This document shows, piece after piece, positions 1 through 64,000 of a stretch of 64,000 nt of DNA (its first letter is position 1; each line of letters opens with the position of its first letter). The notes below the pieces were generated by a model, which saw only the letters and a list, made by a program, of their open reading frames with translations, did no database searches and was not told the DNA's origin. A program made the translations under genes and the position numbers. The DNA comes from an uncultured Solirubrobacterales bacterium (GTDB taxonomy: Bacteria; Actinomycetota; Thermoleophilia; Solirubrobacterales; 70-9). The stretch is taken from NCBI GenBank assembly GCA_963707965.1, contig CAVPRR010000005.1:28255-92254 (forward strand), read 5' to 3'.

Positions 1-1068
1 GGCGAGGACCTGTTGCGCGATGCCGATATCCGGAGCGTGCTGTTCACGGAGATCGGAGCGGCCGACCGCTTGGTCCTGCTCGGTGATGTGCTCGAGCTGC
101 GTGAGCTGCCACTTGCGACCGTGCTGGAGCGCGCCAGGCCCTTCTTCCAGGAGTTGGGAGAGACCATGTCCGGCCGCCAGATTGTGCTGGTTCCCGGCAA
201 CCACGACCACAGGCTCGCCGAGCCGCTCCTGGAGCGAACCGCCCTGGCGGGGCGCCCGGTGGGGCTGGAGCAGCGCAGCGAGGCCAGCGGTGAGGCGGCG
301 GAGCGGATTGCCGGCTGGCTGGGGCACGCCCAGCTGGAGATCGCCTACCCCGGCATCTGGCTACGCGACGACGTCTACGCAATTCACGGCCACTACATGG
401 ACTGCCACATGACACTGCCTCGCCTGGAGTGCATCACGGCCGCGGCCGTGATGCGCGCCCTGGGTCCCCTGCCCGACCCCACCACCCCCGCCGACTACGA
501 GCGGGTCCTGCGACCCGCCTACGGGCTCACCTACTCACTCGCGCAATCCGGAGTTGCGCAGCGGGCGACCCGCCCATCGGAGCGTGCTTGGCGCGCGATC
601 TCCCGCCGCAACCGCGCCCCGGGCCGCGCCCGCCGCGCGGCTCTTCGCCTCGCCGTGGGTGCCGGCGTGCCCGCCACCATCTGGAGCGTCAACCGACTGC
701 TTCGGGCCAACTTCGACCCCGACCTCTCCCCCGCCGCGATCACGCACAGCGGCATCGCCGCGGCGACCGAGATGGCGATGCGACTCGATGTCCAGGCGTC
801 CCACGTGATCACCGGTCACACCCACCGCGGCGGGCCCGGGGAGGGCGAGGACGAGTGGGGGCTGCCCGGCAGCGGCCGCCTCCACAACACCGGCAGCTGG
901 GTATTCGCTTCCGCCTTCCACCACCCCGGGACGCCCCCCAGCCCCTACTGGCCGGGGACCGTCACCTGGATCGAGGATGGGGGGGCACCGCGCCGCGTCC
1001 GGATCCTGCTTGAGCACCCCCGGGACGAGCTGAAGGCGGTCGTCAGGCGCTCAGCCCAAATCGCCTAG
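1..1068 (+). CDS. metallophosphoesterase (calcineurin-like), 5' end cut by window edge
   Basis: ORF 13..1068 stays open back to base 1. The PGNHDH and ITGHTHRGG metal-ligand motifs are present. The first DxH motif is missing, so the true start lies upstream. Confidence 0.75.
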   Translation, partial: GEDLLRDADIRSVLFTEIGAADRLVLLGDVLELRELPLATVLERARPFFQELGETMSGRQIVLVPGNHDHRLAEPLLERTALAGRPVGLEQRSEASGEAAERIAGWLGHAQLEIAYPGIWLRDDVYAIHGHYMDCHMTLPRLECITAAAVMRALGPLPDPTTPADYERVLRPAYGLTYSLAQSGVAQRATRPSERAWRAISRRNRAPGRARRAALRLAVGAGVPATIWSVNRLLRANFDPDLSPAAITHSGIAAATEMAMRLDVQASHVITGHTHRGGPGEGEDEWGLPGSGRLHNTGSWVFASAFHHPGTPPSPYWPGTVTWIEDGGAPRRVRILLEHPRDELKAVVRRSAQIA

Positions 1069-1938
1069 CCACCCGGCGATGATCTTCCCGATCTCCTCTC
1101 CCGCGTCCTCCTGCAGGAAGTGGGAGGTGTTCTCGATTGCCCGCGGGGGTGGGAAGTTGAGCTGCTTCGAGAGCCGTTCAGCGAGTGAGAAGGGGAGGAC
1201 CGGGTCGGAGTCGGCCCAGAGCACCAGCGCGGGGCGCTCGTCCACGCGCAACGCGTCGGCCACGCGTTTGCCCTCGGCGGCCCCGGGAGCGTCGGGCTCC
1301 GTCGGCAGGATCAGGGGGAACGCACGGGCGCCGGCCTTCGACTCGGGACTCGGATAGGGAGCGTCGTAGGCAGCGATCACGTCGTCGCCGGGGTCTGTCT
1401 TGCAGGCACCCCGCACCAGCATGCCCACCGGAACGTCCTCGCTCTCGCGAACGAACTCGCGGAATTTGAACCAGGCCTCGCTCATTCGCTGGTGGCCGGT
1501 GAACGGCCCCGTCTCCATGATCACCAGGCGCGAGAAGCGGTCCGGGTGCTCGACCGCCAGCCGCAGCCCGATCGGCCCGCCCCAGTCATGGCAGACGGCG
1601 GTGGCGTCGCGCACGTCGAGCTCCTCCAGCAGCGCCGCCATCAGCTCCACGTGGCGGTCGTATGTGTACCAGCCGAGATCGGTGGGCTTATCGGAGCGGC
1701 CAAATCCGGCGTAGTCGGGGGCGATGCAGCGGTAACCGGCATCGCGAACCGGCGGGATCACCTTTCGCCACAGGAATGACCAGGTCGGCTCGCCGTGAAA
1801 GAAGACGACCGGCCTGCCCTCTCCCTCGTCGAGATGGGCGAGCCTCAACCCGCCAATCTCTTTGTAGTTGGACTCGAACGGGAAGTCTGGCAACCCCTGC
1901 AGAAGCCCCTCCGGCGTTCTGACGACGTCGACGCTCAT
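1051..1938 (-). CDS. haloalkane dehalogenase-type alpha/beta hydrolase
   Basis: 295-aa ORF with the HGEPTWSFLWRK region, nucleophile elbow CHDWGGPIG and a C-terminal SHFLQED histidine motif. Confidence 0.8.
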   Translation of the reverse strand: MSVDVVRTPEGLLQGLPDFPFESNYKEIGGLRLAHLDEGEGRPVVFFHGEPTWSFLWRKVIPPVRDAGYRCIAPDYAGFGRSDKPTDLGWYTYDRHVELMAALLEELDVRDATAVCHDWGGPIGLRLAVEHPDRFSRLVIMETGPFTGHQRMSEAWFKFREFVRESEDVPVGMLVRGACKTDPGDDVIAAYDAPYPSPESKAGARAFPLILPTEPDAPGAAEGKRVADALRVDERPALVLWADSDPVLPFSLAERLSKQLNFPPPRAIENTSHFLQEDAGEEIGKIIAGWLGDLG

Positions 1939-2028
1939 AGAGGAAGCTCCCCCCGACCCGTTCCCATCGCTCGTCCTCTCTCGACGCCCACGAAGCGAGT
2001 CTATTCCCGGCGCCTGCTCAGCCCTGGC

Positions 2029-2907
2029 TCAGGGAAGCTCCCGGAGAAAGCTCCCAACCGTTGGGCCGAAGTAGGGCGAGAACAGTTGCGTGGGCCGGCC
2101 CGCATAGCTGTAGCTGGTGACCCCGTTGATGTACTCGCCCTTGACGATCCAGGCCCCACCGCTGGAACCCGCGGCCATATCGCAGGAGGCCGGCACGGTT
2201 GGCGGGCCCGTGAAGCGGTTGGTGAGGGGATCGCTGCCGAGGCCGTGGGCTCGGCAGTCGCGAAGGGACTTGCCCCCAAGCGCAGCGGCCGGATAGCCAA
2301 AGATCTGGAACGCGGCGAGCCGCGACCGGGACGTCACGTAGCCGCGTGCCCCCACCACGTCGGTGAGGTAGCCCAGGCTGTTCGACCCCACCTTCAGCGC
2401 AGCAATGTCGAAGTCGGGGTTCTCGCCGCGCCGCCACTCCGGCATCACGTAAACGGACTGGACGTGGAATGTGCCGTAGGGGCGCTTTCCATGGTCGTAG
2501 GCGGGAACGAAGGCGATGCGCCTGCCCGTGCTTCCGTTTGCGAGGACGCAATGGCCGGCCGTGAGCACGATCGAGCGGCTCGGAGTGTTGAGCGCCGTAC
2601 CAGAGCAGGAGTAGGCGCCTTCACGAGGATCGACCGCCACGATCTTGCCGTTCGTCCGGGCGCCGGCGGCAGCGGCATTGCTGACGCGGAGGCTGCTCGC
2701 GCCGGCGCTCGGGTCGTGGCTGAAGCGAGCAACGGGTGCGCGTCCCGGGACCGTCAGCGATGGGCTTGTCGCGAACGGCGAAGCGTCCGCGCCAGCCCCC
2801 ACCACGTGAATGTCGGGCGGAGCGGCACTGGCCGCTGCGGGGACGAACGGGAAGAGCGACAGCGCGAGCGCGGTGAGTCGCGCCAGAGGTCCCGTAGCGC
2901 GAGTCAT
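2029..2907 (-). CDS. secreted trypsin-like (S1) serine protease
   Basis: Signal-like N-terminus MTRATGPLARLTALALSLFPFVPAAASA; catalytic motifs LTAGHCV and AAGSSGGAW. Start set at an internal Met; the ORF extends to 2976. Confidence 0.8.
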   Translation of the reverse strand: MTRATGPLARLTALALSLFPFVPAAASAAPPDIHVVGAGADASPFATSPSLTVPGRAPVARFSHDPSAGASSLRVSNAAAAGARTNGKIVAVDPREGAYSCSGTALNTPSRSIVLTAGHCVLANGSTGRRIAFVPAYDHGKRPYGTFHVQSVYVMPEWRRGENPDFDIAALKVGSNSLGYLTDVVGARGYVTSRSRLAAFQIFGYPAAALGGKSLRDCRAHGLGSDPLTNRFTGPPTVPASCDMAAGSSGGAWIVKGEYINGVTSYSYAGRPTQLFSPYFGPTVGSFLRELP

Positions 2908-3035
2908 CGCCCAAGATGGTGGCATACCGCCGCGCGCTGCGATACAGATAGCTTCATGTTGCAACCGAAGGAACACTCGACATGGGCCGAGGTTCCTCCC
3001 GGGCCTCCCCTGCCCAACACACGAAAGGGTTACCC

Positions 3036-3422
3036 ATGAACGACGAGAGTCTGATCAGCGGCTGGTGGGTCTTTGCCGGCGTGCTGCTCCTGATTGCAGG
3101 CGTTCTGAACATCGTCTACGGCATCGCCGCAATCGGCGATTCGAAGTTCTTCACTGAAAACGCGACCTACATCATCAGTGGTCTGCACACCTGGGGCTGG
3201 ATCCTCCTGATCGTCGGCGTGCTGGAGCTGGTGGCGGCATTCTCGCTGTTCTCGGGTGGAGAATTCGGCCGCTGGTTCGGCATCTTCGTCGCCTCGCTCA
3301 ATGCGATCGGTGCCCTGCTTTCCATTCCGGCATACCCCTTCTGGTCGCTGGCGATATTCGCCCTGGCGATCATCATCATCCACAAGCTGGCCGAGGGGCC
3401 GGAGGGAGCCTCGACCGCCTGA
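3036..3422 (+). CDS. small integral membrane protein (about four TM helices)
   Basis: ORF 2982..3422 with start taken at MNDESL. Repeated hydrophobic segments (WWVFAGVLLLIAGVL, WGWILLIVGVLELVAAF) resemble HdeD/DUF308-like proteins. Confidence 0.65.
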   Translation: MNDESLISGWWVFAGVLLLIAGVLNIVYGIAAIGDSKFFTENATYIISGLHTWGWILLIVGVLELVAAFSLFSGGEFGRWFGIFVASLNAIGALLSIPAYPFWSLAIFALAIIIIHKLAEGPEGASTA

Positions 3423-3434
3423 CATCGCCCCGGA

Positions 3435-4571
3435 TCAGCCGCCCAGCGGCGGTCCGGAGAGCTGCTGCGACCGAAGGCCCCGGGCACCCGGGGCCTTCGT
3501 CGCACCGGAGTCCGTGGGCGCACCCGACTCTCCTGAGGCAGTCGGCCCCAGGGCATCCAGCCGCGACCAGGGAGCCGCCGCCGGTTCGTTGCCCTCGTAG
3601 AGCACGTCGACACCGGCGAGGCGATCCTGCCAGCCGCGCCGCCGTTCGTCGAAGAGGATGCCGAGAAAGCCAAGGCCGAAAGCAAGGCCGGCCAGGATGA
3701 GTCCCGCCAACCGTCTCACGGCGCGGCGGAATGGTAGGCCGCGCCCCTCTACGCCTAGCCTGATTCCGAAGAAGCGCATACCGAGCGTCTGGCCCGCCAG
3801 CGACCAGAAGACAACGAAGTAGAAGGCCTCCAGCAGGAACCAGGCAGTGCCGCCCAGCACCAGAGCGATGCCGGACACCCCATCCCCCGCGAAGGCCGAA
3901 GCGATCAGCGCCGCAATCGCAGCCAGGCCCGAGAAGGCAAGGTTGACGACCAGCACGTCCAGCGCGAAGGCGAGCGCCCGCGTCACCGCCCCCGCCCGCT
4001 CGGTGGGCTCGGAGCGCTGCGGCCGGAAGAAGATCCGTCTCACGACCCGCTCGATGGCGCCGTCGATGCGATGGGTCGTGTCACCGATGGTGTGGCCGAC
4101 ATCCTCCAGGAAACCGACACTCTGGGCGCTGATCGCGGCACGCAGCTCGGGCGCCTCGGCGATCCGTTCGACCAGGCGCTGCGCCTCGTCGCTTGCCAGC
4201 AGTCGCCGCCACACCTCGTCAACCATCTCGCTGTCAAGCGCCTCGATCAGCGCCCGCTTGACCGTCTCGCTCTCCAGAGCACCGTTCACAGCCTCCTCGA
4301 CAAGGGGTCCCTGAAGGACCCGCACAAGGGCACGCTCGACCGCCTCGCTTTCGACCGCCGCCACCATCGCCTCCTCGGTAGCGGCCTGAACGGCGCGGTC
4401 GATGCCCGCCGCTTTTCCGACCGTCCGCGCCCCGCGCACACCGGCGCCGAGCAGGCGCACCGACAGCGGCAGCGGCCTGCCAGCGGGGCCTTCGCGGGCT
4501 GAGCGATCCCGCGAGTCGGAACCGTCTTCAGCCGATCGACCCTGCGGTGCGGAACCGTCTGCCATCGCCAT
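3435..4571 (-). CDS. RDD family membrane protein with long helical N-terminal extension
   Basis: C-terminal TM region ends ...GMRFFGIRL...FDERRRGWQDRLAGVDVLY. Start set at MAMADGS because the longer ORF (to 4700) would overlap the NUDIX gene. Confidence 0.7.
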   Translation of the reverse strand: MAMADGSAPQGRSAEDGSDSRDRSAREGPAGRPLPLSVRLLGAGVRGARTVGKAAGIDRAVQAATEEAMVAAVESEAVERALVRVLQGPLVEEAVNGALESETVKRALIEALDSEMVDEVWRRLLASDEAQRLVERIAEAPELRAAISAQSVGFLEDVGHTIGDTTHRIDGAIERVVRRIFFRPQRSEPTERAGAVTRALAFALDVLVVNLAFSGLAAIAALIASAFAGDGVSGIALVLGGTAWFLLEAFYFVVFWSLAGQTLGMRFFGIRLGVEGRGLPFRRAVRRLAGLILAGLAFGLGFLGILFDERRRGWQDRLAGVDVLYEGNEPAAAPWSRLDALGPTASGESGAPTDSGATKAPGARGLRSQQLSGPPLGG

Positions 4572-4617
4572 CGAGTATACGTCCGTCCCGGTCCCTCGGA
4601 CCGGCTGTGCATCGCGC

Positions 4618-5088
4618 CTAAACCTCTCGGGCGAGGCACTCCACCAGGCGATCGAGGAGCACAGCCTGGGCGGGAAGGATCTTGGCTCTGGCGCCGCCAA
4701 GGCCGAACCACTCCGCCCGATCGACCTCCGGGAACTCCCGCTCGGCGCCCGAGCGAGGCGGCCAGTCCATCTTGAAGGTGTTGCTTCGCAACGCTGCGGG
4801 GTCGAAATCGCCCTCCGCCGCCCATGCGTGAACGACCTTGCCGCTCTTCTGACGCACGGATCCCAGCTCGATCAGCGAGTCCACCTCGATCGCCGGCGCC
4901 TCTCCCAGCTCCTCCGCCAGCTCCCGCAGCGCGCACTCGCGCAGCTCCTCCCCCTGCTCGCACTCGCCCTTCGGGATCGACCAGGCACCCTCGTCGCGCT
5001 TCGCCCAGAACGGCCCGCCGGGGTGTGCGAGCAGCACCTCGGGCTCGCTCCCGGCGAGGCGAAAGAGCAGGACCCCGGCGCTGACCAC
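4618..5088 (-). CDS. NUDIX hydrolase
   Basis: 156-aa ORF with Nudix box GECEQGEELRECALRELAEELGE. Confidence 0.85.
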   Translation of the reverse strand: MVSAGVLLFRLAGSEPEVLLAHPGGPFWAKRDEGAWSIPKGECEQGEELRECALRELAEELGEAPAIEVDSLIELGSVRQKSGKVVHAWAAEGDFDPAALRSNTFKMDWPPRSGAEREFPEVDRAEWFGLGGARAKILPAQAVLLDRLVECLAREV

Positions 5089-5139
5089 GATCGATCATGG
5101 TGCCAGCCCCACCCCGGAACGCGCCAGGTTGGTGACGAA

Positions 5140-5213
5140 TCGGGGCGACTGGATTTGAACCAGCGACCGCTCGGCCCCCAGCCGAGTGCGCTACCAGACT
5201 GCGCCACGCCCCG
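5140..5213 (-). tRNA. tRNA-Pro (anticodon GGG)
   Basis: The reverse complement folds as a cloverleaf: acceptor CGGGGCG/CGCCCCG, D arm GCGC-AGTCTGGTA-GCGC, anticodon arm CTCGG-CTGGGGG-CCGAG, T arm GCTGG-TTCAAAT-CCAGT, discriminator A. CCA is not encoded. Confidence 0.9.
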
Positions 5214-5330
5214 TGGTTACCCGTATTCTGACGAATAGCTGCAGGCAACGCGCGATGCCCTGCGTGCGGAAGCCGAGCCGATAAGCACCGGCACCTCGCG
5301 TTGGGAACGTCTGTTCGGCTGGATAGCTTT

Positions 5331-5927
5331 ATGTCATGCGGACAGTGTGGTCGATGCAATCGGCTGAAGCCCATTGAAGAATTCGCCTGGCGGCGGAAAG
5401 CTCGGGGACAGCGGGATAATTACTGCCGACCCTGTCGCGCCGAGTACAAGCAGGAGCACTACGCGGCCAATCGACAGCGAGTACATCGATTCGGCAGGGC
5501 CGGCGCCGGCAGAGAGTAGTCGCCGAAGCGCGTCGCCTATCTGGTGGCCTATCTACGCGCCCACCCCTGTGTGGACTGCGGAGAGACCGATCCCGTCGTG
5601 CTGGAGTTCGACCACCTTCGGGACAAGAAGTTCAGCATCGGCAAGGGTTTTCGCGAGCGGGAATGGCAGAGTGTCCTCGACGAGATGGCGAAGTGCGAGG
5701 TCGTTTGTGCAAACTGTCATCGGCGCCGCACCGCTCAACGTGGCGGCTTCCTTCGACGCGGCGGTAGCTCAACGGTAGAGCCTCAGCCTTCCAAGCCGAT
5801 GACGCGAGTTCGATTCTCGTCCGCCGCTTCCGAAGTCGTCGATGCTCGCCGTGGGCTTCGAGCGCGTCGGCTGCCCGGCTCGATGACCGCGGACTACGCG
5901 GCGAGATCTGTGGGAATACCCCGATGA
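5331..5927 (+). pseudogene. HNH endonuclease-family gene interrupted by in-frame TAG (5517..5519); its downstream half reads on through tRNA-Gly
   Basis: ORFs 5301..5519 and 5544..5927 share one frame and are separated only by TAG. The N-half has a CGQCGRC...YCRPCRAEY zinc ribbon. The C-half has HPCVDCGETDPVVLEFDHL...CANCHRRRT (HNH). Confidence 0.6.
5758..5828 (+). tRNA. tRNA-Gly (anticodon TCC)
   Basis: Acceptor GCGGCGG/CCGCCGC, D arm GCTC-AACGGTA-GAGC, anticodon loop CTTCCAA, T arm GCGAG-TTCGATT-CTCGT, discriminator T. Confidence 0.9.
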
Positions 5928-5959
5928 ATCGGCCTGCCAAACGGCGCAGAATCGCGTTG

Positions 5960-6259
5960 ATGACGATTCGAGCCGTGATCGAGAAGCATGGGCACTTCGC
6001 GCACGGGGGCAACCCCGACGATGCTGCCGAGACCTGGGCGGAATCGGGCTTTGAGGGCCCCGAGGTCGAGGAGTGGCTGCTCGCCCGCTGCTACGACCCC
6101 AGCGCCGCCCGCGACCTGGCCGACGCCGGTGTGACCCCGGAGATGGCGAGGATGAAGACCAGCGCCGGTGCCGGTGACTACGTGGACACCGTCGGCTTCA
6201 AGGTCTCCGACGGCGACATCGAGGTCGAAGAGGCGCGCGATTTGGTCGGCGTCCACTGA
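5960..6259 (+). CDS. hypothetical acidic protein
   Basis: ORF 5924..6259 with start taken at MTIRAVIEKHG. I recognise no motif; the call rests on ORF length and GC-rich third codon positions. Confidence 0.4.
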   Translation: MTIRAVIEKHGHFAHGGNPDDAAETWAESGFEGPEVEEWLLARCYDPSAARDLADAGVTPEMARMKTSAGAGDYVDTVGFKVSDGDIEVEEARDLVGVH

Positions 6260-6432
6260 CGCGCAGCCGCTCCAGCTCAGCCCCCGGCGAAGCCGGCGGC
6301 GCCCCACGACGGGGCGCTGGCTTTGCCGACCTCGAGGACTCCAGCCCGGACCGTGCCAGAGACGGGCTCCCCGCCGACTGAGCTTTGACCTCGGCGATCG
6401 CGCTGGCGGCCTGTCAAGCGCGGTGCGAAGAA

Positions 6433-6504
6433 CGGGGGAGCCGGGATTCGAACCCGGATTCACGGTTTTGGAGACCGTGCGCATAACCGTTAACTCACTC
6501 CCCC
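6433..6504 (-). tRNA. tRNA-Trp (anticodon CCA)
   Basis: Reverse complement: acceptor GGGGGAG/CTCCCCC, anticodon arm ACGGT-CTCCAAA-ACCGT, T arm CCGGG-TTCGAAT-CCCGG, discriminator G. The D stem pairs poorly by hand folding, hence the reduced confidence. Confidence 0.7.
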
Positions 6505-6673
6505 AGGCGTCGAAGTTTATGGAGCGCCGGCGTCCGAAGGATTGGCAAACCTACAGTCGACCTCCCGCGCTGACCTCGCGAATATGACTATGCACGGTGT
6601 TTCTTCACGAATCTGTCGGCCTCCATACGAAGCGACCTCAAGCTACTTGACTCCTTCGTCGGGCCATGTCGGA

Positions 6674-6757
6674 TGCGGGCGGAGGGACTCGAACCCCCAA
6701 GCTCTTTCGAGCACCGGCACCTAAAGCCGGCGTGTTTCCCAATTTCACCACGCCCGC
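6674..6757 (-). tRNA. tRNA-Leu (anticodon TAG), type II with long variable arm
   Basis: Reverse complement: acceptor GCGGGCG/CGCCCGC, D arm GTG-AAATTGGGAAA-CAC, anticodon arm CCGGC-TTTAGGT-GCCGG, variable arm GCTC-GAAA-GAGC, T arm GGGGG-TTCGAGT-CCCTC, discriminator A. Confidence 0.9.
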
Positions 6758-6817
6758 GTGACCACCATCGTCACGGCTTAACGAGCGGCCAACGCCGCAT
6801 CGTCGCTCGTAGATTCT

Positions 6818-7360
6818 ATGATCGCAGCCGTGGCGATCGGAGAGGTGAGGCCGGGCTATGAACTCTGGCACCCCAATCGGGAGAAACCCGAGGTCATCGC
6901 GACCAAGTTCGTGATCGTCGCCCTGATGCTGGCAACGGCCGGCATCTCCGCCCTGATCACGATCACCGGATTCTCGCTGCTCACGGGCGGCACGGGCATG
7001 GGGATCGTCTGCTTCATCTTCGCCGGGCTCTACGCGCTCTTTGCCTACCGCGTCGCCCGCTGGAGCCGCGGCGTCCTGCCGGTCGCAGCGTCACTGTCGA
7101 TGATCCTGGCCATCTTCTGCGCCGCCGGCGCCGACAGCTGGTTCGCTCGCGACAAGGCCGGCTTTGCGGATGCGTCGATCCCGGTGCCCCTGATCGGGCT
7201 GCTGATCGTGATCTTGGTCCTCCTGCAGGTTCTGCTGATCGCGGCCGCCCTCTACGGCTTCACCCAGGACTGGCATGTCGAGGAGGAGCGCCCCATCGGC
7301 TCAGGCGAGGACTACGGCGCCGGCGCCCCGCAGGATCAGGGCTCCCCCCAGCCCGCGTAG
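6818..7360 (+). CDS. hypothetical integral membrane protein
   Basis: 180-aa ORF with an ATG start, four to five hydrophobic helices and an acidic/Pro-rich tail. No family recognised. Confidence 0.65.
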   Translation: MIAAVAIGEVRPGYELWHPNREKPEVIATKFVIVALMLATAGISALITITGFSLLTGGTGMGIVCFIFAGLYALFAYRVARWSRGVLPVAASLSMILAIFCAAGADSWFARDKAGFADASIPVPLIGLLIVILVLLQVLLIAAALYGFTQDWHVEEERPIGSGEDYGAGAPQDQGSPQPA

Positions 7361-7451
7361 TCACGATCCCGTTGCCTTTCCCGCCCTCCAGGCTGATGCG
7401 TCGGCCGCATGTGAATGACCAGCGGCTGGCTTCTAGACTTGATGAGCACCG

Positions 7452-7535
7452 GCGGCGGTGTCCAAACTGGCAAAGGAGGCGGTCTCAAAAGCCGCTGCCC
7501 GCAAGGGCTTGTGGGTTCGAGTCCCACCCGCCGCA
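7452..7535 (+). tRNA. tRNA-Leu (anticodon CAA), type II
   Basis: Acceptor GCGGCGG/CCGCCGC, D arm TCC-AAACTGGCAAA-GGA, anticodon arm GCGGT-CTCAAAA-GCCGC, long variable arm, T arm GTGGG-TTCGAGT-CCCAC, discriminator A. Confidence 0.9.
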
Positions 7536-7579
7536 TCAGGGAGCCCATTTCACGTGTCTGGGGACCGTTCTCGGAGCGG

Positions 7580-7625
7580 CCCGCAACACCGTTTCCACGT
7601 ATTGCATGGAAACGGTGTTTCGGGG
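7580..7625. repeat. 46-bp palindromic repeat, copy 1 (CCCGCAACACCGTTTCCACGTATTGCATGGAAACGGTGTTTCGGGG)
   Basis: Perfect 13-bp arms AACACCGTTTCCA/TGGAAACGGTGTT. Related copies lie at 39806..39851 and 40841..40886. This copy is 45 bp downstream of tRNA-Leu(CAA). Confidence 0.9.
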
Positions 7626-7632
7626 CCCCTGG

Positions 7633-8412
7633 CTAAACCGCCAGGTCGCGTCGCTCGAAGAGCAGCGCCCCCAACGCGGCAAGCGCCACCGCGGCGAGGG
7701 TGACGCCAGCGAAGGCGAGCGGGTCGATCCCGTCCTCGATCGCCCTGCCGTAGTAGCGGAACACCGAGCCGTAGCGCAGCCAATCGAGGCTGGCGTCGAG
7801 GCGGCCAATCAGATCGACCACGTACATCGCAACCAGCACCCCCGCCACCGAGCCGGTGACGATCGAGGTGCGCAGCGACCAGCCGGTGACGACAACGCCA
7901 AGGCCGGCGAAGACCAGCGCCAGCGGCCAGACGTTGGCGAAGCCGGCGAGCGCCGCGCCGAGGGAGATCCCGGCGCCGAAGACGGCGCTGCCGGCGACGG
8001 TCAGCGCCAGGCTCACGGCGAGCACGGCGGCCAGCTCGACCGCGGTCGCGACGAAGCCCGCGGCGACGAGGCGGCTGCGGGAGACCGGTGCCGAGAGCAG
8101 CACGTCGAGGCGACCGCTCTCAGCGGCGCCGGAGAGGCCGCTGGCCAGCGAGCGGACCGCCAGGTAGCCGGCCGCGAGCGGCACGATCAGGCTCAGCATC
8201 TCCGCGTCGAGGTACTGCTCGACGGTCGACAGGTCGCCTATGCCGAATGCCTCTTTGAGAGCGGGTGGATACTCGCTGGCCACCTTCGCGAGGGACTCTT
8301 CGACCGACGGGTAGATGGCCACGATAAGCGCCGACATCAGCCCCAGCGGCAACCCCCATGCGAGCAGCGAGCGGCGGCGTTCGTGCAGCTGGGCGAGAAC
8401 CAGGGCGATCAT
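7633..8412 (-). CDS. ABC-2 type transporter permease
   Basis: 259-aa multi-TM ORF that overlaps the stop of the upstream ABC ATPase by 4 nt. Confidence 0.75.
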   Translation of the reverse strand: MIALVLAQLHERRRSLLAWGLPLGLMSALIVAIYPSVEESLAKVASEYPPALKEAFGIGDLSTVEQYLDAEMLSLIVPLAAGYLAVRSLASGLSGAAESGRLDVLLSAPVSRSRLVAAGFVATAVELAAVLAVSLALTVAGSAVFGAGISLGAALAGFANVWPLALVFAGLGVVVTGWSLRTSIVTGSVAGVLVAMYVVDLIGRLDASLDWLRYGSVFRYYGRAIEDGIDPLAFAGVTLAAVALAALGALLFERRDLAV

Positions 8413-9308
8413 CGCTCCCCCTCCCCCTCCTCGCGGTAGTAGGTGAGGAAGACCTCCTCCAGGGTCGGGTGGGCCACCTCGAGATCGGCCACGGCGTGGC
8501 TGGCGATCGCCTTGACCACCGGGTCGAGGTCGCCGGCCACCTTGAAGGAGACACGGCCGTCCGCGACCGCCACGTCGCTCACACCGGGCACGCGGCGAAG
8601 CTCCTCCTCGCCAACCGGCTCGGCAAACTCCACGGAGACGTGGCGCTGCGTCTTGCCGAGCAGCTCGTCGATCCGCTCTACCGCGATCAGCCGCCCCTCG
8701 CGGATGATCCCAACCCGGTCGCAGACGCGCTCCACCTCGTCGAGCTCATGCGAGGAGAGGAAGACGGCGCAGCCGCGCTCGCGTTCCTCACGCACCAGCG
8801 CCAGGAACTCCTCCTGCATCAGGGGGTCGAGGCCGCTGGTCGGCTCGTCCAGGATCAGCAGCTCGGGCCGATGGAAGAGGGTCAGGATCAGGCCGACCTT
8901 CTGACGGTTGCCGCGCGAGAGCTCGCCGAGCGGGCGGTCGAGGTCGGCCCGGAAGCGACTCGCGAGCCGCTCCGCGCGGTCGAGGTCGGCGACACCCCGC
9001 AGGCTCGCCAGCAGGCCGAGGGCCTCGCGGCCGCTCGCCTTTCTGCCGTAGCCGAAATCGCCCGGCAGGTTGCCGAGGCGGGAACGGATCGCGACGCTGT
9101 CGCGGCGGCTGTCGAGGCCGAAGATGCGGGCGCTGCCGCGGGTCGGGTGCAGGAGGTCGAGCAGGGTGCGGATCGTCGTCGTCTTGCCGGCCCCGTTGGG
9201 ACCGAGGAAGCCGAACACCTCGCCCGGCTCGACCGCGAGAGTGACATCTTCGATGCCGCGCTCGGCCCCGTAGAACTTGGTCAGGCCCTCGGTCTCGATC
9301 GTCGCCAC
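8409..9308 (-). CDS. ABC transporter ATP-binding protein
   Basis: Walker A GPNGAGKTT, signature LSRGNRQKV, Walker B LLILDEPTSGLD. Start set at GTG (VATIETEGL); the longer ORF (to 9485) would run into the divergent ligase gene. Confidence 0.85.
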   Translation of the reverse strand: MATIETEGLTKFYGAERGIEDVTLAVEPGEVFGFLGPNGAGKTTTIRTLLDLLHPTRGSARIFGLDSRRDSVAIRSRLGNLPGDFGYGRKASGREALGLLASLRGVADLDRAERLASRFRADLDRPLGELSRGNRQKVGLILTLFHRPELLILDEPTSGLDPLMQEEFLALVREERERGCAVFLSSHELDEVERVCDRVGIIREGRLIAVERIDELLGKTQRHVSVEFAEPVGEEELRRVPGVSDVAVADGRVSFKVAGDLDPVVKAIASHAVADLEVAHPTLEEVFLTYYREEGEGER

Positions 9309-9390
9309 GCCGCCATCCTCGCACCGGAAGCGCCCTGCGAACTCCTCGGCACTCCCGGGCCCGATGCCCAGCGACCGCGGCCACCACGCG

Positions 9391-11403
9391 ATGGCCGATA
9401 ATCGGCCCGTGAGCGAGGGTCTCGACAGTCCCCTGTGGACGCCGCCGGCGGAGCTCGTCGAGCGGGCCCGGATGACCGGGTACATGCGCTGGCTCGAGAC
9501 CGAGCGTGGGCAGAGCTTCGACGGCTATCACGAGCTGTGGCGCTGGTCGGTCGATGACCTGGAGAGCTTCTGGTCGTCGATCTGGGACTTCTTCGAGGTG
9601 CAGGCCGACGGCGGTTTCGACCAGGTGCTCAGCGGCCACGAGATGCCGGGCGCCAGGTGGTTCGCCGGCGCGCGGCTCAACTACGCCGAGCACGTCTTCG
9701 CCGGCAAGGACGACGCCGACGCCGCGATCCTGCATGCCTCCGAGCTGCGCGAGCTGAGCGAGCTGAGCTGGGGAGAACTGCGCGTGCAGGTCGCGGCGAT
9801 CGCCGCCGGCCTTCGCGAGCTGGGCGTCGAGCGCGGCGACCGGGTGGTCGCCTACCTGCCGAACATCCCCGAGGCGATCGTCGCCTTCCTCGCCTCGGCA
9901 TCGATCGGCGCGACCTGGTCCAGCTGCTCGCCCGACTTCGGCGCGGCCAGCGTGATCGATCGCTTCGCGCAGATCGAACCCAAGGTGCTCTTTGCGGTCG
10001 ACGGCTACCGCTACGGCGGCAAGGACTTCGACCGCCGCGAGGTGGTCGCCGAGCTGCGAGCGGCGATGCCCAGCCTGCAGCACACGGTGGTCGTCCCCTA
10101 CCTGGACCCCGACCAGGATCGCGCACCGGCGGACAGCGCGAAACTGAGTGACACGATGAATTGGGAGGAGCTGATTGCAGCCGGCGAGGGCGCCGAGCTG
10201 CGCTTCGAGCGCGTCCCCTTCGACCACCCGCTCTGGGTCCTCTACTCCTCCGGCACCACCGGCCTGCCGAAAGCGATCGTCCAGGGCCAGGGGGGCATCC
10301 TGCTCGAGCACCTGAAGAAGCTCCACCTGCACGTCGACGCCCACCCCGGCGACCGCCTCTTCTGGTTCACCACAACCGGCTGGATGATGTGGAACTTCCT
10401 GGTCTCAGGACTGCTCACCCGCGCCGCGATCGTCCTCTACGACGGCAACCCCGGCCATCCCGACATGGGCGTCCTCTGGGACCTCGCCGAGCGAGCAGGC
10501 ATCACCATGTTCGGCACCAGCGCCTCATACATCGCGGCCTGCATGAAGGCCGGGGTCGAACCGAGCGTCGGGCGCGACCTGGGCGCTCTCAGGTCGGTCG
10601 GCTCAACCGGCTCTCCCCTCTCCCCCGAGGGTTTCGACTGGATCTACGAGCAGCTCGGCTCCGACACCTGGCTCTTCTCGACCAGCGGCGGCACCGACCT
10701 CTGCACCGCCTTCGTCGGCGGTGTGCCGCTGCTCCCCGTCTACCGCGGCGAGCTGCAGGGGCGAGCGCTGGGCGCCGCGATTGAGGCCTGGGACGAGGAC
10801 GGCAACGCCGTGATCGATCAGGTTGGGGAGCTGGTCGTCACCAGGCCGATGCCCTCAATGCCTGTCTTCTTCTGGGGCGACCCCGACGGCAGCCGCTATC
10901 GCGCCAGCTACTTCGAGCACTTCCCGGGGGTCTGGCGGCACGGCGACTGGATCGAGATCACCTCGCGCGGCACCGCCGTCATCTACGGCCGCTCCGACTC
11001 GACGATCAACCGGGCCGGCATCCGCATGGGGACGAGCGAGATCTACCGCGCCGTGCTCGGCATCGACGACGTGGTGGATGCGCTCGTGGTCGACACTCCG
11101 CGCCCCGGCACCGAGGGCTGGATGCCGCTCTTCGTCGTGCTCCGCGATGGCGCTGAGCTCGACGACGATCTGCGCCGGGAGATCGCACGCCGCGTTCGCC
11201 GGCAGTGCTCGCCCCGCCATGTCCCCGACGAGGTGTTCCAGATTGCGGAGGTCCCGCGCACCCTGAGCGGCAAGGCGCTGGAGGTGCCGGTGAAGCGCAT
11301 CCTGATGGGAACCCCGGCCGAGCAGGCGGCCAGCCGGGACTCGCTTGCGAACCCTGCCGCGCTCGACTGGTTCGTCGAGCTGGCGGGCGGCCTGGACACC
11401 TGA
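9391..11403 (+). CDS. acetoacetyl-CoA synthetase (acetoacetate-CoA ligase)
   Basis: AMP-binding motif YSSGTTGLPK. The N-terminal LWTPP...MTGYMRWLE region and 670-aa length are typical for this subfamily. Start at MADNRPV. Confidence 0.8.
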   Translation: MADNRPVSEGLDSPLWTPPAELVERARMTGYMRWLETERGQSFDGYHELWRWSVDDLESFWSSIWDFFEVQADGGFDQVLSGHEMPGARWFAGARLNYAEHVFAGKDDADAAILHASELRELSELSWGELRVQVAAIAAGLRELGVERGDRVVAYLPNIPEAIVAFLASASIGATWSSCSPDFGAASVIDRFAQIEPKVLFAVDGYRYGGKDFDRREVVAELRAAMPSLQHTVVVPYLDPDQDRAPADSAKLSDTMNWEELIAAGEGAELRFERVPFDHPLWVLYSSGTTGLPKAIVQGQGGILLEHLKKLHLHVDAHPGDRLFWFTTTGWMMWNFLVSGLLTRAAIVLYDGNPGHPDMGVLWDLAERAGITMFGTSASYIAACMKAGVEPSVGRDLGALRSVGSTGSPLSPEGFDWIYEQLGSDTWLFSTSGGTDLCTAFVGGVPLLPVYRGELQGRALGAAIEAWDEDGNAVIDQVGELVVTRPMPSMPVFFWGDPDGSRYRASYFEHFPGVWRHGDWIEITSRGTAVIYGRSDSTINRAGIRMGTSEIYRAVLGIDDVVDALVVDTPRPGTEGWMPLFVVLRDGAELDDDLRREIARRVRRQCSPRHVPDEVFQIAEVPRTLSGKALEVPVKRILMGTPAEQAASRDSLANPAALDWFVELAGGLDT

Positions 11404-11481
11404 TCGGACTCAAGCTGTTGGCAGCCCCCGCGGTCGGCTGCGGGCGTTGGCGAGCGCTCCACCAACCGCACGGCATTCCTC

Positions 11482-11898
11482 TCAGCTGAGGACCTGCACC
11501 ACGACGGTCCGCTCCCGCGGCCGGTCGTCGAAGTCGAGCAGCACCAGCTGCTGCCAGGTGCCGAGCGCGAGGCGGCCGCCCAGGACCGGCACCGCCTCGG
11601 AGGAGCCCACCACCGAGGCCCGCTGGTGGGCGTGGGAATTGGTGTCGTGGTTGAGACGGTTGTGCTCGTAGTCCCCGCTGGCTGGGACGAGTCGCTCCAG
11701 CATCTCCCTGAGGTCGTGGACGCCGCCGGGCTCGAACTCCATCGTGGCGATCGCCGCCGTCGAACCCCGTACGAAGACGAGCGCCTGCGCCTCCTCGGCG
11801 CCAGCCCCCTCGACCACTCGCTGGACCTCCGCAGTGATGTCGAGGACGTCGGTGTCGCCCTCAGTGGAGAACCGCAGCTCCGCAGTATGGACCGCCAT
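11482..11898 (-). CDS. yjbQ: YjbQ/UPF0047 family protein (secondary thiamine-phosphate synthase)
   Basis: The product has ...DITAEV...VFVRGSTAAI...GDYEHN...NSHAH...LALGTWQQLVLLDFD, a full-length family pattern. Start at MAVHTAEL. Confidence 0.8.
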   Translation of the reverse strand: MAVHTAELRFSTEGDTDVLDITAEVQRVVEGAGAEEAQALVFVRGSTAAIATMEFEPGGVHDLREMLERLVPASGDYEHNRLNHDTNSHAHQRASVVGSSEAVPVLGGRLALGTWQQLVLLDFDDRPRERTVVVQVLS

Positions 11899-11969
11899 GG
11901 CGGCGAAGTTACCGAAGGCAGCGCGCAACCGGCGGTGGGACCCACGGGCCCCGAGCGGGGCGGTGGGGG

Positions 11970-12707
11970 CTACGGCGTCCGGCGCCGCAGGGTCGCGGCA
12001 CCGAGCGCCAGCAGCAGAACGATCGACGTGGCGACCACCACAACGTCAAGCGCCCCCCGCGCCCCGAGCGAGCCATCCGTCGTGACCCGGTCGAGCGCAT
12101 CGAAGGCGTAGGTCAGCGGCATCGCGGCGGAGGCGACCTGGAGTACCTCCGCCATCTGGTCGCGGGCGACGAACAGACCGCAAAGGAGGAGCTGCGGAAA
12201 GACGATCGCCGGCATGAACTGCACCGCCTGGAACTCCGTCCTGGCGAAGGCGCTGACGAACAGACCGAGCGACATTCCGAGCAGGGCATTGCCGACCGCG
12301 AGCGCGACGACCACGGCGGTCGAGCCGGCCACGTTCAGCCCCAGGGGGCCGAAAGCCACGGCGGCGGCGATCAGCGCCTGCAGGATGCCGACCAGCGCGA
12401 AGGCGATTCCGTAGCCGAACAGCAGGTCCAGCTTTGCCAGAGGCAGCGTCATCAGCCGCTCCAGCGTCCCCGTCGTCCGCTCCCGCAGCATCGTGATCGA
12501 GGTGACGACGAACATCGTGCTGAACGGGAAGAGCCCGACCAGCGGTCCGCCCACCTGCTGGAAGGCCGCCGGGTCCTGGTCGAAGGCGCCGCGCAGCAGG
12601 GTCAGCAGGAACGGCGAGACGCCGAGCATCAGCACAACCGTCCGGGGATCGCGGCGGAGCTGGGTGAGCACCCGCACCGCGACTGCCGAGGTGACCCGCG
12701 GGCTCAA
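11970..12707 (-). CDS. ABC-2 type transporter permease
   Basis: 245-aa ORF with six hydrophobic segments; 4-nt overlap with the upstream ATPase gene. Confidence 0.8.
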   Translation of the reverse strand: MSPRVTSAVAVRVLTQLRRDPRTVVLMLGVSPFLLTLLRGAFDQDPAAFQQVGGPLVGLFPFSTMFVVTSITMLRERTTGTLERLMTLPLAKLDLLFGYGIAFALVGILQALIAAAVAFGPLGLNVAGSTAVVVALAVGNALLGMSLGLFVSAFARTEFQAVQFMPAIVFPQLLLCGLFVARDQMAEVLQVASAAMPLTYAFDALDRVTTDGSLGARGALDVVVVATSIVLLLALGAATLRRRTP

Positions 12708-13423
12708 GCCTCAGCCTCCGCTTCGATCAGCGCAAGAAACGCCTCGTCGAGCTGCTGGCGGCCGGTGCGCCGGCGCAGGCCGTCGGGGCTCTCGGTGGCG
12801 AGCAGGCGCCCCTCGCGCATGAGGAGGAGCTCGTCACAATGCTCCGCCTCCTCCATCACGTGACTGGAGACCAGCAGCGTGGCACCGGTGGCGGCCAGCT
12901 CGGCGAACGTCGCCCAGAGATCGCGGCGCAGCACCGGGTCAAGGCCCACGGTCGGCTCGTCCAGGACCAGCACCTCCGGCTCGCCGAGCATTGCGGTGGC
13001 GAGCGAGACCCGCGCGCGCTGGCCGCCCGAGAGGTTGGAGACGATCCGGTCGGCGTGGGGCTCGAGCGCGACCGTCTCGATCACCTGATCGGTGCGATCC
13101 TGGCCCACGCCGAGCACCCGTCCGAAGAAGTGGAGGTTCTCGCGCACGGTCAGGTCGCCGTAGACCGAGGGGGCCTGCGTCAGATATCCGGCCCGCGGGC
13201 GCAGCGACCGCGACCCCGCCGGCTCGCCGAGAACCGCGACCCGCCCCGACTCGACGATCTGCACTCCGACGATCGCGCGCATCAGGGTGCTCTTGCCGCA
13301 ACCGCTCGGGCCGAGCAGGCCCGTCACCCTGCCGCGCGCAACCGAGAAGGAGAGACCGTGCAGCACCTCTGTTCCGCCCCGCCGGACGCGGAGCCCCTCC
13401 ACCGCTATCGCCGGGACACTCAA
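12704..13423 (-). CDS. ABC transporter ATP-binding protein
   Basis: Walker A GPSGCGKST, signature LSGGQRARV, Walker B VLVLDEPTVGLD. Confidence 0.9.
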   Translation of the reverse strand: MSVPAIAVEGLRVRRGGTEVLHGLSFSVARGRVTGLLGPSGCGKSTLMRAIVGVQIVESGRVAVLGEPAGSRSLRPRAGYLTQAPSVYGDLTVRENLHFFGRVLGVGQDRTDQVIETVALEPHADRIVSNLSGGQRARVSLATAMLGEPEVLVLDEPTVGLDPVLRRDLWATFAELAATGATLLVSSHVMEEAEHCDELLLMREGRLLATESPDGLRRRTGRQQLDEAFLALIEAEAEA

Positions 13424-13425
13424 CG

Positions 13426-14946
13426 CTACGCGGGAGTGATCGGGTTACGGCGCCTGGCGAAGGAGCGGTCCTTGCTCGCCGCCAGCGCAAAGCGGCGGGT
13501 CAGCTCGGCCCGCAGGTCCGCGGGCTGCACCACGGCATCGACGACCAGCTCCGAGGCAAGGTGGAGGATGTCGATGTCGGCCGCGTACTCCTCCCGCTTC
13601 TGCGCGACGAACGCCTCGCGCTCCGCCTCGTCGGAGATCGCCTGGATCTGGTTGTAGAAGACCGCGTTGATCGCCGCCTGGGGGCCCATCACGGCGATCG
13701 AGGCGCTCGGTAGGGCGATACAGCAGTCGGGCTCGAAGGCCGGCCCCGCCATCGCATAAAGGCCGGCGCCGTAGGCCTTGCGAACGATCACCGAGAGCTT
13801 CGGCACCGTCGCTTCGGAGACGGCGCTGATCATCTTTGCCCCGTGGCGGATGATCCCCTGGCGCTCGACCGCCGTGCCGATCATGAAACCGGGCACGTCG
13901 GCAAGGAAGAGCAGCGGCACGTTGAAGGCGTTGCACGTCTGGATGAAGCGCGCTGCCTTGTCGGCCGAGTCGACGAAGAGCACGCCGCCTTTTTGCCTGG
14001 GCTGGTTGGCGACGACGCCGACGACGCGCCCGTCGAGCCGTGCGTAGCCGACAATCAGCTCTTTCGCCCAGCGCCGCTGGACCTCGAGCAGGCTGTCCGC
14101 ATCGAGCAGCGCCTCGAGCACCTCTCGCATGTCGAACGGCAGGTTCTCGTCGGCCGGGACGATCTCCTCGATCGCCGCTTCGGAGGCCGGCGCCACAGCG
14201 GCGGCAGCCGGTGGCTCCTCGCGCCAGCTCCCAGGCATGAAGGAGAGGTAGCGCCTCGCCAGCTCGATCGCCTCCTCGTCGCTCTTGACCAGGAAGTGGC
14301 CGCAACCGGAGACACCGGTGTGCATCTTCGCCCCGCCCATCTCCTCCAGCGTCACCTTCTCGCCGATCACCATCTCGGCCATCCGCGGCGACCCCAGGTA
14401 CATCGAGGCGTTGCCCTCGCGCATGATCACGACGTCGCAGAAGGCCGGGATGTAGGCGCCGCCGGCGGCGCTCGGCCCGAGCAGCAGGCAGACCTGCGGA
14501 ACCTGGCCGGAGAGGCGCACCTCGTTGTGGAAGATCCGCCCGGCGCCGCGCCGGCCGGGGAACATCTGAACCTGGTCGGTGATCCGCGCTCCCGCCGAGT
14601 CGACCAGGTAGACCATCGGGACCTGGAGCGCCAGCGCCCGTTCCTGGACGCGAAGGATCTTCTCTACCGTCTTCGCCCCCCACGAGCCCGCCTTCACGGT
14701 CGGGTCGTTCGCCATCAACGCCACGCGGCGGCCGTCGATCCTCGCCAGCCCGGTGAGGACCCCGTCGGCGCCCAGCCCCTCCTCCTGCCAGTTGGCCAGC
14801 AGCGCCTCCTCGGCAAAGGAACCTGGGTCGACCAGGCGCTCCACCCGCTCGCGCACCGGCAGCTTGCCCTGCTCCGCCGTCTTCTCGTGATGGCGCCGGG
14901 GACCGCCGGAGAGGGCGGCGTCGAGGGCGGGTTGGATATCGGTCAC
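13426..14946 (-). CDS. acyl-CoA carboxylase carboxyltransferase (beta) subunit, likely methylcrotonyl-CoA carboxylase type
   Basis: AccD/PccB/MccB-family pattern over the full length (GKLPVRERVERLVDPGSF..., two crotonase-like halves). Start set at GTG (VTDIQPAL); the ORF is open to 15024. The subtype is guessed from the neighbouring HMG-CoA lyase. Confidence 0.8.
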   Translation of the reverse strand: MTDIQPALDAALSGGPRRHHEKTAEQGKLPVRERVERLVDPGSFAEEALLANWQEEGLGADGVLTGLARIDGRRVALMANDPTVKAGSWGAKTVEKILRVQERALALQVPMVYLVDSAGARITDQVQMFPGRRGAGRIFHNEVRLSGQVPQVCLLLGPSAAGGAYIPAFCDVVIMREGNASMYLGSPRMAEMVIGEKVTLEEMGGAKMHTGVSGCGHFLVKSDEEAIELARRYLSFMPGSWREEPPAAAAVAPASEAAIEEIVPADENLPFDMREVLEALLDADSLLEVQRRWAKELIVGYARLDGRVVGVVANQPRQKGGVLFVDSADKAARFIQTCNAFNVPLLFLADVPGFMIGTAVERQGIIRHGAKMISAVSEATVPKLSVIVRKAYGAGLYAMAGPAFEPDCCIALPSASIAVMGPQAAINAVFYNQIQAISDEAEREAFVAQKREEYAADIDILHLASELVVDAVVQPADLRAELTRRFALAASKDRSFARRRNPITPA

Positions 14947-14959
14947 GGCGACGGTGAGC

Positions 14960-15128
14960 CTAAATGGTTGATTCCACGGCCGCGTGTGACTGGGGGCGTG
15001 CGTGGCCAAGCAGATCGAGGACACAGGGCGCAGCCTTTGGTGGTGCCAAAGGTAAGCCCGAGGACGCAGAGATGCGCAGTGCCACGTGCGTCATCCAGGC
15101 GTGCGGGGTCGTGGAATCAACCATCTAG
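14960..15128. repeat. 169-bp intergenic element bounded by 19-bp inverted repeats (MITE-like or structured 5' leader)
   Basis: CTAAATGGTTGATTCCACG (14960..14978) pairs with CGTGGAATCAACCATCTAG (15110..15128), with 1 mismatch. Internal hairpins include CCTTTGG..CCAAAGG and GACGCA..TGCGTC. Confidence 0.6.
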
Positions 15129-15134
15129 AGGCCT

Positions 15135-15512
15135 CTAGCCCGAGGTGACGCCGAGGCGGCGGCCCATCTCCTCGGCGAGAGCGTTGAGGCCGCTGAGCGG
15201 GCGGATCATCACCATCATCTCCGCGATCAGGCCATCGTCGCCGAAGCGCAGCACGTCCACGCCGTGGAGCTGCCGCTCCCCGACCCGCGCCTCGAAGACG
15301 AGGACCGCGGTTCCCCCGGTCTCGACCTGATCGACGTACCGAAAGCCCTCGAAGACCTCGGCCACCGCCCCGAGCAGCACTCTCAAGGCGTCGAGCCCGC
15401 TGTAGGGCTTGAACACTGCGGGACTGAGAAAGACGACCTCAGGGGAGAAGAGCTCCTCGAGCTTCGAGAAGTCCTTCGACTCGGCGGCGCGTCGGAACGG
15501 ATCGCTCTTCAT
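15135..15512 (-). CDS. SnoaL-like / NTF2 superfamily protein
   Basis: Start at MKSDPF. The 125-aa product has an alpha+beta barrel-type pattern (FSPEVVFLSPA...FEARVG...GVDVLRFGDDGLI). Confidence 0.6.
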   Translation of the reverse strand: MKSDPFRRAAESKDFSKLEELFSPEVVFLSPAVFKPYSGLDALRVLLGAVAEVFEGFRYVDQVETGGTAVLVFEARVGERQLHGVDVLRFGDDGLIAEMMVMIRPLSGLNALAEEMGRRLGVTSG

Positions 15513-15564
15513 CGACCCGAGCCTACTGGCATGGCCACCCGGCGAGAGCCCGCCCGCCCGGGAT

Positions 15565-16503
15565 CTAACCTCCTCCGCCCCACTCTCCTCCGCCCCACTC
15601 GATCGGGCCCGCGCGCAACACATGGGCACCGAGCGGGCGGCCCAGAACCTCCTGGGCGGCGCGCGAGGCCTCGATCAGCTGCGCCAGGTCGATCCCGGTC
15701 TCAACCCCCATCTCATGCAGCATCGAGACGACGTCCTCGCTGGAGACGTTGCCGGTCGAGCCGGGCGGCACCGGGCAACCGCCGAGCTCGCCGAAGCTCG
15801 ACTCGAAGGACTCGATCCCCTCCTCCAGCGCCGCCACCACGTTGGCAAGCCCCTGGCCGCGCGTGTTGTGGAAGTGAGCGGTCAGCTCCACCCGGTCGAG
15901 GCGCTCACGGGCAGCGGCGAAGAACTCGTGCACCTGGCGCGGGTTCGCCATCCCCGTGGTGTCGCCGAAGCCGACCTCCGCACAGCCGGCGCCGGCCAAC
16001 CGCTCGGCGATCTCGAAGACGCGCTCGGGCGGCACCTCGCCCTCGTATGGACAGCCGAAGGAGGTGGCGATCACCCCCTCGCAGCGCAGCCCGGCCTCGC
16101 GCGCCGAAGCCAAGGTCAACTCCAACCCGGCGAGCGACTCCTCGATGGAGCGATTGACGTTCTTGCGGTTGTGCGTCTCCGAGGCGGAGAGGAAGACGCT
16201 CACCTCATCGAAGCGGTCGCGCAGGCGCAGCGCCCGCTCCAGCCCCCGCTCGTTGGGGATCAGAACCGAGAAGGCGACGCCGTCCGGGCGCCGCACGGCG
16301 GCCAGCACCTCCTCGGCGTCGGCGAGTTGGGGAATCACGTCAGGCCGCACGAAGGAGGTGATCTCCAGTCGCCGCAGGCCGCTGGCCGAGAGCATGTCGA
16401 TCAGCCGCACCTTCTCGGCGGTGGAAATCGTCTCGGGCTCGTTCTGGAAGCCATCTCGAGGCCCAACCTCGCGGATCCGCACCGTGCTGGGAAGTGAGGC
16501 CAT
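15565..16503 (-). CDS. hydroxymethylglutaryl-CoA lyase
   Basis: VRIREVGPRDGFQNE N-terminal motif and a TIM-barrel DRE-type pattern over 312 aa. Confidence 0.9.
   Translation of the reverse strand: MASLPSTVRIREVGPRDGFQNEPETISTAEKVRLIDMLSASGLRRLEITSFVRPDVIPQLADAEEVLAAVRRPDGVAFSVLIPNERGLERALRLRDRFDEVSVFLSASETHNRKNVNRSIEESLAGLELTLASAREAGLRCEGVIATSFGCPYEGEVPPERVFEIAERLAGAGCAEVGFGDTTGMANPRQVHEFFAAARERLDRVELTAHFHNTRGQGLANVVAALEEGIESFESSFGELGGCPVPPGSTGNVSSEDVVSMLHEMGVETGIDLAQLIEASRAAQEVLGRPLGAHVLRAGPIEWGGGEWGGGG
15571..15600. repeat. perfect 15-bp tandem duplication inside the 3' end of the HMG-CoA lyase gene
   Basis: TCCTCCGCCCCACTC occurs twice in tandem, encoding the C-terminal EWGGGEWGGGG. Confidence 0.9.
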
Positions 16504-16514
16504 GCCCCTCGAGA

Positions 16515-16910
16515 CTACGCCGCCGGCGGACCCATGTGACCGACCCCCACTACGCGGCGCTCGTGGGTGCCGACCCCGATCGTCCGCTCCCCTTCGGAGA
16601 CCTCGACATCGAAGCGAAGCTTGCGACCGTCGACGATCTCGCGCAGCGTCGCGCGCACCTGGCAGGTCGCGCCCTCCGCCGCGGCCGCCACATGCTTGAC
16701 GCAGACTTCGAAGCCGACGGTGGCCCGGCCCTCGGGCAGGTGCTCATAGGCGAGCGCAGCAGCGGTGCCCTCCATCATCGCGATCATCCCCGGCGTCGAG
16801 AGAACACTGGCGCCAATCGTGCCGCCGACGTCCGTCAGGAGCGGGCCCTCGACGGTGAACTCGTTGCTGCGCTCGATCCCCGGCGCCAGCGTCTGCTCGG
16901 GCTCAGCCAT
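16515..16910 (-). CDS. hotdog-fold thioesterase
   Basis: 131-aa product MAEPEQ...; its pattern resembles the fluoroacetyl-CoA-thioesterase-like family (STPGMIAMMEGTAA...GFEVCVKH...). The start overlaps the SDR stop (ATGA). Confidence 0.7.
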   Translation of the reverse strand: MAEPEQTLAPGIERSNEFTVEGPLLTDVGGTIGASVLSTPGMIAMMEGTAAALAYEHLPEGRATVGFEVCVKHVAAAAEGATCQVRATLREIVDGRKLRFDVEVSEGERTIGVGTHERRVVGVGHMGPPAA

Positions 16911-17644
16911 CAGACCATGCCCAGGCCGCCGCTCACGCCCAGGGTCTCGCCGGTCACGTATGTCGCGTCGTCGGAGGCGAGAAATGCGGCTGCCGCCGCC
17001 ACCTCCTCCGGCTGCCCCAGGCGCTTCATCTGCGTCGCCTCTTTCATCGTCTCGATCACCCGCTCGCCGATCTCGCCGAACTCCTTGGCGCCCATCAGCA
17101 GCGGTGTCTCGATCGGGCCGGGGGCGATCGAGTTGGCGGTGATCCCGTAACGGGCGTTCTCGCGCGCTATTGCCTTCATGAAGGCCACGATCCCACCCTT
17201 CGCCGCGGAGTAGACGGCGGAGCCCTTCGAGCCCACGCGGCCCGCCTCCGAGGAGATGCTGACGATCCGCCCATAGCCCAGCTCCTGCATGACCGGCAGC
17301 ACCGCGTGCGTGCAGTTGAGGACGCCGCCGAGGTTGACCGCAATCACCCGCTCCCACTGCTCGGGGGTCGTGTAGGTGAAGAACCCGAACTCGTCGGTAC
17401 CGGCATTGTTGACGAGGATGTTGAGCGTTCCAGCCGCTTCGACAGCCGCCCGTGCGGACCTCGGGTCGGTGACGTCGAGCTCCACCGCGTGGCCGGCGAT
17501 CTCCCCGGCAACTCGATTGGCTCCCTCGATGTCGATGTCGCCCACCCACACCTCGGCGCCCTCGGCGGCAAGCCGCGCCGCGATCGCCGCGCCGATCCCA
17601 CCGGCGCCGCCGGTTACCAGTGCCCTTCGCCCCTCGAACCTCAT
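16910..17644 (-). CDS. SDR family oxidoreductase (FabG-like)
   Basis: TGGAGGIGAA cofactor motif, NNAG, catalytic YSAAK. These are the last 244 codons of the 924-aa ORF 16910..19684. Confidence 0.9.
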   Translation of the reverse strand: MRFEGRRALVTGGAGGIGAAIAARLAAEGAEVWVGDIDIEGANRVAGEIAGHAVELDVTDPRSARAAVEAAGTLNILVNNAGTDEFGFFTYTTPEQWERVIAVNLGGVLNCTHAVLPVMQELGYGRIVSISSEAGRVGSKGSAVYSAAKGGIVAFMKAIARENARYGITANSIAPGPIETPLLMGAKEFGEIGERVIETMKEATQMKRLGQPEEVAAAAAFLASDDATYVTGETLGVSGGLGMV

Positions 17645-17671
17645 CGGCGCTGAGCATAGACTGGCGCCGGA

Positions 17672-18358
17672 ATGGATGAACCGATCCCCATCGTCGGCGG
17701 CACCGGCGCGCTCGGAGCCGGGCTGGCCCTGCGCTGGGCGAAGGCAGGCGCATCGGTTGTGATCGGCTCGCGCTCGGCGGAGCGCGCCGCGGCGGCTGCG
17801 GCGAAGCTTCGCGAAGCGGTCCCGGGCGCTGAGGCCGCGGGCCTGGTCAACGAGGAGGCGGCCAGGCGTGCGGAGGTTGTCTTCCTGACGGTCCCCTTCC
17901 GTGCCCAGTCGGAGAACCTCAACAACCTGCGAGGGGCGCTTCAACCGGGGCAGATTCTGGTCGACTGCACCGTCCCGCTCGCAGCGGCTGTGAGCGGCAA
18001 GGCGACCCGCTCGCTGGGCGTCTGGCAGGGCTCCGCAGCCCAGCAGGCGCAGGAGATGGTCCCGGACGGCGTCACGGTGATAGCGGCCCTGCACAGCGTG
18101 GGGGCACCGACTCTGGCCGACGCCGATTCCGAGCTGAACGAGGACGTGCCGGTCTGCGGCGACCGCAAGGCCGACAAGGCGCGCGTCGCGCGCCTCATCG
18201 AGCTCATTCCCGGACTGCGGGCCGTCAACGCAGGACCACTGGAGATGGCACGGATCGTCGAGCAGCTGACCCCCCTCCTGATCTCCGTCAACGGGCGCTA
18301 CAAGACCCACGCCGGAATCCGCATCACCGGGCTTCCCGATTCCGGCCATTGGGACTGA
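17672..18358 (+). CDS. npdG: NADPH-dependent F420 reductase
   Basis: IVGGTGALGAGLALRWAKAGASVVIGSR Rossmann N-terminus and full-length NpdG/Fno-like pattern. It sits beside the cofDCE genes. Confidence 0.8.
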   Translation: MDEPIPIVGGTGALGAGLALRWAKAGASVVIGSRSAERAAAAAAKLREAVPGAEAAGLVNEEAARRAEVVFLTVPFRAQSENLNNLRGALQPGQILVDCTVPLAAAVSGKATRSLGVWQGSAAQQAQEMVPDGVTVIAALHSVGAPTLADADSELNEDVPVCGDRKADKARVARLIELIPGLRAVNAGPLEMARIVEQLTPLLISVNGRYKTHAGIRITGLPDSGHWD

Positions 18359-18421
18359 ACGCCGGGCGGCGGGCATGAATCTCGCATTCTTGATTCGGCG
18401 ATCGAGAGTGGAGCGACTGCC

Positions 18422-19357
18422 ATGAAGATCGCCCTCCTCGCCGGCGGGACCGGCGGTGCCAAGCTCGGGGCCGGGATGCAGGAGGAGATCGGCGCCGAGC
18501 TGTCGGTGATCGCCAACACCGCCGACGACGTCGAGCTTCTCGGTGTCCACGTCTCGCCGGACCCTGATCTCGTCACCTACTGGTTGAGCGGCGAAATAGA
18601 CGCCGACCGCGGTTGGGGCATCCGAGACGACAGCTTCACCGTGTTCGAGAGGCTGTTGAAACTCGGTGCGCCGGGCTGGTTCAAGCTCTCCGACCGCGAC
18701 CTCGCGACATGTGTGTACCGCCGCGAGTTCCTCGCTGCGGGCGGGCGGCAGACCGACGCGCAGGCGCAGATCGCGCGTGCGCTCGGCGTTTCCGCCCGCG
18801 TGCTGCCGATGAGCGAGGCACGTGTGCACACCAGCGTGCTGACCGCCGCCGGTCGCCGCGGCCTGCAGGAGTACCTGATCGTCGACGGCGGTCGGCCCGA
18901 GGTGCACGGAGTCGAGCTGGAGGGCATCGCCGAGGCGAAGCCAACCCCCGAGGTGGCTGAGGCGCTGCGCGGAGCGGAGGCGATCGTGATCGGCCCCTCC
19001 AACCCGGTGATCAGCATCGGCCCGATCCTCGCCGTGCCAGGGATGAGGGAGGCGATCGCGGAGTCGAGCGCCCCGGTGATCGCGGTCAGCCCCTTCGTCG
19101 CCGGCCAGGTCGTGAAAGGCCCGACCGAGCGGTTCATGGCAGCCCTCGGCCGGCCGGCGACGGCGGCCGGGACCGCCTCGCTGTACGCGGGACTGATCGA
19201 CGCCATGGTCGTCGACGAGGGGGACCCCGATCCGCCCCCGGAGGAGATCCCGACCCTCGCGGCCCCAACCCTGATGGACGGGGCCGCCGCGCGAGTCCGG
19301 GTGGCACGCATCGTCCTCGACTACGCGGCCGACCTCGTCGCCTCCGGCCCTCGATGA
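18422..19357 (+). CDS. cofD: 2-phospho-L-lactate transferase (CofD/FbiA)
   Basis: MKIALLAGGTGGAKL N-terminus, VIANTADD, and a GPSNPVISIGPIL motif. Confidence 0.9.
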   Translation: MKIALLAGGTGGAKLGAGMQEEIGAELSVIANTADDVELLGVHVSPDPDLVTYWLSGEIDADRGWGIRDDSFTVFERLLKLGAPGWFKLSDRDLATCVYRREFLAAGGRQTDAQAQIARALGVSARVLPMSEARVHTSVLTAAGRRGLQEYLIVDGGRPEVHGVELEGIAEAKPTPEVAEALRGAEAIVIGPSNPVISIGPILAVPGMREAIAESSAPVIAVSPFVAGQVVKGPTERFMAALGRPATAAGTASLYAGLIDAMVVDEGDPDPPPEEIPTLAAPTLMDGAAARVRVARIVLDYAADLVASGPR

Positions 19358-19367
19358 CCGTCTTCGA

Positions 19368-20033
19368 TTGCGCCTCCGGTCTGGCCTCGGGTTGAAAGCG
19401 ACCGCCGTACTCCCAATGAAGCGCTTCGGCGCCGCGAAGAGGCGACTTGCGGCGGGCATGGAGGACAGGGGGCGCGAGGCGCTCGTCGCTGCGATGCTCG
19501 AGGACGTGCTGGAGGCAATCGGCGCGGCGCGGTCGATCGAGGCCACGATCGTCGTCAGCAGCGAGCCCCGGGCCGCCGAGCGCGCAGCGGCAGCAGGTAG
19601 CGAGGTCCTTCCCGACCCGGCGGGCGGCGGCCACTCGGAGGCCACACTGGCCGGGATCGCGCGCGCCGAGGAGCTCGGCGCCACCTGCGTCGTGCTCCTT
19701 CCCGGCGACTGCCCACTGCTCGACCCACGCGAGCTGGACAGCCTGCTGACCGGCGTTCCGGCGAATTACGTCGCCGTCGTTCCAGACAGGCACGGCACCG
19801 GGACCAACGCCCTCGTCCTCTCGCCCCCCCGGGCAATCAGGCCCGCCTTCGGCGAGGGCAGCCGCGACCGCCACGTCGCCGCGGCCCGCGAGGCCGGCAT
19901 CCCCTTTGGCGTCGAAGCGCTGACCTCGCTGGCCCTCGACCTCGATACTCCCGCCGACCTCATTGCCCTGACCCGCGAGCTGCAGGCACAGCCGGGCCGC
20001 GCCCGGCGCACCGCGAAGGCGCTGGGGCTGTGA
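19368..20033 (+). CDS. cofC: phospholactate/phosphoenolpyruvate guanylyltransferase (CofC/FbiD)
   Basis: AVLPMKRFGAAKRRL N-terminal motif, LLPGDCPLL, GTGTNAL. TTG start at 19368 (alternative TTG at 19392). The stop overlaps the cofE GTG start. Confidence 0.85.
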   Translation: MRLRSGLGLKATAVLPMKRFGAAKRRLAAGMEDRGREALVAAMLEDVLEAIGAARSIEATIVVSSEPRAAERAAAAGSEVLPDPAGGGHSEATLAGIARAEELGATCVVLLPGDCPLLDPRELDSLLTGVPANYVAVVPDRHGTGTNALVLSPPRAIRPAFGEGSRDRHVAAAREAGIPFGVEALTSLALDLDTPADLIALTRELQAQPGRARRTAKALGL

Positions 20034-20821
20034 ACACGCAGCAGCCCATCGGGAGCGAGTCGGGGGAGCTGAGCGTCCTTCCGGTCACCGGCCTGCCCGA
20101 GTTCGTCGAGGACATGTCCGTGGGGACGGAGATCGCCACCCACGCAAGGTTGCTCGATGGCGATGTCGTCGTGGTCTCCCAGAAGATCGTCTCGAAGGCA
20201 GAGGGGCGTGTCCGCCGCCTCACCTCGGTCCTGCCCGGCGGAGAGGCGCGACGCCTCGCCGCGGCCCTCGGCAAAGAGCCGGCGCTGGTCGAGCTGATTC
20301 TCGCCGAGAGCCGCGAGGTGCTGCGCGCCGAGCACAGCGTCCTGATCACCGAGACGCACCACGGCTTCGTCTGCGCCAACGCGGGGATCGACAACTCCAA
20401 TCTCCCCGACCCCGACACGGTTTCGCTGCTGCCGGAGGACCCCGATGCCTCCGCGCGGCGGATCCGCGCGGAGATTCGCGCTGCAACCGGCAGGGCCGTG
20501 GCGACCATCGTCTCCGACAGCTTCGGGCGCGCCTGGCGCCTTGGCCAGACAGAGGTCGCTATCGGCTGCGCGGGAATCGCTCCGCTCAGCGACTGGAGGG
20601 GCCGCAGTGACGCCGCTGGCCGCACGCTGGAGGCGACCCTGATCGCGGTCGCCGACGAGGCGGCAGCCGCCGCCGACCTGGTTCGCGACAAGGACAGTGG
20701 AATCCCCGTTGCGATCGTCCGTGGCCTCCAGCGCTTCGTCAGCCACGGCGCCGACCCCGGAGACGACGGCCCCGGCGCCGCGGCCCTGCGCCGCCCCCGC
20801 GACGAGGACCTCTTCCGGTAA
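20030..20821 (+). CDS. cofE: coenzyme F420-0:L-glutamate ligase (CofE domain only)
   Basis: VVVSQKIVSKAEGR and HGFVCANAGIDNSN motifs. At 263 aa there is no C-terminal nitroreductase-like domain. Confidence 0.9.
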   Translation: MNTQQPIGSESGELSVLPVTGLPEFVEDMSVGTEIATHARLLDGDVVVVSQKIVSKAEGRVRRLTSVLPGGEARRLAAALGKEPALVELILAESREVLRAEHSVLITETHHGFVCANAGIDNSNLPDPDTVSLLPEDPDASARRIRAEIRAATGRAVATIVSDSFGRAWRLGQTEVAIGCAGIAPLSDWRGRSDAAGRTLEATLIAVADEAAAAADLVRDKDSGIPVAIVRGLQRFVSHGADPGDDGPGAAALRRPRDEDLFR

Positions 20822-20828
20822 CCCCTGC

Positions 20829-20938
20829 CGACGGGACGATTTCGCACCAGATGGGTGCATTTCAGTCCCGCCGGCGCGGCCATGCAATCGACGGGACGAT
20901 TTCGCACCAGATGGGTGCATTTCAGTCCCGTCGGCGCG
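20829..20938. repeat. two tandem copies (60-bp period) of a nested-hairpin element
   Basis: CGACGGGACGATTTCGCACCAGATGGGTGCATTTCAGTCCCG(C/T)CGGCGCG occurs at 20829..20878 and 20889..20938. Outer stem CGACGGGAC/GTCCCGTCG; inner stem GCACC/GGTGC. Confidence 0.9.
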
Positions 20939-20947
20939 AGTGCGCTG

Positions 20948-21949
20948 CTACTGCGCGGTTGAGCCGGCGATGTCGAGGACGGCGGCCCCCCGCAGGCGGC
21001 CGGACCGGATGGAGTCGAGCGCCACGCCGACCTCGGCCAGTGGATGGATCTCAACCTCGGTGCGGACCGGGACCCGCGGCGCCAGCTGCAGGAACTCCTC
21101 GCCGTCGCGGCGGGTCAGGTTTGCCACGGAGCCAAGCACACGCTCACCCCAGAGGATCTCGTAGGGAAAGCTGGGTATGTCGCTCATGTGGATGCCGGCA
21201 CTGATGATCCGCGCCCCCTTTGCACTCACCCGCAGCGCGGCGGTCATCAGAGGCCCGGCCGGTGCGAAGACGATCGCGCCGTCGAGCTCCTCGGGAGGCG
21301 GCTCCGTAGAGGATCCCGCCCACTCGGCGCCGAGGCTTCGCGCGAACTCCTGTCCCTCCGCATCGCCCTCCTTAGTGAAGACGAAGACGCGCCGCCCCTC
21401 CTCGACGGCGACCTGGCAGAGGATGTGGGCTGAGGCGCCGAAGCCGTAGAAGCCAACCCGCTCGGCGTCGCCCACCAGGCGCAGCGCTCGATAGCCGATC
21501 AGCCCGGCACAGAGCAGCGGCGCCGCCTGCTCGTCGGGGTAGCCGTCCGGAATGGGAAAGCAGAATCGCTGGTCGGCGACCGCGAGCTCCGCGTAACCGC
21601 CATCGATGTCGTAGCCGGTGAAGCGGGCGTGGTCGCAAAGGTTCTCGCGCCCGCTCGTGCAGTAGCGGCACTCGCCGCAGGTCCAGCCCAACCAGGGAAC
21701 GCCGACCCGGGCGCCCAGCGCGAAGCGCTCCGCTCCCTCCCCCGCCCCGACCACCGTGCCAACGATCTGATGGCCCGGGACGAGCGGCAGCTTCGGCTCG
21801 GTCAGATCGCCGTCGACGATGTGAAGGTCGGTGCGGCAAACACCGCAGGCCGCAACCGAGATCAGCACCTGCCCGGGCGCCGGCCGGGGATCGGGCAGAT
21901 CCACGGGGCGCAGTGGCTCGCGCTGCCGCTCCAGGACCATCGCCCGCAT
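20948..21949 (-). CDS. zinc-dependent alcohol dehydrogenase
   Basis: GVCRTDLH, PGHQIVG, and the structural-zinc motif CGECRYCTSGRENLC; 333 aa. Confidence 0.9.
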   Translation of the reverse strand: MRAMVLERQREPLRPVDLPDPRPAPGQVLISVAACGVCRTDLHIVDGDLTEPKLPLVPGHQIVGTVVGAGEGAERFALGARVGVPWLGWTCGECRYCTSGRENLCDHARFTGYDIDGGYAELAVADQRFCFPIPDGYPDEQAAPLLCAGLIGYRALRLVGDAERVGFYGFGASAHILCQVAVEEGRRVFVFTKEGDAEGQEFARSLGAEWAGSSTEPPPEELDGAIVFAPAGPLMTAALRVSAKGARIISAGIHMSDIPSFPYEILWGERVLGSVANLTRRDGEEFLQLAPRVPVRTEVEIHPLAEVGVALDSIRSGRLRGAAVLDIAGSTAQ

Positions 21950-21955
21950 CGCGCG

Positions 21956-24221
21956 CTACCCGGCGAGCACCGGCCGCTGCGCCGGGTACGTGTCGACGAT
22001 CTCGTAGAGCGTCGTGCGCTGGGCCGGTTCCCGGCCTCCCGCGCGGGCAGCCTCGATCAGTTGCTCCGGCTCCAGCCGCACCCCGTGCTGCGAGCCGGCC
22101 ATGCGCGAGATGTTCTCCTCCATCAGCGTGCCGCCGAGGTCGTTGACCCCCCAGCGCAGCGCCTCGGTGGCCGCCTCGAGCCCCATCTTCACCCAGCTCG
22201 CCTGCAGGTTCGGGATGGTCCTGCCCAGTGCCAGCCGGAAGGCGGCGGTGTGCTTCAGGTTCTCCCCGGCCGAGATCTCCTCGATGCCGTGCGTGCGACC
22301 CAGCATCGTGTTGAAGGGGATGAAACTGAGTGGCACGAACTCGGTGATCCCGCCCGTCCGTTCCTGCAGGGCCCGAACCACCCGCATGTGGCGGGCCAGC
22401 TCGCGCGGTTCCTCGATGTGCCCGAACATCACGGTCGAGGTCGAGCGGAGGCCGGCCCGGTGCGAGGCTTCGATGATCTCCACCCAGCGCTCGACCGGCA
22501 GCTTGTTGGGGGAGATCCGCTGGCGCACCCCGTCGTCCAGAACCTCCGCTGCGGTTCCGGGTGTGGATCCGAGCCCGCACTCGATCAGGTACTCGAACAC
22601 AGCGTCGGGCTCCCTACCCGAGCGCTCGCACATGTAATGGATCTCCATCGGCGAGTAGGCGTGAAGGTGCAGCTGCGGGGCCACCTCCTGCGCGAGCTGC
22701 AGCCACCTGCCGTACTTCTCCAGCGTAAGGTCGGGATGGATTCCACCCTGCATGCAGATCTCGGTCGCCCCGAATTCGACCGCATCGCGCACCCGATCGG
22801 CGAAGTCGTCCTCGGAGACCTCGTAGGCATCGGGTGAGCGGCGCCCCTGTCCGAACCCGCAGAAGGCGCAGCCGACCACGCAGATGTTCGTGAAGTTGAT
22901 GTTCCGGTTGACGACGAACGTGGCCCGGTCCCCGGCAAGCTCGGCCCGCAGCTCGTCGGCGGCGGCACGCATCTGCTCGACGACCTCCGGGCGCGTCTCG
23001 GCGAACAGCGCGGTCAGTTCGTCCTCGCTCAGCTCCTCCCCCCGGCGCCCCCTCGCGATCGCCCGCTCGGCGAGGCTCGAATCGATCCGCTCGTCCCGGC
23101 GCCGCCCCGACCCGCGCCGCGGGATGAAGCTCCAGTACTTCAGCTTGATCACGTCGAGGACCCCCTGCTCCATCCACTCGGGGCTCATGTACTGCGGGTA
23201 GACACAGAGCCTCTCCGTCAGCGCATACCCCTTCGGCGCCAGCCCCTTCCGCACCTCGTGCGGGCTGGGAAATGCGTGCTCGGGCGAGATGTGATCCCCG
23301 TTGGCCGAGAGCCCGCCCAAATCGGTTGCCCCGGCCTCGACCAGCTCGGGCCAGGAGCCGGACAGGTTTGGCGGAACCTGTATCCCCACGTCGGGCATCA
23401 GGCGCCGGCACTCGGAAATCAGCCGCTTGATGTCCCGCACGCCGATCGAGCTGGCCCACTCCGGCATGAGCAGCGGGGAGTCCCCCGCGGGGGACTCCCC
23501 GCTCTGTTGCTCCGGCGGGGGCTTCCCCGTTACCCGTCCAGCGAAGGTGTGAAGCCTGGTCGGCGATATCGGCGACCTCCCGCCCGTAGTACCGCGGGTG
23601 CGGAACGAAGTTCTGGAGGATGACCTCCTGGATATGCCCATAGCGGCTGTGGAGCTCGGCGATGGCTTCCAGCGATTCGACCTGCTCCTGCTCCGTCTCG
23701 CCGATCCCGACGAGGATCCCCGTCGTGAACGGGATCTTCAGCGCGCCGGCGGCCTCGATCGTCGCCAGCCGCTGAGTCGGGTGCTTGGTAGGCGAGCCGG
23801 CGTGGACGGTGTCCATCAAGCGCTCGGCGATCGACTCCAGCATCAAGCCCTGAGAGGCGGTGACCTCCCGGAGACGTGCCAGGTCGTCAGAGCTGAGGAC
23901 GCCGATGTTCGTATGCGGCAGGATCCCGCGCTCCAGCGCCCGTTCGCAAGCCCAGACCACGTAGGAGGTGAAGTCGCCGTGGCCCCACTCGGCGAGCTTG
24001 GCAGCGACGATCGGGTTGACCTCGGGCCGCTCGCCGGTGAGCACCAGGAGCTCCTTGGCATTACGGCGCACAGCCTCCTCCAGGCGAGCTTCGACTTCCT
24101 CGGGGGCGTAGATATGAGCCTGGCGGGTCGCGAATGCGCAGTACTTGCAGTAGCACTGGCAGGTGCGGGAAAGCGAGAGCGTGTAGTTCCGCGAGAAGGT
24201 GACCCGGCGCACGAGGCTCAA
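21956..24221 (-). pseudogene. fbiC: FO synthase FbiC (fused CofG/CofH radical-SAM enzyme) with a one-nucleotide frame break inside the CofG half
   Basis: The CofG N-part (CQCYCKYC cluster ... ILQNFVPHPRYYG) is in the frame of ORF 22614..24221. The rest of CofG (MPDVGIQVPPNL...) and all of CofH (CVVGCAFC cluster) are in the frame of ORF 21956..23641. The switch lies around 23440..23560. Confidence 0.7.
23472..23503. repeat. perfect 32-bp palindrome AGCGGGGAGTCCCCCGCGGGGGACTCCCCGCT inside fbiC
   Basis: Read directly from the sequence; the two 16-nt halves are exact reverse complements. It is located at the fbiC frame junction. Confidence 0.95.
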
Positions 24222-24289
24222 GCTACCGCAGGCATGCCGCCGCCGGGCCGCGAGGGCCGGCTGCTGAATGGCTCAGAAGACCTCTGCGC

Positions 24290-25054
24290 TCAGGCCGTGG
24301 AGCCGGCGCCTGGCTTGGGCGCGGCGGGGGCCTTGACCCGCTCGGGCGACTCGGTGGGAGCCGGCCCGCCCGGCTCGAGCACCAACTTGAAGACGGCCGC
24401 GGCAAGCAGCGAGCCGACAATCGGGCCAACCAGGTATGGCCAGACGCCGCCCCACTCGTTGCCGACCAGCGCCGGCCCGAACCAGCGGGCCGGGTTGAAG
24501 GAGCCGCCGGTGAGGGGCCCGCCAACCATGACGATGAACCCGAGCGTCGTGCCGATCGCGAGCGGCGCCCACTCCTTGAAGCTCTTCTTCGAGAAGACCG
24601 CGGCGAGGATGACCAGCACGAGGCAGAAGGTCCCAATTGCCTCGACGATCGAGCCCTGGAAGTTGCCGCCGAGCAGGCCGGTCACCTGGGGAGCGGCGTA
24701 GTGCGTTGCCCGGCCCTCGTCGAGCAGCAGCCCCTTGGCCAGCAGGGCCCCGAGCACCCCTCCGGAGAGCTGGGCGAGCATGTAGATCACCGCGTCGACC
24801 GGGGCTATCCGCTTGATCGCCGCAGCCGCGAGCGTCACGGCGGGGTTGAAGTGGCCGCCACTGACCACGCCGAACATGACGATCAGGCCAAACAGCAGGA
24901 AGGCGTGGACGAGACCGACGACGGCGAAGTCCGAACCGAACTGCGCTTCGTTTCCGGTGGCCACGAACAGCACAACCACGCTTACGATGAAGAACACCAG
25001 CAAGAAGGTGCCAATCAACTCAGCCAGATATGCCGCTAGTCCTCGCTCCTGCAC
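24290..25054 (-). CDS. MIP family channel (aquaporin/glycerol facilitator)
   Basis: Two NPA boxes (GGHFNPAVT, GGSFNPARW), six TM helices and a Pro/Ala-rich C-terminal tail. Confidence 0.9.
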   Translation of the reverse strand: MQERGLAAYLAELIGTFLLVFFIVSVVVLFVATGNEAQFGSDFAVVGLVHAFLLFGLIVMFGVVSGGHFNPAVTLAAAAIKRIAPVDAVIYMLAQLSGGVLGALLAKGLLLDEGRATHYAAPQVTGLLGGNFQGSIVEAIGTFCLVLVILAAVFSKKSFKEWAPLAIGTTLGFIVMVGGPLTGGSFNPARWFGPALVGNEWGGVWPYLVGPIVGSLLAAAVFKLVLEPGGPAPTESPERVKAPAAPKPGAGSTA

Positions 25055-25115
25055 GTCTCCTCCTCCTCGGTCCCTGATTCGGATAGCGGCGGCAGTCTAC
25101 CCGGATCGCCCCCGT

Positions 25116-26093
25116 ATGAATACCTTTCCCCCTCGAATGGGACGAGTTGCCGCGCTGCTGGCGGCCGCTCTGCTGCTTGCCGGCGCAGCCGGCTGCGGGA
25201 GCGGCGCTGAACCGGGCGCGCCGGACGGCGCGACCGTCGTCCTGGATTTCACGCCGAACGCCGTCCACTCCGGCATCTACTCCGCGCGGCGTCAGGGCTA
25301 CTACCGCGGTGCCGGGGTCGAGCTGACCGTCCGCCGGCCAGGCGACTCAACCGATGCGCCAAAGCTGCTGGAGGCCGGTCGCGTGGAGTTCACGCTCCTC
25401 GACATCCACGACCTGGGGATTGCCCGCGAGCGGGGCCTCGACGTGATTGGCGTGATGCCGATCGTCCAGCGGCCCCTTGCCTCGGTCATCGCCCGCGGCG
25501 ACGGCCCGGTGCGCCGCCCCCGTGATCTTGAGGGCCGCACCGTGGGCGTGACCGGGCTGCCGTCAGACGAGGCCGTCGTCGACTCCGTGGTCGCAGCCGA
25601 TGGCGGAGACCCAACCCGGGTGAACCGGGTCACGATCGGCTTCAACGCCGTCTCCATACTTGCCGCCGGCAAGATCGACGGGGCAACCGGCTTCTGGAAC
25701 GCCGAGGGGGTTGCGCTGCAGCGCCAGGGGGTGCCGATTCGGGTCTTCAAGGTCGACCGCTTCGGCGCCCCGCCCTACCCTGAGCTGGTCCTCGCCACCT
25801 CGCGCGGGACGATCGAGCGGGACCCGCGGCTGGTTCGCGCGATGGCCGCCGCGACGGCGCGCGGCTACGAATTCGCTTCGGAGCACCCCGGTCGCGCCCT
25901 CGACGACCTGCTGGCCGCCGTCCCGGGTCTCGACCGTGCCGACCAGGCGGCCCAGCTTCGCGTCCTGCGACCGGACCTCCGCCCCGCTCCCTTCGACCCC
26001 GCGGTGCTGCGCGCCTGGGCGCGATGGGACCTCGAGCACGGCCTGCTCAAGCGACCCCTCGACGTCGGGGCGGCGTTCCTGCTGAACCCCTGA
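25116..26093 (+). CDS. lipoprotein, NMT1/THI5-like ABC transporter substrate-binding protein (orphan)
   Basis: Start at MNTFPP; lipobox LLAGAAGC; LDFTPNAVHSGIY... pattern. There is no adjacent permease or ATPase. Confidence 0.75.
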   Translation: MNTFPPRMGRVAALLAAALLLAGAAGCGSGAEPGAPDGATVVLDFTPNAVHSGIYSARRQGYYRGAGVELTVRRPGDSTDAPKLLEAGRVEFTLLDIHDLGIARERGLDVIGVMPIVQRPLASVIARGDGPVRRPRDLEGRTVGVTGLPSDEAVVDSVVAADGGDPTRVNRVTIGFNAVSILAAGKIDGATGFWNAEGVALQRQGVPIRVFKVDRFGAPPYPELVLATSRGTIERDPRLVRAMAAATARGYEFASEHPGRALDDLLAAVPGLDRADQAAQLRVLRPDLRPAPFDPAVLRAWARWDLEHGLLKRPLDVGAAFLLNP

Positions 26094-26214
26094 CGCCACT
26101 GGAGTCGCGTGTATCGGCTGCGCGCTGTCTCTTTCGCCTCGCGCATCGCTGCTCCCGCCGAGTGGTCTGTGCGAAAAGGGAGCGCCGCTTGCAGCCGATA
26201 CGCCCGACTCCCCT

Positions 26215-26549
26215 TCAGGTACCGCGATCGTCCGAAAGCAGCCGGTCCACAAGCTGCGGGAGCTCGCGAGCAAGGCGCGAGCGGGGCACCACGAGGTTGA
26301 CTCCCGCCGCCTCTGCGGCCCGCCTGGTCTCGGCGTCGACGTGCGAGTAGTAGCCGAGGACGGGAACGCCGAGACCAACCAGGGCCTCCGGGTTCCCAGC
26401 GTCGAGGTCAGCGACGATCAGCTCTGCCTCGCCGGGGTGAGCCTCAGCAAGCTCGCGAACGAGTGTGACCTCGTGGCCGGCTGCGCGAAGCGTCCCCTCG
26501 ACCTTGCTGCCGAGCAGGAGATCAGGAGCGACGGCGACGACCCTGGCCA
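26215..26549 (-). CDS. hypothetical protein (receiver-like alpha/beta pattern)
   Basis: The GTG start (VARVVAVAPD) directly abuts the stop of the upstream ORF. Same-strand operon position after mntH. No family recognised. Confidence 0.55.
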
Positions 26550-26912
26550 CTACAGGACGCGGCGCTGGCGAAACTCTTGACGCACGCTCTCGGGGCGACC
26601 CCACATCTGCACGACCTCGGCGCGACCCTCCCGCACCTCGCGGAGCTGCATCTCGCCGGTGACTCCATCCTCGTCCAGCTTCTCCAGCACGCCCTTCACC
26701 GTCTCGGCAGCTGCCGCGTGTCCGAAGCTGTGGGCAACGAACAGGCGCCACTGCCAGTCGGCCTTCGAGTAGGGCCGGGCATTCACCTGGCTCAGCGCCA
26801 CGGCGGTGTCGACGTAGCGGCTCTCATCGTCGATCCGCAGGTCCAGCTCGAGGTCCGTCCAGTCGGGCGGCATCGCATCGAGCACCTCTTGAAAGTCATC
26901 AGCCAAGCTCAT
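26550..26912 (-). CDS. hypothetical protein
   Basis: Start at MSLADDFQEVL; 120 aa; GC-rich third positions. It lies immediately downstream of mntH. No family recognised. Confidence 0.6.
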   Translation of the reverse strand: MSLADDFQEVLDAMPPDWTDLELDLRIDDESRYVDTAVALSQVNARPYSKADWQWRLFVAHSFGHAAAAETVKGVLEKLDEDGVTGEMQLREVREGRAEVVQMWGRPESVRQEFRQRRVL

Positions 26913-26962
26913 GCGGGAAGGGTATCTGGGTGGGGAGCAGGGTGACCCCGCCAGGGCGCGAC

Positions 26963-28327
26963 TCACGCGAACAGGTCGACGATCAGGAAGGCGTTGAGGG
27001 CGATGATCAGCGCGGCAAAGGTCGCCGCCAGGGCGGTCAACCAGCCGGGGTTTGCCAGCGAACCCATGATGTCGCGACGGCGGGCGATGATCAGCAGCGG
27101 CACGAGTGCGAACGGGATGCCGAAGGAGAGGACGACCTGGCTGAGGACGAGGGCATCGGTCGGGTTGAAGCCGATGCCGAGCACCAGCAGCGCCGGAGCA
27201 AGCGTGATGGCGCGGCGCAGGAAGATCGGGATGCTGCGGCGGATGAAGCCCTGCATCACCACCTGTCCCGCCATCGTCCCCACGGATGACGACGCGAAGC
27301 CGGAGGCCAGCAGAGCGACACCGAAGATGGTCGCGGCGTTACCGGAGACCAGTGTCTTCAGCCCATCGAAGGCGCCTTCGATGCTGTCGACGCCGGTCAT
27401 GCCGCTGGTGTTGAAGAGCGCCGCGGCGACGATCATCATCGAGAGGTTGACCAGGCCGGCCAGAGAGAGGGCGATCACCACGTCGACCCGCTCGAAGCCG
27501 AGGATTCGCTTCTTCTCGGCCTCGTCGCGCCCGACGATCCGCTTCTGCGTCAGTGCCGAGTGCAGGTAGACGACATGGGGCATCACCGTCGCACCGATGA
27601 TCCCGGTGGCGAGGAGGATGCTCTCGGTGCCGGCGAACCCCGGCACGAACAGGTGCTTGGCCACGTCCCCCGCCACCGGCTTCGCGTGGAACAACTCGAC
27701 CACAAAGGAGGCGACCACCACGCCAACCAGCGCGGTGATCCCCGCCTCCAGCCGCCGGAAGCCCATCTGCTGCAGGCCGAGGATCGCGAAGGCGCCGGCG
27801 CCGGCGATCAGGCCGGCCGGGAAGAGGGGAATGCCGAAGAGCAGGTTGAGCCCGAGCGCGGCACCGACCACCTCGGCGACGTCGGTCGCCATCGCGACGA
27901 GCTCGGCCTGAAGCCAGAGGCCGATCGAGGTTCGCCGCGAGAAGGTCTCCCGGCACAGTTCGGCGAGGTTGCGGCCGGTCGCTATCCCCAGCTTCGCCGA
28001 CTGGGTCTGGATGAGCATCGCGATCAGGTTGGCGGACAGCACCACCCAGAGCAGCAGGTAGCCGAACTTTGCGCCGCCGGCGATGTTGGTGGCGAAGTTG
28101 CCCGGGTCGATGTAGGCGACAGCGGCGATGAACGCCGGGCCGAGAAACGGCCAGATGCGCCCAATGCCCCGGCTGTGGCCCTCGAGCGAGCGGCGCGCCG
28201 CTGCGGCGACCGCCGCCTCACCCGGGAGGACGTCCTCGACCCTCGCCTCTCCGGAAACTCCGTCCTCCGCCTCCGACTGGCCCCCGATGACCTCCTCGAG
28301 CTCCGCCTCGGCGACCTTCGGCTTCAC
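26963..28327 (-). CDS. mntH: Nramp family divalent metal (Mn2+/Fe2+) transporter
   Basis: AYIDPGNFATN motif and 11-12 TM helices over 454 aa. The start overlaps the mntR stop by 4 nt. Confidence 0.9.
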   Translation of the reverse strand: MKPKVAEAELEEVIGGQSEAEDGVSGEARVEDVLPGEAAVAAAARRSLEGHSRGIGRIWPFLGPAFIAAVAYIDPGNFATNIAGGAKFGYLLLWVVLSANLIAMLIQTQSAKLGIATGRNLAELCRETFSRRTSIGLWLQAELVAMATDVAEVVGAALGLNLLFGIPLFPAGLIAGAGAFAILGLQQMGFRRLEAGITALVGVVVASFVVELFHAKPVAGDVAKHLFVPGFAGTESILLATGIIGATVMPHVVYLHSALTQKRIVGRDEAEKKRILGFERVDVVIALSLAGLVNLSMMIVAAALFNTSGMTGVDSIEGAFDGLKTLVSGNAATIFGVALLASGFASSSVGTMAGQVVMQGFIRRSIPIFLRRAITLAPALLVLGIGFNPTDALVLSQVVLSFGIPFALVPLLIIARRRDIMGSLANPGWLTALAATFAALIIALNAFLIVDLFA

Positions 28328-28770
28328 CGCCCATGCCCCTCGTCGACCGGCGGCCGGAGATCGGGGCCGGGGATCGGAGTGCCATGCGGATCGTGGCTCG
28401 GCTCGCCCAGCTTGGCGGCGATCAGCAGCTCGAGCTCCTCGGAGATGTGGTGCTCGAGCACCTCGGCCTCCGCGTGCACCTGGTCCTCGGACATTCCCAG
28501 AGCCTCCGCCAGGTAGGTCTCGATCAGCCGGTGGTGGCGGATCACCTCCAGCGCGACCTTCTCGCCGGCCGGTGTCAGGACGACCCCCCTGTAGGGCGTG
28601 TGGTGGACGAGCCCCATCTCATCGAGCCGTTTGAGCATCGACGTCGCTGTGGCGGGCGTCACGCCGATCCGCTCGGCGACCTCACCGTTGAGGACCGGGC
28701 CGGCCCGGTCCCCGGAGAGTGCGTAGATCGCCTTCGCGTAGTCCTCGATCGCCTCGGAGGATTTAGACAT
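28324..28770 (-). CDS. mntR: DtxR/MntR family metal-dependent transcriptional regulator
   Basis: IEDYAKAIYAL...VAERIGVTPATATSMLKRL winged HTH, plus the HHRLIETYL...EHHIS metal-binding/dimerisation region. Confidence 0.9.
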   Translation of the reverse strand: MSKSSEAIEDYAKAIYALSGDRAGPVLNGEVAERIGVTPATATSMLKRLDEMGLVHHTPYRGVVLTPAGEKVALEVIRHHRLIETYLAEALGMSEDQVHAEAEVLEHHISEELELLIAAKLGEPSHDPHGTPIPGPDLRPPVDEGHGR

Positions 28771-28797
28771 ACCTAAATTATTTTGGCATATCTAAAA
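28762..28797. promoter_or_regulatory. candidate MntR operator: AT-rich imperfect inverted repeat overlapping the mntR start codon
   Basis: On the mntR strand: TTAGATATGCCAAAATAATTTAGGTATGTCTAA. The arm TTAGATATGCCAA matches the reverse complement of the other arm (TTAGACATACCTA) at 10/13 positions. This is the only AT-rich stretch in the 28-bp gap. Confidence 0.3.
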
Positions 28798-28798
28798 A

Positions 28799-29791
28799 AT
28801 GTCCGCCCGCCCAGCCGACCCTCCTAGAATCGCTGTGATGACCGACCGGGTGGCAATCGAGCTGGACGCCCAGTACCGGCAGCTGCGCGAGGAGTGCGGC
28901 CTGCTCGACTGCTCGGCGCGCGGCAAGCTGCTGGTGAGCGGTCCCGACGCGGCCGACTACCTGCAGGGCCAGCTCACCAATGACGTCGAGGCCCTCGACC
29001 CGGGCGGCGGCCACTACGCGGCGCTGCTGGACCGCAAGGGGCACATGCAGGCCGACATGCGGGTGCTGCGCCTGGCACCGGGGCGGTTCTGGATCGACTC
29101 CGAGCCAGAGGCTCTGGAGGCGGCGAGCCGCCATCTGGAGATGTACAAGATCGGCAGGGACGTCCAGGTGGCCGATCTCACCGCGGAGCGCGCCATCCTC
29201 TCGCTGCTCGGCCCGCGCAGCGCCGAGATCGCCGGCACGGCCGCCCTGCCCGAGCACTCCTGCGAGCCGCTGACGGTGCACGGGGTCGAGTGCCTGGCGG
29301 TGGGAACACGGCATGGAGTGGACCTGATCGCCGAGGCAACCGAGGCGAACCGCCTGCGGGGGGCCCTGACAGCCGCCGGCGCCGTGGGGGTCGAGCCCCA
29401 GGCGGCCGACATTCTGCGAATCGAGGCCGGAACGCCGCGCTTCGGCGCCGAGATGAGCAGCGAGACGATGCCGGCGGAGGCGGGCATCGTCGAGAGAGCC
29501 GTCAGCCTCACCAAGGGTTGCTACATAGGCCAGGAGCCGGTCGCCCGCCTCCACTACAGAGGAAAGCCGAACCGCCACCTCCGCGGGCTCGCGCTGAGCG
29601 CCCCGGTCGAGGCGGGGAGCCCCCTTCTGCTCGGCGAGAAGGAGGTTGGACGGGTCGGCAGCGCGTGCATCTCCCCCGCCTATGGCCCGATCGCCCTGGC
29701 AATCGTCCGCCGCGAGGCGGAGTCCGGCGCGGAGCTGGCCGTAGGTGAAGATGACGTTACGGCTCGCGTTGTCGACTTGCCGTTCGGCTAG
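28799..29791 (+). CDS. ygfZ: YgfZ/GcvT-like folate-binding protein
   Basis: KGCYIGQEPVAR signature and a GcvT-like N-terminal pattern. Alternative start at 28838 (MTDRVAIEL). Confidence 0.8.
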   Translation: MSARPADPPRIAVMTDRVAIELDAQYRQLREECGLLDCSARGKLLVSGPDAADYLQGQLTNDVEALDPGGGHYAALLDRKGHMQADMRVLRLAPGRFWIDSEPEALEAASRHLEMYKIGRDVQVADLTAERAILSLLGPRSAEIAGTAALPEHSCEPLTVHGVECLAVGTRHGVDLIAEATEANRLRGALTAAGAVGVEPQAADILRIEAGTPRFGAEMSSETMPAEAGIVERAVSLTKGCYIGQEPVARLHYRGKPNRHLRGLALSAPVEAGSPLLLGEKEVGRVGSACISPAYGPIALAIVRREAESGAELAVGEDDVTARVVDLPFG

Positions 29792-29802
29792 ATTCCGCCG
29801 CG

Positions 29803-30315
29803 ATGGGTCGTTGGAGAGGCAGGCAACCGGCTGCGAGGCCACGCGCGACTGGCTGGGTGCTCGCCTGTGCAGTTGGCGCGCTTGCGGTCGCTGGCTGCGG
29901 GGCCCAGGAACACGTCAACGACCCGCGACCGCAACCGCCCACCCGGGTCAGCGTCTCGGTCAGCGACGACGGGGTGACCGTGCAGCCGCAGCGGATCGCG
30001 ATCGGTCCCGAACCCACGCAGCAGATTCCCCAGAACCAGCACGCGGGCCAGCCGCCGGTCCGCTCCGAGGTGCCCCTCAAGGTCGTTCTCGTCGCGGCCA
30101 ACCTGACCGATGTCGACTCCCGACTCGAGGTGCGCGGCCCAGGCAAGAGCGCGAGCTCGGAACCGCTGGTCGCCAACGGCGCCGTCACCCTCCTGGCCTC
30201 CCTCCCCACCGGCATCTACACGGTCAGCGCCGCCGACGTGCGCGGTGCCACGCCCGGCAGGCTCGTCGTCGGCCCCTACCGCAGCTCTTCGGAGAACGAC
30301 GTCCTCCTGCCGTAG
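29803..30315 (+). CDS. hypothetical lipoprotein
   Basis: Signal peptide with lipobox LAVAGC; beta-rich 170-aa product. No family recognised. Confidence 0.6.
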   Translation: MGRWRGRQPAARPRATGWVLACAVGALAVAGCGAQEHVNDPRPQPPTRVSVSVSDDGVTVQPQRIAIGPEPTQQIPQNQHAGQPPVRSEVPLKVVLVAANLTDVDSRLEVRGPGKSASSEPLVANGAVTLLASLPTGIYTVSAADVRGATPGRLVVGPYRSSSENDVLLP

Positions 30316-30517
30316 CCCGCTCTCTGCGGTGGGTCGGCCTCCGCGAGGGGACGCTCTCTGCGGTGGCGACTACATCCTCCCTCGCGTTCTGTCCGGAGCG
30401 AATCTCATCCTGGTACGGCCTTCGATCGAGGGCACGTAACCCAGAAGGCGCGCCGCGTCCTCGCCGGTCCTGAGGGATTCGGCGTACGGCGGGGAGAGTG
30501 CCGGAGAGGAACTGAAC

Positions 30518-31651
30518 ATGTCCGGAGTAGCACTGGCGATCCTCGTGATCGCACTCATCGCCGTCGGTTGGCTTCTACTGCGAACGCGCGAGTCGAATGC
30601 GCGCCTCGCTGAGGCGAGTCGTAGGTCGGAAGAAGAGGCCGCAGAGGCAAAGCAGGAACGAGATGGCCTGCGGGAGTTCGGTGAATCGCTGAAGCAGGTC
30701 GAACAGGCAGTCACGCAATACAAGGCGCGTGAGGACGCGCGCGACACCAAGGTGAGCGAGGTGCTCGCCGGCGTGGTGCTGAAGAGCGACCGCGTGGTCG
30801 AGCGGGTCGACGGACTTGTGGGTCGCTGGGCGAACCCCAAACAGCGCGGCCAGCTGAGCGAGGAGTGGCTGATCGCGGCCCTGCGGCAGATGGGGCTGCG
30901 CGACAGCGTCCACTTCGAGACGCAGAAGCGGGTCGAAATCGACGCCGCCCGCGGCCAGAAGGACGGCGTCATCGACGTCTATCTCCTGCTCCCGAATTCA
31001 CAGGGGGTCGCGCTCGACGCGAAGTTCCCCTGGGTTCGCCTGTTGGGCGAGGTCCTGGACGAGGGAGGCGAGGAGGCTCGCGAGTTCGCCATTCGCAAAC
31101 TGCGGGACTCGCTGCGATCGCATATCAAGGACGTAGGGGGCCGCGAATACCGCGGCAGCCGCGATGTCTCGGTGCGGCACGTGCTCGTCGTCGTCCCCGA
31201 CTGGCAGACGCTGGAGCTGGTCAGGGGAGCGGATCCGAAGATCGTCGAATACGCCGCCGAACATGGCGTCGGCCTCCTGCCCGCCGACGGGCTCTACGAG
31301 ATGGCGAATGCGCTCGCCGAGGTCCATCGCGAGGAGGGATGGGGCGAGAGGATCGGTGAGCTGTTCACCCCCCAGCATGCGGACCGCATGTTCGCTGCCT
31401 GCATCGATCTGCTGGAGCGCATGGGAACCGTCGCAAAGCGCTACAACAGCCTCGGCGAGTCGCTGTCCAGCGTCGTCGCCGCGTTCGGGCCCAACGGCCT
31501 GATCGGGCGCGACGTGCTCGACCCAGCCGCGAAAGCGGCGGAGAAGGTGCCGCAGGAGCTCGAAGCCGAGGTTCGCGAGCTCGATGCCGCGAAGGCGGCG
31601 AAACACGCGGCGCGGCTCGAGGAGAAGCGGGGCGAAGCCGAGGCCGCATAG
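30518..31651 (+). CDS. rmuC: RmuC-like DNA recombination protein
   Basis: N-terminal TM helix, long coiled-coil, then an RmuC-type nuclease-like core (IDVYLLLPNSQGVALDAKFP...VLVVVPD). Confidence 0.65.
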   Translation: MSGVALAILVIALIAVGWLLLRTRESNARLAEASRRSEEEAAEAKQERDGLREFGESLKQVEQAVTQYKAREDARDTKVSEVLAGVVLKSDRVVERVDGLVGRWANPKQRGQLSEEWLIAALRQMGLRDSVHFETQKRVEIDAARGQKDGVIDVYLLLPNSQGVALDAKFPWVRLLGEVLDEGGEEAREFAIRKLRDSLRSHIKDVGGREYRGSRDVSVRHVLVVVPDWQTLELVRGADPKIVEYAAEHGVGLLPADGLYEMANALAEVHREEGWGERIGELFTPQHADRMFAACIDLLERMGTVAKRYNSLGESLSSVVAAFGPNGLIGRDVLDPAAKAAEKVPQELEAEVRELDAAKAAKHAARLEEKRGEAEAA

Positions 31652-31704
31652 GCCGGGCACCGCCACCCGGCCGAGGTCATTGGCCGGGTGGCGGTCTTCA
31701 CCCC

Positions 31705-33054
31705 GTGGAAAGGGCGACCCGAACGAGAGGTCGATCCAGACGGTTAGGATTGCCGCCCGCCCTGAAACGACCGTTCACGGAGGAGTCGGATTTGTCCGTC
31801 GACACCAGCGAAGTCACGAAATTAGACGTGGAGCCCGGCACGCTGCCGGAGACGATGGCGGCGTGGGTGATCCGCCAGGAGCGCGAGGGCGAGCCCACCG
31901 ACGCCTTCCAGCTCGAGCAGATCGAGGTCCCCAAGCCCGGCCCCTTCGAGGTGGTCGTCCGCGTAATGGCCGCCGGGGTCAACTTCAACAACGTCTGGGC
32001 GGCCCTCGGCAAACCGGTATCGGTCTTCGACTACGGCGACCACCCCGAGTTCGGCCACCACATCGGCGGTTCCGACGGCTCCGGGATCGTCTGGAAGGTC
32101 GGCGAGGGAGTCACCCACTGGAAGCCCGGCGACGAGGTCGTGATCCACTGCAACCAGGCCTCCTATGAGGACGTCGAGGTGCACGGCCTTGACCCGCTCG
32201 CCGCCCCCAGCCAGAAGATCTGGGGATACGAGACGACCTGGGGCTCCTTCGCCCAGTTCACCAAGGTGCAGGCGCAGCAACTCCTCCCCCGCCCCCAGAA
32301 CCTCTCCTGGGCCGAGTCCTCCGCCTACGGGCTCACCTTCTTCACCGCCTACCGGATGCTGATCGACCAGTGCAAGCTGCAGGCCGGCCACAACGTGCTG
32401 ATCTGGGGCGCCGCGGGCGGCCTCGGCGTCTTCGCCACGCAGCTCTGCAAGGCAGCGGGCGCCAACGCGGTCGGCGTCGTCTCCTCCGAGGAGAAGGGCG
32501 AGCTGGTCAAGCAGCTCGGCGCCGTCGACTACATCAACCGCCGCGAGTTCGGCGAGATGATGCGCACGCCCGAGAACCTCGCCGACCGCGCGGCCGACAA
32601 GGAGCGCTTCAAGGCCTCGCGCGGTTTCGCCAAGCGGGTCAAGGAGATCCTCGGCGACGCGCCCGACATCGTCTTCGAGCACGTCGGCCAGGCGACCTTC
32701 CCGACCTCGGTCTTCGTCGTCAAGCCGTTCGGCAAGGTCGTCATCTGCGGCGCCACCTCGGGCTTCCAGCTCGACTTCGACGTCCGCTACCTGTGGATGC
32801 GCCAGAAGCAGATCGTCGGCTCGCACTTCGCCAACGCCTATGAGTGCATGCGGGCCAACCAGCTGATGTCGGAGGGCAAGGTGCAGCCGGTGCTCTGGAG
32901 GACGATGGGCTTCGAGGGCGTGCCCGTGGCGCACCAGCTGCTGCACGAAAACAAGCACCTCGGCAAGATCTCCATCCTGGTCGGGGCCGAGTCTGAGGAC
33001 GAGGGCAAGAACGAGGACGGCCCGGGCGCGATCCGGGCGGAGGTCGGAGCGTGA
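31705..33054 (+). CDS. ccr: crotonyl-CoA carboxylase/reductase
   Basis: MDR-fold with Ccr-specific stretches (GVNFNNVWAALGKPVSVF, GSDGSGIVWKVG, IWGYETTWGSFAQF, GLTFFTAYRML). GTG start is uncertain. Confidence 0.85.
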   Translation: MERATRTRGRSRRLGLPPALKRPFTEESDLSVDTSEVTKLDVEPGTLPETMAAWVIRQEREGEPTDAFQLEQIEVPKPGPFEVVVRVMAAGVNFNNVWAALGKPVSVFDYGDHPEFGHHIGGSDGSGIVWKVGEGVTHWKPGDEVVIHCNQASYEDVEVHGLDPLAAPSQKIWGYETTWGSFAQFTKVQAQQLLPRPQNLSWAESSAYGLTFFTAYRMLIDQCKLQAGHNVLIWGAAGGLGVFATQLCKAAGANAVGVVSSEEKGELVKQLGAVDYINRREFGEMMRTPENLADRAADKERFKASRGFAKRVKEILGDAPDIVFEHVGQATFPTSVFVVKPFGKVVICGATSGFQLDFDVRYLWMRQKQIVGSHFANAYECMRANQLMSEGKVQPVLWRTMGFEGVPVAHQLLHENKHLGKISILVGAESEDEGKNEDGPGAIRAEVGA

Positions 33055-33079
33055 CTAACGACGCAAGCAGGGGGTCCTG

Positions 33080-33373
33080 ATGGCTGAGGTCTGCACACTC
33101 GACTGGCACATCGCCCCCTTCCGGGCGGACCGCTGGCTGGAGCTCTGGAAGCCCGCCGCGGCCCGAATGCCGTCCTTTGGCGCCAGGAGCTGGTCGCTGA
33201 CCCGCTCGATCGACGACCCGCTGGCCTTCCGCCAGTACTCGGTCTGGGAGAGCCGCGCGGACTTCGAGCGCTACTGGTACTCGGAGGAGACCGAGGCGGC
33301 TCGTGCCAGCGTCATCGACCTCTTCGACCTTCCGCTCCTCCCCGCCTGGCACACCCTGCTCGCCGCCGAGTAG
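33080..33373 (+). CDS. hypothetical small protein (possibly dimeric alpha-beta barrel/ABM-like)
   Basis: 97-aa ORF 26 nt after ccr; Trp-rich. The family assignment is tentative. Confidence 0.5.
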   Translation: MAEVCTLDWHIAPFRADRWLELWKPAAARMPSFGARSWSLTRSIDDPLAFRQYSVWESRADFERYWYSEETEAARASVIDLFDLPLLPAWHTLLAAE

Positions 33374-33407
33374 GCGCGCTCGCGCCAACGGGCGTACGCC
33401 TGACCGC

Positions 33408-35999
33408 CTATCGGCGCGGAAGGATCGCCCAGCGGAAGATGGTCGGAGCTGACCTGTGGTTGTCGTCGACCGTGACCGCCAGCACTCGGAAGACATGTCG
33501 GCCGGGCTGCAGCTTTGTGTAAGTCCGCGGCGAGCGGCAACGCCGGTACGGCCGCCGGTCGAGCTTGCACCGGAAGCCGACGCGCCTGGCCGGGGTGGCG
33601 AAGCTGAACCTCGCCCGGGAGCTGCGCGTTCGTTTCGCCGGATGCTCCCGCAGCCGGGGTCTGGGTATCTTGCGTTTCAGAGGGTTGTTCGGGCGGTCCG
33701 GTTTCGGTTCTTCGGGCGACCGGTAATTGGCCACGTACGTCTTCGAGCTGTCGGCAATCACGGTGTGGACCCGCTCGCCACCATCCGACCAGCTTCGCCA
33801 GTTGTAGTCGACACCTCCCAGCTGCGCGCTGGTTGGCGCCGAGAGCACGACGTGCGACCCGACGATCGCGAGCAGGTCGAACGGCGCCGGCTGCGAGAGC
33901 AGCCCGGCCGTGAGGGCCAGGCCGGGTGGGTTGGAGACGATTTCGAGGTCAGCTGTTCGCGGGTGGATTTCGACGCTCCGCTTTGCGGCCTGGCCGCGCG
34001 AATCGACCGCGGTCAGGGTCAGTTCGATATGAGAGGGGTAGTCGTGGTCGGGCGCGAGGAAGGCGCCGGAGGCGACCGTTGGGAACGCCTGAAGGGGATG
34101 GGCGTGGCAGGCCTGCGGGCAGTGGTAGAGGCGCGTGACCCAGTCGAGGCTTGTCGGGGGCAGGTCTCCGTCCTCGGCGTCGTGGGCCGAGCCTTCGAAA
34201 TCGACCGGCTCGCCAACGCTCCATTCGAAGGCGGGTGCGGGGCTGGAGATCGTCGGTTCCGGAGGCGTGTCGCCGGGGTAGACCGTCACCCGAGCGACGC
34301 TGAACGCTTCGTCCGGATCGACAACGCGAACGGCAATGGTGTGGTTTTCGCTGTCTTCGAATGTTTCGCTTGCCAGGCTTTCGGAGGCGGGGGCGTCTTC
34401 GTAGATGCCATCCCCGTTCAGGTCCCATTCGTATTCCAGCAAGTCTCCGTCGGCGTCAGTCGAGCCGCTCGCGTCGAAGTGGGCTTCGAGCGGTTGCCCT
34501 GCTTCGCTATATCGCTTGTCGACTGTCAGGCGGGCCGTCGGCGGCTGGTTGCCGGGGAAGTAGCGGATCCGATGAATCGCCCCCGGTTCGTATTCGTTGC
34601 CTTCGAATTCGGTGAAGAGGCTCGCGTAGTAGAGGCTGCCGTCTGGGCCAACCTCGAGGTCGACCCCGGAGTAGGGATCCGAATGGGTCATGAAGGTGGT
34701 CACGGTCGAGGGGTCGGGACGCCCGTCGATGCCGGGGAACATCGAGAAGATGCAGCCCCGCACTGAGTCGGCGAAAAACATCGCGCCCCGATATGAGGGC
34801 GGGAAGGGACCTTCCCCGTAGAAGGCGAAGCCGGAGATCGCCGAGCCTTTGAAGTCGAGACAGGGGTCCCCCGGCGCCAGACCCTGGTGGTGGGCGTAGG
34901 AAAAGAAAGGCAGTGAGGCGGCGCTGGGGTCTGCATAGAGGCCTTCGCAGATCGCCGGTTCAGCGCTCTCGTAGTTGGGCTGGCGTTCTGGACCCTCGTA
35001 GCAGGGCCAGCCAGAGTTGTAGGCCTCGCCCGAGTCCGGGTTGAGGCGGTCGATTTCCTCAAAGGCATTCCAGCCCACGTTGCCGACATATAGCTCGTGG
35101 GTAACGAAATCGATCGCGATGCGGAACGGATTTCGAAAGCCGTAGGCGACGATCCGCCGCGCGTTTTCGTCCGGGCCGGCCAGCGGGTTGCCCGGCCACG
35201 CATCCCCTGTGTTGGGATCGACCCGGATGATCGTCCCGTCCAATCCGGTCGGGTCGCCGCCACCGCCGGTGCGGAGGTCCTGAGAGCGCAGGGCGCCCCC
35301 CTCTTCGAGCGGATCTCCGCAGGGGTTTTCGGGTTCGCCGAGCTGGCCAACGTCGGTGGCGCTGAAGCTGGCGCCGTCCCCGCCGCTGGCGTAGAGGGCC
35401 CCCTCGGGGCCAAACTGGAGGTCACCGATGGAGTGCGAGGAGAACTGCTGACACCAGTCTTCGACCAGCACCTTCTGCAGCGGTTCTTCGTCTTTCTCAA
35501 CCGCCTTATCTCCTTCGGCGGTCAACCGCACCAGGCGACCGCTGACCAGGCATGCGTCGGCGCCTTTGGGTTCGGGGCAGGGGTCGCCGCTCGTTTGCGG
35601 CGTGCCCCACCTGGGTGGGAGAGCGGGTTCGCCGAGGATGTGGTCGTAGGTGTAGAGGACGTAGACATAGGGGTTGGCAGGGAACTGGGGGTCGAGCGCA
35701 AGGCCGAGGATCCCCCGGTCCCCAGTGTCGTACACGTCGGTGCGCAGGTCCGCGAAGACTTCGCCGCTTGTGTCTTCCAGGTTGGCGTAGACCTTGATGA
35801 TTCCCGACTTCTCGGCGACGAAGATGCGGCCGTCGGGCGAAAAGCGGAAGTTCGTCGGTTCTTTCAGGCCGCTCAACACCGGTTCATCCTGGAAGCCGCT
35901 TGGGAGGCTTGCGCCGTACGCCGGAGACACGATCGCCGCGCAGGACAAGAGAAGGCCGAGCAGGCCGACAGCAACGAACGTTGAGCAGACCTGCCTCAA
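33408..35999 (-). CDS. secreted PQQ-dependent sugar dehydrogenase-like beta-propeller protein with PKD domain and basic C-terminal tail
   Basis: Signal peptide. Soluble aldose sugar dehydrogenase pattern (FSPDGRIFVAEKSGIIKVY, DRGILGLALDPQF, YGFRNPFRIA). PKD-like FDASGSTDADGDLLEYEWDLNGDG. Confidence 0.8.
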   Translation of the reverse strand: MRQVCSTFVAVGLLGLLLSCAAIVSPAYGASLPSGFQDEPVLSGLKEPTNFRFSPDGRIFVAEKSGIIKVYANLEDTSGEVFADLRTDVYDTGDRGILGLALDPQFPANPYVYVLYTYDHILGEPALPPRWGTPQTSGDPCPEPKGADACLVSGRLVRLTAEGDKAVEKDEEPLQKVLVEDWCQQFSSHSIGDLQFGPEGALYASGGDGASFSATDVGQLGEPENPCGDPLEEGGALRSQDLRTGGGGDPTGLDGTIIRVDPNTGDAWPGNPLAGPDENARRIVAYGFRNPFRIAIDFVTHELYVGNVGWNAFEEIDRLNPDSGEAYNSGWPCYEGPERQPNYESAEPAICEGLYADPSAASLPFFSYAHHQGLAPGDPCLDFKGSAISGFAFYGEGPFPPSYRGAMFFADSVRGCIFSMFPGIDGRPDPSTVTTFMTHSDPYSGVDLEVGPDGSLYYASLFTEFEGNEYEPGAIHRIRYFPGNQPPTARLTVDKRYSEAGQPLEAHFDASGSTDADGDLLEYEWDLNGDGIYEDAPASESLASETFEDSENHTIAVRVVDPDEAFSVARVTVYPGDTPPEPTISSPAPAFEWSVGEPVDFEGSAHDAEDGDLPPTSLDWVTRLYHCPQACHAHPLQAFPTVASGAFLAPDHDYPSHIELTLTAVDSRGQAAKRSVEIHPRTADLEIVSNPPGLALTAGLLSQPAPFDLLAIVGSHVVLSAPTSAQLGGVDYNWRSWSDGGERVHTVIADSSKTYVANYRSPEEPKPDRPNNPLKRKIPRPRLREHPAKRTRSSRARFSFATPARRVGFRCKLDRRPYRRCRSPRTYTKLQPGRHVFRVLAVTVDDNHRSAPTIFRWAILPRR

Positions 36000-36286
36000 G
36001 CGCGCTCCAGCGGGGCCATCGTGAGGCCCGCCGAGTTGAGCTGTTCCCAGTAGTGCTCTGCGGGCTCGCGGGGACCGGACCAGACAATTGCCTGGCCCGT
36101 GCTGTGGATGCGCTCGGCGATCTGGTGCCCCTGGCTGACGCTGACCCCCGGTAGAACGCTGGCCAGCGTCTCGGCCACATGGTCGAACGTGTTGTGGTTG
36201 TCGTTGCAGACGATCACCCGCCAGTCGCCACCGAAACCCGAGTCGGGCCCGGCCTGACGGGGCTTCTCAATCGTCGTCGTCGACAT
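35996..36286 (-). CDS. clpS: ATP-dependent Clp protease adaptor ClpS
   Basis: WRVIVCNDNHNTFDHVAETLASVLPGVS... core. Start at MSTTTIEK; the ORF is open to 36400. Confidence 0.85.
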   Translation of the reverse strand: MSTTTIEKPRQAGPDSGFGGDWRVIVCNDNHNTFDHVAETLASVLPGVSVSQGHQIAERIHSTGQAIVWSGPREPAEHYWEQLNSAGLTMAPLERA

Positions 36287-36368
36287 CGCGCGCATTATGC
36301 GAAACGGTGCAGCCGGCAACAGGCGCGGCGGAGTCGACGGGGCACGCACGAGGCGTTCAGAACCGCGC

Positions 36369-37070
36369 CTATTCGAACGGGTTGGGGACGCGAACGACAA
36401 CGTTGTCGACGCTTGCGACGAGATCCTTGCCGTTCGTCAGCGCACCGACCGAGAATCCGGACGCCCGGCCCTGCAATTCGCCGGCGGCGTCGTCGGTGAC
36501 GTCGGCGACCCGTTCCCTGGCGACAAACGCGATGATGCGGCAGCTGCCCTTTTCGGGGCCTTCGGTGATGTTGAAGGCGCGCAGCCGCAGGGCGTTGGCC
36601 CGGTTGATCCCACCCACGCCCTTCACGTTCCTCTCGATGTGCAGGTACCTGATGCTCCCATCGCTGAGGACCTTGCGCAGTTGGGCCTTGCGCTGGAGGG
36701 GAAACACGACGAGCTGGTAGCGCGCGCCGGCGCCCCCAACCCGCAGCGTCACCGCCAGGAACGCCTTGTTGCGGATCGGTTTCGGCGTGCCGCTCAACAG
36801 TCGCTCCACCGCAGCAATCTCCAGGTCCCGACCGACCACCGGTGTCCGGTACACGCACTCCTTGGTGCGCTCCCCGATCACGATCCGGAAGGCGTGGCTG
36901 GACCCACCGCGCCGGCAGCGTTCGCCGGAGAGCTTCGCGATCTGCGCGCGCTGCGCTTCCGACTCCATGTTGCTGCGGTAGATGCCGATCAGGCTCGCCC
37001 CCGCGCCGCTGGTGAGCAGCAGCGCCATCGCGGCCGCCGGCAGAATCGTCGATCTGAATCGAATTCTCAT
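36369..37070 (-). CDS. hypothetical secreted protein
   Basis: Start at MRIRFRS, with signal peptide ...LLLTSGAGA. No family recognised. Confidence 0.6.
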   Translation of the reverse strand: MRIRFRSTILPAAAMALLLTSGAGASLIGIYRSNMESEAQRAQIAKLSGERCRRGGSSHAFRIVIGERTKECVYRTPVVGRDLEIAAVERLLSGTPKPIRNKAFLAVTLRVGGAGARYQLVVFPLQRKAQLRKVLSDGSIRYLHIERNVKGVGGINRANALRLRAFNITEGPEKGSCRIIAFVARERVADVTDDAAGELQGRASGFSVGALTNGKDLVASVDNVVVRVPNPFE

Positions 37071-37165
37071 CGCCCGGAGCCTAAACACGACATCCGGCGA
37101 AAGGTGCGCGCTCAACGTGATGAATGTGGACTTTCCTAGCTCCAAGCCAAATATCATCTGAGGCG

Positions 37166-39160
37166 ATGCCCGATTCTCACCTGCCCGAGCGGGACCGTCC
37201 CTGGGTGATGCGCACCTATGCGGGCCACTCCGACGCCCGCCGTTCCAACGAGCTTTACCGGCGTAATTTGGAAAAGGGCCAAACCGGTCTCTCGATCGCC
37301 TTCGACCTGCCGACCCAGACCGGCTATGACCCCGACAGCGTTCTCGCCCGTGGCGAGGTGGGCAAGGTCGGTGTTTCGATCACCCACAAGGGCGACATGC
37401 ATGCGCTGCTCGATGGCATTCCGCTCGACGAGATGAACACCTCGATGACGATCAACGCCACCGCGGCCTGGCTGCTCGGCCTCTACGTGACGGTCGCCGA
37501 GGAGAACGGAGTCGAACGCGTCAAGCTCACTGGCACCACCCAGAACGACATCATCAAGGAGTACCTCTCGCGCGGCACGTATGCCTTCCCGCCCGAGCCC
37601 TCGATGCGGCTGATCGCCGACATGGTCGCCTTCACGGTCAACGAGGTGCCGAGCTGGAATCCGACCAACATCTGCAGCTATCACCTGCAGGAGGCCGGCG
37701 CGACCCCGGTGCAGGAGATCGCCTACGCGCTCTCGACCGGGATCGCCGTCCTCGACGAGGTCAGGGCACGCGGCCAGGTCGCCGAGGCCCAGTTCCCGCG
37801 GGTCTTCGGCCGCATCTCCTTCTTCGTCAACGCCGGCATTCGCTTCGTCGAGGAGATCGCCAAGCTGCGCGCGATGGGCCGGCTCTGGAACGAGATCGGC
37901 CGCCGGCGCTACGGCGTCACCGACGAGAAGATGCTGCGCTTCCGCTACGGCGTCCAGGTCAACTCGCTCGGCCTCACCGAGGCCCAGCCGGAGAACAACA
38001 TCCAGCGGATCGTCCTGGAGGTGCTGGCGGTGACGCTGAGCCGCGACGCCCGCGCGCGCGCCATCCAGCTCCCGGCCTGGAACGAGGCGATGGGCCTGCC
38101 GCGCCCCTGGGACCAGCAGTGGAGCCTGCGAATCCAGCAGGTGCTGGCCAACGAGACCGACCTGCTCGAGTACCCGGACCTCTTCGAGGGCTCGAAGGTG
38201 ATGGAGGGGCTGGTCGAGGAGCTGGTCGAGGGCGCCCGCGCAGAGATGGCAGTCGTCGAGGAGCACGGCGGCGCCGTGGCGGCCGTCCCGTACATGAAGG
38301 CCCGCCTTGTCGAGTCCCACCGGGAGCGGGTGGCGCGCATCGAGAGCGGCGAGCAGAAGGTGGTCGGCCAGAACTGTTTCACCGAGACCGAGGACTCACC
38401 GCTGACCGCCGGCGCCGACGGCGGCATCCTCACCCCCGACCCGGAGGTGGAGCGCGAGCGGGTCGAGGCGCTGGAGCGCTGGAAGGCGGAGCGCGACGAG
38501 GGCGCTGTGCGCGAGGCACTCGAGGAGCTTGCGCGGGTCGCCTGCGACGAGAGCGTGAACGTGATGCCGGCGACGATCGCGGCGGCGAAGGCCGGCGCCA
38601 CGACGGGCGAGTGGGCGGGGGTGCTGCGCGAGACCTTTGGCGCCTACCGCGCCCCCACCGGCGTCGAGGGAGCAGCGCCCCCCGCCCATCCCGAGCAGCT
38701 CGCCGAGGTCCGACGCCGGGTCGACGAGGTCTCCGAACGCATCGGCCACCGGATCAAGATCCTCGTCGGCAAGCCCGGCCTGGACGGGCACTCGAACGGC
38801 TCCGAGCAGGTCGCCCTGCGCGCCCGCGACGCCGGCATGGAGGTGATCTACCAGGGGATCCGCCTCACGCCCGAGGAGATCGCGGAGTCGGCGCTGCAGG
38901 AGGACGTCGACGTGGTCGGCCTCTCGATCCTCTCCGGCTCGCATCTCGAGCTGGTCCCCGAGGTGGTGAGGCGCCTGCGCGATGAGGGGATCGACGTCCC
39001 CGTCGTCGTCGGCGGGATCATCCCCACCGCCGACGCGAAGCGGTTGCGCGAGGCGGGCGTCGACGGCGTCTACACCCCAAAGGACTTCGACATCAACCGG
39101 ATCATGGCCGAGATCGTCGAGCTCGTCGCCCAGCGAGCCGCGGCCGGCGCCGCAACCTGA
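37166..39160 (+). CDS. ecm: ethylmalonyl-CoA mutase (MeaA-type fused B12-dependent acyl-CoA mutase)
   Basis: DRPWVMRTYAGHSDARRSNELYRRNLEKGQTGLSIAFDLPTQTGYD N-terminus is typical of MeaA. C-terminal B12-binding domain (GKPGLDGHSNG). ccr and mcl lie nearby. Confidence 0.85.
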   Translation: MPDSHLPERDRPWVMRTYAGHSDARRSNELYRRNLEKGQTGLSIAFDLPTQTGYDPDSVLARGEVGKVGVSITHKGDMHALLDGIPLDEMNTSMTINATAAWLLGLYVTVAEENGVERVKLTGTTQNDIIKEYLSRGTYAFPPEPSMRLIADMVAFTVNEVPSWNPTNICSYHLQEAGATPVQEIAYALSTGIAVLDEVRARGQVAEAQFPRVFGRISFFVNAGIRFVEEIAKLRAMGRLWNEIGRRRYGVTDEKMLRFRYGVQVNSLGLTEAQPENNIQRIVLEVLAVTLSRDARARAIQLPAWNEAMGLPRPWDQQWSLRIQQVLANETDLLEYPDLFEGSKVMEGLVEELVEGARAEMAVVEEHGGAVAAVPYMKARLVESHRERVARIESGEQKVVGQNCFTETEDSPLTAGADGGILTPDPEVERERVEALERWKAERDEGAVREALEELARVACDESVNVMPATIAAAKAGATTGEWAGVLRETFGAYRAPTGVEGAAPPAHPEQLAEVRRRVDEVSERIGHRIKILVGKPGLDGHSNGSEQVALRARDAGMEVIYQGIRLTPEEIAESALQEDVDVVGLSILSGSHLELVPEVVRRLRDEGIDVPVVVGGIIPTADAKRLREAGVDGVYTPKDFDINRIMAEIVELVAQRAAAGAAT

Positions 39161-39206
39161 GCGCCCCCACCCTGCGTCGGGGCCGCGTCCGCGCCACAAT
39201 AGGCTC

Positions 39207-39773
39207 ATGAGCGAGCTGAATGGGGACCGCTCGGCCTGGCTGCGCTGCTACCGCTGCTGGTCCCAGAACCTCGAGATCCAGATCCACTACGACGCGATCC
39301 GCCGCGTCGACCCCGAAACCGGCGTTCCGGCTGAGGGCGTCGACGAGCTGCAGGAGTCGGTCGTGCAGTGCCTCAACTGCATGCACGACCAGCCCCACCT
39401 GACCTTTCAGAACGACCAGGTGATCCCGGTCGAGGACCGCTGGGAGCGCCTGGTCGCCGGAACGCCCTGGGTTGCCTCCTGCACGGTCACCGTCGACCAG
39501 GACCGGGTGGAGAGCTGCGCGGGCCCCGAGGCAGCCGAGCTCCTCACCTACGGTGCCTTCGGCGAGGCCGGCGTGCGGGAGTTCTTCACCCACGTCCGCT
39601 TCCACAAGCACAACGAGGAGCGGATCGTCGTCCACCTGCTCGTCGAGCTCTACGCACGCTCGGCCGAAGAGGCGACCGACGTCCTCGAAGGCGCCGCTCA
39701 CGGCCCGCTCGAGATCACCTCGCTGGCGGAGGAGTCACGCCCCCCCGCCCATGCCTCCGACGAGGCGCACTGA
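39207..39773 (+). CDS. hypothetical protein with CxxC...CxxC zinc-ribbon-like N-terminus
   Basis: 188 aa; LRCYRCWSQ...VQCLNCMHD. No family recognised. Confidence 0.55.
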   Translation: MSELNGDRSAWLRCYRCWSQNLEIQIHYDAIRRVDPETGVPAEGVDELQESVVQCLNCMHDQPHLTFQNDQVIPVEDRWERLVAGTPWVASCTVTVDQDRVESCAGPEAAELLTYGAFGEAGVREFFTHVRFHKHNEERIVVHLLVELYARSAEEATDVLEGAAHGPLEITSLAEESRPPAHASDEAH

Positions 39774-39805
39774 GCGCCGGCAAGCCACACCCCCAGGCCG
39801 CCCAT

Positions 39806-39851
39806 CCCCGAAACACCGTTTCCACGTAATGCATGGCAACGGTGTTCCGGG
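39806..39851. repeat. 46-bp palindromic repeat, copy 2
   Basis: CCCCGAAACACCGTTTCCACGTAATGCATGGCAACGGTGTTCCGGG; same family as 7580..7625. Confidence 0.9.
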
Positions 39852-39863
39852 CAGACGCATAGC

Positions 39864-39926
39864 GAGCGCTCAGCACCGAACCGAGCGCTCAGCACCAAAC
39901 CGGGCGCTCAGCACCAAACCGGGCGA
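39864..39926. repeat. 19-bp tandem repeat, about 3.3 copies
   Basis: GAGCGCTCAGCACCGAACC / GAGCGCTCAGCACCAAACC / GGGCGCTCAGCACCAAACC / GGGCGAG..., lying between palindrome copy 2 and the DUF559 stop codon. Confidence 0.9.
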
Positions 39927-39939
39927 GGGTATGCGGCAT

Positions 39940-40809
39940 TCAGGCACCAAGGGAGCGACGCACGTTGCCTAGGAACAGGTCGGGGTTCCGGTGAAGCATC
40001 GCGTAGGTGGTGCGGTGGACCTCGTAGCCGGCGGCGGTCAACGCAACGGTGCGCTCATGGTCGTTCTCGAATGCCAAGTGATCGGCGTGGTAGGTGTAGC
40101 TGTCCGTTTCGACGACCACCCGCTGTGCCGGCCAAAAGAAATCGACCAGATATCCCTCCAGGAGGACGTTCACCTCCGGCAGCGGCAAACCTCCGTCCCG
40201 GCATAGGGCCAGGAAGTCGACCTCCAGTGGCGACTTCGTGTCCGCTGCGCGCGGATCGACGCAATCTGCAACCCGACCCAATCGCGCGGCGCCCGGCCGC
40301 CCCTTGTTCTCGCTCAGCACCCGGTCGAGCTCTGCCCACCGCAGCCGCCGGCTCCGATCGGCGGCAACCAGCGCGTGCTCGAGTGGACGCGCATCCAGGC
40401 GCCCTGCCATGTCGAACAGGGTCCGCGCGAGTGAAGTGACAGGGATCCCCGACTCGGTCGTGATGTCAGAGGGCGACAGGGAGTGACTGTGATGCACCCA
40501 AATGCAGGGGCCCTTGCGCCCTCCTGAGGAGCGGGTCACCTCAACCGGGCCGCGTGACCGGCGCAGTCCCCAGAGATGTGCAGCGCTGCCATGGGAAAGC
40601 ACTGCACCAGCGCCGGAGGCAAGGACGGCTGCCATCCACTCGCCCCTCTGCCCGATCCGGCACCGGCCAAGCGCAAAGACACCACGATGCACGGAAACCA
40701 GCCGACCGCTCCGAACGCGATCCTGAATCAACCCCTTTCCCAAACCCATCGCAAGCAGCTGTCGCCGTGCGACCACGCCGTGCTGTCGCTCTGCCAGCTC
40801 GCGAATCAA
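39940..40809 (-). CDS. DUF559 (Vsr-like endonuclease fold) protein with AbiEi-like N-terminal wHTH
   Basis: ELAERQHGVVARRQLLAMG N-terminus. C-terminal ...VDFFWPAQRVVVETDSYTYHADHLAFENDHERTVALTAAGYEVHRTT. Start set at TTG 40809 because the longer ORF (to 40953) translates palindrome copy 3. Confidence 0.7.
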   Translation of the reverse strand: MIRELAERQHGVVARRQLLAMGLGKGLIQDRVRSGRLVSVHRGVFALGRCRIGQRGEWMAAVLASGAGAVLSHGSAAHLWGLRRSRGPVEVTRSSGGRKGPCIWVHHSHSLSPSDITTESGIPVTSLARTLFDMAGRLDARPLEHALVAADRSRRLRWAELDRVLSENKGRPGAARLGRVADCVDPRAADTKSPLEVDFLALCRDGGLPLPEVNVLLEGYLVDFFWPAQRVVVETDSYTYHADHLAFENDHERTVALTAAGYEVHRTTYAMLHRNPDLFLGNVRRSLGA

Positions 40810-40840
40810 GCGGGTCGCTTCGTCGCTGGCCTTTCGCGTG

Positions 40841-40886
40841 CCCGCAACATCGTTTCCATGCATTACATGGAAACCGTGTTTCGGGG
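40841..40886. repeat. 46-bp palindromic repeat, copy 3 (inverted relative to copy 2)
   Basis: CCCGCAACATCGTTTCCATGCATTACATGGAAACCGTGTTTCGGGG. The loop sequence matches the reverse complement of copy 2. Confidence 0.9.
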
Positions 40887-41036
40887 GGGTCTCAAGGCGG
40901 CTGATTGCCACTCGCTTGACGCTGCCGCACGGCGGCGCACGCGTGCTGCGCACAGCGAAAAGAATTCACCACGAAACCGGCACGGAAGTGCGCAGGGCTC
41001 TCAGACCCTGCGTCCGTGTGTGCGCGCGAACCCCGG

Positions 41037-41555
41037 CTACTCGCCGGGGTTCTTGCGGGGCACCAGCACCAGCCGCTTGAACTCAGCGACGAGCACACCG
41101 TCCTGGTTGAGCACCCGGGTGTGGACCTTGACCACGCCGCGGTCCGGCTTCGACTTCGAGGGCTTCACGTCGAGCACCTCGGTCTCGCAGAACAGGGTGT
41201 CGCCGTGGAAGACGGGGTTGGGGTGGCTGAGCTCTTCGGTCGCGAGGTTGGCGATCGCCTTGCCGGAGACGTCGGAGACCGACATTCCGAGGGCAAGCGA
41301 GTAGACCAGCGGTCCGACGACGACGTTGCGCCCCTGCTGGGACTGCTTCGCGTAGACGTCGTTGAGGTGGAGCGGGTGATGGTTCATCGTGATCAGGCAG
41401 AAGAGGTGGTCGTCCGCCTCGGTCACGGTCTTGGCCGGCCAGTGCTTGTACACGGCGCCGACCTCGAACTCCTCGAGGTAGCGGCCGTAGGCGTGGGCGC
41501 CGGATGCCTCGCGCTCGGCCTGGTCGGTGGTCAGCTCGTATGTCTCGTCGCTCAT
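41037..41555 (-). CDS. MaoC-family (R)-specific enoyl-CoA hydratase, candidate mesaconyl-CoA hydratase
   Basis: 172-aa single hotdog with ...ITMNHHPLHLN... hydratase motif. The functional subtype is inferred from the ethylmalonyl-CoA gene context. Confidence 0.75.
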   Translation of the reverse strand: MSDETYELTTDQAEREASGAHAYGRYLEEFEVGAVYKHWPAKTVTEADDHLFCLITMNHHPLHLNDVYAKQSQQGRNVVVGPLVYSLALGMSVSDVSGKAIANLATEELSHPNPVFHGDTLFCETEVLDVKPSKSKPDRGVVKVHTRVLNQDGVLVAEFKRLVLVPRKNPGE

Positions 41556-41656
41556 CGGTGTCGGGATCTCCTCTGGTTTGACGGCGCGGATGCTATCCGC
41601 GTGGCAGCTTGCGGGGCGGCTGGGCCGCCGCGGAGCTTCGTCGCTGTACGAACCCG

Positions 41657-42019
41657 TCAGCGAACTTTCCTGAGGCGTGCGCGCTGCTCCTGGCGTTCCA
41701 CGACCTGGGCGATCAGCTTCTTCACGTTGGAGTCGCCGGTCACCTTGATGTGACCGGTCTCGAACGCCCTGCGGTAGCCCTGCAGCGTGCCGCGCTCCGC
41801 CAGCTCGTTGAACTGAGGGCGGTCGATCTGGACCAGGACGCGCTCGTCCTGTGCCAGGTCCTTGCTGATCTTCGGCCCCGGTACCTCGACCCGGTAGAGC
41901 TGGATGTCCCCCCTCCCCTTCAGTTCCAGCCCGAGGACGAGTTTCAGTTTCTGCAGGGCTGGAACCTCGACCAGAAAGCGCTCGACGGCGGTCCGGATCA
42001 GGTCGGAGGTCGACGCCAT
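41657..42019 (-). CDS. SCP2 sterol-binding domain protein
   Basis: 120 aa; SCP2-like pattern (...GHIKVTGDSNVKKL...). 4-nt gap to the upstream acyl-CoA dehydrogenase. Confidence 0.6.
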   Translation of the reverse strand: MASTSDLIRTAVERFLVEVPALQKLKLVLGLELKGRGDIQLYRVEVPGPKISKDLAQDERVLVQIDRPQFNELAERGTLQGYRRAFETGHIKVTGDSNVKKLIAQVVERQEQRARLRKVR

Positions 42020-42023
42020 CCGG

Positions 42024-43238
42024 CTAGATCTTGTGCCTCTGGAGGAGCTTCTTGCCGATCACCATGCGCTGGATCTCGGAGGTGCCCTCGCCGATCAGGA
42101 GCAGCGGCGCGTCGCGGTAGAGGCGCTCGATCTCATACTCCTTCGAGTAGCCGTAGCCGCCGTGGATGCGGAAGCAGTCCTCAACGCACTCCTTGCCGGT
42201 CTCCGAGGCCAGCAGCTTCGCCATCCCGGCCTCCAGATCGGAGCGCTCGCCGGCGTCCTTCATCCGCGCCGCTTTGCGGGTCACGAGGCGGGCCGCCTCG
42301 ATCTTGGTCGCCATGTCGGCGAGCTTGAACTGGATCGCCTGGTGCTGAGCGATCGGCTTGCCGAACGCCTTGCGCTCCTGGCTGTAGCGGAGGGCCAGCT
42401 CAAGCGCCCGCTGGGCGATGCCGACGCCGCGCGCAGCAACGTTGACACGCCCCACCTCGAGCGCATCCATCATCTGCACGAAACCCTCGCCCAGGCCCGC
42501 CTCCTCGCCACCCAGGATCCGCTCGGATGGGCAGAGGTAGCCGTCGTAGACGAGCTCCGTGGACTCGACGCCCTTGTAGCCCATCTTCTTGATCTTGGGC
42601 GGGACGACCAGGCCCTTGTAGTCGCCCGTGTTCTCTTCGACCCACGGCTCCTTCTCGGTCAAGAAGCAGGTCATCCCCTTGTAGGGCGGATCGGCCTTCG
42701 TATCGGTCTTTACCAGCACGAAGACCACGCCGGATCCAAGGCCGTTCGTGACCCACATCTTCTGGCCGTTCAGCTCCCACTTCCCGTCCGCGGCCTTCCT
42801 TGCGGTCGCCTTGATGCCCTGCACGTCGGAGCCGACCTCTGGCTCCGAGAGCGAGAACGCGGCGCGGATCTCACCGGTCGCCATCTTCGGCAGGAAGTGG
42901 TTCTTCTGCTCGTCGCTGCCGAACTTCATCAGCAGGTAGGAGCCGATGAAGTGGGTGTTTACGACGCCCGAGATCGAGATCCAGCCGCGCGAGAGCTCTT
43001 CGACGATCATCGCGTAGGTGGTCAGGTCGAGGCCCATCCCTCCGTACTCCTCGGGGATCGTCACCCCGAACAGGCCCAGCTCCTTCATCTGCTCGACGAT
43101 CGGCTCCGGGAAGGAGTCCTCGTGGTCGTAGTGCTCGGCGTTGGGGATGATCTGCTCGTCGACGAACTGGCGAACCATCGCGGTGATGTCGCGCTGGATG
43201 TCTGTCTGCTCGCTGTAGGCGGCGGTCTCTACGGCCAT
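42024..43238 (-). CDS. acyl-CoA dehydrogenase
   Basis: Start at MAVETAAY; 404 aa with ACAD patterns (AAFSLSEPEVGSDV, QIHGGYGYSKEYEIERLYRDA). Confidence 0.9.
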   Translation of the reverse strand: MAVETAAYSEQTDIQRDITAMVRQFVDEQIIPNAEHYDHEDSFPEPIVEQMKELGLFGVTIPEEYGGMGLDLTTYAMIVEELSRGWISISGVVNTHFIGSYLLMKFGSDEQKNHFLPKMATGEIRAAFSLSEPEVGSDVQGIKATARKAADGKWELNGQKMWVTNGLGSGVVFVLVKTDTKADPPYKGMTCFLTEKEPWVEENTGDYKGLVVPPKIKKMGYKGVESTELVYDGYLCPSERILGGEEAGLGEGFVQMMDALEVGRVNVAARGVGIAQRALELALRYSQERKAFGKPIAQHQAIQFKLADMATKIEAARLVTRKAARMKDAGERSDLEAGMAKLLASETGKECVEDCFRIHGGYGYSKEYEIERLYRDAPLLLIGEGTSEIQRMVIGKKLLQRHKI

Positions 43239-43344
43239 GGCTCCTAGCTGCTCAGGTTGGGGATGGGAGGCCCGCGGCGAATGGTCTTCCCCACGGGGCA
43301 CGCGCGCCAAGAGTATCGACGCTGCGCCGCACGGCGCCAGGAGC

Positions 43345-44886
43345 TCATCGAGGCAACCGCCGAGCCTGGAGGGGACTCGGCTCGGGCACCTCCCCGAAGA
43401 CCGCCAGCGGGTCCACGTGAGGGTCAATGGCCCGCATCGGCGCATCAGCCTTGAGCAGCATCTCCCTGTACTCCTTCTCGGCGTCGGAATCGAGCACGAT
43501 GGCGCCGCCGCATCCGATCGTCGCCGCCTCGCCATCGATCACTATTGCTCGGATTGCGACGCTGAGATCGCAGCCGCCGCCCAACCCGAGGTAGCCGATC
43601 GCACCCGAGTAGACGCCTCGCGCTTCGCCCTCGAGACGGTCGATGATCTCCATCGTCCGCCGCTTCGGGGCCCCCGTCATCGAGCCGGGCGGGAAGCAGG
43701 CACGGATGCAGTCCGGCGCCTCCCGGTCATCGCGCAGCCTGCCGCGAACCGTCGAGACGAGTTGGTGGACGGTCTCGTAAGTCTCGACCCGCATCAGCTC
43801 CGGTACGTGCACCGAGCCGACCTCGCAGACGATGCCAAGGTCGTTGCGCATCAGGTCGACGATCGTCACATTCTCGGCGCGGCTCTTCTCGTCAGCGCCG
43901 AGATCCGCGGCGAGCCGGGCATCCTCCGCCGGCGTCGCCCCGCGGCGGCTGGTGCCCTTGATCGGCCTCGCCTCAACCCAGCGGTCGCGTCCGATGCCGA
44001 GGAAGCGCTCAGGAGAGGAGCTGAGTACGGCCTCCTCGCCAAAGCGCAGGAAGGCGGCGAACGGCGCCGGGTTTACGCGTCGCAGCTCGCGGTACAGGCG
44101 CAACGGGTCCGGAGGGGCATCGGTGACAACCTTGTTGGTGAGGCAGACCTCGTAGGTCTCACCTGCCACGAGCCGGCTCTTACAGGCGGCGATGTCATCC
44201 ACGTAGCGCTCCGCGGAGCGGCGGAGCCGGAACCTCACCGGCTCGCCGTCCCCCGGCTGGGTGCCCCCCGGCTTGCCGTTCCCTGCCCAAGCCGGCTCCG
44301 CCAGGGGAGGCAGCGACGCGAGGCGTCGACCTGTCTGATCCAGCCAGCGGTCTGCACCCGCCGCATCTCCGGCCGGGGCCAGGCAGAGCAGCCAGGTTCG
44401 CTGCTCGAGATGGTCGAAGGCGATCAGCCGGTCGGCGAAGACGAAGGCGGCATCCGGGAGCCGGGACTGATGGGCGCGGCGGCCGTCGCAGTCGGCCTTG
44501 AGCTCGTAGCCGAGGTAGCCGACAAAGCCGCAGTTGAAGTCGAATGGCAGCTCGCCGCACGGATGGCGCAGGCGTCGCAGCTCGCGGTTCAGGTAGTCGA
44601 AGATCGACTCGTCGAAGACCTCGACCTCGCCACCGCGCTCCACGATGACCTGGCCTGCCGCAACGTCATAGGAGACGACCGCACCAAGCGGCCCCTCGCT
44701 ATCGCCGACGAACGAGAAACGGGCCGGTGGGCCGGGCACGCTGCTGTCCAGCCAGAAGGCGTTGGGGCTGGACCCGTAGATATGGGCGAAGGCCAGCTCG
44801 GCGTCGTGCGGCGCATCGAGACGCCTGACCCGCAGCTCAAGGTCTGTGGGGATCGGCGAGATCCTCGCCTGGCGGGTGACCGGCAT
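43345..44886 (-). CDS. pabB: aminodeoxychorismate synthase component I
   Basis: Chorismate-binding core (SSSPERFL, RPIKGT, NVTIVDLMRNDL, PPGSMTGAPK, GVYSGAIGY). Start set at MPVTRQ; the ORF is open to 45072 but that part is antisense to pabC. Confidence 0.8.
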   Translation of the reverse strand: MPVTRQARISPIPTDLELRVRRLDAPHDAELAFAHIYGSSPNAFWLDSSVPGPPARFSFVGDSEGPLGAVVSYDVAAGQVIVERGGEVEVFDESIFDYLNRELRRLRHPCGELPFDFNCGFVGYLGYELKADCDGRRAHQSRLPDAAFVFADRLIAFDHLEQRTWLLCLAPAGDAAGADRWLDQTGRRLASLPPLAEPAWAGNGKPGGTQPGDGEPVRFRLRRSAERYVDDIAACKSRLVAGETYEVCLTNKVVTDAPPDPLRLYRELRRVNPAPFAAFLRFGEEAVLSSSPERFLGIGRDRWVEARPIKGTSRRGATPAEDARLAADLGADEKSRAENVTIVDLMRNDLGIVCEVGSVHVPELMRVETYETVHQLVSTVRGRLRDDREAPDCIRACFPPGSMTGAPKRRTMEIIDRLEGEARGVYSGAIGYLGLGGGCDLSVAIRAIVIDGEAATIGCGGAIVLDSDAEKEYREMLLKADAPMRAIDPHVDPLAVFGEVPEPSPLQARRLPR

Positions 44887-44907
44887 CTCGTCAAAATAGC
44901 CGCCGGC

Positions 44908-45654
44908 GTGCCGGCAGCTTCCAAACCCAACGCGGAGAAGGGCGTCTTCGAGACGCTGCTCGTGGTGGCGGGCCGCCCAATCGAGGTCGATGCTCACCTT
45001 GCCAGGCTTGCCGGAAGCGTGCGGGCGCTGTTCGGTGCCGAGCTCGGCGGCGAGGCCCTCAAGCCTGGTCACGGCGGAGGCGCGGGCGCCTGCAGCTCGG
45101 GCGCCTGCGGCTCACGGCTGCCCCACAACCCGGCCATGGAGTTGCGCTGGAGGTCCGCAGCCGCGACGTGGATCCCTCGCTGGTGCTTCCCGCCGGCCGC
45201 GCGGGCTGTCTCGCTGCGAAGCCTGGTCGTCGCCGGAGGGCTCGGCGCACACAAGTGGGCTGACCGCTCACTGCTGGAGCGTGCCGAGACGGAGACGCCG
45301 GATGCCTCGGTTCCGCTACTGCTCGATCGCGACGGATCCGTGTTGGAGGCCTCGCGAGCAAACGTCTTCGCGGTGCACGACGGCGTACTCACCACACCGG
45401 CCGTGGACGGGCGCATCCTTCCCGGAGTCACCAGGGCGCTTGCGATCGAGCTGGCCCGCGACGCCGGGGCCGAGGTGCGTGAGGCACGCATCGCGTGCGA
45501 GAGAATGTTCGAAGCCGACGAGATCTTCCTCACCGGCGCGTTGCGGGGCGTCGAGCCCGTTGGCTCGATTGAGGGGATCGAGGTTCAGCCGGCCGGTGAG
45601 CTCACACTGCTTCTCGCTGGAGAGCTGCGGCGCCGCTGGCTGGGGCCGGGATGA
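44908..45654 (+). CDS. pabC: aminodeoxychorismate lyase / class IV aminotransferase fold
   Basis: These are the last ~248 codons of ORF 43237..45654: GVFETLLVV..., EASRANVFAV, ILPGVTRA, EIFLTGALRGVEPV. The GTG start at 44908 is tentative. Confidence 0.7.
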   Translation: MPAASKPNAEKGVFETLLVVAGRPIEVDAHLARLAGSVRALFGAELGGEALKPGHGGGAGACSSGACGSRLPHNPAMELRWRSAAATWIPRWCFPPAARAVSLRSLVVAGGLGAHKWADRSLLERAETETPDASVPLLLDRDGSVLEASRANVFAVHDGVLTTPAVDGRILPGVTRALAIELARDAGAEVREARIACERMFEADEIFLTGALRGVEPVGSIEGIEVQPAGELTLLLAGELRRRWLGPG

Positions 45655-46042
45655 GCGGGGCGCGCTCGAGCTCCCGCAGCCGCGCCGCGACCCGATCAGC
45701 CCGGACGCTGAAGTCCCGCAGGCCATCGTCCTCGCCGTCGTCGGCGTCGGAGCCCGACTGAGCGCCGAGCATCGCGGCGCTGGCCTGTTCTGCCAGGTCG
45801 GCCGCCCGGCGCGCCTGCTCGGCCGCATCCAGCGCGGCGGCGCCAACCGTCATCACGGCCGCCTCGGATGCGCGCGCTGTCGCCAGCGCCACGTCGATCC
45901 GCGTCACCAGCTCGCTCAGCAGCGGTGGCCGCGCATGCTCGGGGAGAAGCCAATCCTGCGTGGTGTCGCGTCTGGGAGCCTCCACCGCACCGGAATGTAG
46001 GGGCCGTGCAGGCGGCAAATGTGACGAGCCCTCGAATGCCAC
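45602..46042 (-). CDS. hypothetical Ala-rich protein
   Basis: 146-aa ORF with GC-rich third positions, except where its last ~17 codons overlap the pabC 3' end. Start uncertain. Confidence 0.4.
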
Positions 46043-46090
46043 GGTCGACTAGATTTCGCCCCGACTGAGCGAACCGACCCGAGGAGCAGC

Positions 46091-47143
46091 TTGAGAAACC
46101 CCAGAGACTTCCTCCGCCCGCTGGCGATCGGCGCCCCCGAACCACCACGCGAGATCCCCGTCAAGCCGTCGCGGATGATCCACTTCCTCGACTTCTCCAA
46201 CGAGAAGATGGTCGCCAAGGCGGCCGACATCGCCAAGAAGACCGACATCCTGCTCGGCAACCTGGAGGACGCGATTCCGGCCGACCGCAAGGAGGCGGCG
46301 CGGGCCGGCCTGATCAAGGCGGCCAAGGAGTCCGACTTCGGGCAGACGTCCCTCTGGACCCGGGTCAACTCGCTGGAGAGCCCATGGGTGCTCGACGACC
46401 TCACCACCCTGGTCACCGAGATCGGCGACAAGCTGGAGGTCGTGATGGTGCCCAAGGTCGAGGGCGCCTGGGACATCCACTATGTGGATCGGCTGCTCGC
46501 CCAGCTCGAGGCAAAGGCCGGACTCGACCGCCCGATCCTGATCCACGCGATTCTCGAGACCGCCCAGGGCGTCGTCAACCTCGAGGAGATCGCCGCCGCC
46601 AGCCCGCGCATGCAGGGGATGAGCTTCGGCCCCGCCGACCTCGCCGCCTCGCGACGGATGAAGACCACGCGCGTCGGCGGCGGACACCCCGGCTACCGGG
46701 TGATGGAGGACCCGGCTGACCCCGAGAACCCCGAGGCCGACAGGGTCTCTGCGCAGCAGGACCCCTGGCACTACTCGATCGCCCGCATGGTCGACGCCTG
46801 CACGTCGGTGGGGATCCTGCCCTTCTACGGCCCGTTTGGCGACATCAAGGACACCGCCGGCTGCGAAACGCAGTTCCGCGCGGCCTTCCTGCTCGGCTGC
46901 GTCGGCGCCTGGTCCCTGCACCCGGTCCAGATCGATATCGCCAAGAAGGTCTTCAGCCCGCCACCCGAGGAGGTCAGGTTCGCCAAGAAGGTCCTCGAGG
47001 CGATTCCCGATGGCCGCGGCGTCCACATGATCGACGGCAAGATGCAGGACGACGCAACCTGGAAGCAGTGCAAGGTGATGGTCGAGCTTGCCGAGATGCT
47101 GGCGGCGAAGGACCCCGAGCTGGCGCAGGTATACGAGTTGTAG
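46091..47143 (+). CDS. mcl: L-malyl-CoA/beta-methylmalyl-CoA lyase (HpcH/CitE fold)
   Basis: Near full-length resemblance, from memory, to Chloroflexus-type Mcl: [51 protein letters not shown]. Confidence 0.85.
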
Positions 47144-47381
47144 TAACGCCGCTCCCTTCGCTCGCCAAAGCGGAATCCCGTACCCAAAATCGGGCTGCGG
47201 CGCGAGCCGAAAGCTGCACACTTCCAGTTCATTGCACCAAATTCGCGGCGGGCGATTTCCGACCCGCTAACGTGAATGAAAGCTGCCGCCGATAGAGGTC
47301 GGGAAGCGCTTCAACAATTGAGGAAAGCCGGCCGCCGCACCCGACAGAGCTCCCATCACCCGCACTTAACTTCTCGATCAA

Positions 47382-49007
47382 ATGCCCTCATCAGTCGACG
47401 TATCCCTAAAGCGCCCCCTCCCGTCGCGGGTTCCGCGACGGGAAGCACTCGTGCAGGATCGGCCCAGCCTCGGCAGCCTCCCCCGCACCAAGCGCGGGCT
47501 CGGATGGTGGCTCCTTCCTGGGCTCGATCTGCTCGCAGCCTGCACCGCTCTGGTGGCGATCGCCCTCGCCAGCGGCGAGCAGCTCTTCCCGGCCCTGCCG
47601 GTGGCGCCGGCGCTGCTGATCGCGGTTAACGGCGCGCTCGGGGTGTACGGGGCCAGGCCGACCCGAGGGGCGTTCAGCGTGGAGGCCGGTGGGGCGTGGC
47701 CGGTGATCCGCATCCTCGCCGCGGCCCTCTTCGCCTGGTCGGTTTCCCTCCTGACCCCTCTCGGTGGGCTGTGGCAGCTCGCGCTTCTGGGTGTGTTTGT
47801 CCTGCTCGACAGTGGCGTACGCACGCTCGCGGCGCCCGTCCTGCGGCGACTGGACCGGGTGGAGCGGTGGGTGCTGGTCGGGGACCAGGCCACCGCGGAC
47901 CGGCTCAAGGCATTCCCGCCGCTGCGCGCCTACGCGACCATTGTGTGCACGGTCCCGGTCAGCGCGGAACAACCCGAGGCGGCAAGCCGAGTCGCAGCCC
48001 TCGAGGTTGTGGACCGCTGCGCGGCAGACCGCGTCGTTATCGGGACTCAGCACGCCGACGAAGAGGGCCTTCTCGACCTGGTGCGCGCCTTCAAGTCGAT
48101 TGGCGTGCCGGTCAGCCTGCTCCCCCACCCACTGGACCTACTCGAGGCGCCGGCCGCCACTCCAAGCGAGGTGGGCGGCGTGCCGCTGATCGACATCGAG
48201 GCGCTCGCCGCCCGCGGTTCGACCCCCTATGTGGGGCCCGACCGCAGGCGCGACCGCCGCACACAGGTGAGCGTCGTGGTCCCGGCTATCAACGAGGCGG
48301 AGAACATCGGGCACGTGCTGAGCCGCCTCCCCAGCGACCTTCATGAGGTGATCCTGGTGGACGGGAAGTCTCAGGATGACACCGTCGAGGTTGCCCGCCG
48401 CACCTATCCGAGCATCCGGGTGCTGACCCAGAGCGGCCGCGGCAAGGGGGATGCCTTCAGAACCGGCTTCGCTGCCGTGACGGGCAATCTGGTGATCATG
48501 CTGGACGCGGACGGCTCCGCGGACCCGGCTGAGATCCCACGCTTCGTCGCGGCGCTCGAAGCGGGGGCAGACTTCGCCAAGGGGTCCCGCTTCCTCGAGG
48601 GCGGCGGCAGCGCCGACATCACGCCGATCCGCAGCCTCGGCAACACCTTCCTGAGCGGGTTCGCCAACCTCCTGCACGGCACCCACTTCACCGACCTCTG
48701 CTACGGCTACAACGCCTTCTGGGCTCGCTGCCTGCCGTTCATCTCGGTCGACGCACCGGGCTTCGAGGTCGAGACGCTTATCAACCTGCGCATCTCCGGC
48801 GCCGGCATGAAGATCGCCGAGGTGCCCAGCTATGAGTCCAAGCGGCTCTACGGCCAGAGCAACCTGAAGACCTTCCGCGACGGCTTCCGCGTGCTGGGCA
48901 CGATCCTGGGAGAGGCGCGGCGGCGGCGCTCGATTCGAGCCCAGCGGCACCCTGACCCCACGCCGGCCCCCGAGCAGGCCCATACCGCCACCTCCGCTGC
49001 TGCCTGA
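47382..49007 (+). CDS. fusion protein: polytopic membrane plus Rossmann-like N-terminal module (as in WbaP-type sugar transferases) joined to a GT2 polyprenyl-phosphate glycosyltransferase domain
   Basis: N-part has TM helices then ERWVLVGDQATADRL...DRVVIGTQH...SIGVPVSLLP. C-part has VSVVVPAINEAENI, LVDGKSQDDT, MLDADGS, and a DPM1/Ppm1-like pattern. Confidence 0.75.
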   Translation: MPSSVDVSLKRPLPSRVPRREALVQDRPSLGSLPRTKRGLGWWLLPGLDLLAACTALVAIALASGEQLFPALPVAPALLIAVNGALGVYGARPTRGAFSVEAGGAWPVIRILAAALFAWSVSLLTPLGGLWQLALLGVFVLLDSGVRTLAAPVLRRLDRVERWVLVGDQATADRLKAFPPLRAYATIVCTVPVSAEQPEAASRVAALEVVDRCAADRVVIGTQHADEEGLLDLVRAFKSIGVPVSLLPHPLDLLEAPAATPSEVGGVPLIDIEALAARGSTPYVGPDRRRDRRTQVSVVVPAINEAENIGHVLSRLPSDLHEVILVDGKSQDDTVEVARRTYPSIRVLTQSGRGKGDAFRTGFAAVTGNLVIMLDADGSADPAEIPRFVAALEAGADFAKGSRFLEGGGSADITPIRSLGNTFLSGFANLLHGTHFTDLCYGYNAFWARCLPFISVDAPGFEVETLINLRISGAGMKIAEVPSYESKRLYGQSNLKTFRDGFRVLGTILGEARRRRSIRAQRHPDPTPAPEQAHTATSAAA

Positions 49008-49072
49008 CAGGGCAACCGGAATGGCCACGCCGATCGGGCGAGCAGCCGCCCCCGCAGATACCTTGGAACCCC

Positions 49073-50923
49073 ATGCAGGCCGATTCGGCGCTTGACGCTC
49101 CGGGCACCAAGGGCCCGATCAACGCTCCCCACACTCGCCTCGTCCGTCGCAGCGGTCACCTGGCGCCGATCGCCCTCTGCGCCGGTGCGGGGTTGTTCCT
49201 CTGTTCCCTCGCCAACGCGCTCTCACGGGAGACGCTGGACCCGTCCTCGCTGATCTACTGGGCGGGCATCCTGCTGATCGCCCTGCCGATCTTCTACCGG
49301 CTCACCTCACGCGATGCCTCGCCGGGAGAGCGGCTTGCGCTCGTTTGCTTGCTCGGCCTCTCCCTCTACGGAGTCAAGCTGGTGCGCGACGCCCCGATCT
49401 TTACCTTCTCCGACGAGCTGGTGCACGCCTTCAACGCGGACCAGATCTCCACCCACCATCACCTCTTCCGCTTCAACCCGATCCTCCCGGTCACCCCGAA
49501 CTACCCCGGCCTGGAGGGCGCCGCCTCTGCGCTGATGACACTCACCGGGATTTCGAGCTACGGCGCTGGGATCGTCGTCGTGGGCGCCGCCCGCCTCACG
49601 CTGGTAATCGGACTCTTCCTGCTCTTCGCGCGGATCAGCGGCTCGGCGCGGACCGCAGGGCTGGGGGTGGCGATCTACGCCGGCAACTTCAACTTCCTCT
49701 TCTGGGGCGCCCAGTTCTCCTACGAGTCGCTGTCGCTTCCCCTGTTCATCGTCGTGCTGATGGCTATCGCCGAGCGGGGCGCCTCCTCGCAGGAGTGGGC
49801 GCGGAACTGGACGGTGCCGATCGTGCTGGGGATCGCTGCGATCGTCGTCACCCACCACCTCACCTCATACGCGACCGTGGTCTTCCTGGCCACGCTGGCT
49901 CTCGCGTACCGGCTCGTGCGCAGGGATTGGGCCTGGCCCAATCCATGGCGCTTCGCCGCCCTTGCCGCCGTGCTCGCGACCGTCTGGCTGCTGCTTGTCG
50001 CCACCTCGACCTTCGGCTACATCTCGCCGGTGCTCGGCGAAGCGTTCGAAGCGATCTTCCACACCGCCTCCGGCGAGGCGCCGCCGCGAGCGCTCTTCGA
50101 GGGCAAGGGCTCGAACATCCCGGCCACCCCGTTCCTCGCCCGCGCGGTGGCGCTGCTCGCGGTGGCGCTGCTCGCCGTCGCACTGCCGTTCGGGCTGCTG
50201 CGCATCCGGCGTCGCTACCGCTCGCAGCCCTTCGCCCTGGTCTTCGCGGTCGCCGCGCTCGCCTTCTTCGCGACGCTGCTCCTGCGATTGGCGCCCGCCG
50301 CCTGGGAGACCGGCAACCGCGCCGGCGAGTTCCTCTTCGTCGGCCTTGCCTTCGTCGTCGCCTGCGCGGGGCTGCAAAACTGGCGGCCGGGCAATCGCCC
50401 CTGGATCGGCCGCGTTTCGCTCACCGCCGCCCTCGGCGTGGTGCTGGTGGGCGGCGTGATCGCCGGCTGGCCCTGGGACCTCCAGCTAGCATCGCCGCTG
50501 CGCGCGAGCGCCGGCGGCAACACGATCTCCTCGGCGCCCCTCGCGGTCGCCGAATGGGCGAAGCGCAACATCCCCGAAGACCAGCGCTTCGCAGCCGCCG
50601 CCGCCGATGCCCGCATGCTGATGGTGCCCGGCGAGCACGTTGCGCTGGCCGGCAAGACGCCCGATGTCCAGGACCTGCTTGAAGAGCCCGCCCTGTCCGG
50701 ATGGGAGCTGCCGCTGCTGCGCCGCGAAGACCTGCGCTACGTCGTCACCGACCGGCGCGAAATCAGCTCGGACGCGACCAGGGGGTACTCGTTCTCGATC
50801 CGGGGCGACGAAGAGGAGTTGCTGCCGCTGGCCGCGGTGACGAAGTTCGCGGAAATCCCCGGGGCGATGCGAATCTACTCGAGCGGCAACATCTCGGTCT
50901 ACGACCTGGGCGAAGGCCGGTGA
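49073..50923 (+). CDS. large polytopic membrane protein, candidate GT-C-fold glycosyltransferase
   Basis: 616 aa with more than 10 TM helices, an acidic FSDELVH motif in the first extracytoplasmic loop and a C-terminal soluble domain. It follows a Ppm1-like GT2. Confidence 0.6.
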   Translation: MQADSALDAPGTKGPINAPHTRLVRRSGHLAPIALCAGAGLFLCSLANALSRETLDPSSLIYWAGILLIALPIFYRLTSRDASPGERLALVCLLGLSLYGVKLVRDAPIFTFSDELVHAFNADQISTHHHLFRFNPILPVTPNYPGLEGAASALMTLTGISSYGAGIVVVGAARLTLVIGLFLLFARISGSARTAGLGVAIYAGNFNFLFWGAQFSYESLSLPLFIVVLMAIAERGASSQEWARNWTVPIVLGIAAIVVTHHLTSYATVVFLATLALAYRLVRRDWAWPNPWRFAALAAVLATVWLLLVATSTFGYISPVLGEAFEAIFHTASGEAPPRALFEGKGSNIPATPFLARAVALLAVALLAVALPFGLLRIRRRYRSQPFALVFAVAALAFFATLLLRLAPAAWETGNRAGEFLFVGLAFVVACAGLQNWRPGNRPWIGRVSLTAALGVVLVGGVIAGWPWDLQLASPLRASAGGNTISSAPLAVAEWAKRNIPEDQRFAAAAADARMLMVPGEHVALAGKTPDVQDLLEEPALSGWELPLLRREDLRYVVTDRREISSDATRGYSFSIRGDEEELLPLAAVTKFAEIPGAMRIYSSGNISVYDLGEGR

Positions 50924-51786
50924 GGGGCCACAGCGACCTGCGCGCCGTCGCCGGCCTGGCGCTGCTGTGCGCGGGCCTGGCGCTGCTGATCCCTCTCGAC
51001 TGGGTGGCACTCGCCTTCGCGGCGCCCCTCGCCCTGTTGCTGCCGGGCTACGCGATCACCGCCGCAGCCTTCGCCCGCCGCCGGCTCGAGTGGCCGCACT
51101 TCCTGCTGCTCAGCCTCGGGCTCAGCCTGGCGACGCTGGCCCTGGGCAGCCTCGTGCTCGACTACGTCCCGGGCGGTGTCCGCGCGCTCTCCTGGGCGAT
51201 CCTGCTGCTGCTCGTCGTGCTCAACGGCTGCCGAGTTGCGGCGCTGCACCGCAAGGGCCCGGCACCATTCCGCTGGCCGCAGCTGCGGCTGCGGCTGCGA
51301 GCCTGGGAAGCCGGGCTGCTGCTGGGCGGGTTCGCAGCCGCCGTCGCCGCCATTGTCCTCGCCTCCGCGACGGTGCCAGCCAGGAACGCCCTTGGTTACA
51401 CGCAGCTCTGGATCCTTCCCAAGGCCGGTTCCAATGGCAGCGAAGCCCGGATCGGCGTCGGCAGCCAGGAGCAAAGCCCGGTCGATTTCGACCTGCGGAT
51501 CAGGGTCGGCGGCCGCGGTAGTGCCCCGGCTAGGCTCGCCGAGCGCCGAAGCGCCACCCACGGTCGCAGACAGGAACTGGGCCTGGCCACTGCGCTGGGC
51601 GCCGAAATCGTCCGCCGCAGCTTCACCCTGAGGCCGGGCGAAACCCAGGTGGTCACGGTCGGTCCCCCCGCCACGCCCGCGGGCACGACGGTCCCAGTCG
51701 TCGCAACGCTGTTGCGTCACAATCGCCCCTACGGCGTCTATCGCCGGGTCAAGGGCCGACTCGTTGCGCCGGAGCGACGGCAATGA
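50920..51786 (+). CDS. DUF1616-like membrane protein
   Basis: The GTG start overlaps the upstream stop (GTGA). N-terminal TM helices, then a beta-rich extracytoplasmic part. The family call is tentative. Confidence 0.55.
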   Translation: MRGHSDLRAVAGLALLCAGLALLIPLDWVALAFAAPLALLLPGYAITAAAFARRRLEWPHFLLLSLGLSLATLALGSLVLDYVPGGVRALSWAILLLLVVLNGCRVAALHRKGPAPFRWPQLRLRLRAWEAGLLLGGFAAAVAAIVLASATVPARNALGYTQLWILPKAGSNGSEARIGVGSQEQSPVDFDLRIRVGGRGSAPARLAERRSATHGRRQELGLATALGAEIVRRSFTLRPGETQVVTVGPPATPAGTTVPVVATLLRHNRPYGVYRRVKGRLVAPERRQ

Positions 51787-52856
51787 ACTCCATGTCGGCG
51801 TCAAGCTCGGTGGTCGACATCGTGATCAACAACCACAACTACGGCACCTTCCTGAAAGACGCGATCGACAGCGCCCGCCGGCAGACCCACGACCGCGTCA
51901 ACGTGATCGTCGTCGACGACGGCTCAAGCGACGACTCGCGTCAAGTCCTCGACGCGGCGGACGGGGTGACCGTCGTGCTGAAGGAGAACGGCGGACAGGC
52001 CTCCGCGCTCAACGCCGGCATGGAGCGCTGCGAGGGGGACATCGTGATCTTCCTCGATGCCGACGACATGCTTTGTTCCGATGCCGCCGCGCGTGCGGCG
52101 GCGCTCTTCGACGCCGAGGAAAGCGTCAGCAAGGTCCAGTTCCGAATGGAGGTGATCGACGCCGCCGGGCGCCCAACCGGCACGATCAAGCCGGCCGCCC
52201 ACCTGCGGATGCCCGCAGGCGATGTCCGCGCAGCCGAGCTCGCCTACCCCTACGACCTGGTCTGGATGGCGACCAGCGCCAACGCGTTCCGCGCTGAGGC
52301 GGTGCGCCGCATCCTCCCCATCCCCGAGCGCGCATACCCGGTGACCGGCGCCGACTGGTATCTGGTGCACCTGACCGCGCTCCTGGGCCGCGTGGCATCA
52401 GTCGACGCGGTCGGCGTCAGCTACCGCGTGCACGGCGCCAACAGCTACGAGCCGGGAGTTGACAGCCTGGACGTCTCGCACCTGCGTAAGGCCATCGAGT
52501 TTGCCGCCGCGACCTCCCCCGAGCTGCTGCGGCTCGCCGGCGAGCTCGGGCAGCCCCACCCCGATCGCATTCTTTCGATCGCGGACCTCGCGAACAGGAT
52601 GGCTTCGCTCAAGCTTGAGCCCCAGCTTCACCCAATCGCCGGCGACCGCATCCGGAAGCTGCTCGCCGATGCGGTTCGCGCCGCCCGGCGCCGCGACAAC
52701 GCCTCACTGCCGATGAAAGCGATCTTCGTCGGCTGGTTCGCGGCGATGGCCGCCTCCCCCCGCCCCCTCGCCCGCCGCCTTGCCGAGCTGTTCATGTTCC
52801 CCGAGCGGCGCCGCTTCCTCAACCGGCTTCTGGGACGGCTGCAGTGCGCATCCTGA
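51783..52856 (+). CDS. glycosyltransferase family 2
   Basis: VDIVINNHNYGTFL, VVDDGSSDDS, FLDADDM motifs. Confidence 0.85.
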   Translation: MNSMSASSSVVDIVINNHNYGTFLKDAIDSARRQTHDRVNVIVVDDGSSDDSRQVLDAADGVTVVLKENGGQASALNAGMERCEGDIVIFLDADDMLCSDAAARAAALFDAEESVSKVQFRMEVIDAAGRPTGTIKPAAHLRMPAGDVRAAELAYPYDLVWMATSANAFRAEAVRRILPIPERAYPVTGADWYLVHLTALLGRVASVDAVGVSYRVHGANSYEPGVDSLDVSHLRKAIEFAAATSPELLRLAGELGQPHPDRILSIADLANRMASLKLEPQLHPIAGDRIRKLLADAVRAARRRDNASLPMKAIFVGWFAAMAASPRPLARRLAELFMFPERRRFLNRLLGRLQCAS

Positions 52857-54100
52857 TCGCCACCGACCACTTCCCTCCCTTCATCGGCGGTGCCCATCGC
52901 CAGGCGCAGCTGCTAGGCCGGGAAATGGCGAACCGGGGCCACGTGGTGTCTGTCGTCACTCCCTGGCACGGCGGCCTACCGAAGCTCGAACACGACGACG
53001 GCTTCGTCGTCCACAGGGTCCGCCAGGTGCGCACCGCATTCGACTTCATGGTCAGCGACCGGCGCCAGCGCCACCAACCGCCGTTCCCCGACCCGATCAC
53101 GGTGGTCGCCCTTCATAACCTGATCTCCGACTTCGAGCCCGACGTCATCCACGCCTACGGCTGGCTCACCTTCTCGGTCGCCGCGGCGCTGGGGCGCAAG
53201 CGCATCCCCCTACTCGTCTCGGCCCGCGACTACTGCTACTTCTGCGCGACCCGGACGCTGCTGCGCAAGGGAGCGCCCTGCTCGGGCCCTGGCCCGCTCA
53301 AGTGCCTGGTCTGCGCCGGTGACTACTACGGCCGTCCCAAGGGCTGGTTTGCCGCGGCCGGCGTGGCGCTCTCCAAGCCACTGCTGACCCGGAGGATGAC
53401 CGGCCTGCACAGCGTCAGCACCTACGTGCACGACGTCACCGTCGCCAACGTCAGGGACGACGCCCGCAGGCTGTTCGAGGTGACAATCCCCAGCTTCCAG
53501 GCGGAGTCGCCGCCCCGGCCGGGAGAGGAGGGCCCCGATATCGAAGCCTGGCTGGCGCGATTGCCTGAGGAGCCATTCATCCTCTATGTCGGCGCCTTTC
53601 GCAAGGTCAAGGGCCTGGAGACCCTCTTCGCGGCCTACCGCCGGCTCGACTCCCCCCCGCCCCTGGTCCTGATGGGAACCTTCGAGCGGGACTCGCCCAC
53701 CGACTTCCCGCCCGAGGCGATCGTGCTCACCAACGTGCCCCACCGAGCAGTGATGGCGTCCTGGGAGCGGGCCCTGTTTGGGGTGATGCCCTCGCTGTGG
53801 CCGGAGCCGCTCGGCGCCACCGTCGCCGAGGGGATGAGCAGGGGCCGGCCGGTGATCGGAACGCGGCTCGGCGGCCACACCGACATGCTCGACGAGACGA
53901 CCGGCGTCCTCGTCCCGCAGGGCGACGTCAAGGCGCTCACCGCGGCGATGGCCGGACTGATAGAGAACCCGGAGCGGCGAGAAGCGCTGGGCCGCGCCGC
54001 CGCCGAGCGGGCCAAGAGCTTCGCGGGGCCCAACGTGTTGCCGCGCTTCGAGGATGCCTACGAGGCCATGATCGCCGCTGGCGCCACTGAGCCGAGATGA
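52844..54100 (+). CDS. glycosyltransferase family 4 (GT-B)
   Basis: MRILIATDHFPPFIGGAHR N-terminus and a C-terminal EPLGATVAEGMSRGRPVIGT E-x7-E type motif. Confidence 0.85.
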   Translation: MRILIATDHFPPFIGGAHRQAQLLGREMANRGHVVSVVTPWHGGLPKLEHDDGFVVHRVRQVRTAFDFMVSDRRQRHQPPFPDPITVVALHNLISDFEPDVIHAYGWLTFSVAAALGRKRIPLLVSARDYCYFCATRTLLRKGAPCSGPGPLKCLVCAGDYYGRPKGWFAAAGVALSKPLLTRRMTGLHSVSTYVHDVTVANVRDDARRLFEVTIPSFQAESPPRPGEEGPDIEAWLARLPEEPFILYVGAFRKVKGLETLFAAYRRLDSPPPLVLMGTFERDSPTDFPPEAIVLTNVPHRAVMASWERALFGVMPSLWPEPLGATVAEGMSRGRPVIGTRLGGHTDMLDETTGVLVPQGDVKALTAAMAGLIENPERREALGRAAAERAKSFAGPNVLPRFEDAYEAMIAAGATEPR

Positions 54101-55320
54101 GGATCCTGCTGGTGACGCCCATGCTGCCGCGGAAGGACGGCACCGGGGCGATCCCGATCCTCCTCCACGCGCAGCTGCTCGGCCTGCGCCAGCGCCACGA
54201 GGTCACCCTGGTCAGCACGGTGGGAGACGAGCCCGGCGAAGCCCAAGCGGCGGAGCGGCTGCGAGCTTCGGGCGTCGATGCCCACCTCGCCGACCGCCGC
54301 CAGCCGCACTCGGTTGCCGGCCGCTGGCGGCGCCGGGCGCGCCTCGCAAGCACCTGGCTAGGCGGCAATCCGTGGCGGGCAGCCTGGTTCGCCGACCCAG
54401 GCGTGCAGCCGATCCTCGACCGGCTCGCCGCGATGCGCGGCTTCGATGTGGTCGCGGTCGAGGACAGCGCGATGTCCGGCTACAGGCTGCCGACCGGCAT
54501 CCCCTCGGTCCTCACCGAGCACGAGGTGCTGCGACCGCGCCCGGTCGACCGGCATCCGGGCCGGCCCACAGAGTGGCCGGGTTGGGCGCTGGGCGAACTG
54601 GACTGGAGGCGGCGGCCCCGCTTTCAGCACGCCGCCTGGAGGCGCTTCGACCGGGTGCTGGCCTTTGGCCGGCGCGACGCCGGGGCGATCGCGGAGCTCG
54701 CCCCCGAGCTCGCCGCACGCGTCCGAGTCAGCCCCTTCGGCCTGGAGCTGCCCACCCTGGTGGACCCCGCTCACGAGCGCCCGGAGACAGTGCTCTTCAT
54801 TGGCAACTTCTCGCACCGGCCCAACCGCGACGCGGCGAGGTGGCTGGCGGGCGAGATCATGCCCGCCGTGCGCAAGCGCCGGCAGGAGGCCCGCCTGCGA
54901 ATCGTCGGCAGCCACCCGCCGCGCGAGATCCTCGGACTCTCCGGCCCCGGGGTCGAGGTGATCGCCGACGCGCCCAGCATCGAGCCCCATATGGTGGAGG
55001 CAGCCGTTGTCGTCGCTCCGGTGCGCACAGGCGGCGGCATGCGGATGAAGGTTCTGCAGGCGCTCGCCGCCGGCAAGGCGGTCGTTACGACCGGCCGCGG
55101 CGTCGAGGGTTTCGACTGCTTCCAGATCCCACCGCCGCTCCTCGTCGCGGACGGGGCCGAGCGGTTCGCGGAGGAGACCGCGGCCCTGCTGGCCGACCCG
55201 CCGCGGCGGAGCGAGCTGGGGCGACGGGCGCGCCACTTTGCCGAGGAGCACCACAGCCCGAGCGCCTGGGGGGCACGTTTGGAGGCCATCTACGAGGAGG
55301 CCACCGAGGATGCTCGCTGA
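54097..55320 (+). CDS. glycosyltransferase (GT-B, family 4-like)
   Basis: MRILLVTPMLP N-terminus and a C-terminal GGGMRMKVLQALAAGKAVVTT motif. Confidence 0.8.
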   Translation: MRILLVTPMLPRKDGTGAIPILLHAQLLGLRQRHEVTLVSTVGDEPGEAQAAERLRASGVDAHLADRRQPHSVAGRWRRRARLASTWLGGNPWRAAWFADPGVQPILDRLAAMRGFDVVAVEDSAMSGYRLPTGIPSVLTEHEVLRPRPVDRHPGRPTEWPGWALGELDWRRRPRFQHAAWRRFDRVLAFGRRDAGAIAELAPELAARVRVSPFGLELPTLVDPAHERPETVLFIGNFSHRPNRDAARWLAGEIMPAVRKRRQEARLRIVGSHPPREILGLSGPGVEVIADAPSIEPHMVEAAVVVAPVRTGGGMRMKVLQALAAGKAVVTTGRGVEGFDCFQIPPPLLVADGAERFAEETAALLADPPRRSELGRRARHFAEEHHSPSAWGARLEAIYEEATEDAR

Positions 55321-55399
55321 GGTCGTCGCCGGGGAGTCGGCCCCCGAGTCGCGGCCCGGCTGAGGATGCCATCGCCGTACGCGGCTAACCTCGCGTTGG

Positions 55400-56473
55400 A
55401 TGGCGCTCGACGTCCATACGCCCGAAGAGGGGCCGCCGCTGAATGAGCCACCCCGGGCCAGCGTGATCATCCCCACGTACCAGCGCTGCGATGCCCTGCG
55501 CCGCGCCCTGCTCGCCCTCGCCGAGCAGACAGCCCCGGCCGACTCCTACGAGGCGGTGGTCTCGATCGACGGATCGAGCGACGGCACTCGCGAGATGCTG
55601 GCCGGGCTTACGGCGAAAGTGCCCTATGAGCTGCGGGTCGTCGAGGGCTTGGGCCGGGGCCGGGCGGCCGCTCGCAACGTCGCCCTGGCGGAGGCGCAGG
55701 GCGAAGTGACGATCCTGATCGACGACGACATGGAGCCGGCACCGCAGTTCATAGAGCGGCACCTGGCCAGCCACCCGCCCGGTGCGCGAGTCTGCGTGCT
55801 CGGGCCGGTGCCGGTCACAGTCGACCGCTCGAGCTCCCTCGCGGCCCGCTACGTGCAGGCCAAGTTTGCCGCCCACCTCGAAGAGATGGCCCGGCCGGGG
55901 CACAGCTTTGTGCCGCGCGATTTCTACTCAGGTAACGCGTCGCTAGCGACCGAGGTGCTGCGCGAGGTCGGCGCCTTCGACGAGACCTTCACCCCGTACG
56001 GCAACGAGGACGTCGAGCTCTCGCTGCGGCTGAGCAAGGCGGGTGTGACCTTTCGCTACGACCCCGAGGCGCTCGCCCGCCAGCAATACGACAAGAACCT
56101 GACCGGGCTGGCGCGCGACACGCTGGATAAAGGGCGTACCACTGTGCTGCTGGCACGGAGACACCCGGACGCCTTCGCCGCCCTTCGCCTGGCAGTGCCG
56201 TGGGACGGCTCGCGCCCGTGGCTGGCGAGCAGGGCAGCGCTGCTGTGCCTGACCTGGCGCCGGCCGGTCGTGGCGGCGGGCGTGTTCGCAGCCGCAGCGC
56301 TGCTGGAGCGACTCGCCCTTTGGCGCCGGCCTCTCTTCTACCGCGCCGTGCTCGACTACGCATTCTGGGCAGGTGTCGGGGCCGAGCTGGGCGAATCCAC
56401 AGACGACGGCGCGCTGGCGCAGCTGGCGGGTGAACTACACCGTGGCCCAATCGATCTTCTTCTACACGGATAG
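55400..56473 (+). CDS. glycosyltransferase family 2
   Basis: ASVIIPTYQR, VVSIDGSSDGT, LIDDDMEP motifs. Confidence 0.85.
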   Translation: MALDVHTPEEGPPLNEPPRASVIIPTYQRCDALRRALLALAEQTAPADSYEAVVSIDGSSDGTREMLAGLTAKVPYELRVVEGLGRGRAAARNVALAEAQGEVTILIDDDMEPAPQFIERHLASHPPGARVCVLGPVPVTVDRSSSLAARYVQAKFAAHLEEMARPGHSFVPRDFYSGNASLATEVLREVGAFDETFTPYGNEDVELSLRLSKAGVTFRYDPEALARQQYDKNLTGLARDTLDKGRTTVLLARRHPDAFAALRLAVPWDGSRPWLASRAALLCLTWRRPVVAAGVFAAAALLERLALWRRPLFYRAVLDYAFWAGVGAELGESTDDGALAQLAGELHRGPIDLLLHG

Positions 56474-57569
56474 CCGCGAACTCGGTGGTGCCGAGAACGC
56501 GATGCTGATGCTGCTCGAAACGCTCGACCGCTCATGCTGGCGCCCCACCCTGCTGCTCGACGCAGGCGGCGAGGCCGAGCCACTGGCCGAGCGGGCGGCG
56601 AGCCTGGACGTGCCGACGCGCCGCGTGGCGCCGATGCCGCTGGGCCTGACCGGCGGGCGCCGGGCGCTGCGCCTGGCGCGGCAGTTGCGCCGCGAGCAGC
56701 CGGCCTTGCTGCACGCGCATCTGAGCTGGCCGCTGGCGGCCAAGTGGGCCCTCTTCGCTGCGGTGCTCGCCCGCGTGCCGTGCGTGGCCACCGTGCAGCT
56801 GATCCCGCGGATGGAGCTCGATCGCTCGAGCTTCCTGCAGCTGCGCCTGCTTGCTCGCGGGGTGGGCCGCTACATCGCGGTCTCGCGGGCAATCGCGAGC
56901 GAGCTGCGCGAGCGCTTCCGCTGGCCGGCGGAGAAGATCGAGGTCATCCATAACGCGGTCGATTCCGAGCGCTTCGACGTAGCGGCCTCAGCGACCCTGC
57001 GCGAGAAACTGCGCGGCGGCCGGGAGCTGGCCCTGGTGCTCACCTGCGCTCGCCTCGACGAGCAGAAGGGCCACACCGTCCTGTTCCGGGCCGCCGCCGA
57101 GATCCCCGAGGCAAGGTTCGTCCTCGCCGGTGACGGCCCTCTGCGCGGCGAGCTCGAAGCTGAGACGACCCGGCTCGGGATCGCTGACCGGGTTCTCTTC
57201 CTCGGCCGCCGGGACGACGTGCCTGAGTTGCTCGCCGCGTGCGACGTCTTTGCGCTGCCGTCGCTGTACGAGGGCTCTTCTTTGGCTGTGCTCGAGGCGA
57301 TGGCCGCGTACCGCCCGGTGGTCACCTCCGCGATCGGCGGCAGCGACGAGCTGATCGCCGACGGCGAGAGCGGTCTGCTGGTCCCGCCCGGGGACGCGGG
57401 GGCGCTTGCAGCCGCCCTGCGGCGCCTGCTTGGCGACGCGGAGCTGCGCGCAGCGCTCGTCGGGCGGGCGCGACAGCGGGTGGACGCCGAGTTCAGCCGC
57501 GCGGCGATGGGCCGCCGGGTCGAAAGGGTCTACGAGGAGCTCCTGGGCGATGGGCGCGACGCTTCCTGA
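56430..57569 (+). CDS. glycosyltransferase family 4 (GT-B)
   Basis: GGAENAML N-terminal motif and PSLYEGSSLAVLEAMAAYRPVVTSAIGG E-x7-E motif. GTG start (56430 or 56442) overlaps the previous gene. Confidence 0.85.
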   Translation: MNYTVAQSIFFYTDSRELGGAENAMLMLLETLDRSCWRPTLLLDAGGEAEPLAERAASLDVPTRRVAPMPLGLTGGRRALRLARQLRREQPALLHAHLSWPLAAKWALFAAVLARVPCVATVQLIPRMELDRSSFLQLRLLARGVGRYIAVSRAIASELRERFRWPAEKIEVIHNAVDSERFDVAASATLREKLRGGRELALVLTCARLDEQKGHTVLFRAAAEIPEARFVLAGDGPLRGELEAETTRLGIADRVLFLGRRDDVPELLAACDVFALPSLYEGSSLAVLEAMAAYRPVVTSAIGGSDELIADGESGLLVPPGDAGALAAALRRLLGDAELRAALVGRARQRVDAEFSRAAMGRRVERVYEELLGDGRDAS

Positions 57570-59106
57570 GTCGCTGCCGGAGGCGGAGCGCAACGACCTG
57601 CTGCGGCAAGTCGACTGGCGCTTCCTGCTGGACAACACCGGCCAGCCGCGAGCGCTCGACCTCAGCCGCGGGCGGCGACTCTCCCGCGCCATCGATCTGA
57701 TCGCCGAGCGAGCGCCGGATGCACCGGGCGCCGCCGATCTCGTCGTGCTCGGCTACCCCACCCGCCGGGGCCTGACCGCTGCCGCGGAGGTGGCGGCGCC
57801 GGGGGCGGCAATCGTTTGCGAGTGGCGCGTGCCGCGGTTCGCCGGTATGCAGCGGGCGCGACGACGGCTGGAGCGTGCCGGCCTTGCATCTGTGTGCGTC
57901 TACTGGCCGGGCCCGCTCCCCCACCGCCCGCCGCAGTTCTGGCTGCCGCTGGGGTCCCCTGCCGCAAGGGCCCGGCTCTTCTCCCTGCGCCCCGCGCGCT
58001 CGCCCGCCCAGGCCGCGCTGCGAGCCCTCTGGCACACCATCGCCAACCTCGGCCTGCTCGCCCCCGCTGTCGCGATCGGTTACGCCGCGGGTGGCGAGGG
58101 GGACAGCGGGCGCGGCAACGGCCACCGCGACGTCGCCAAATCCGGCCAGACCGCGTCGATGGCAGGCGGGTCGCCGCTGCTTCTGACCGGCGGCGCCAGG
58201 TCGATCAACAAGGTCGTGGCCCTGGGAGACTCGGCCGAGGGCACTCCCGTCGCGGTCAAGTTTGCCCGCGTGCCCGAGGCGGATGCCGCGCTCGAGCGAG
58301 AGGCGGAGGTGCTTCGCCAGGTGCAGCGCGAGCACCCGACGGCGCCGGGCGTACCGCGCCTGCTCGATCAGGGCCGGCGCGCGGGCCGGCGCGCGATCGC
58401 CGAGAGCGCCGTCAACGGCCGGCCGCTGATCGACTCCCTGAGCGAGGAGACGTTTCCCAGGCTCGCGTCGCAAGTGAGCGAATGGCTGGTGGAACTGGCC
58501 CGGGGCGGCGACCGGCAGGCCCCGGCAGATTGGTGGCCGCGCCTGGTCGCCGAACCGCTGCGGCGCTTCGAGGAAAGCTTCGCGCCAGTCCTCGCCCCCG
58601 ACACCGCCCGGCGGGCACGACAGCTTCTGGAGGACTTGGGGGAGCTGCCGCAAACCTGCGAGCACCGTGACTGCTCTCCGTGGAACATCGTGCTGAGTGC
58701 GGGCGGTGAGCCGGCCCTGCTCGACTGGGAGTCCGCCGAGCCGCACGGGCTGCCAGGCCTGGACCTCGCCTACTTCCTCGCAAATGCCGCCTTCGTCCTG
58801 GACGGGGCTCTGGAGTCGGGAGATTCTGCGGCAAGCCTTGCCAATCTGCTCGACCCCAGCAACCCGCGCGGCACGGTTGCGACCAGTTGCATTGGCGAGT
58901 ACTGCGCGGGGCTCGGCCTCGATCCCGGCGCGTTCCCCCGCCTGCGCCTGCTGGCCTGGATCGTCCACTCGCAATCCGACTATCGCCACATCTCGATGGA
59001 GAGCGCCGGGCAGCCGCCGCCCGAGGCGCTGCGGGGGAGCGTCTTCCTGGGGCTGATCGAGCAGGAGCTCCGCCTGAGCGAAGGGGACGGCCGTGACCTC
59101 CCCTGA
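57550..59106 (+). CDS. two-domain protein: N-terminal Rossmann/methyltransferase-like region plus C-terminal APH/choline-kinase-like phosphotransferase
   Basis: Kinase-like motifs VAVKFARV (Lys), catalytic loop CEHRDCSPWNIVL and LLDWESAE. The N-domain lacks a clear SAM GxGxG motif. Confidence 0.7.
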   Translation: MGATLPESLPEAERNDLLRQVDWRFLLDNTGQPRALDLSRGRRLSRAIDLIAERAPDAPGAADLVVLGYPTRRGLTAAAEVAAPGAAIVCEWRVPRFAGMQRARRRLERAGLASVCVYWPGPLPHRPPQFWLPLGSPAARARLFSLRPARSPAQAALRALWHTIANLGLLAPAVAIGYAAGGEGDSGRGNGHRDVAKSGQTASMAGGSPLLLTGGARSINKVVALGDSAEGTPVAVKFARVPEADAALEREAEVLRQVQREHPTAPGVPRLLDQGRRAGRRAIAESAVNGRPLIDSLSEETFPRLASQVSEWLVELARGGDRQAPADWWPRLVAEPLRRFEESFAPVLAPDTARRARQLLEDLGELPQTCEHRDCSPWNIVLSAGGEPALLDWESAEPHGLPGLDLAYFLANAAFVLDGALESGDSAASLANLLDPSNPRGTVATSCIGEYCAGLGLDPGAFPRLRLLAWIVHSQSDYRHISMESAGQPPPEALRGSVFLGLIEQELRLSEGDGRDLP

Positions 59107-60069
59107 GCTGAGCGTCGTGGTTCCGACCCACAACCGGCGTGAGCTGGTGCGCCGTTGCGTAGCCGCGCTACTCAGCCAAACGCTGACCCCCCAGAGCTTC
59201 GAGCTGGTGGTCGTTGACGATGGCTCCAGCGACGGCACCGCCGAGATGCTCGCGAGCCTCGAGACACCGTTCCGCCTCACCGTGCTGCAGCCTGGGCCGA
59301 TCGGCCAGTCGGCCGCCCGCAACGCCGGGATCGAGGCCGCCCAAGGAGAGGTTTGCGTTCTGCTCGACGACGACGTGATCCCCTCTCCTGAGCATGGTCG
59401 CCGAGCACCTCGCCGCGCATCGGGGCGCGGGGCGACGGATCGGGATCGGCTCGCTCTCACAGGTCGCGCCCAGCGACGGCGACTGGTACGCGCGCGCCTT
59501 CGCCCGCGGCTGGGCCGCCCACTACCAGCGGCTGGAACACAAGCAGGCTAGCTGGGCCGACTGCTACGGCGGCAACATCTCCGCGCCTCGCGCGGCGCTG
59601 TTGAAGGTCGGCGGCTTCGCCACCGACGTCGCGGTGAGCAAGGACATCGAGCTCGGCTTCCGCCTCTGCGAGGCCGGTTGCGCGCCCATCTACCTCCCCC
59701 GCGCCCACGCCGTCCACGACGACCAGAAGCCACGCGACCCACCTGCTCCGCGACGTGTGGCTTCACGGCACCGGCTACGTCGAGCTGAGTCACAGGCACC
59801 CGGCGATGTTCCCCAAGCTCCTCGGCTGGTTTGGCGCCGCGACGCGCCGGGAGATCGCCCTGCGCAGGGCGCTGATCGCCCTGCGCGTGCCGCCCTCGAT
59901 ACTGGCCGCTGCCGGCCGCCTGCTCCTCGGCGAGGGCCGCCAGGACGCGTGGTATGAGTTCGTCTGGAAGCTCGCCTTCTGGCGCTCGGTGCGCGCCAGC
60001 GTGAGCAGGGCGCGATGGGCGGAGCTGACCTCGACCACAGCCGGGACAGCGGCACGCGCCGGTCGATGA
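59093..60069 (+). pseudogene. GT2 glycosyltransferase paralog broken by two frameshifts
   Basis: ORFs 59093..59551, 59394..59957 and 59755..60069 together align collinearly with residues 1 to ~320 of the next gene. Frame switches occur near 59390 (after DDDVIPSPE) and 59730 (after VHDDQK). Confidence 0.7.
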
Positions 60070-60078
60070 GGCGACCTC

Positions 60079-61725
60079 GTGAACGGCCCCGCGCGCTTCG
60101 CACTCAGTGTCGTGATCGCCAGCCACGGGCGGCGCGAGCTGCTGCGGCGCTGCCTCGTCGCCCTGGCGGCGCAGACGCTTGACCCGGACGCCTTCGAGGT
60201 CCTCATCGCCGACGACGGCTCCAGCGACGGAACCGCCGAGATGGCGGAGGGCTTCGAGGCGCCGTTCCGCCTGCGCGTCCTGCGGCTCGCCAAGCGCGGC
60301 CAGGCCGCCGCCCAAAACGAGGCGATCGGCGCCGCCGAGGGGGACGTCTGCGTCCTCCTCGACGACGACGTGGTCCCCTCCCCTGGACTGCTCGCCGCAC
60401 ACGAGGCGGTGCACCGGGAGGGTGGGAGGCTGCTTGGGGTCGGCACGCTGACGCAGCGGCCTCCCGACGCGCGCGACTGGTACGCCCATGCCTTCGCAAA
60501 GGCGTGGAACGACCACTACGAGGGACTGGAACGCCGGGGGGTCGGCTGGGGGGATTGCTATGGCGGCAACCTCTCCATCCCCCGCGCCGGCCTGCTCGAG
60601 GTGGGCGGCTTCTCGACCGAATTCCAGACCGCCGACGACACGGAGCTGGCCTTCCGCCTGTGCAAGGTGGGCTTCGTCCCCACCTACCTCCCGAACGCAC
60701 ACGGCGTGCACGACGACCAGAAGCGGCGGCGGCGGATGATCGAAGACGCGCGACGGATCGGCGCCGGCTCGCACGCGCTGGTCGAGCGCCACCCCGCGAT
60801 GCTGCCCAGGCGCCTCGGTTGGTTTCACGTGCCGACGGCGCGTGAGGTGCGCCTGCGCCGGCTGCTGCTTGTGTTGCGCATCCCGGCCGCCGCGCTCGCC
60901 CCGCTCGGGCGCATCATCCCCGGCCCGGGCCGGCGCCAGATCTGGTTCTACTTCGTCTCCCGCTACGCCTTCTGGCAGGGGGTGCGCAGAAACACCAGCC
61001 GCGACCGCTGGGTGAGGCTGACCCACGGCGTTCCGGTGCTGATGTACCACGCCTTCAGCGCCGCGGGCGAACGGGACCGCTACATCCTCCCCGGACGCGC
61101 CTTCGCGCGCCAGATGCGCCTGCTGACAGCGCTCCGATACCGCGTGATCGGATTCGAGGAGCTGGTGCAGTGTCTGCGCGAGCACCGGCTGCCCCCGCGC
61201 CGCGCCGTCGCGATCACGATCGACGACGGCTACCGGGACAACCTCGAGACGGCGCTGCCGATCCTGCGCCGGCACGGGTTCCCCGCGACGGTCTTCCTTG
61301 TCAGCAGGCGCCTCGGCGGGGTCAACGATTGGGACAGCGAAGGTGCGCTCAGCGCCAGGCCCCTGCTCTCGGTGGCGGAGATCGCACGGATGCGGGCGGC
61401 AGGAATCGAGCTGGGCGCCCACACCCGCAACCACCGCTCGCTGCCCCAGCTCGCCGACGGCGAGGTGGCAGCGGAGATCGAGGGCTCGCGACAGGACCTC
61501 GAAGAGAGCCTGGGCGAATCGGTGAGGACGTTCGCCTACCCCTACGGACGCCGCGACGAGCGGGCGGTCGCCGCTGTGGCGCGGGCGGGCTTCCTTGGCG
61601 CCTGCACCACGCATCCAGCCCACACCCACCTCGATGACGAGCTGCTGCAAGTCCCCCGCATAGAAATCAGAGGCACCGATTCCCTCCCGCGCTTTCTGCG
61701 CAAGCTCTGGTTTGGCGGGCCCTGA
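60079..61725 (+). CDS. bifunctional GT2 glycosyltransferase / polysaccharide deacetylase (NodB homology)
   Basis: N-part has SVVIASHGR, IADDGSSDGT, LLDDDV. C-part has AITIDDGYRDN, HTRNH, FAYPYG. Confidence 0.85.
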   Translation: MNGPARFALSVVIASHGRRELLRRCLVALAAQTLDPDAFEVLIADDGSSDGTAEMAEGFEAPFRLRVLRLAKRGQAAAQNEAIGAAEGDVCVLLDDDVVPSPGLLAAHEAVHREGGRLLGVGTLTQRPPDARDWYAHAFAKAWNDHYEGLERRGVGWGDCYGGNLSIPRAGLLEVGGFSTEFQTADDTELAFRLCKVGFVPTYLPNAHGVHDDQKRRRRMIEDARRIGAGSHALVERHPAMLPRRLGWFHVPTAREVRLRRLLLVLRIPAAALAPLGRIIPGPGRRQIWFYFVSRYAFWQGVRRNTSRDRWVRLTHGVPVLMYHAFSAAGERDRYILPGRAFARQMRLLTALRYRVIGFEELVQCLREHRLPPRRAVAITIDDGYRDNLETALPILRRHGFPATVFLVSRRLGGVNDWDSEGALSARPLLSVAEIARMRAAGIELGAHTRNHRSLPQLADGEVAAEIEGSRQDLEESLGESVRTFAYPYGRRDERAVAAVARAGFLGACTTHPAHTHLDDELLQVPRIEIRGTDSLPRFLRKLWFGGP

Positions 61726-61731
61726 AAGGAC

Positions 61732-62991
61732 CTACGTGGCCGGGAGGCGCCAGCGGTGCGGGAGGACGACGTCGCCGTCGGAGGCAGCAACCGGCATCGG
61801 CCGGTCGCCGAGCACCCCCGGCTCGACGTCGAAGAACGCGGCCGCCTGCAGGCCATCCTGGATCTGCCGCCGCCCTTTCAGCACGACGTCGATCCGGTAG
61901 CGGCCCGGGACGAGCGGCAGCGTCTCGATCTCGCACTCGATCCTGGGCCCCAGGCCGGCGTCGCGAACGTCGCCGGGAGCCGACAGCTCGCTGTCGAATG
62001 TGGTCACAGGCTGGCCCAGGCTGTTGAGGACGGTGAGCCGGCACTCCGTCATCGGCAGCACCCCGGTCAGCTCGACGACGATCCTCGCCGGCCGTCCGCC
62101 GACGACCACGTCCTCCTGGCCGCTGGCCGCGTCCTCCACCGCCAGCCGCCGCACGAAGATCTCTTCCCAGGCGCGGCTGTCGCGATCCGGCCGCTCGAGC
62201 AGGTTGCTGGAGGCGCCGCGCTCCAGACGCCGCAGGTACCCGTTCACGGCCTCCGTCACCGGTGCGTCGACGATGGCGCGGCCCTGCTCGAGCAGGACCC
62301 CGCGCTGGCAGAGCGCCTGGATGATCGCCAGGTTATGGGAGACGAAGATCACCGTCCGCCCCTCGCCGGCGACCTCGTTCATCTTCGCCAGCGACTTGCG
62401 CTGGAAGGCGGCATCGCCAACCGCCAGCACCTCGTCGACGAGGAGGATCTCGGGCTCGAGGTGGGCTGCGACGGCGAACGCGAGCCGCACCGACATGCCG
62501 CTGGAGTAGCGCTTCACCGGTGTGTCGAGGAAGCGCTCGATGTCGGCGAAGGCCACGATCTCGTCGAAGCGGCGTCGGATCTCCTCCCTGCGCATGCCGA
62601 GGATGGCGCCGTTGAGGAAAATGTTCTCGCGCCCGGTCAGCTCGGGGTGGAACCCGGTTCCCACCTCCAGCAGCGAACCCGAGCGACCAGTCACGTCCGC
62701 CCAGCCGGTCGTCGGCTCGACGATCCGCGAGAGGATTTTCAGCAGTGTGCTCTTGCCGGCGCCGTTATGGCCGATCAGGCCGACGACTTCGCCGCTGCGG
62801 ATCGTCAGCGAGAGGTCGGAGAGGGCCCAGAGCAATTGGTGGTCGCGGCGCTCGGCGCGCCCTGAGAGCCTGCCCAACGAGCGCCTCGTCGTGTTGACGA
62901 TGCTCTCGCGCAGCGTGTCGTAGCCGCGTGCTCCCAGCCCAAGCCTGTAGCTCTTGCCAAGTCCCTCGGTTTGGATCGCGATATCGCTCAT
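61732..62991 (-). CDS. wzt: polysaccharide ABC exporter ATP-binding protein (Wzt/TagH-type) with ~170-aa C-terminal extension
   Basis: Start at MSDIAIQ. Walker A GHNGAGKST, signature YSSGMSVRL, Walker B LLVDEVLAVGD. A beta-rich C-terminal domain follows the NBD. Confidence 0.85.
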   Translation of the reverse strand: MSDIAIQTEGLGKSYRLGLGARGYDTLRESIVNTTRRSLGRLSGRAERRDHQLLWALSDLSLTIRSGEVVGLIGHNGAGKSTLLKILSRIVEPTTGWADVTGRSGSLLEVGTGFHPELTGRENIFLNGAILGMRREEIRRRFDEIVAFADIERFLDTPVKRYSSGMSVRLAFAVAAHLEPEILLVDEVLAVGDAAFQRKSLAKMNEVAGEGRTVIFVSHNLAIIQALCQRGVLLEQGRAIVDAPVTEAVNGYLRRLERGASSNLLERPDRDSRAWEEIFVRRLAVEDAASGQEDVVVGGRPARIVVELTGVLPMTECRLTVLNSLGQPVTTFDSELSAPGDVRDAGLGPRIECEIETLPLVPGRYRIDVVLKGRRQIQDGLQAAAFFDVEPGVLGDRPMPVAASDGDVVLPHRWRLPAT

Positions 62992-62996
62992 CCGAA

Positions 62997-63893
62997 TCAG
63001 ATGAAGTCGGCGAAACCGCGCTCGACCCGGTCGAAGTAGGCGAGCCCGGCGACGAGAAGGACGGCCGCGGCGGCGGCGGACACACCGATCTGGGCGAGCG
63101 GCGCCGAGGCGCCCAGCACCGCCCAGCGGAAGCCTTCGACGACCCCGACCATCGGGTTGATCGCCGAGAGGACGCGCCAGGGTTCGCTGAGCAGGCTGCT
63201 GGGATAGGCGATCGGAGTGGCGAAGAGCCACATCTGGATCGCGAACGGGATCACGTAGCGCACGTCGCGGTAGCGCACATTGATCGCCGAGAGTGCGGCC
63301 GTCACCCCCACCGCCGTCGCGAGCATGATCGCGATCAGCAGCGGCAGGACCAGCACGGCCAGCGGTGGCACGACTCCCCAGACGAGGACGATCGCGAAGA
63401 GAATGACGAGGGAGATGGCGAGGTCCACCAGGCCCGCGGCGATGGCCCCGGCGGGCATGAAGATGCGCGGGAAATAGATTTTCGAGACCAGGGCCGAGTT
63501 GCTGACCAGACTTTCGGAGCCGAGCAGCATCGCGTTTGCGAAGTAGGTCCAGGGGACGAGGGCGGCGAGGCTGAACAGCGCATAAGGAAAGCCGTCAGAT
63601 GAGACGCCGGCCAGATTGCCGAAGAAGAGCGTGAAGACGACCATGAAGCCGATCGGCTGGAGCACCGCCCAGGCGGCGCCGAGCGCGGTCTGCCGGTAGC
63701 GCACGGTCACGTCGCGGGCGGCGATCTGGTAGGCGAGGTCGCGGTAGCGCCAGAGCTCGCGCGGCGAGAGGACGCGGCTGAAACCGCGTGTCGCCTGCAG
63801 GCGCACCGTGGCGGGCTTTGAAAAGGGGTCCGGCCGCTTGGCCGTCGTGGGTGCGGTCATCTGCTCCATCAGATCAGGATAGGTTCTGCGCAC
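62997..63893 (-). CDS. wzm: polysaccharide ABC exporter permease (ABC-2, Wzm/TagG-type)
   Basis: ELWRYRDLAYQIAARDVTVRYRQTALG N-terminal motif and six TM helices. The start may be an internal Met (63869). Confidence 0.85.
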   Translation of the reverse strand: MRRTYPDLMEQMTAPTTAKRPDPFSKPATVRLQATRGFSRVLSPRELWRYRDLAYQIAARDVTVRYRQTALGAAWAVLQPIGFMVVFTLFFGNLAGVSSDGFPYALFSLAALVPWTYFANAMLLGSESLVSNSALVSKIYFPRIFMPAGAIAAGLVDLAISLVILFAIVLVWGVVPPLAVLVLPLLIAIMLATAVGVTAALSAINVRYRDVRYVIPFAIQMWLFATPIAYPSSLLSEPWRVLSAINPMVGVVEGFRWAVLGASAPLAQIGVSAAAAAVLLVAGLAYFDRVERGFADFI

Positions 63894-64000
63894 AGGGACG
63901 CACCCCTGTGCGCGACCGCTAACCCGCCGAGGGATCGAGGCGCACGCCGGCCAGGGTGAGCAGCGAATCGCGGATCGGCCCCGGCCAGCTGGCGAGGGCC

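Follow-up and report, generated by a model that had tools for sequence, protein, structure and literature searches.

The fbiC gene within the window (the whole stretch of 64,000 nt that was analysed) is split by a one-base length change inside an old palindromic insertion element. Sequence comparison indicates that this element belongs to a family of coding palindromic elements resembling those of Rickettsia. We put at about 50% the probability that such a family resides at fbiC and that the window copy has undergone a real, hairpin-templated +1 mutation; a real mutation is held to be only slightly more probable than a sequencing artefact. The features concerned are as follows.

17678..20818, plus strand: intact npdG, cofD, cofC and cofE, each recovered as a single full-length tblastn HSP.
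17678-18352, plus strand: npdG, one full-length HSP.
18422-19336, plus strand: cofD, one full-length HSP.
19395-20030, plus strand: cofC, one full-length HSP.
20060-20818, plus strand: cofE, one full-length HSP; carries no element in the cofE alignment.
21956..23500, minus strand: C-terminal part of fbiC (the rest of CofG and the whole of CofH) in the +1-displaced frame, from GESPAGDSPLLMPEWASS to the stop codon.
23467..23536, minus strand: a degenerate, 70-nt member of the ~69-nt palindromic element family, comprising 5′ arm, loop and 3′ arm; located by covariance model R1.
23472..23503, no strand assigned: perfect 32-nt palindrome, composed of the loop-proximal segment (AGC GGGGAG TCCCCCG) and the element 3′ arm CGGGGGACTCCCCGCT.
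23495..23509, minus strand: conserved loop motif CAACAG-AGC-GGGGAG, from alignment A1, motif listings and comparison with relatives L084 and L085.
23515..23529, minus strand: original element 5′ arm CGGGGAAGCCCCCGC, from direct sequence reading and the covariance model (CM) alignment.
23505..24221, minus strand: N-terminal part of fbiC (CofG radical-SAM half) in the correct frame, ending ...RWTGNGEAPAGAT.

The fbiC gene lies on the minus strand and changes frame at the palindrome. Frame 0 (ORF 22614..24221) is correct through ...RWTGNGEAPAGAT, the last codon of which (ACA) occupies 23507-23505. The +1 frame (ORF 21956..23641) is correct from GGG GAG at 23500 (...GESPAGDSPLLMPEWASS...). A tblastn search with two orthologs divided the gene between frame -3 (24212-23433) and frame -1 (23530-21986). 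Pfam assigned one Radical_SAM domain (PF04055) to the N-terminal ORF, and Radical_SAM (PF04055) plus CofH_C (PF19288) to the C-terminal ORF, giving the two radical-SAM domains and CofH C-terminal region by which FbiC is recognised. The best orthologs are 88% identical and carry the source names FO synthase or CofH. Ortholog FbiC proteins are 731-790 aa in length; a continuous ORF of this order (~730-790 aa) is absent from the window, where the gene is split at 23505/23500. Each half is 79-87% identical to orthologs, and there is no further lesion in fbiC. A preliminary description of this DNA had placed the frame displacement at the palindrome, as the ORFs, tblastn and Pfam all bear out, and had proposed that deletion of 1 nt regains an ORF of about 750 aa, which proved true of any single base between 23537 and 23468. 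It had also considered cofC, cofD, cofE and npdG intact, in agreement with their full-length single HSPs. The gene order NMT1-MIP-fbiC-ADH-cofE-cofC-cofD-npdG, a neighbourhood characteristic of FbiC, is the same in the window, L084 and L085.

At 23472-23503, AGCGGGGAGTCCCCCG and CGGGGGACTCCCCGCT constitute a perfect palindrome of 16+16 nt with a spacer of 0, just as first described. By our own calculation approximately 1e-4 such palindromes are expected by chance per 64 kb at 69% GC, and none of 100 dinucleotide shuffles matched it. Folded as DNA, the 32 nt give a minimum free energy (MFE) of -18.4 kcal/mol (z -6.0). The palindrome is the distal part of the 70-nt element and not a unit by itself. 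The preliminary description had given removal of the palindrome plus 2 nt as an example of how the ORF is regained; this is no natural unit, and orthologs keep the peptide of the palindrome region (for example EAPAGASPPLMP in L085). It had also suggested a search for more copies: no other copy of the palindrome was found in the 64-kb window, and its 22-nt core returned three unrelated single matches in 185,579 species genomes. The 32-nt palindrome was thus rejected as a repeated unit.

The covariance model R1, built from 25 elements at other loci, gave a single significant match in the 64-kb window, at 23467-23536 (37.7 bits, E 3.7e-6, model positions 1-69, one inserted base). The element in the window is 1 base longer than in-frame family members and folds as DNA with an MFE of -27.9 kcal/mol (z -5.2); its 5′ arm CGGGGAAGCCCCCGC pairs at 13 of 15 positions with the 3′ arm GCGGGGGACTCCCCG. 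At 3 nt, the spacer AGC (23503-23501) is the longest in the family; all other members have 1-2 nt. Codon by codon, the copy is collinear with L084 and L085 except that GAT is replaced by GAGC (ACA GAT GGG GAG vs ACA GAGC GGG GAG). An 'EQQ-frame' class of orthologs, with paired 1-nt deletions in both arms, does not include it. The earlier suggestion of a palindromic element of Rickettsia type in a coding region was therefore right as to kind and wrong as to size (70 nt, not 32). Most orthologs of the clade carry the element at the same fbiC codon, in frame, so the insertion itself is old and is not what broke the gene.

Members of the family are ~69 nt long and GC-rich, typically with two 28-nt arms and a 13-nt conserved loop, CAACAG-N(1-2)-GGGGAGG. 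Approximately 85% of Solirubrobacterales-like fbiC orthologs carry the element at this codon, and seven short-form orthologs have no insert. The fbiC elements range from 57 to 123 nt, all divisible by 3, and their R1 matches begin at locus coordinate 3188 in most loci (3185 or 3197 in a few). Of 78 distinct ortholog inserts, 66 scored at least 12 for an ungapped stem, with stems of up to 30 bp, mismatches at 49 of 1526 stem positions and MFE z-scores of -4 to -10. Within the CofG half, the site falls in a hypervariable loop bounded by 'RW' and 'LPxWAS', and the insert segment is the sole hypervariable stretch in an otherwise almost invariant FbiC. In an AF2 model that is poor overall (mean pLDDT 54), the insert is predicted as coil (pLDDT <50) between helices 213-228 and 257-270. 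The element is read through in orthologs as a Gly/Pro/Ser/Ala/Asp-rich peptide, and most of the six reading frames of the elements are open.

Outside fbiC, around 23 copies were found in cofE and intergenic DNA on the relatives' fbiC-neighbourhood contigs. L088 carries the element in both fbiC and cofE, L086 and L008 each have one in fbiC and one in intergenic DNA, and L036 has four. The cofE copy of L088 is an exact 69-nt (23-codon) insertion relative to four relatives and the window. Because this insertion brings its own outer arms along, we rejected the idea that outer arms are copied from host flanks. No direct repeat (target-site duplication) flanks this clean insertion, and no recent identical copies were seen. 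The distribution of the copies suggests that the family is mobile. IMG/VR viral contigs and PLSDB plasmids yielded no copy of the element. Peptides from alternative frames of the element matched no other proteins, a result made uninformative by short, low-complexity queries. Our literature search, of incomplete coverage and thus yielding absence of evidence only, turned up no account of such elements for Solirubrobacterales or Thermoleophilia.

Aligned to relatives, the extra base of the window copy falls in the loop spacer, outside the C5/G5 runs. Deletion of 23502 yields ...AGATDGESPAG..., in agreement with ATDGEAP in the relatives, and leaves a palindrome of 28 nt instead of 32; the extra base is therefore palindrome-extending. 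Together with its place in the spacer, this favours a real hairpin-templated mutation. By our count, the equivalent segments of L085 are complementary at 11 of 16 positions, compared with 16 of 16 in the window when the +1 is included. The closest relatives have no 32-nt palindrome, and the nearest of them, L005 (89% identical), has no significant hairpin (remnant z -0.35). The site of the extra base is assigned by alignment inside a hypervariable segment, and the CM puts the inserted base 7 nt further on than the codon alignment does. The relatives compared are 86-89% identical, the true ancestor not being among them. A search for a second assembly of the same species found none, the best metagenome relative being 82% identical over the junction; the extra base is consequently read from a single assembly.

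There is precedent for a mutational mechanism of this kind: template switches within imperfect inverted repeats make the arms alike, turn spacers round and shift reading frames (PMC8604942, PMC7202029). In our preferred reading, which is set in a lineage whose nearest relatives carry a decayed hairpin, the 3′ arm may have mispaired with a similar loop-proximal segment (GGGGAG plus inner stem). A quasi-palindrome template switch or arm conversion would then have rewritten this segment to complement the 3′ arm exactly. In all, 16 nt would have been copied in place of 15, changing the spacer from AT/AC to AGC, such that one event could yield both the perfect 32-nt palindrome and the +1 frameshift. 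The resulting fbiC allele would be null or strongly hypomorphic while the other F420 genes are still intact. It counts against this reading that the rest of fbiC is undamaged and the partner genes of the pathway are whole, since a true null could then only have arisen very recently.

The most serious alternative, to which we give substantial credence short of an even chance, accepts the same element and holds the extra base to be a sequencing or assembly artefact at a GC-rich hairpin, for example a base inserted beside the G4 run or paired C6/G6 undercalls. The true element would then be 69 or 72 nt, in frame, and fbiC functional. GC-rich perfect hairpins are classic sequencing trouble spots, and the freedom of fbiC from other lesions, the ortholog-like identity of its halves and the intact cofC, cofD, cofE and npdG are all as an artefact would predict. 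A C6/G6 version (read as C5/G5) or an outer G5/C5 version would regain the frame and keep a perfect palindrome, now of 34 nt. Furthermore, the out-of-frame fbiC translation is matched by 21 database ORFs that come from other assemblies, and all eight of those read show frame changes within fbiC, several more than one; assemblies of this clade therefore do carry indel errors. The window itself contains a GT2 gene (59081-60066) with two frame changes, one at a C4 run, but both lesions fall in one gene and so look more like a real pseudogene than scattered errors. Against an artefact, fbiC is the sole broken gene in ~30 kb of syntenic sequence, 22 others being without frameshift, and on this ground 'rampant indel errors' around fbiC were rejected. 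The length difference from L084 and L085 (GAT vs GAGC) is at a non-homopolymer position, and extension of the palindrome by 2-3 pairs is the outcome of only 1-2 of ~40 distinct frame-restoring possibilities.

The behaviour of the arms bears on whether the hairpins act as DNA or RNA. In alignment A1, both sides change in 27 of 28 pairs and 94% of cells are paired; none of 500 shuffles reached the observed pairing, and slid controls paired at 44-57%. The arms vary between copies and orthologs, yet remain about 94-97% complementary. Mismatches within stems include 10 G·T and 18 A·C, with no enrichment of G·U, and the loop runs the opposite way in L051, L052 and L033 (fbiC) as well as in L088 and L065 (cofE). 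Near-perfect covariation of the arms without a G·T excess, combined with loop flips, indicates that these inverted repeats undergo DNA-level arm homogenisation and spacer inversion, as opposed to forming an RNA structure. An Rfam search returned nothing above the gathering score and only sub-threshold generic miRNA-hairpin matches. The RNA-structure reading was rejected on the missing G·U excess, the two loop orientations and the lack of an Rfam match.

The same observations make it improbable that the hairpins are selected functional structures in F420-pathway genes, whether as RNA (regulation, mRNA stability or translational pausing) or at the DNA level (as a site for protein binding or recombination), with the window copy an aberrant version. 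Selection of this kind might account for the strong conservation of the loop motif (C28, A29, A30, A32, G38 and G42 are invariant in A1), the repeated mismatches at stem positions 22/48 and 23/47, and the filling of the fbiC site across the whole clade with a second site in cofE. It sits poorly, however, with the mismatch counts, loops in both orientations relative to the host gene and no matching Rfam family, as well as with intergenic copies and the lack of the hairpin in short-form orthologs and the window's closest relatives. The apparent link with F420 genes may itself stem from sampling, the analysis having covered just the fbiC neighbourhood.

Far less probable still is programmed recoding to full-length FbiC, by a +1 slip of tRNA-Pro on GUC-CCC-C (23493-23488) or a GAG-to-GAG hop over the hairpin. 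CCC-C is known to favour +1 slips, and in Magnusiomyces mitochondria inserts that form GC-rich hairpins are bypassed. Here, the shift needed is +1, a CCC-C quadruplet is present in the palindrome's 5′ half, and matching GAG codons stand 43 nt apart in the right frames. Conversely, the ~200 orthologs examined are all in frame through the element, so there is no conserved recoding signal and no sign that the lineage ever decodes an out-of-frame element; moreover, no stop or rare 'hungry' codon occurs at the site, and the hairpin lies upstream of or over the slip site, not downstream. Ordinary coding sequence with coincidental symmetry, for which the high GC content alone speaks, has a negligible chance of being correct and is refuted by the shuffles, the ortholog hairpins and the massive covariation of the hairpin family around the palindrome.

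Among known systems, the closest by description are the Rickettsia palindromic elements (RPE), reportedly described by Ogata and colleagues in 2000. Both are short hairpin-forming palindromic repeats inside conserved protein genes, open in most frames; they lengthen a variable loop by a peptide and are passed on at orthologous positions. RPE occur in several copies per genome; here, more than one copy was seen on contigs of some relatives, and one in the 64-kb window. Lengths divisible by 3 and freedom from stop codons are shared by the elements in fbiC orthologs (57-123 nt) and cofE (69 nt), unlike the out-of-frame window copy (70 nt). The present hosts, however, are free-living, high-GC, Solirubrobacterales-like actinobacteria of another phylum, and the elements are ~69 nt rather than 100-150 nt. 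In addition, the loop and inner stem are conserved here, the outer arms are copy-specific and co-evolving, and the loop orientation flips at orthologous sites.

Bacterial MITE and REP-type small mobile sequences include intragenic cases (PMC3184786, PMC2229807, PMC2759123). Unlike a MITE, the clean cofE insertion has no target-site duplication, and whereas MITE and REP copies share arm sequence, the arms here vary. Quasi-palindrome template-switch mutagenesis has been shown experimentally in E. coli and yeast (PMC7202029, PMC8604942, PMC3820800). The window would resemble it in that all changes, as judged from L085, raise arm complementarity, in the clustered multi-nucleotide change that includes an indel, and in the frameshift outcome, and the orthologs resemble it in their spacer inversions; unlike in those experiments, the comparison here is with relatives 86-89% identical and not with a direct ancestor. 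Coding palindromes also occur in mitochondrial genes of Nematomorpha (PMC6649704), likewise as long near-perfect inverted repeats within translated genes with both arms coding. There, the arms encode conserved protein parts in an organelle genome, whereas the present arms code for a loop that is dispensable and of low complexity, in elements that occur in multiple copies and share a loop motif.

If the family is real, in-frame 'selfish' palindromes would not be confined to reduced intracellular genomes such as those of Rickettsia, but would occur also in large, free-living, high-GC soil bacteria, within radical-SAM and ligase enzymes that are highly conserved. With its dozens of orthologous copies, the family (empty sites and decayed, tandem, loop-flipped and one out-of-frame) would offer a natural series for arm homogenisation, spacer inversion and the resulting gain and loss of coding sequence. 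A bolder proposal, which we hold lightly and regard as rather doubtful, is of a still-active class of coding-compatible palindromic element. Its loop and inner stem would be recognised by a dedicated DNA-processing activity, its arms kept perfect by intra-element conversion and its loop flipped like a switch. Such elements would have spread into conserved enzymes (fbiC, cofE and probably many others) throughout an actinobacterial order, and in the window a real, hairpin-templated +1 would be abolishing FO synthesis.

For annotation of Solirubrobacterales MAGs, such hairpins are a foreseeable cause of frameshifts, whether real or artefactual, and of 'hypervariable loops', and frameshifts at them should not be taken as pathway loss without read-level checks. 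Within the window, fbiC and the GT2 gene were the only genes flagged by a GC3 frame plot; the DUF1616 gene at 50683-51786 was intact on inspection.

The preliminary description placed a perfect palindrome at the point where fbiC, the fused CofG-CofH FO synthase gene, changes reading frame. The palindrome was found as described: two 16-nt halves (AGCGGGGAGTCCCCCG and CGGGGGACTCCCCGCT) abut with no spacer at 23472-23503 of the window, whose GC content is 69%. No second copy occurs in the window with up to three mismatches permitted, and none of 100 dinucleotide shuffles of the window contained the palindrome. The frame change was likewise confirmed, because among the genes compared by tblastn with the syntenic proteins of L084 and L085 (L-numbers denote fbiC-bearing loci of relatives) fbiC alone was split into two frames. 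The 22 remaining genes between 6.8 and 37 kb of the window, among them the F420-pathway genes npdG, cofD, cofC and cofE, said to be intact, gave one HSP apiece.

Features of the window bearing on the frame changes.
22614..24221, minus strand: fbiC N-terminal ORF, CofG N-terminus in the correct frame through ...RWTGNGEAPAGAT; Radical_SAM (Pfam).
21956..23641, minus strand: fbiC C-terminal ORF, ...GESPAGDSPLLMPEWASS..., remaining CofG and entire CofH, frame displaced by +1; Radical_SAM and CofH_C (Pfam).
23467-23536, minus strand: palindromic element, CGGGTAACGGGGAAGCCCCCGCCGGAGC, AACAGAGCGGGGAG, TCCCCCGCGGGGGACTCCCCGCTGCTCA.
59081-60066, plus strand: GT2 (family-2 glycosyltransferase) gene, broken, in three successive frames.

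The palindrome belongs to a family of elements present at more than one locus. The best orthologs are FO synthases with 82-88% identity, encoded by Solirubrobacterales-type MAGs and by soil metagenomes. Across 120 of these, FbiC is near-invariant with one exception, the segment from 'RW' to 'LPxWAS'. Here the peptides look like translated inverted repeats, and the spacing of two flanking anchors varies between 72 and 129 residues. We compared 80 orthologous loci from metagenomes together with five (L084-L088) obtained by exact-protein look-up. The DNA of the variable segment forms a long hairpin, nearly perfect in its pairing, in approximately 85% of the fetched loci (stems up to 25-35 bp, MFE -50 to -125 kcal/mol, z -4 to -10). 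An ungapped stem score of at least 12 was obtained for 66 of the 78 distinct segment sequences, with mismatches at 49 of 1526 stem positions. Seven short-form orthologs without the insert are in effect 'empty sites', either ancestral or deletions. Tandem hairpins occupy the fbiC loop at two loci (L028 3188-3337 and L045 3188-3346; inserts of 49-56 aa), the second element having the opposite loop orientation, and the ortholog class of L086 and L088 shows complementary one-base deletions in both arms.

The loci (562 kb) and the window were scanned together for hairpins, giving 64 matches within the fbiC segment and 46 elsewhere. Many of the non-fbiC hairpins share an apical sequence, GGAGC-AACAG(AT/CC/C)GGGGAG-GCTCC or GGAC-AACAGCGGGGAG-GGTCC, in either orientation. 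The cofE (F420 ligase) gene of L088 contains an exact 69-nt, 23-codon insertion (6657-6725) relative to L084, L085, L086 and the window, with no target-site duplication. This site is recurrent, an element being present in L009, L024, L033, L036, L055, L063, L065, L066, L070, L075, L081 and L082; the cofE of the window is without one. The cofE copies of relatives are 65-77 nt long and in frame, carry the loop in either orientation and encode, for example, EGPGMGVAGPSPLLSADPHPRPL. Further copies appear to be intergenic, judging from the called genes in L086 and weak coding signal elsewhere. Longer hairpins of 115-155 nt were also seen (L036 495-612 and 5833-5947; L046 6519-6637; L086 7133-7269; L067 90-244 and 395-544); their inner cores are TTTTTCG...CGAAAAA or different. 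Some are similar to fbiC inserts of the long 'FFA' class, and the longer hairpins probably represent families of elements that are related or nested.

Alignment of 25 elements drawn from fbiC, cofE and intergenic sites (A1) revealed a 69-nt unit, comprising a 28-nt arm, a 13-nt loop with invariant bases and a second 28-nt arm. Changes on both sides were observed in 27 of 28 pairs, and 94% of cells were paired, a level attained by 0 of 500 shuffles; slid-partner controls gave 44-57%. A covariance model (R1), built from 25 elements of other loci, matched 137 times in the loci. Within fbiC most matches start at coordinate 3188 (at a few loci 3185 or 3197), and their lengths of 57, 63, 66, 69, 75, 81, 102, 105 and 123 nt are all divisible by three. 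The majority of the elements' six frames are free of stop codons.

Structure at the RNA level was considered and rejected. Stem mismatches show no wobble bias, with G·T at 10 positions, A·C at 18 and other combinations at 21; both loop orientations relative to the host gene occur at one site, the loop being reversed in fbiC of L051, L052 and L033 and in cofE of L088 and L065; and no Rfam family matches the element. Template switching between short inverted repeats has two known outcomes, homogenised arms and inverted spacers (PMC8604942; also PMC7202029), and the sequences are therefore best read as palindromic DNA elements whose arms evolve in concert.

With filters off, R1 gave one significant match in the 64-kb window (minus strand, 23467-23536; score 37.7 bits, E-value 3.7e-6), spanning the full model over 70 nt with one inserted base. 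The earlier suggestion of a palindromic element within a coding region thus holds for the element itself, while the 32-nt palindrome is part of this longer match and not the unit. The original 5' arm, CGGGGAAGCCCCCGC, pairs at 13 of 15 positions with the 3' arm, GCGGGGGACTCCCCG. The palindrome arises instead from the segment after the loop motif, GGGGAG-TCCCCCG, which with the spacer AGC now matches the reverse complement of the 3' arm plus GCT at every base. Compared by codon with L085 and L084, the sole length difference is ACA GAGC GGG GAG versus ACA GAT GGG GAG, and AACAG is separated from GGGGAG by 3 nt in the window versus 1-2 nt in all other family members. Deletion of G23502 yields ...AGATDGESPAGDSPLLMPEW..., restoring the relatives' ATDGEAP motif, and leaves a perfect palindrome of 28 nt instead of 32; the extra base is therefore among those extending the palindrome. 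The equivalent segments of L085 are complementary at 11 of 16 positions (manual count) and the nearest relative (L005, protein P0001, 89% identity) has a decayed hairpin (z -0.35), which together suggest that the perfect palindrome is derived in the window lineage, every difference favouring complementarity.

A single hairpin-templated event would be the most economical reading. The 3' arm would have mispaired with the similar loop-proximal segment, which would then have been rewritten as the complement of the 3' arm; with 16 bases copied in place of 15, the perfect palindrome and the +1 frameshift would arise at once. We give a probability of about 0.5 to an fbiC allele that is very recent and inactivating through such an event, with the remaining F420 pathway intact.

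The main rival, which we rate as somewhat less likely, takes the element to be in frame in reality and the extra base to be a sequencing artefact at a GC-rich hairpin. The gene is pristine apart from that base, and a symmetric C6/G6 undercall would also restore the frame with the palindrome unspoiled; however, the neighbouring 22 genes are clean, the length difference lies at a non-homopolymer position and an error that perfects a palindrome by chance is improbable. The artefact gains from the GT2 gene, where frame changes near 59375-59390 (ATCCCCTCTCC; minus one C, DDDVIPLLSMVAEH) and near 59715-59730 (CAGAAGCCACGCG), one of them at a C4 run, both, like that of fbiC, need one base removed; this gene is either a real pseudogene or carries a pair of local consensus errors. 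It gains also from 21 database ORFs of other assemblies (P0121-P0141; ENA source tag on all 21, NCBI tag too on three) that match the out-of-frame fbiC translation. Among the eight read, most change frame within fbiC, some repeatedly, so that public data commonly include indel-ridden assemblies of the clade. Recoding, by a +1 slip on CCC-C or by hopping, is most improbable, comparative support being absent and all orthologs in frame.

No account of such elements from Solirubrobacterales or Thermoleophilia emerged from the literature searched, and the element was absent from viral (IMG/VR) and plasmid (PLSDB) collections. The closest known kind is the in-frame palindromic repeat, represented by Rickettsia palindromic elements and by small mobile sequences lying inside enterobacterial genes (PMC2759123). 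The present family is read as analogous to the Rickettsia elements in its in-frame tolerance within variable protein loops; unusual in it is the conservation of loop and inner stem alongside copy-specific outer arms. The mutational behaviour agrees with quasi-palindrome template switching, and a more remote parallel is offered by the 'coding palindromes' of Nematomorpha mitochondria (PMC6649704).

Other inverted repeats were observed. The hairpin (C)GCCGATGGGCC...GGCCCATCGGC(G) is conserved, apparently downstream of fbiC, in several relatives: L007 (4483-4531), L025 (4753-4803) and L088 (5242-5294, its start adjoining the called fbiC stop codon). It is probably the terminator and unrelated to the element family. 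In the window, five tRNA genes cluster at 5140-7535 (5140-5213 minus, 5758-5828 plus, 6433-6504 minus, 6674-6757 minus and 7452-7535 plus), followed by a terminator-like hairpin with an 18-bp stem at 7575-7629. An inverted repeat at 14960-15128 has 19-nt arms (CTAAATGGTTGATTCCACG and CGTGGAATCAACCATCTAG) separated by 131 nt; these are AT-rich, which is unusual in the host genome.
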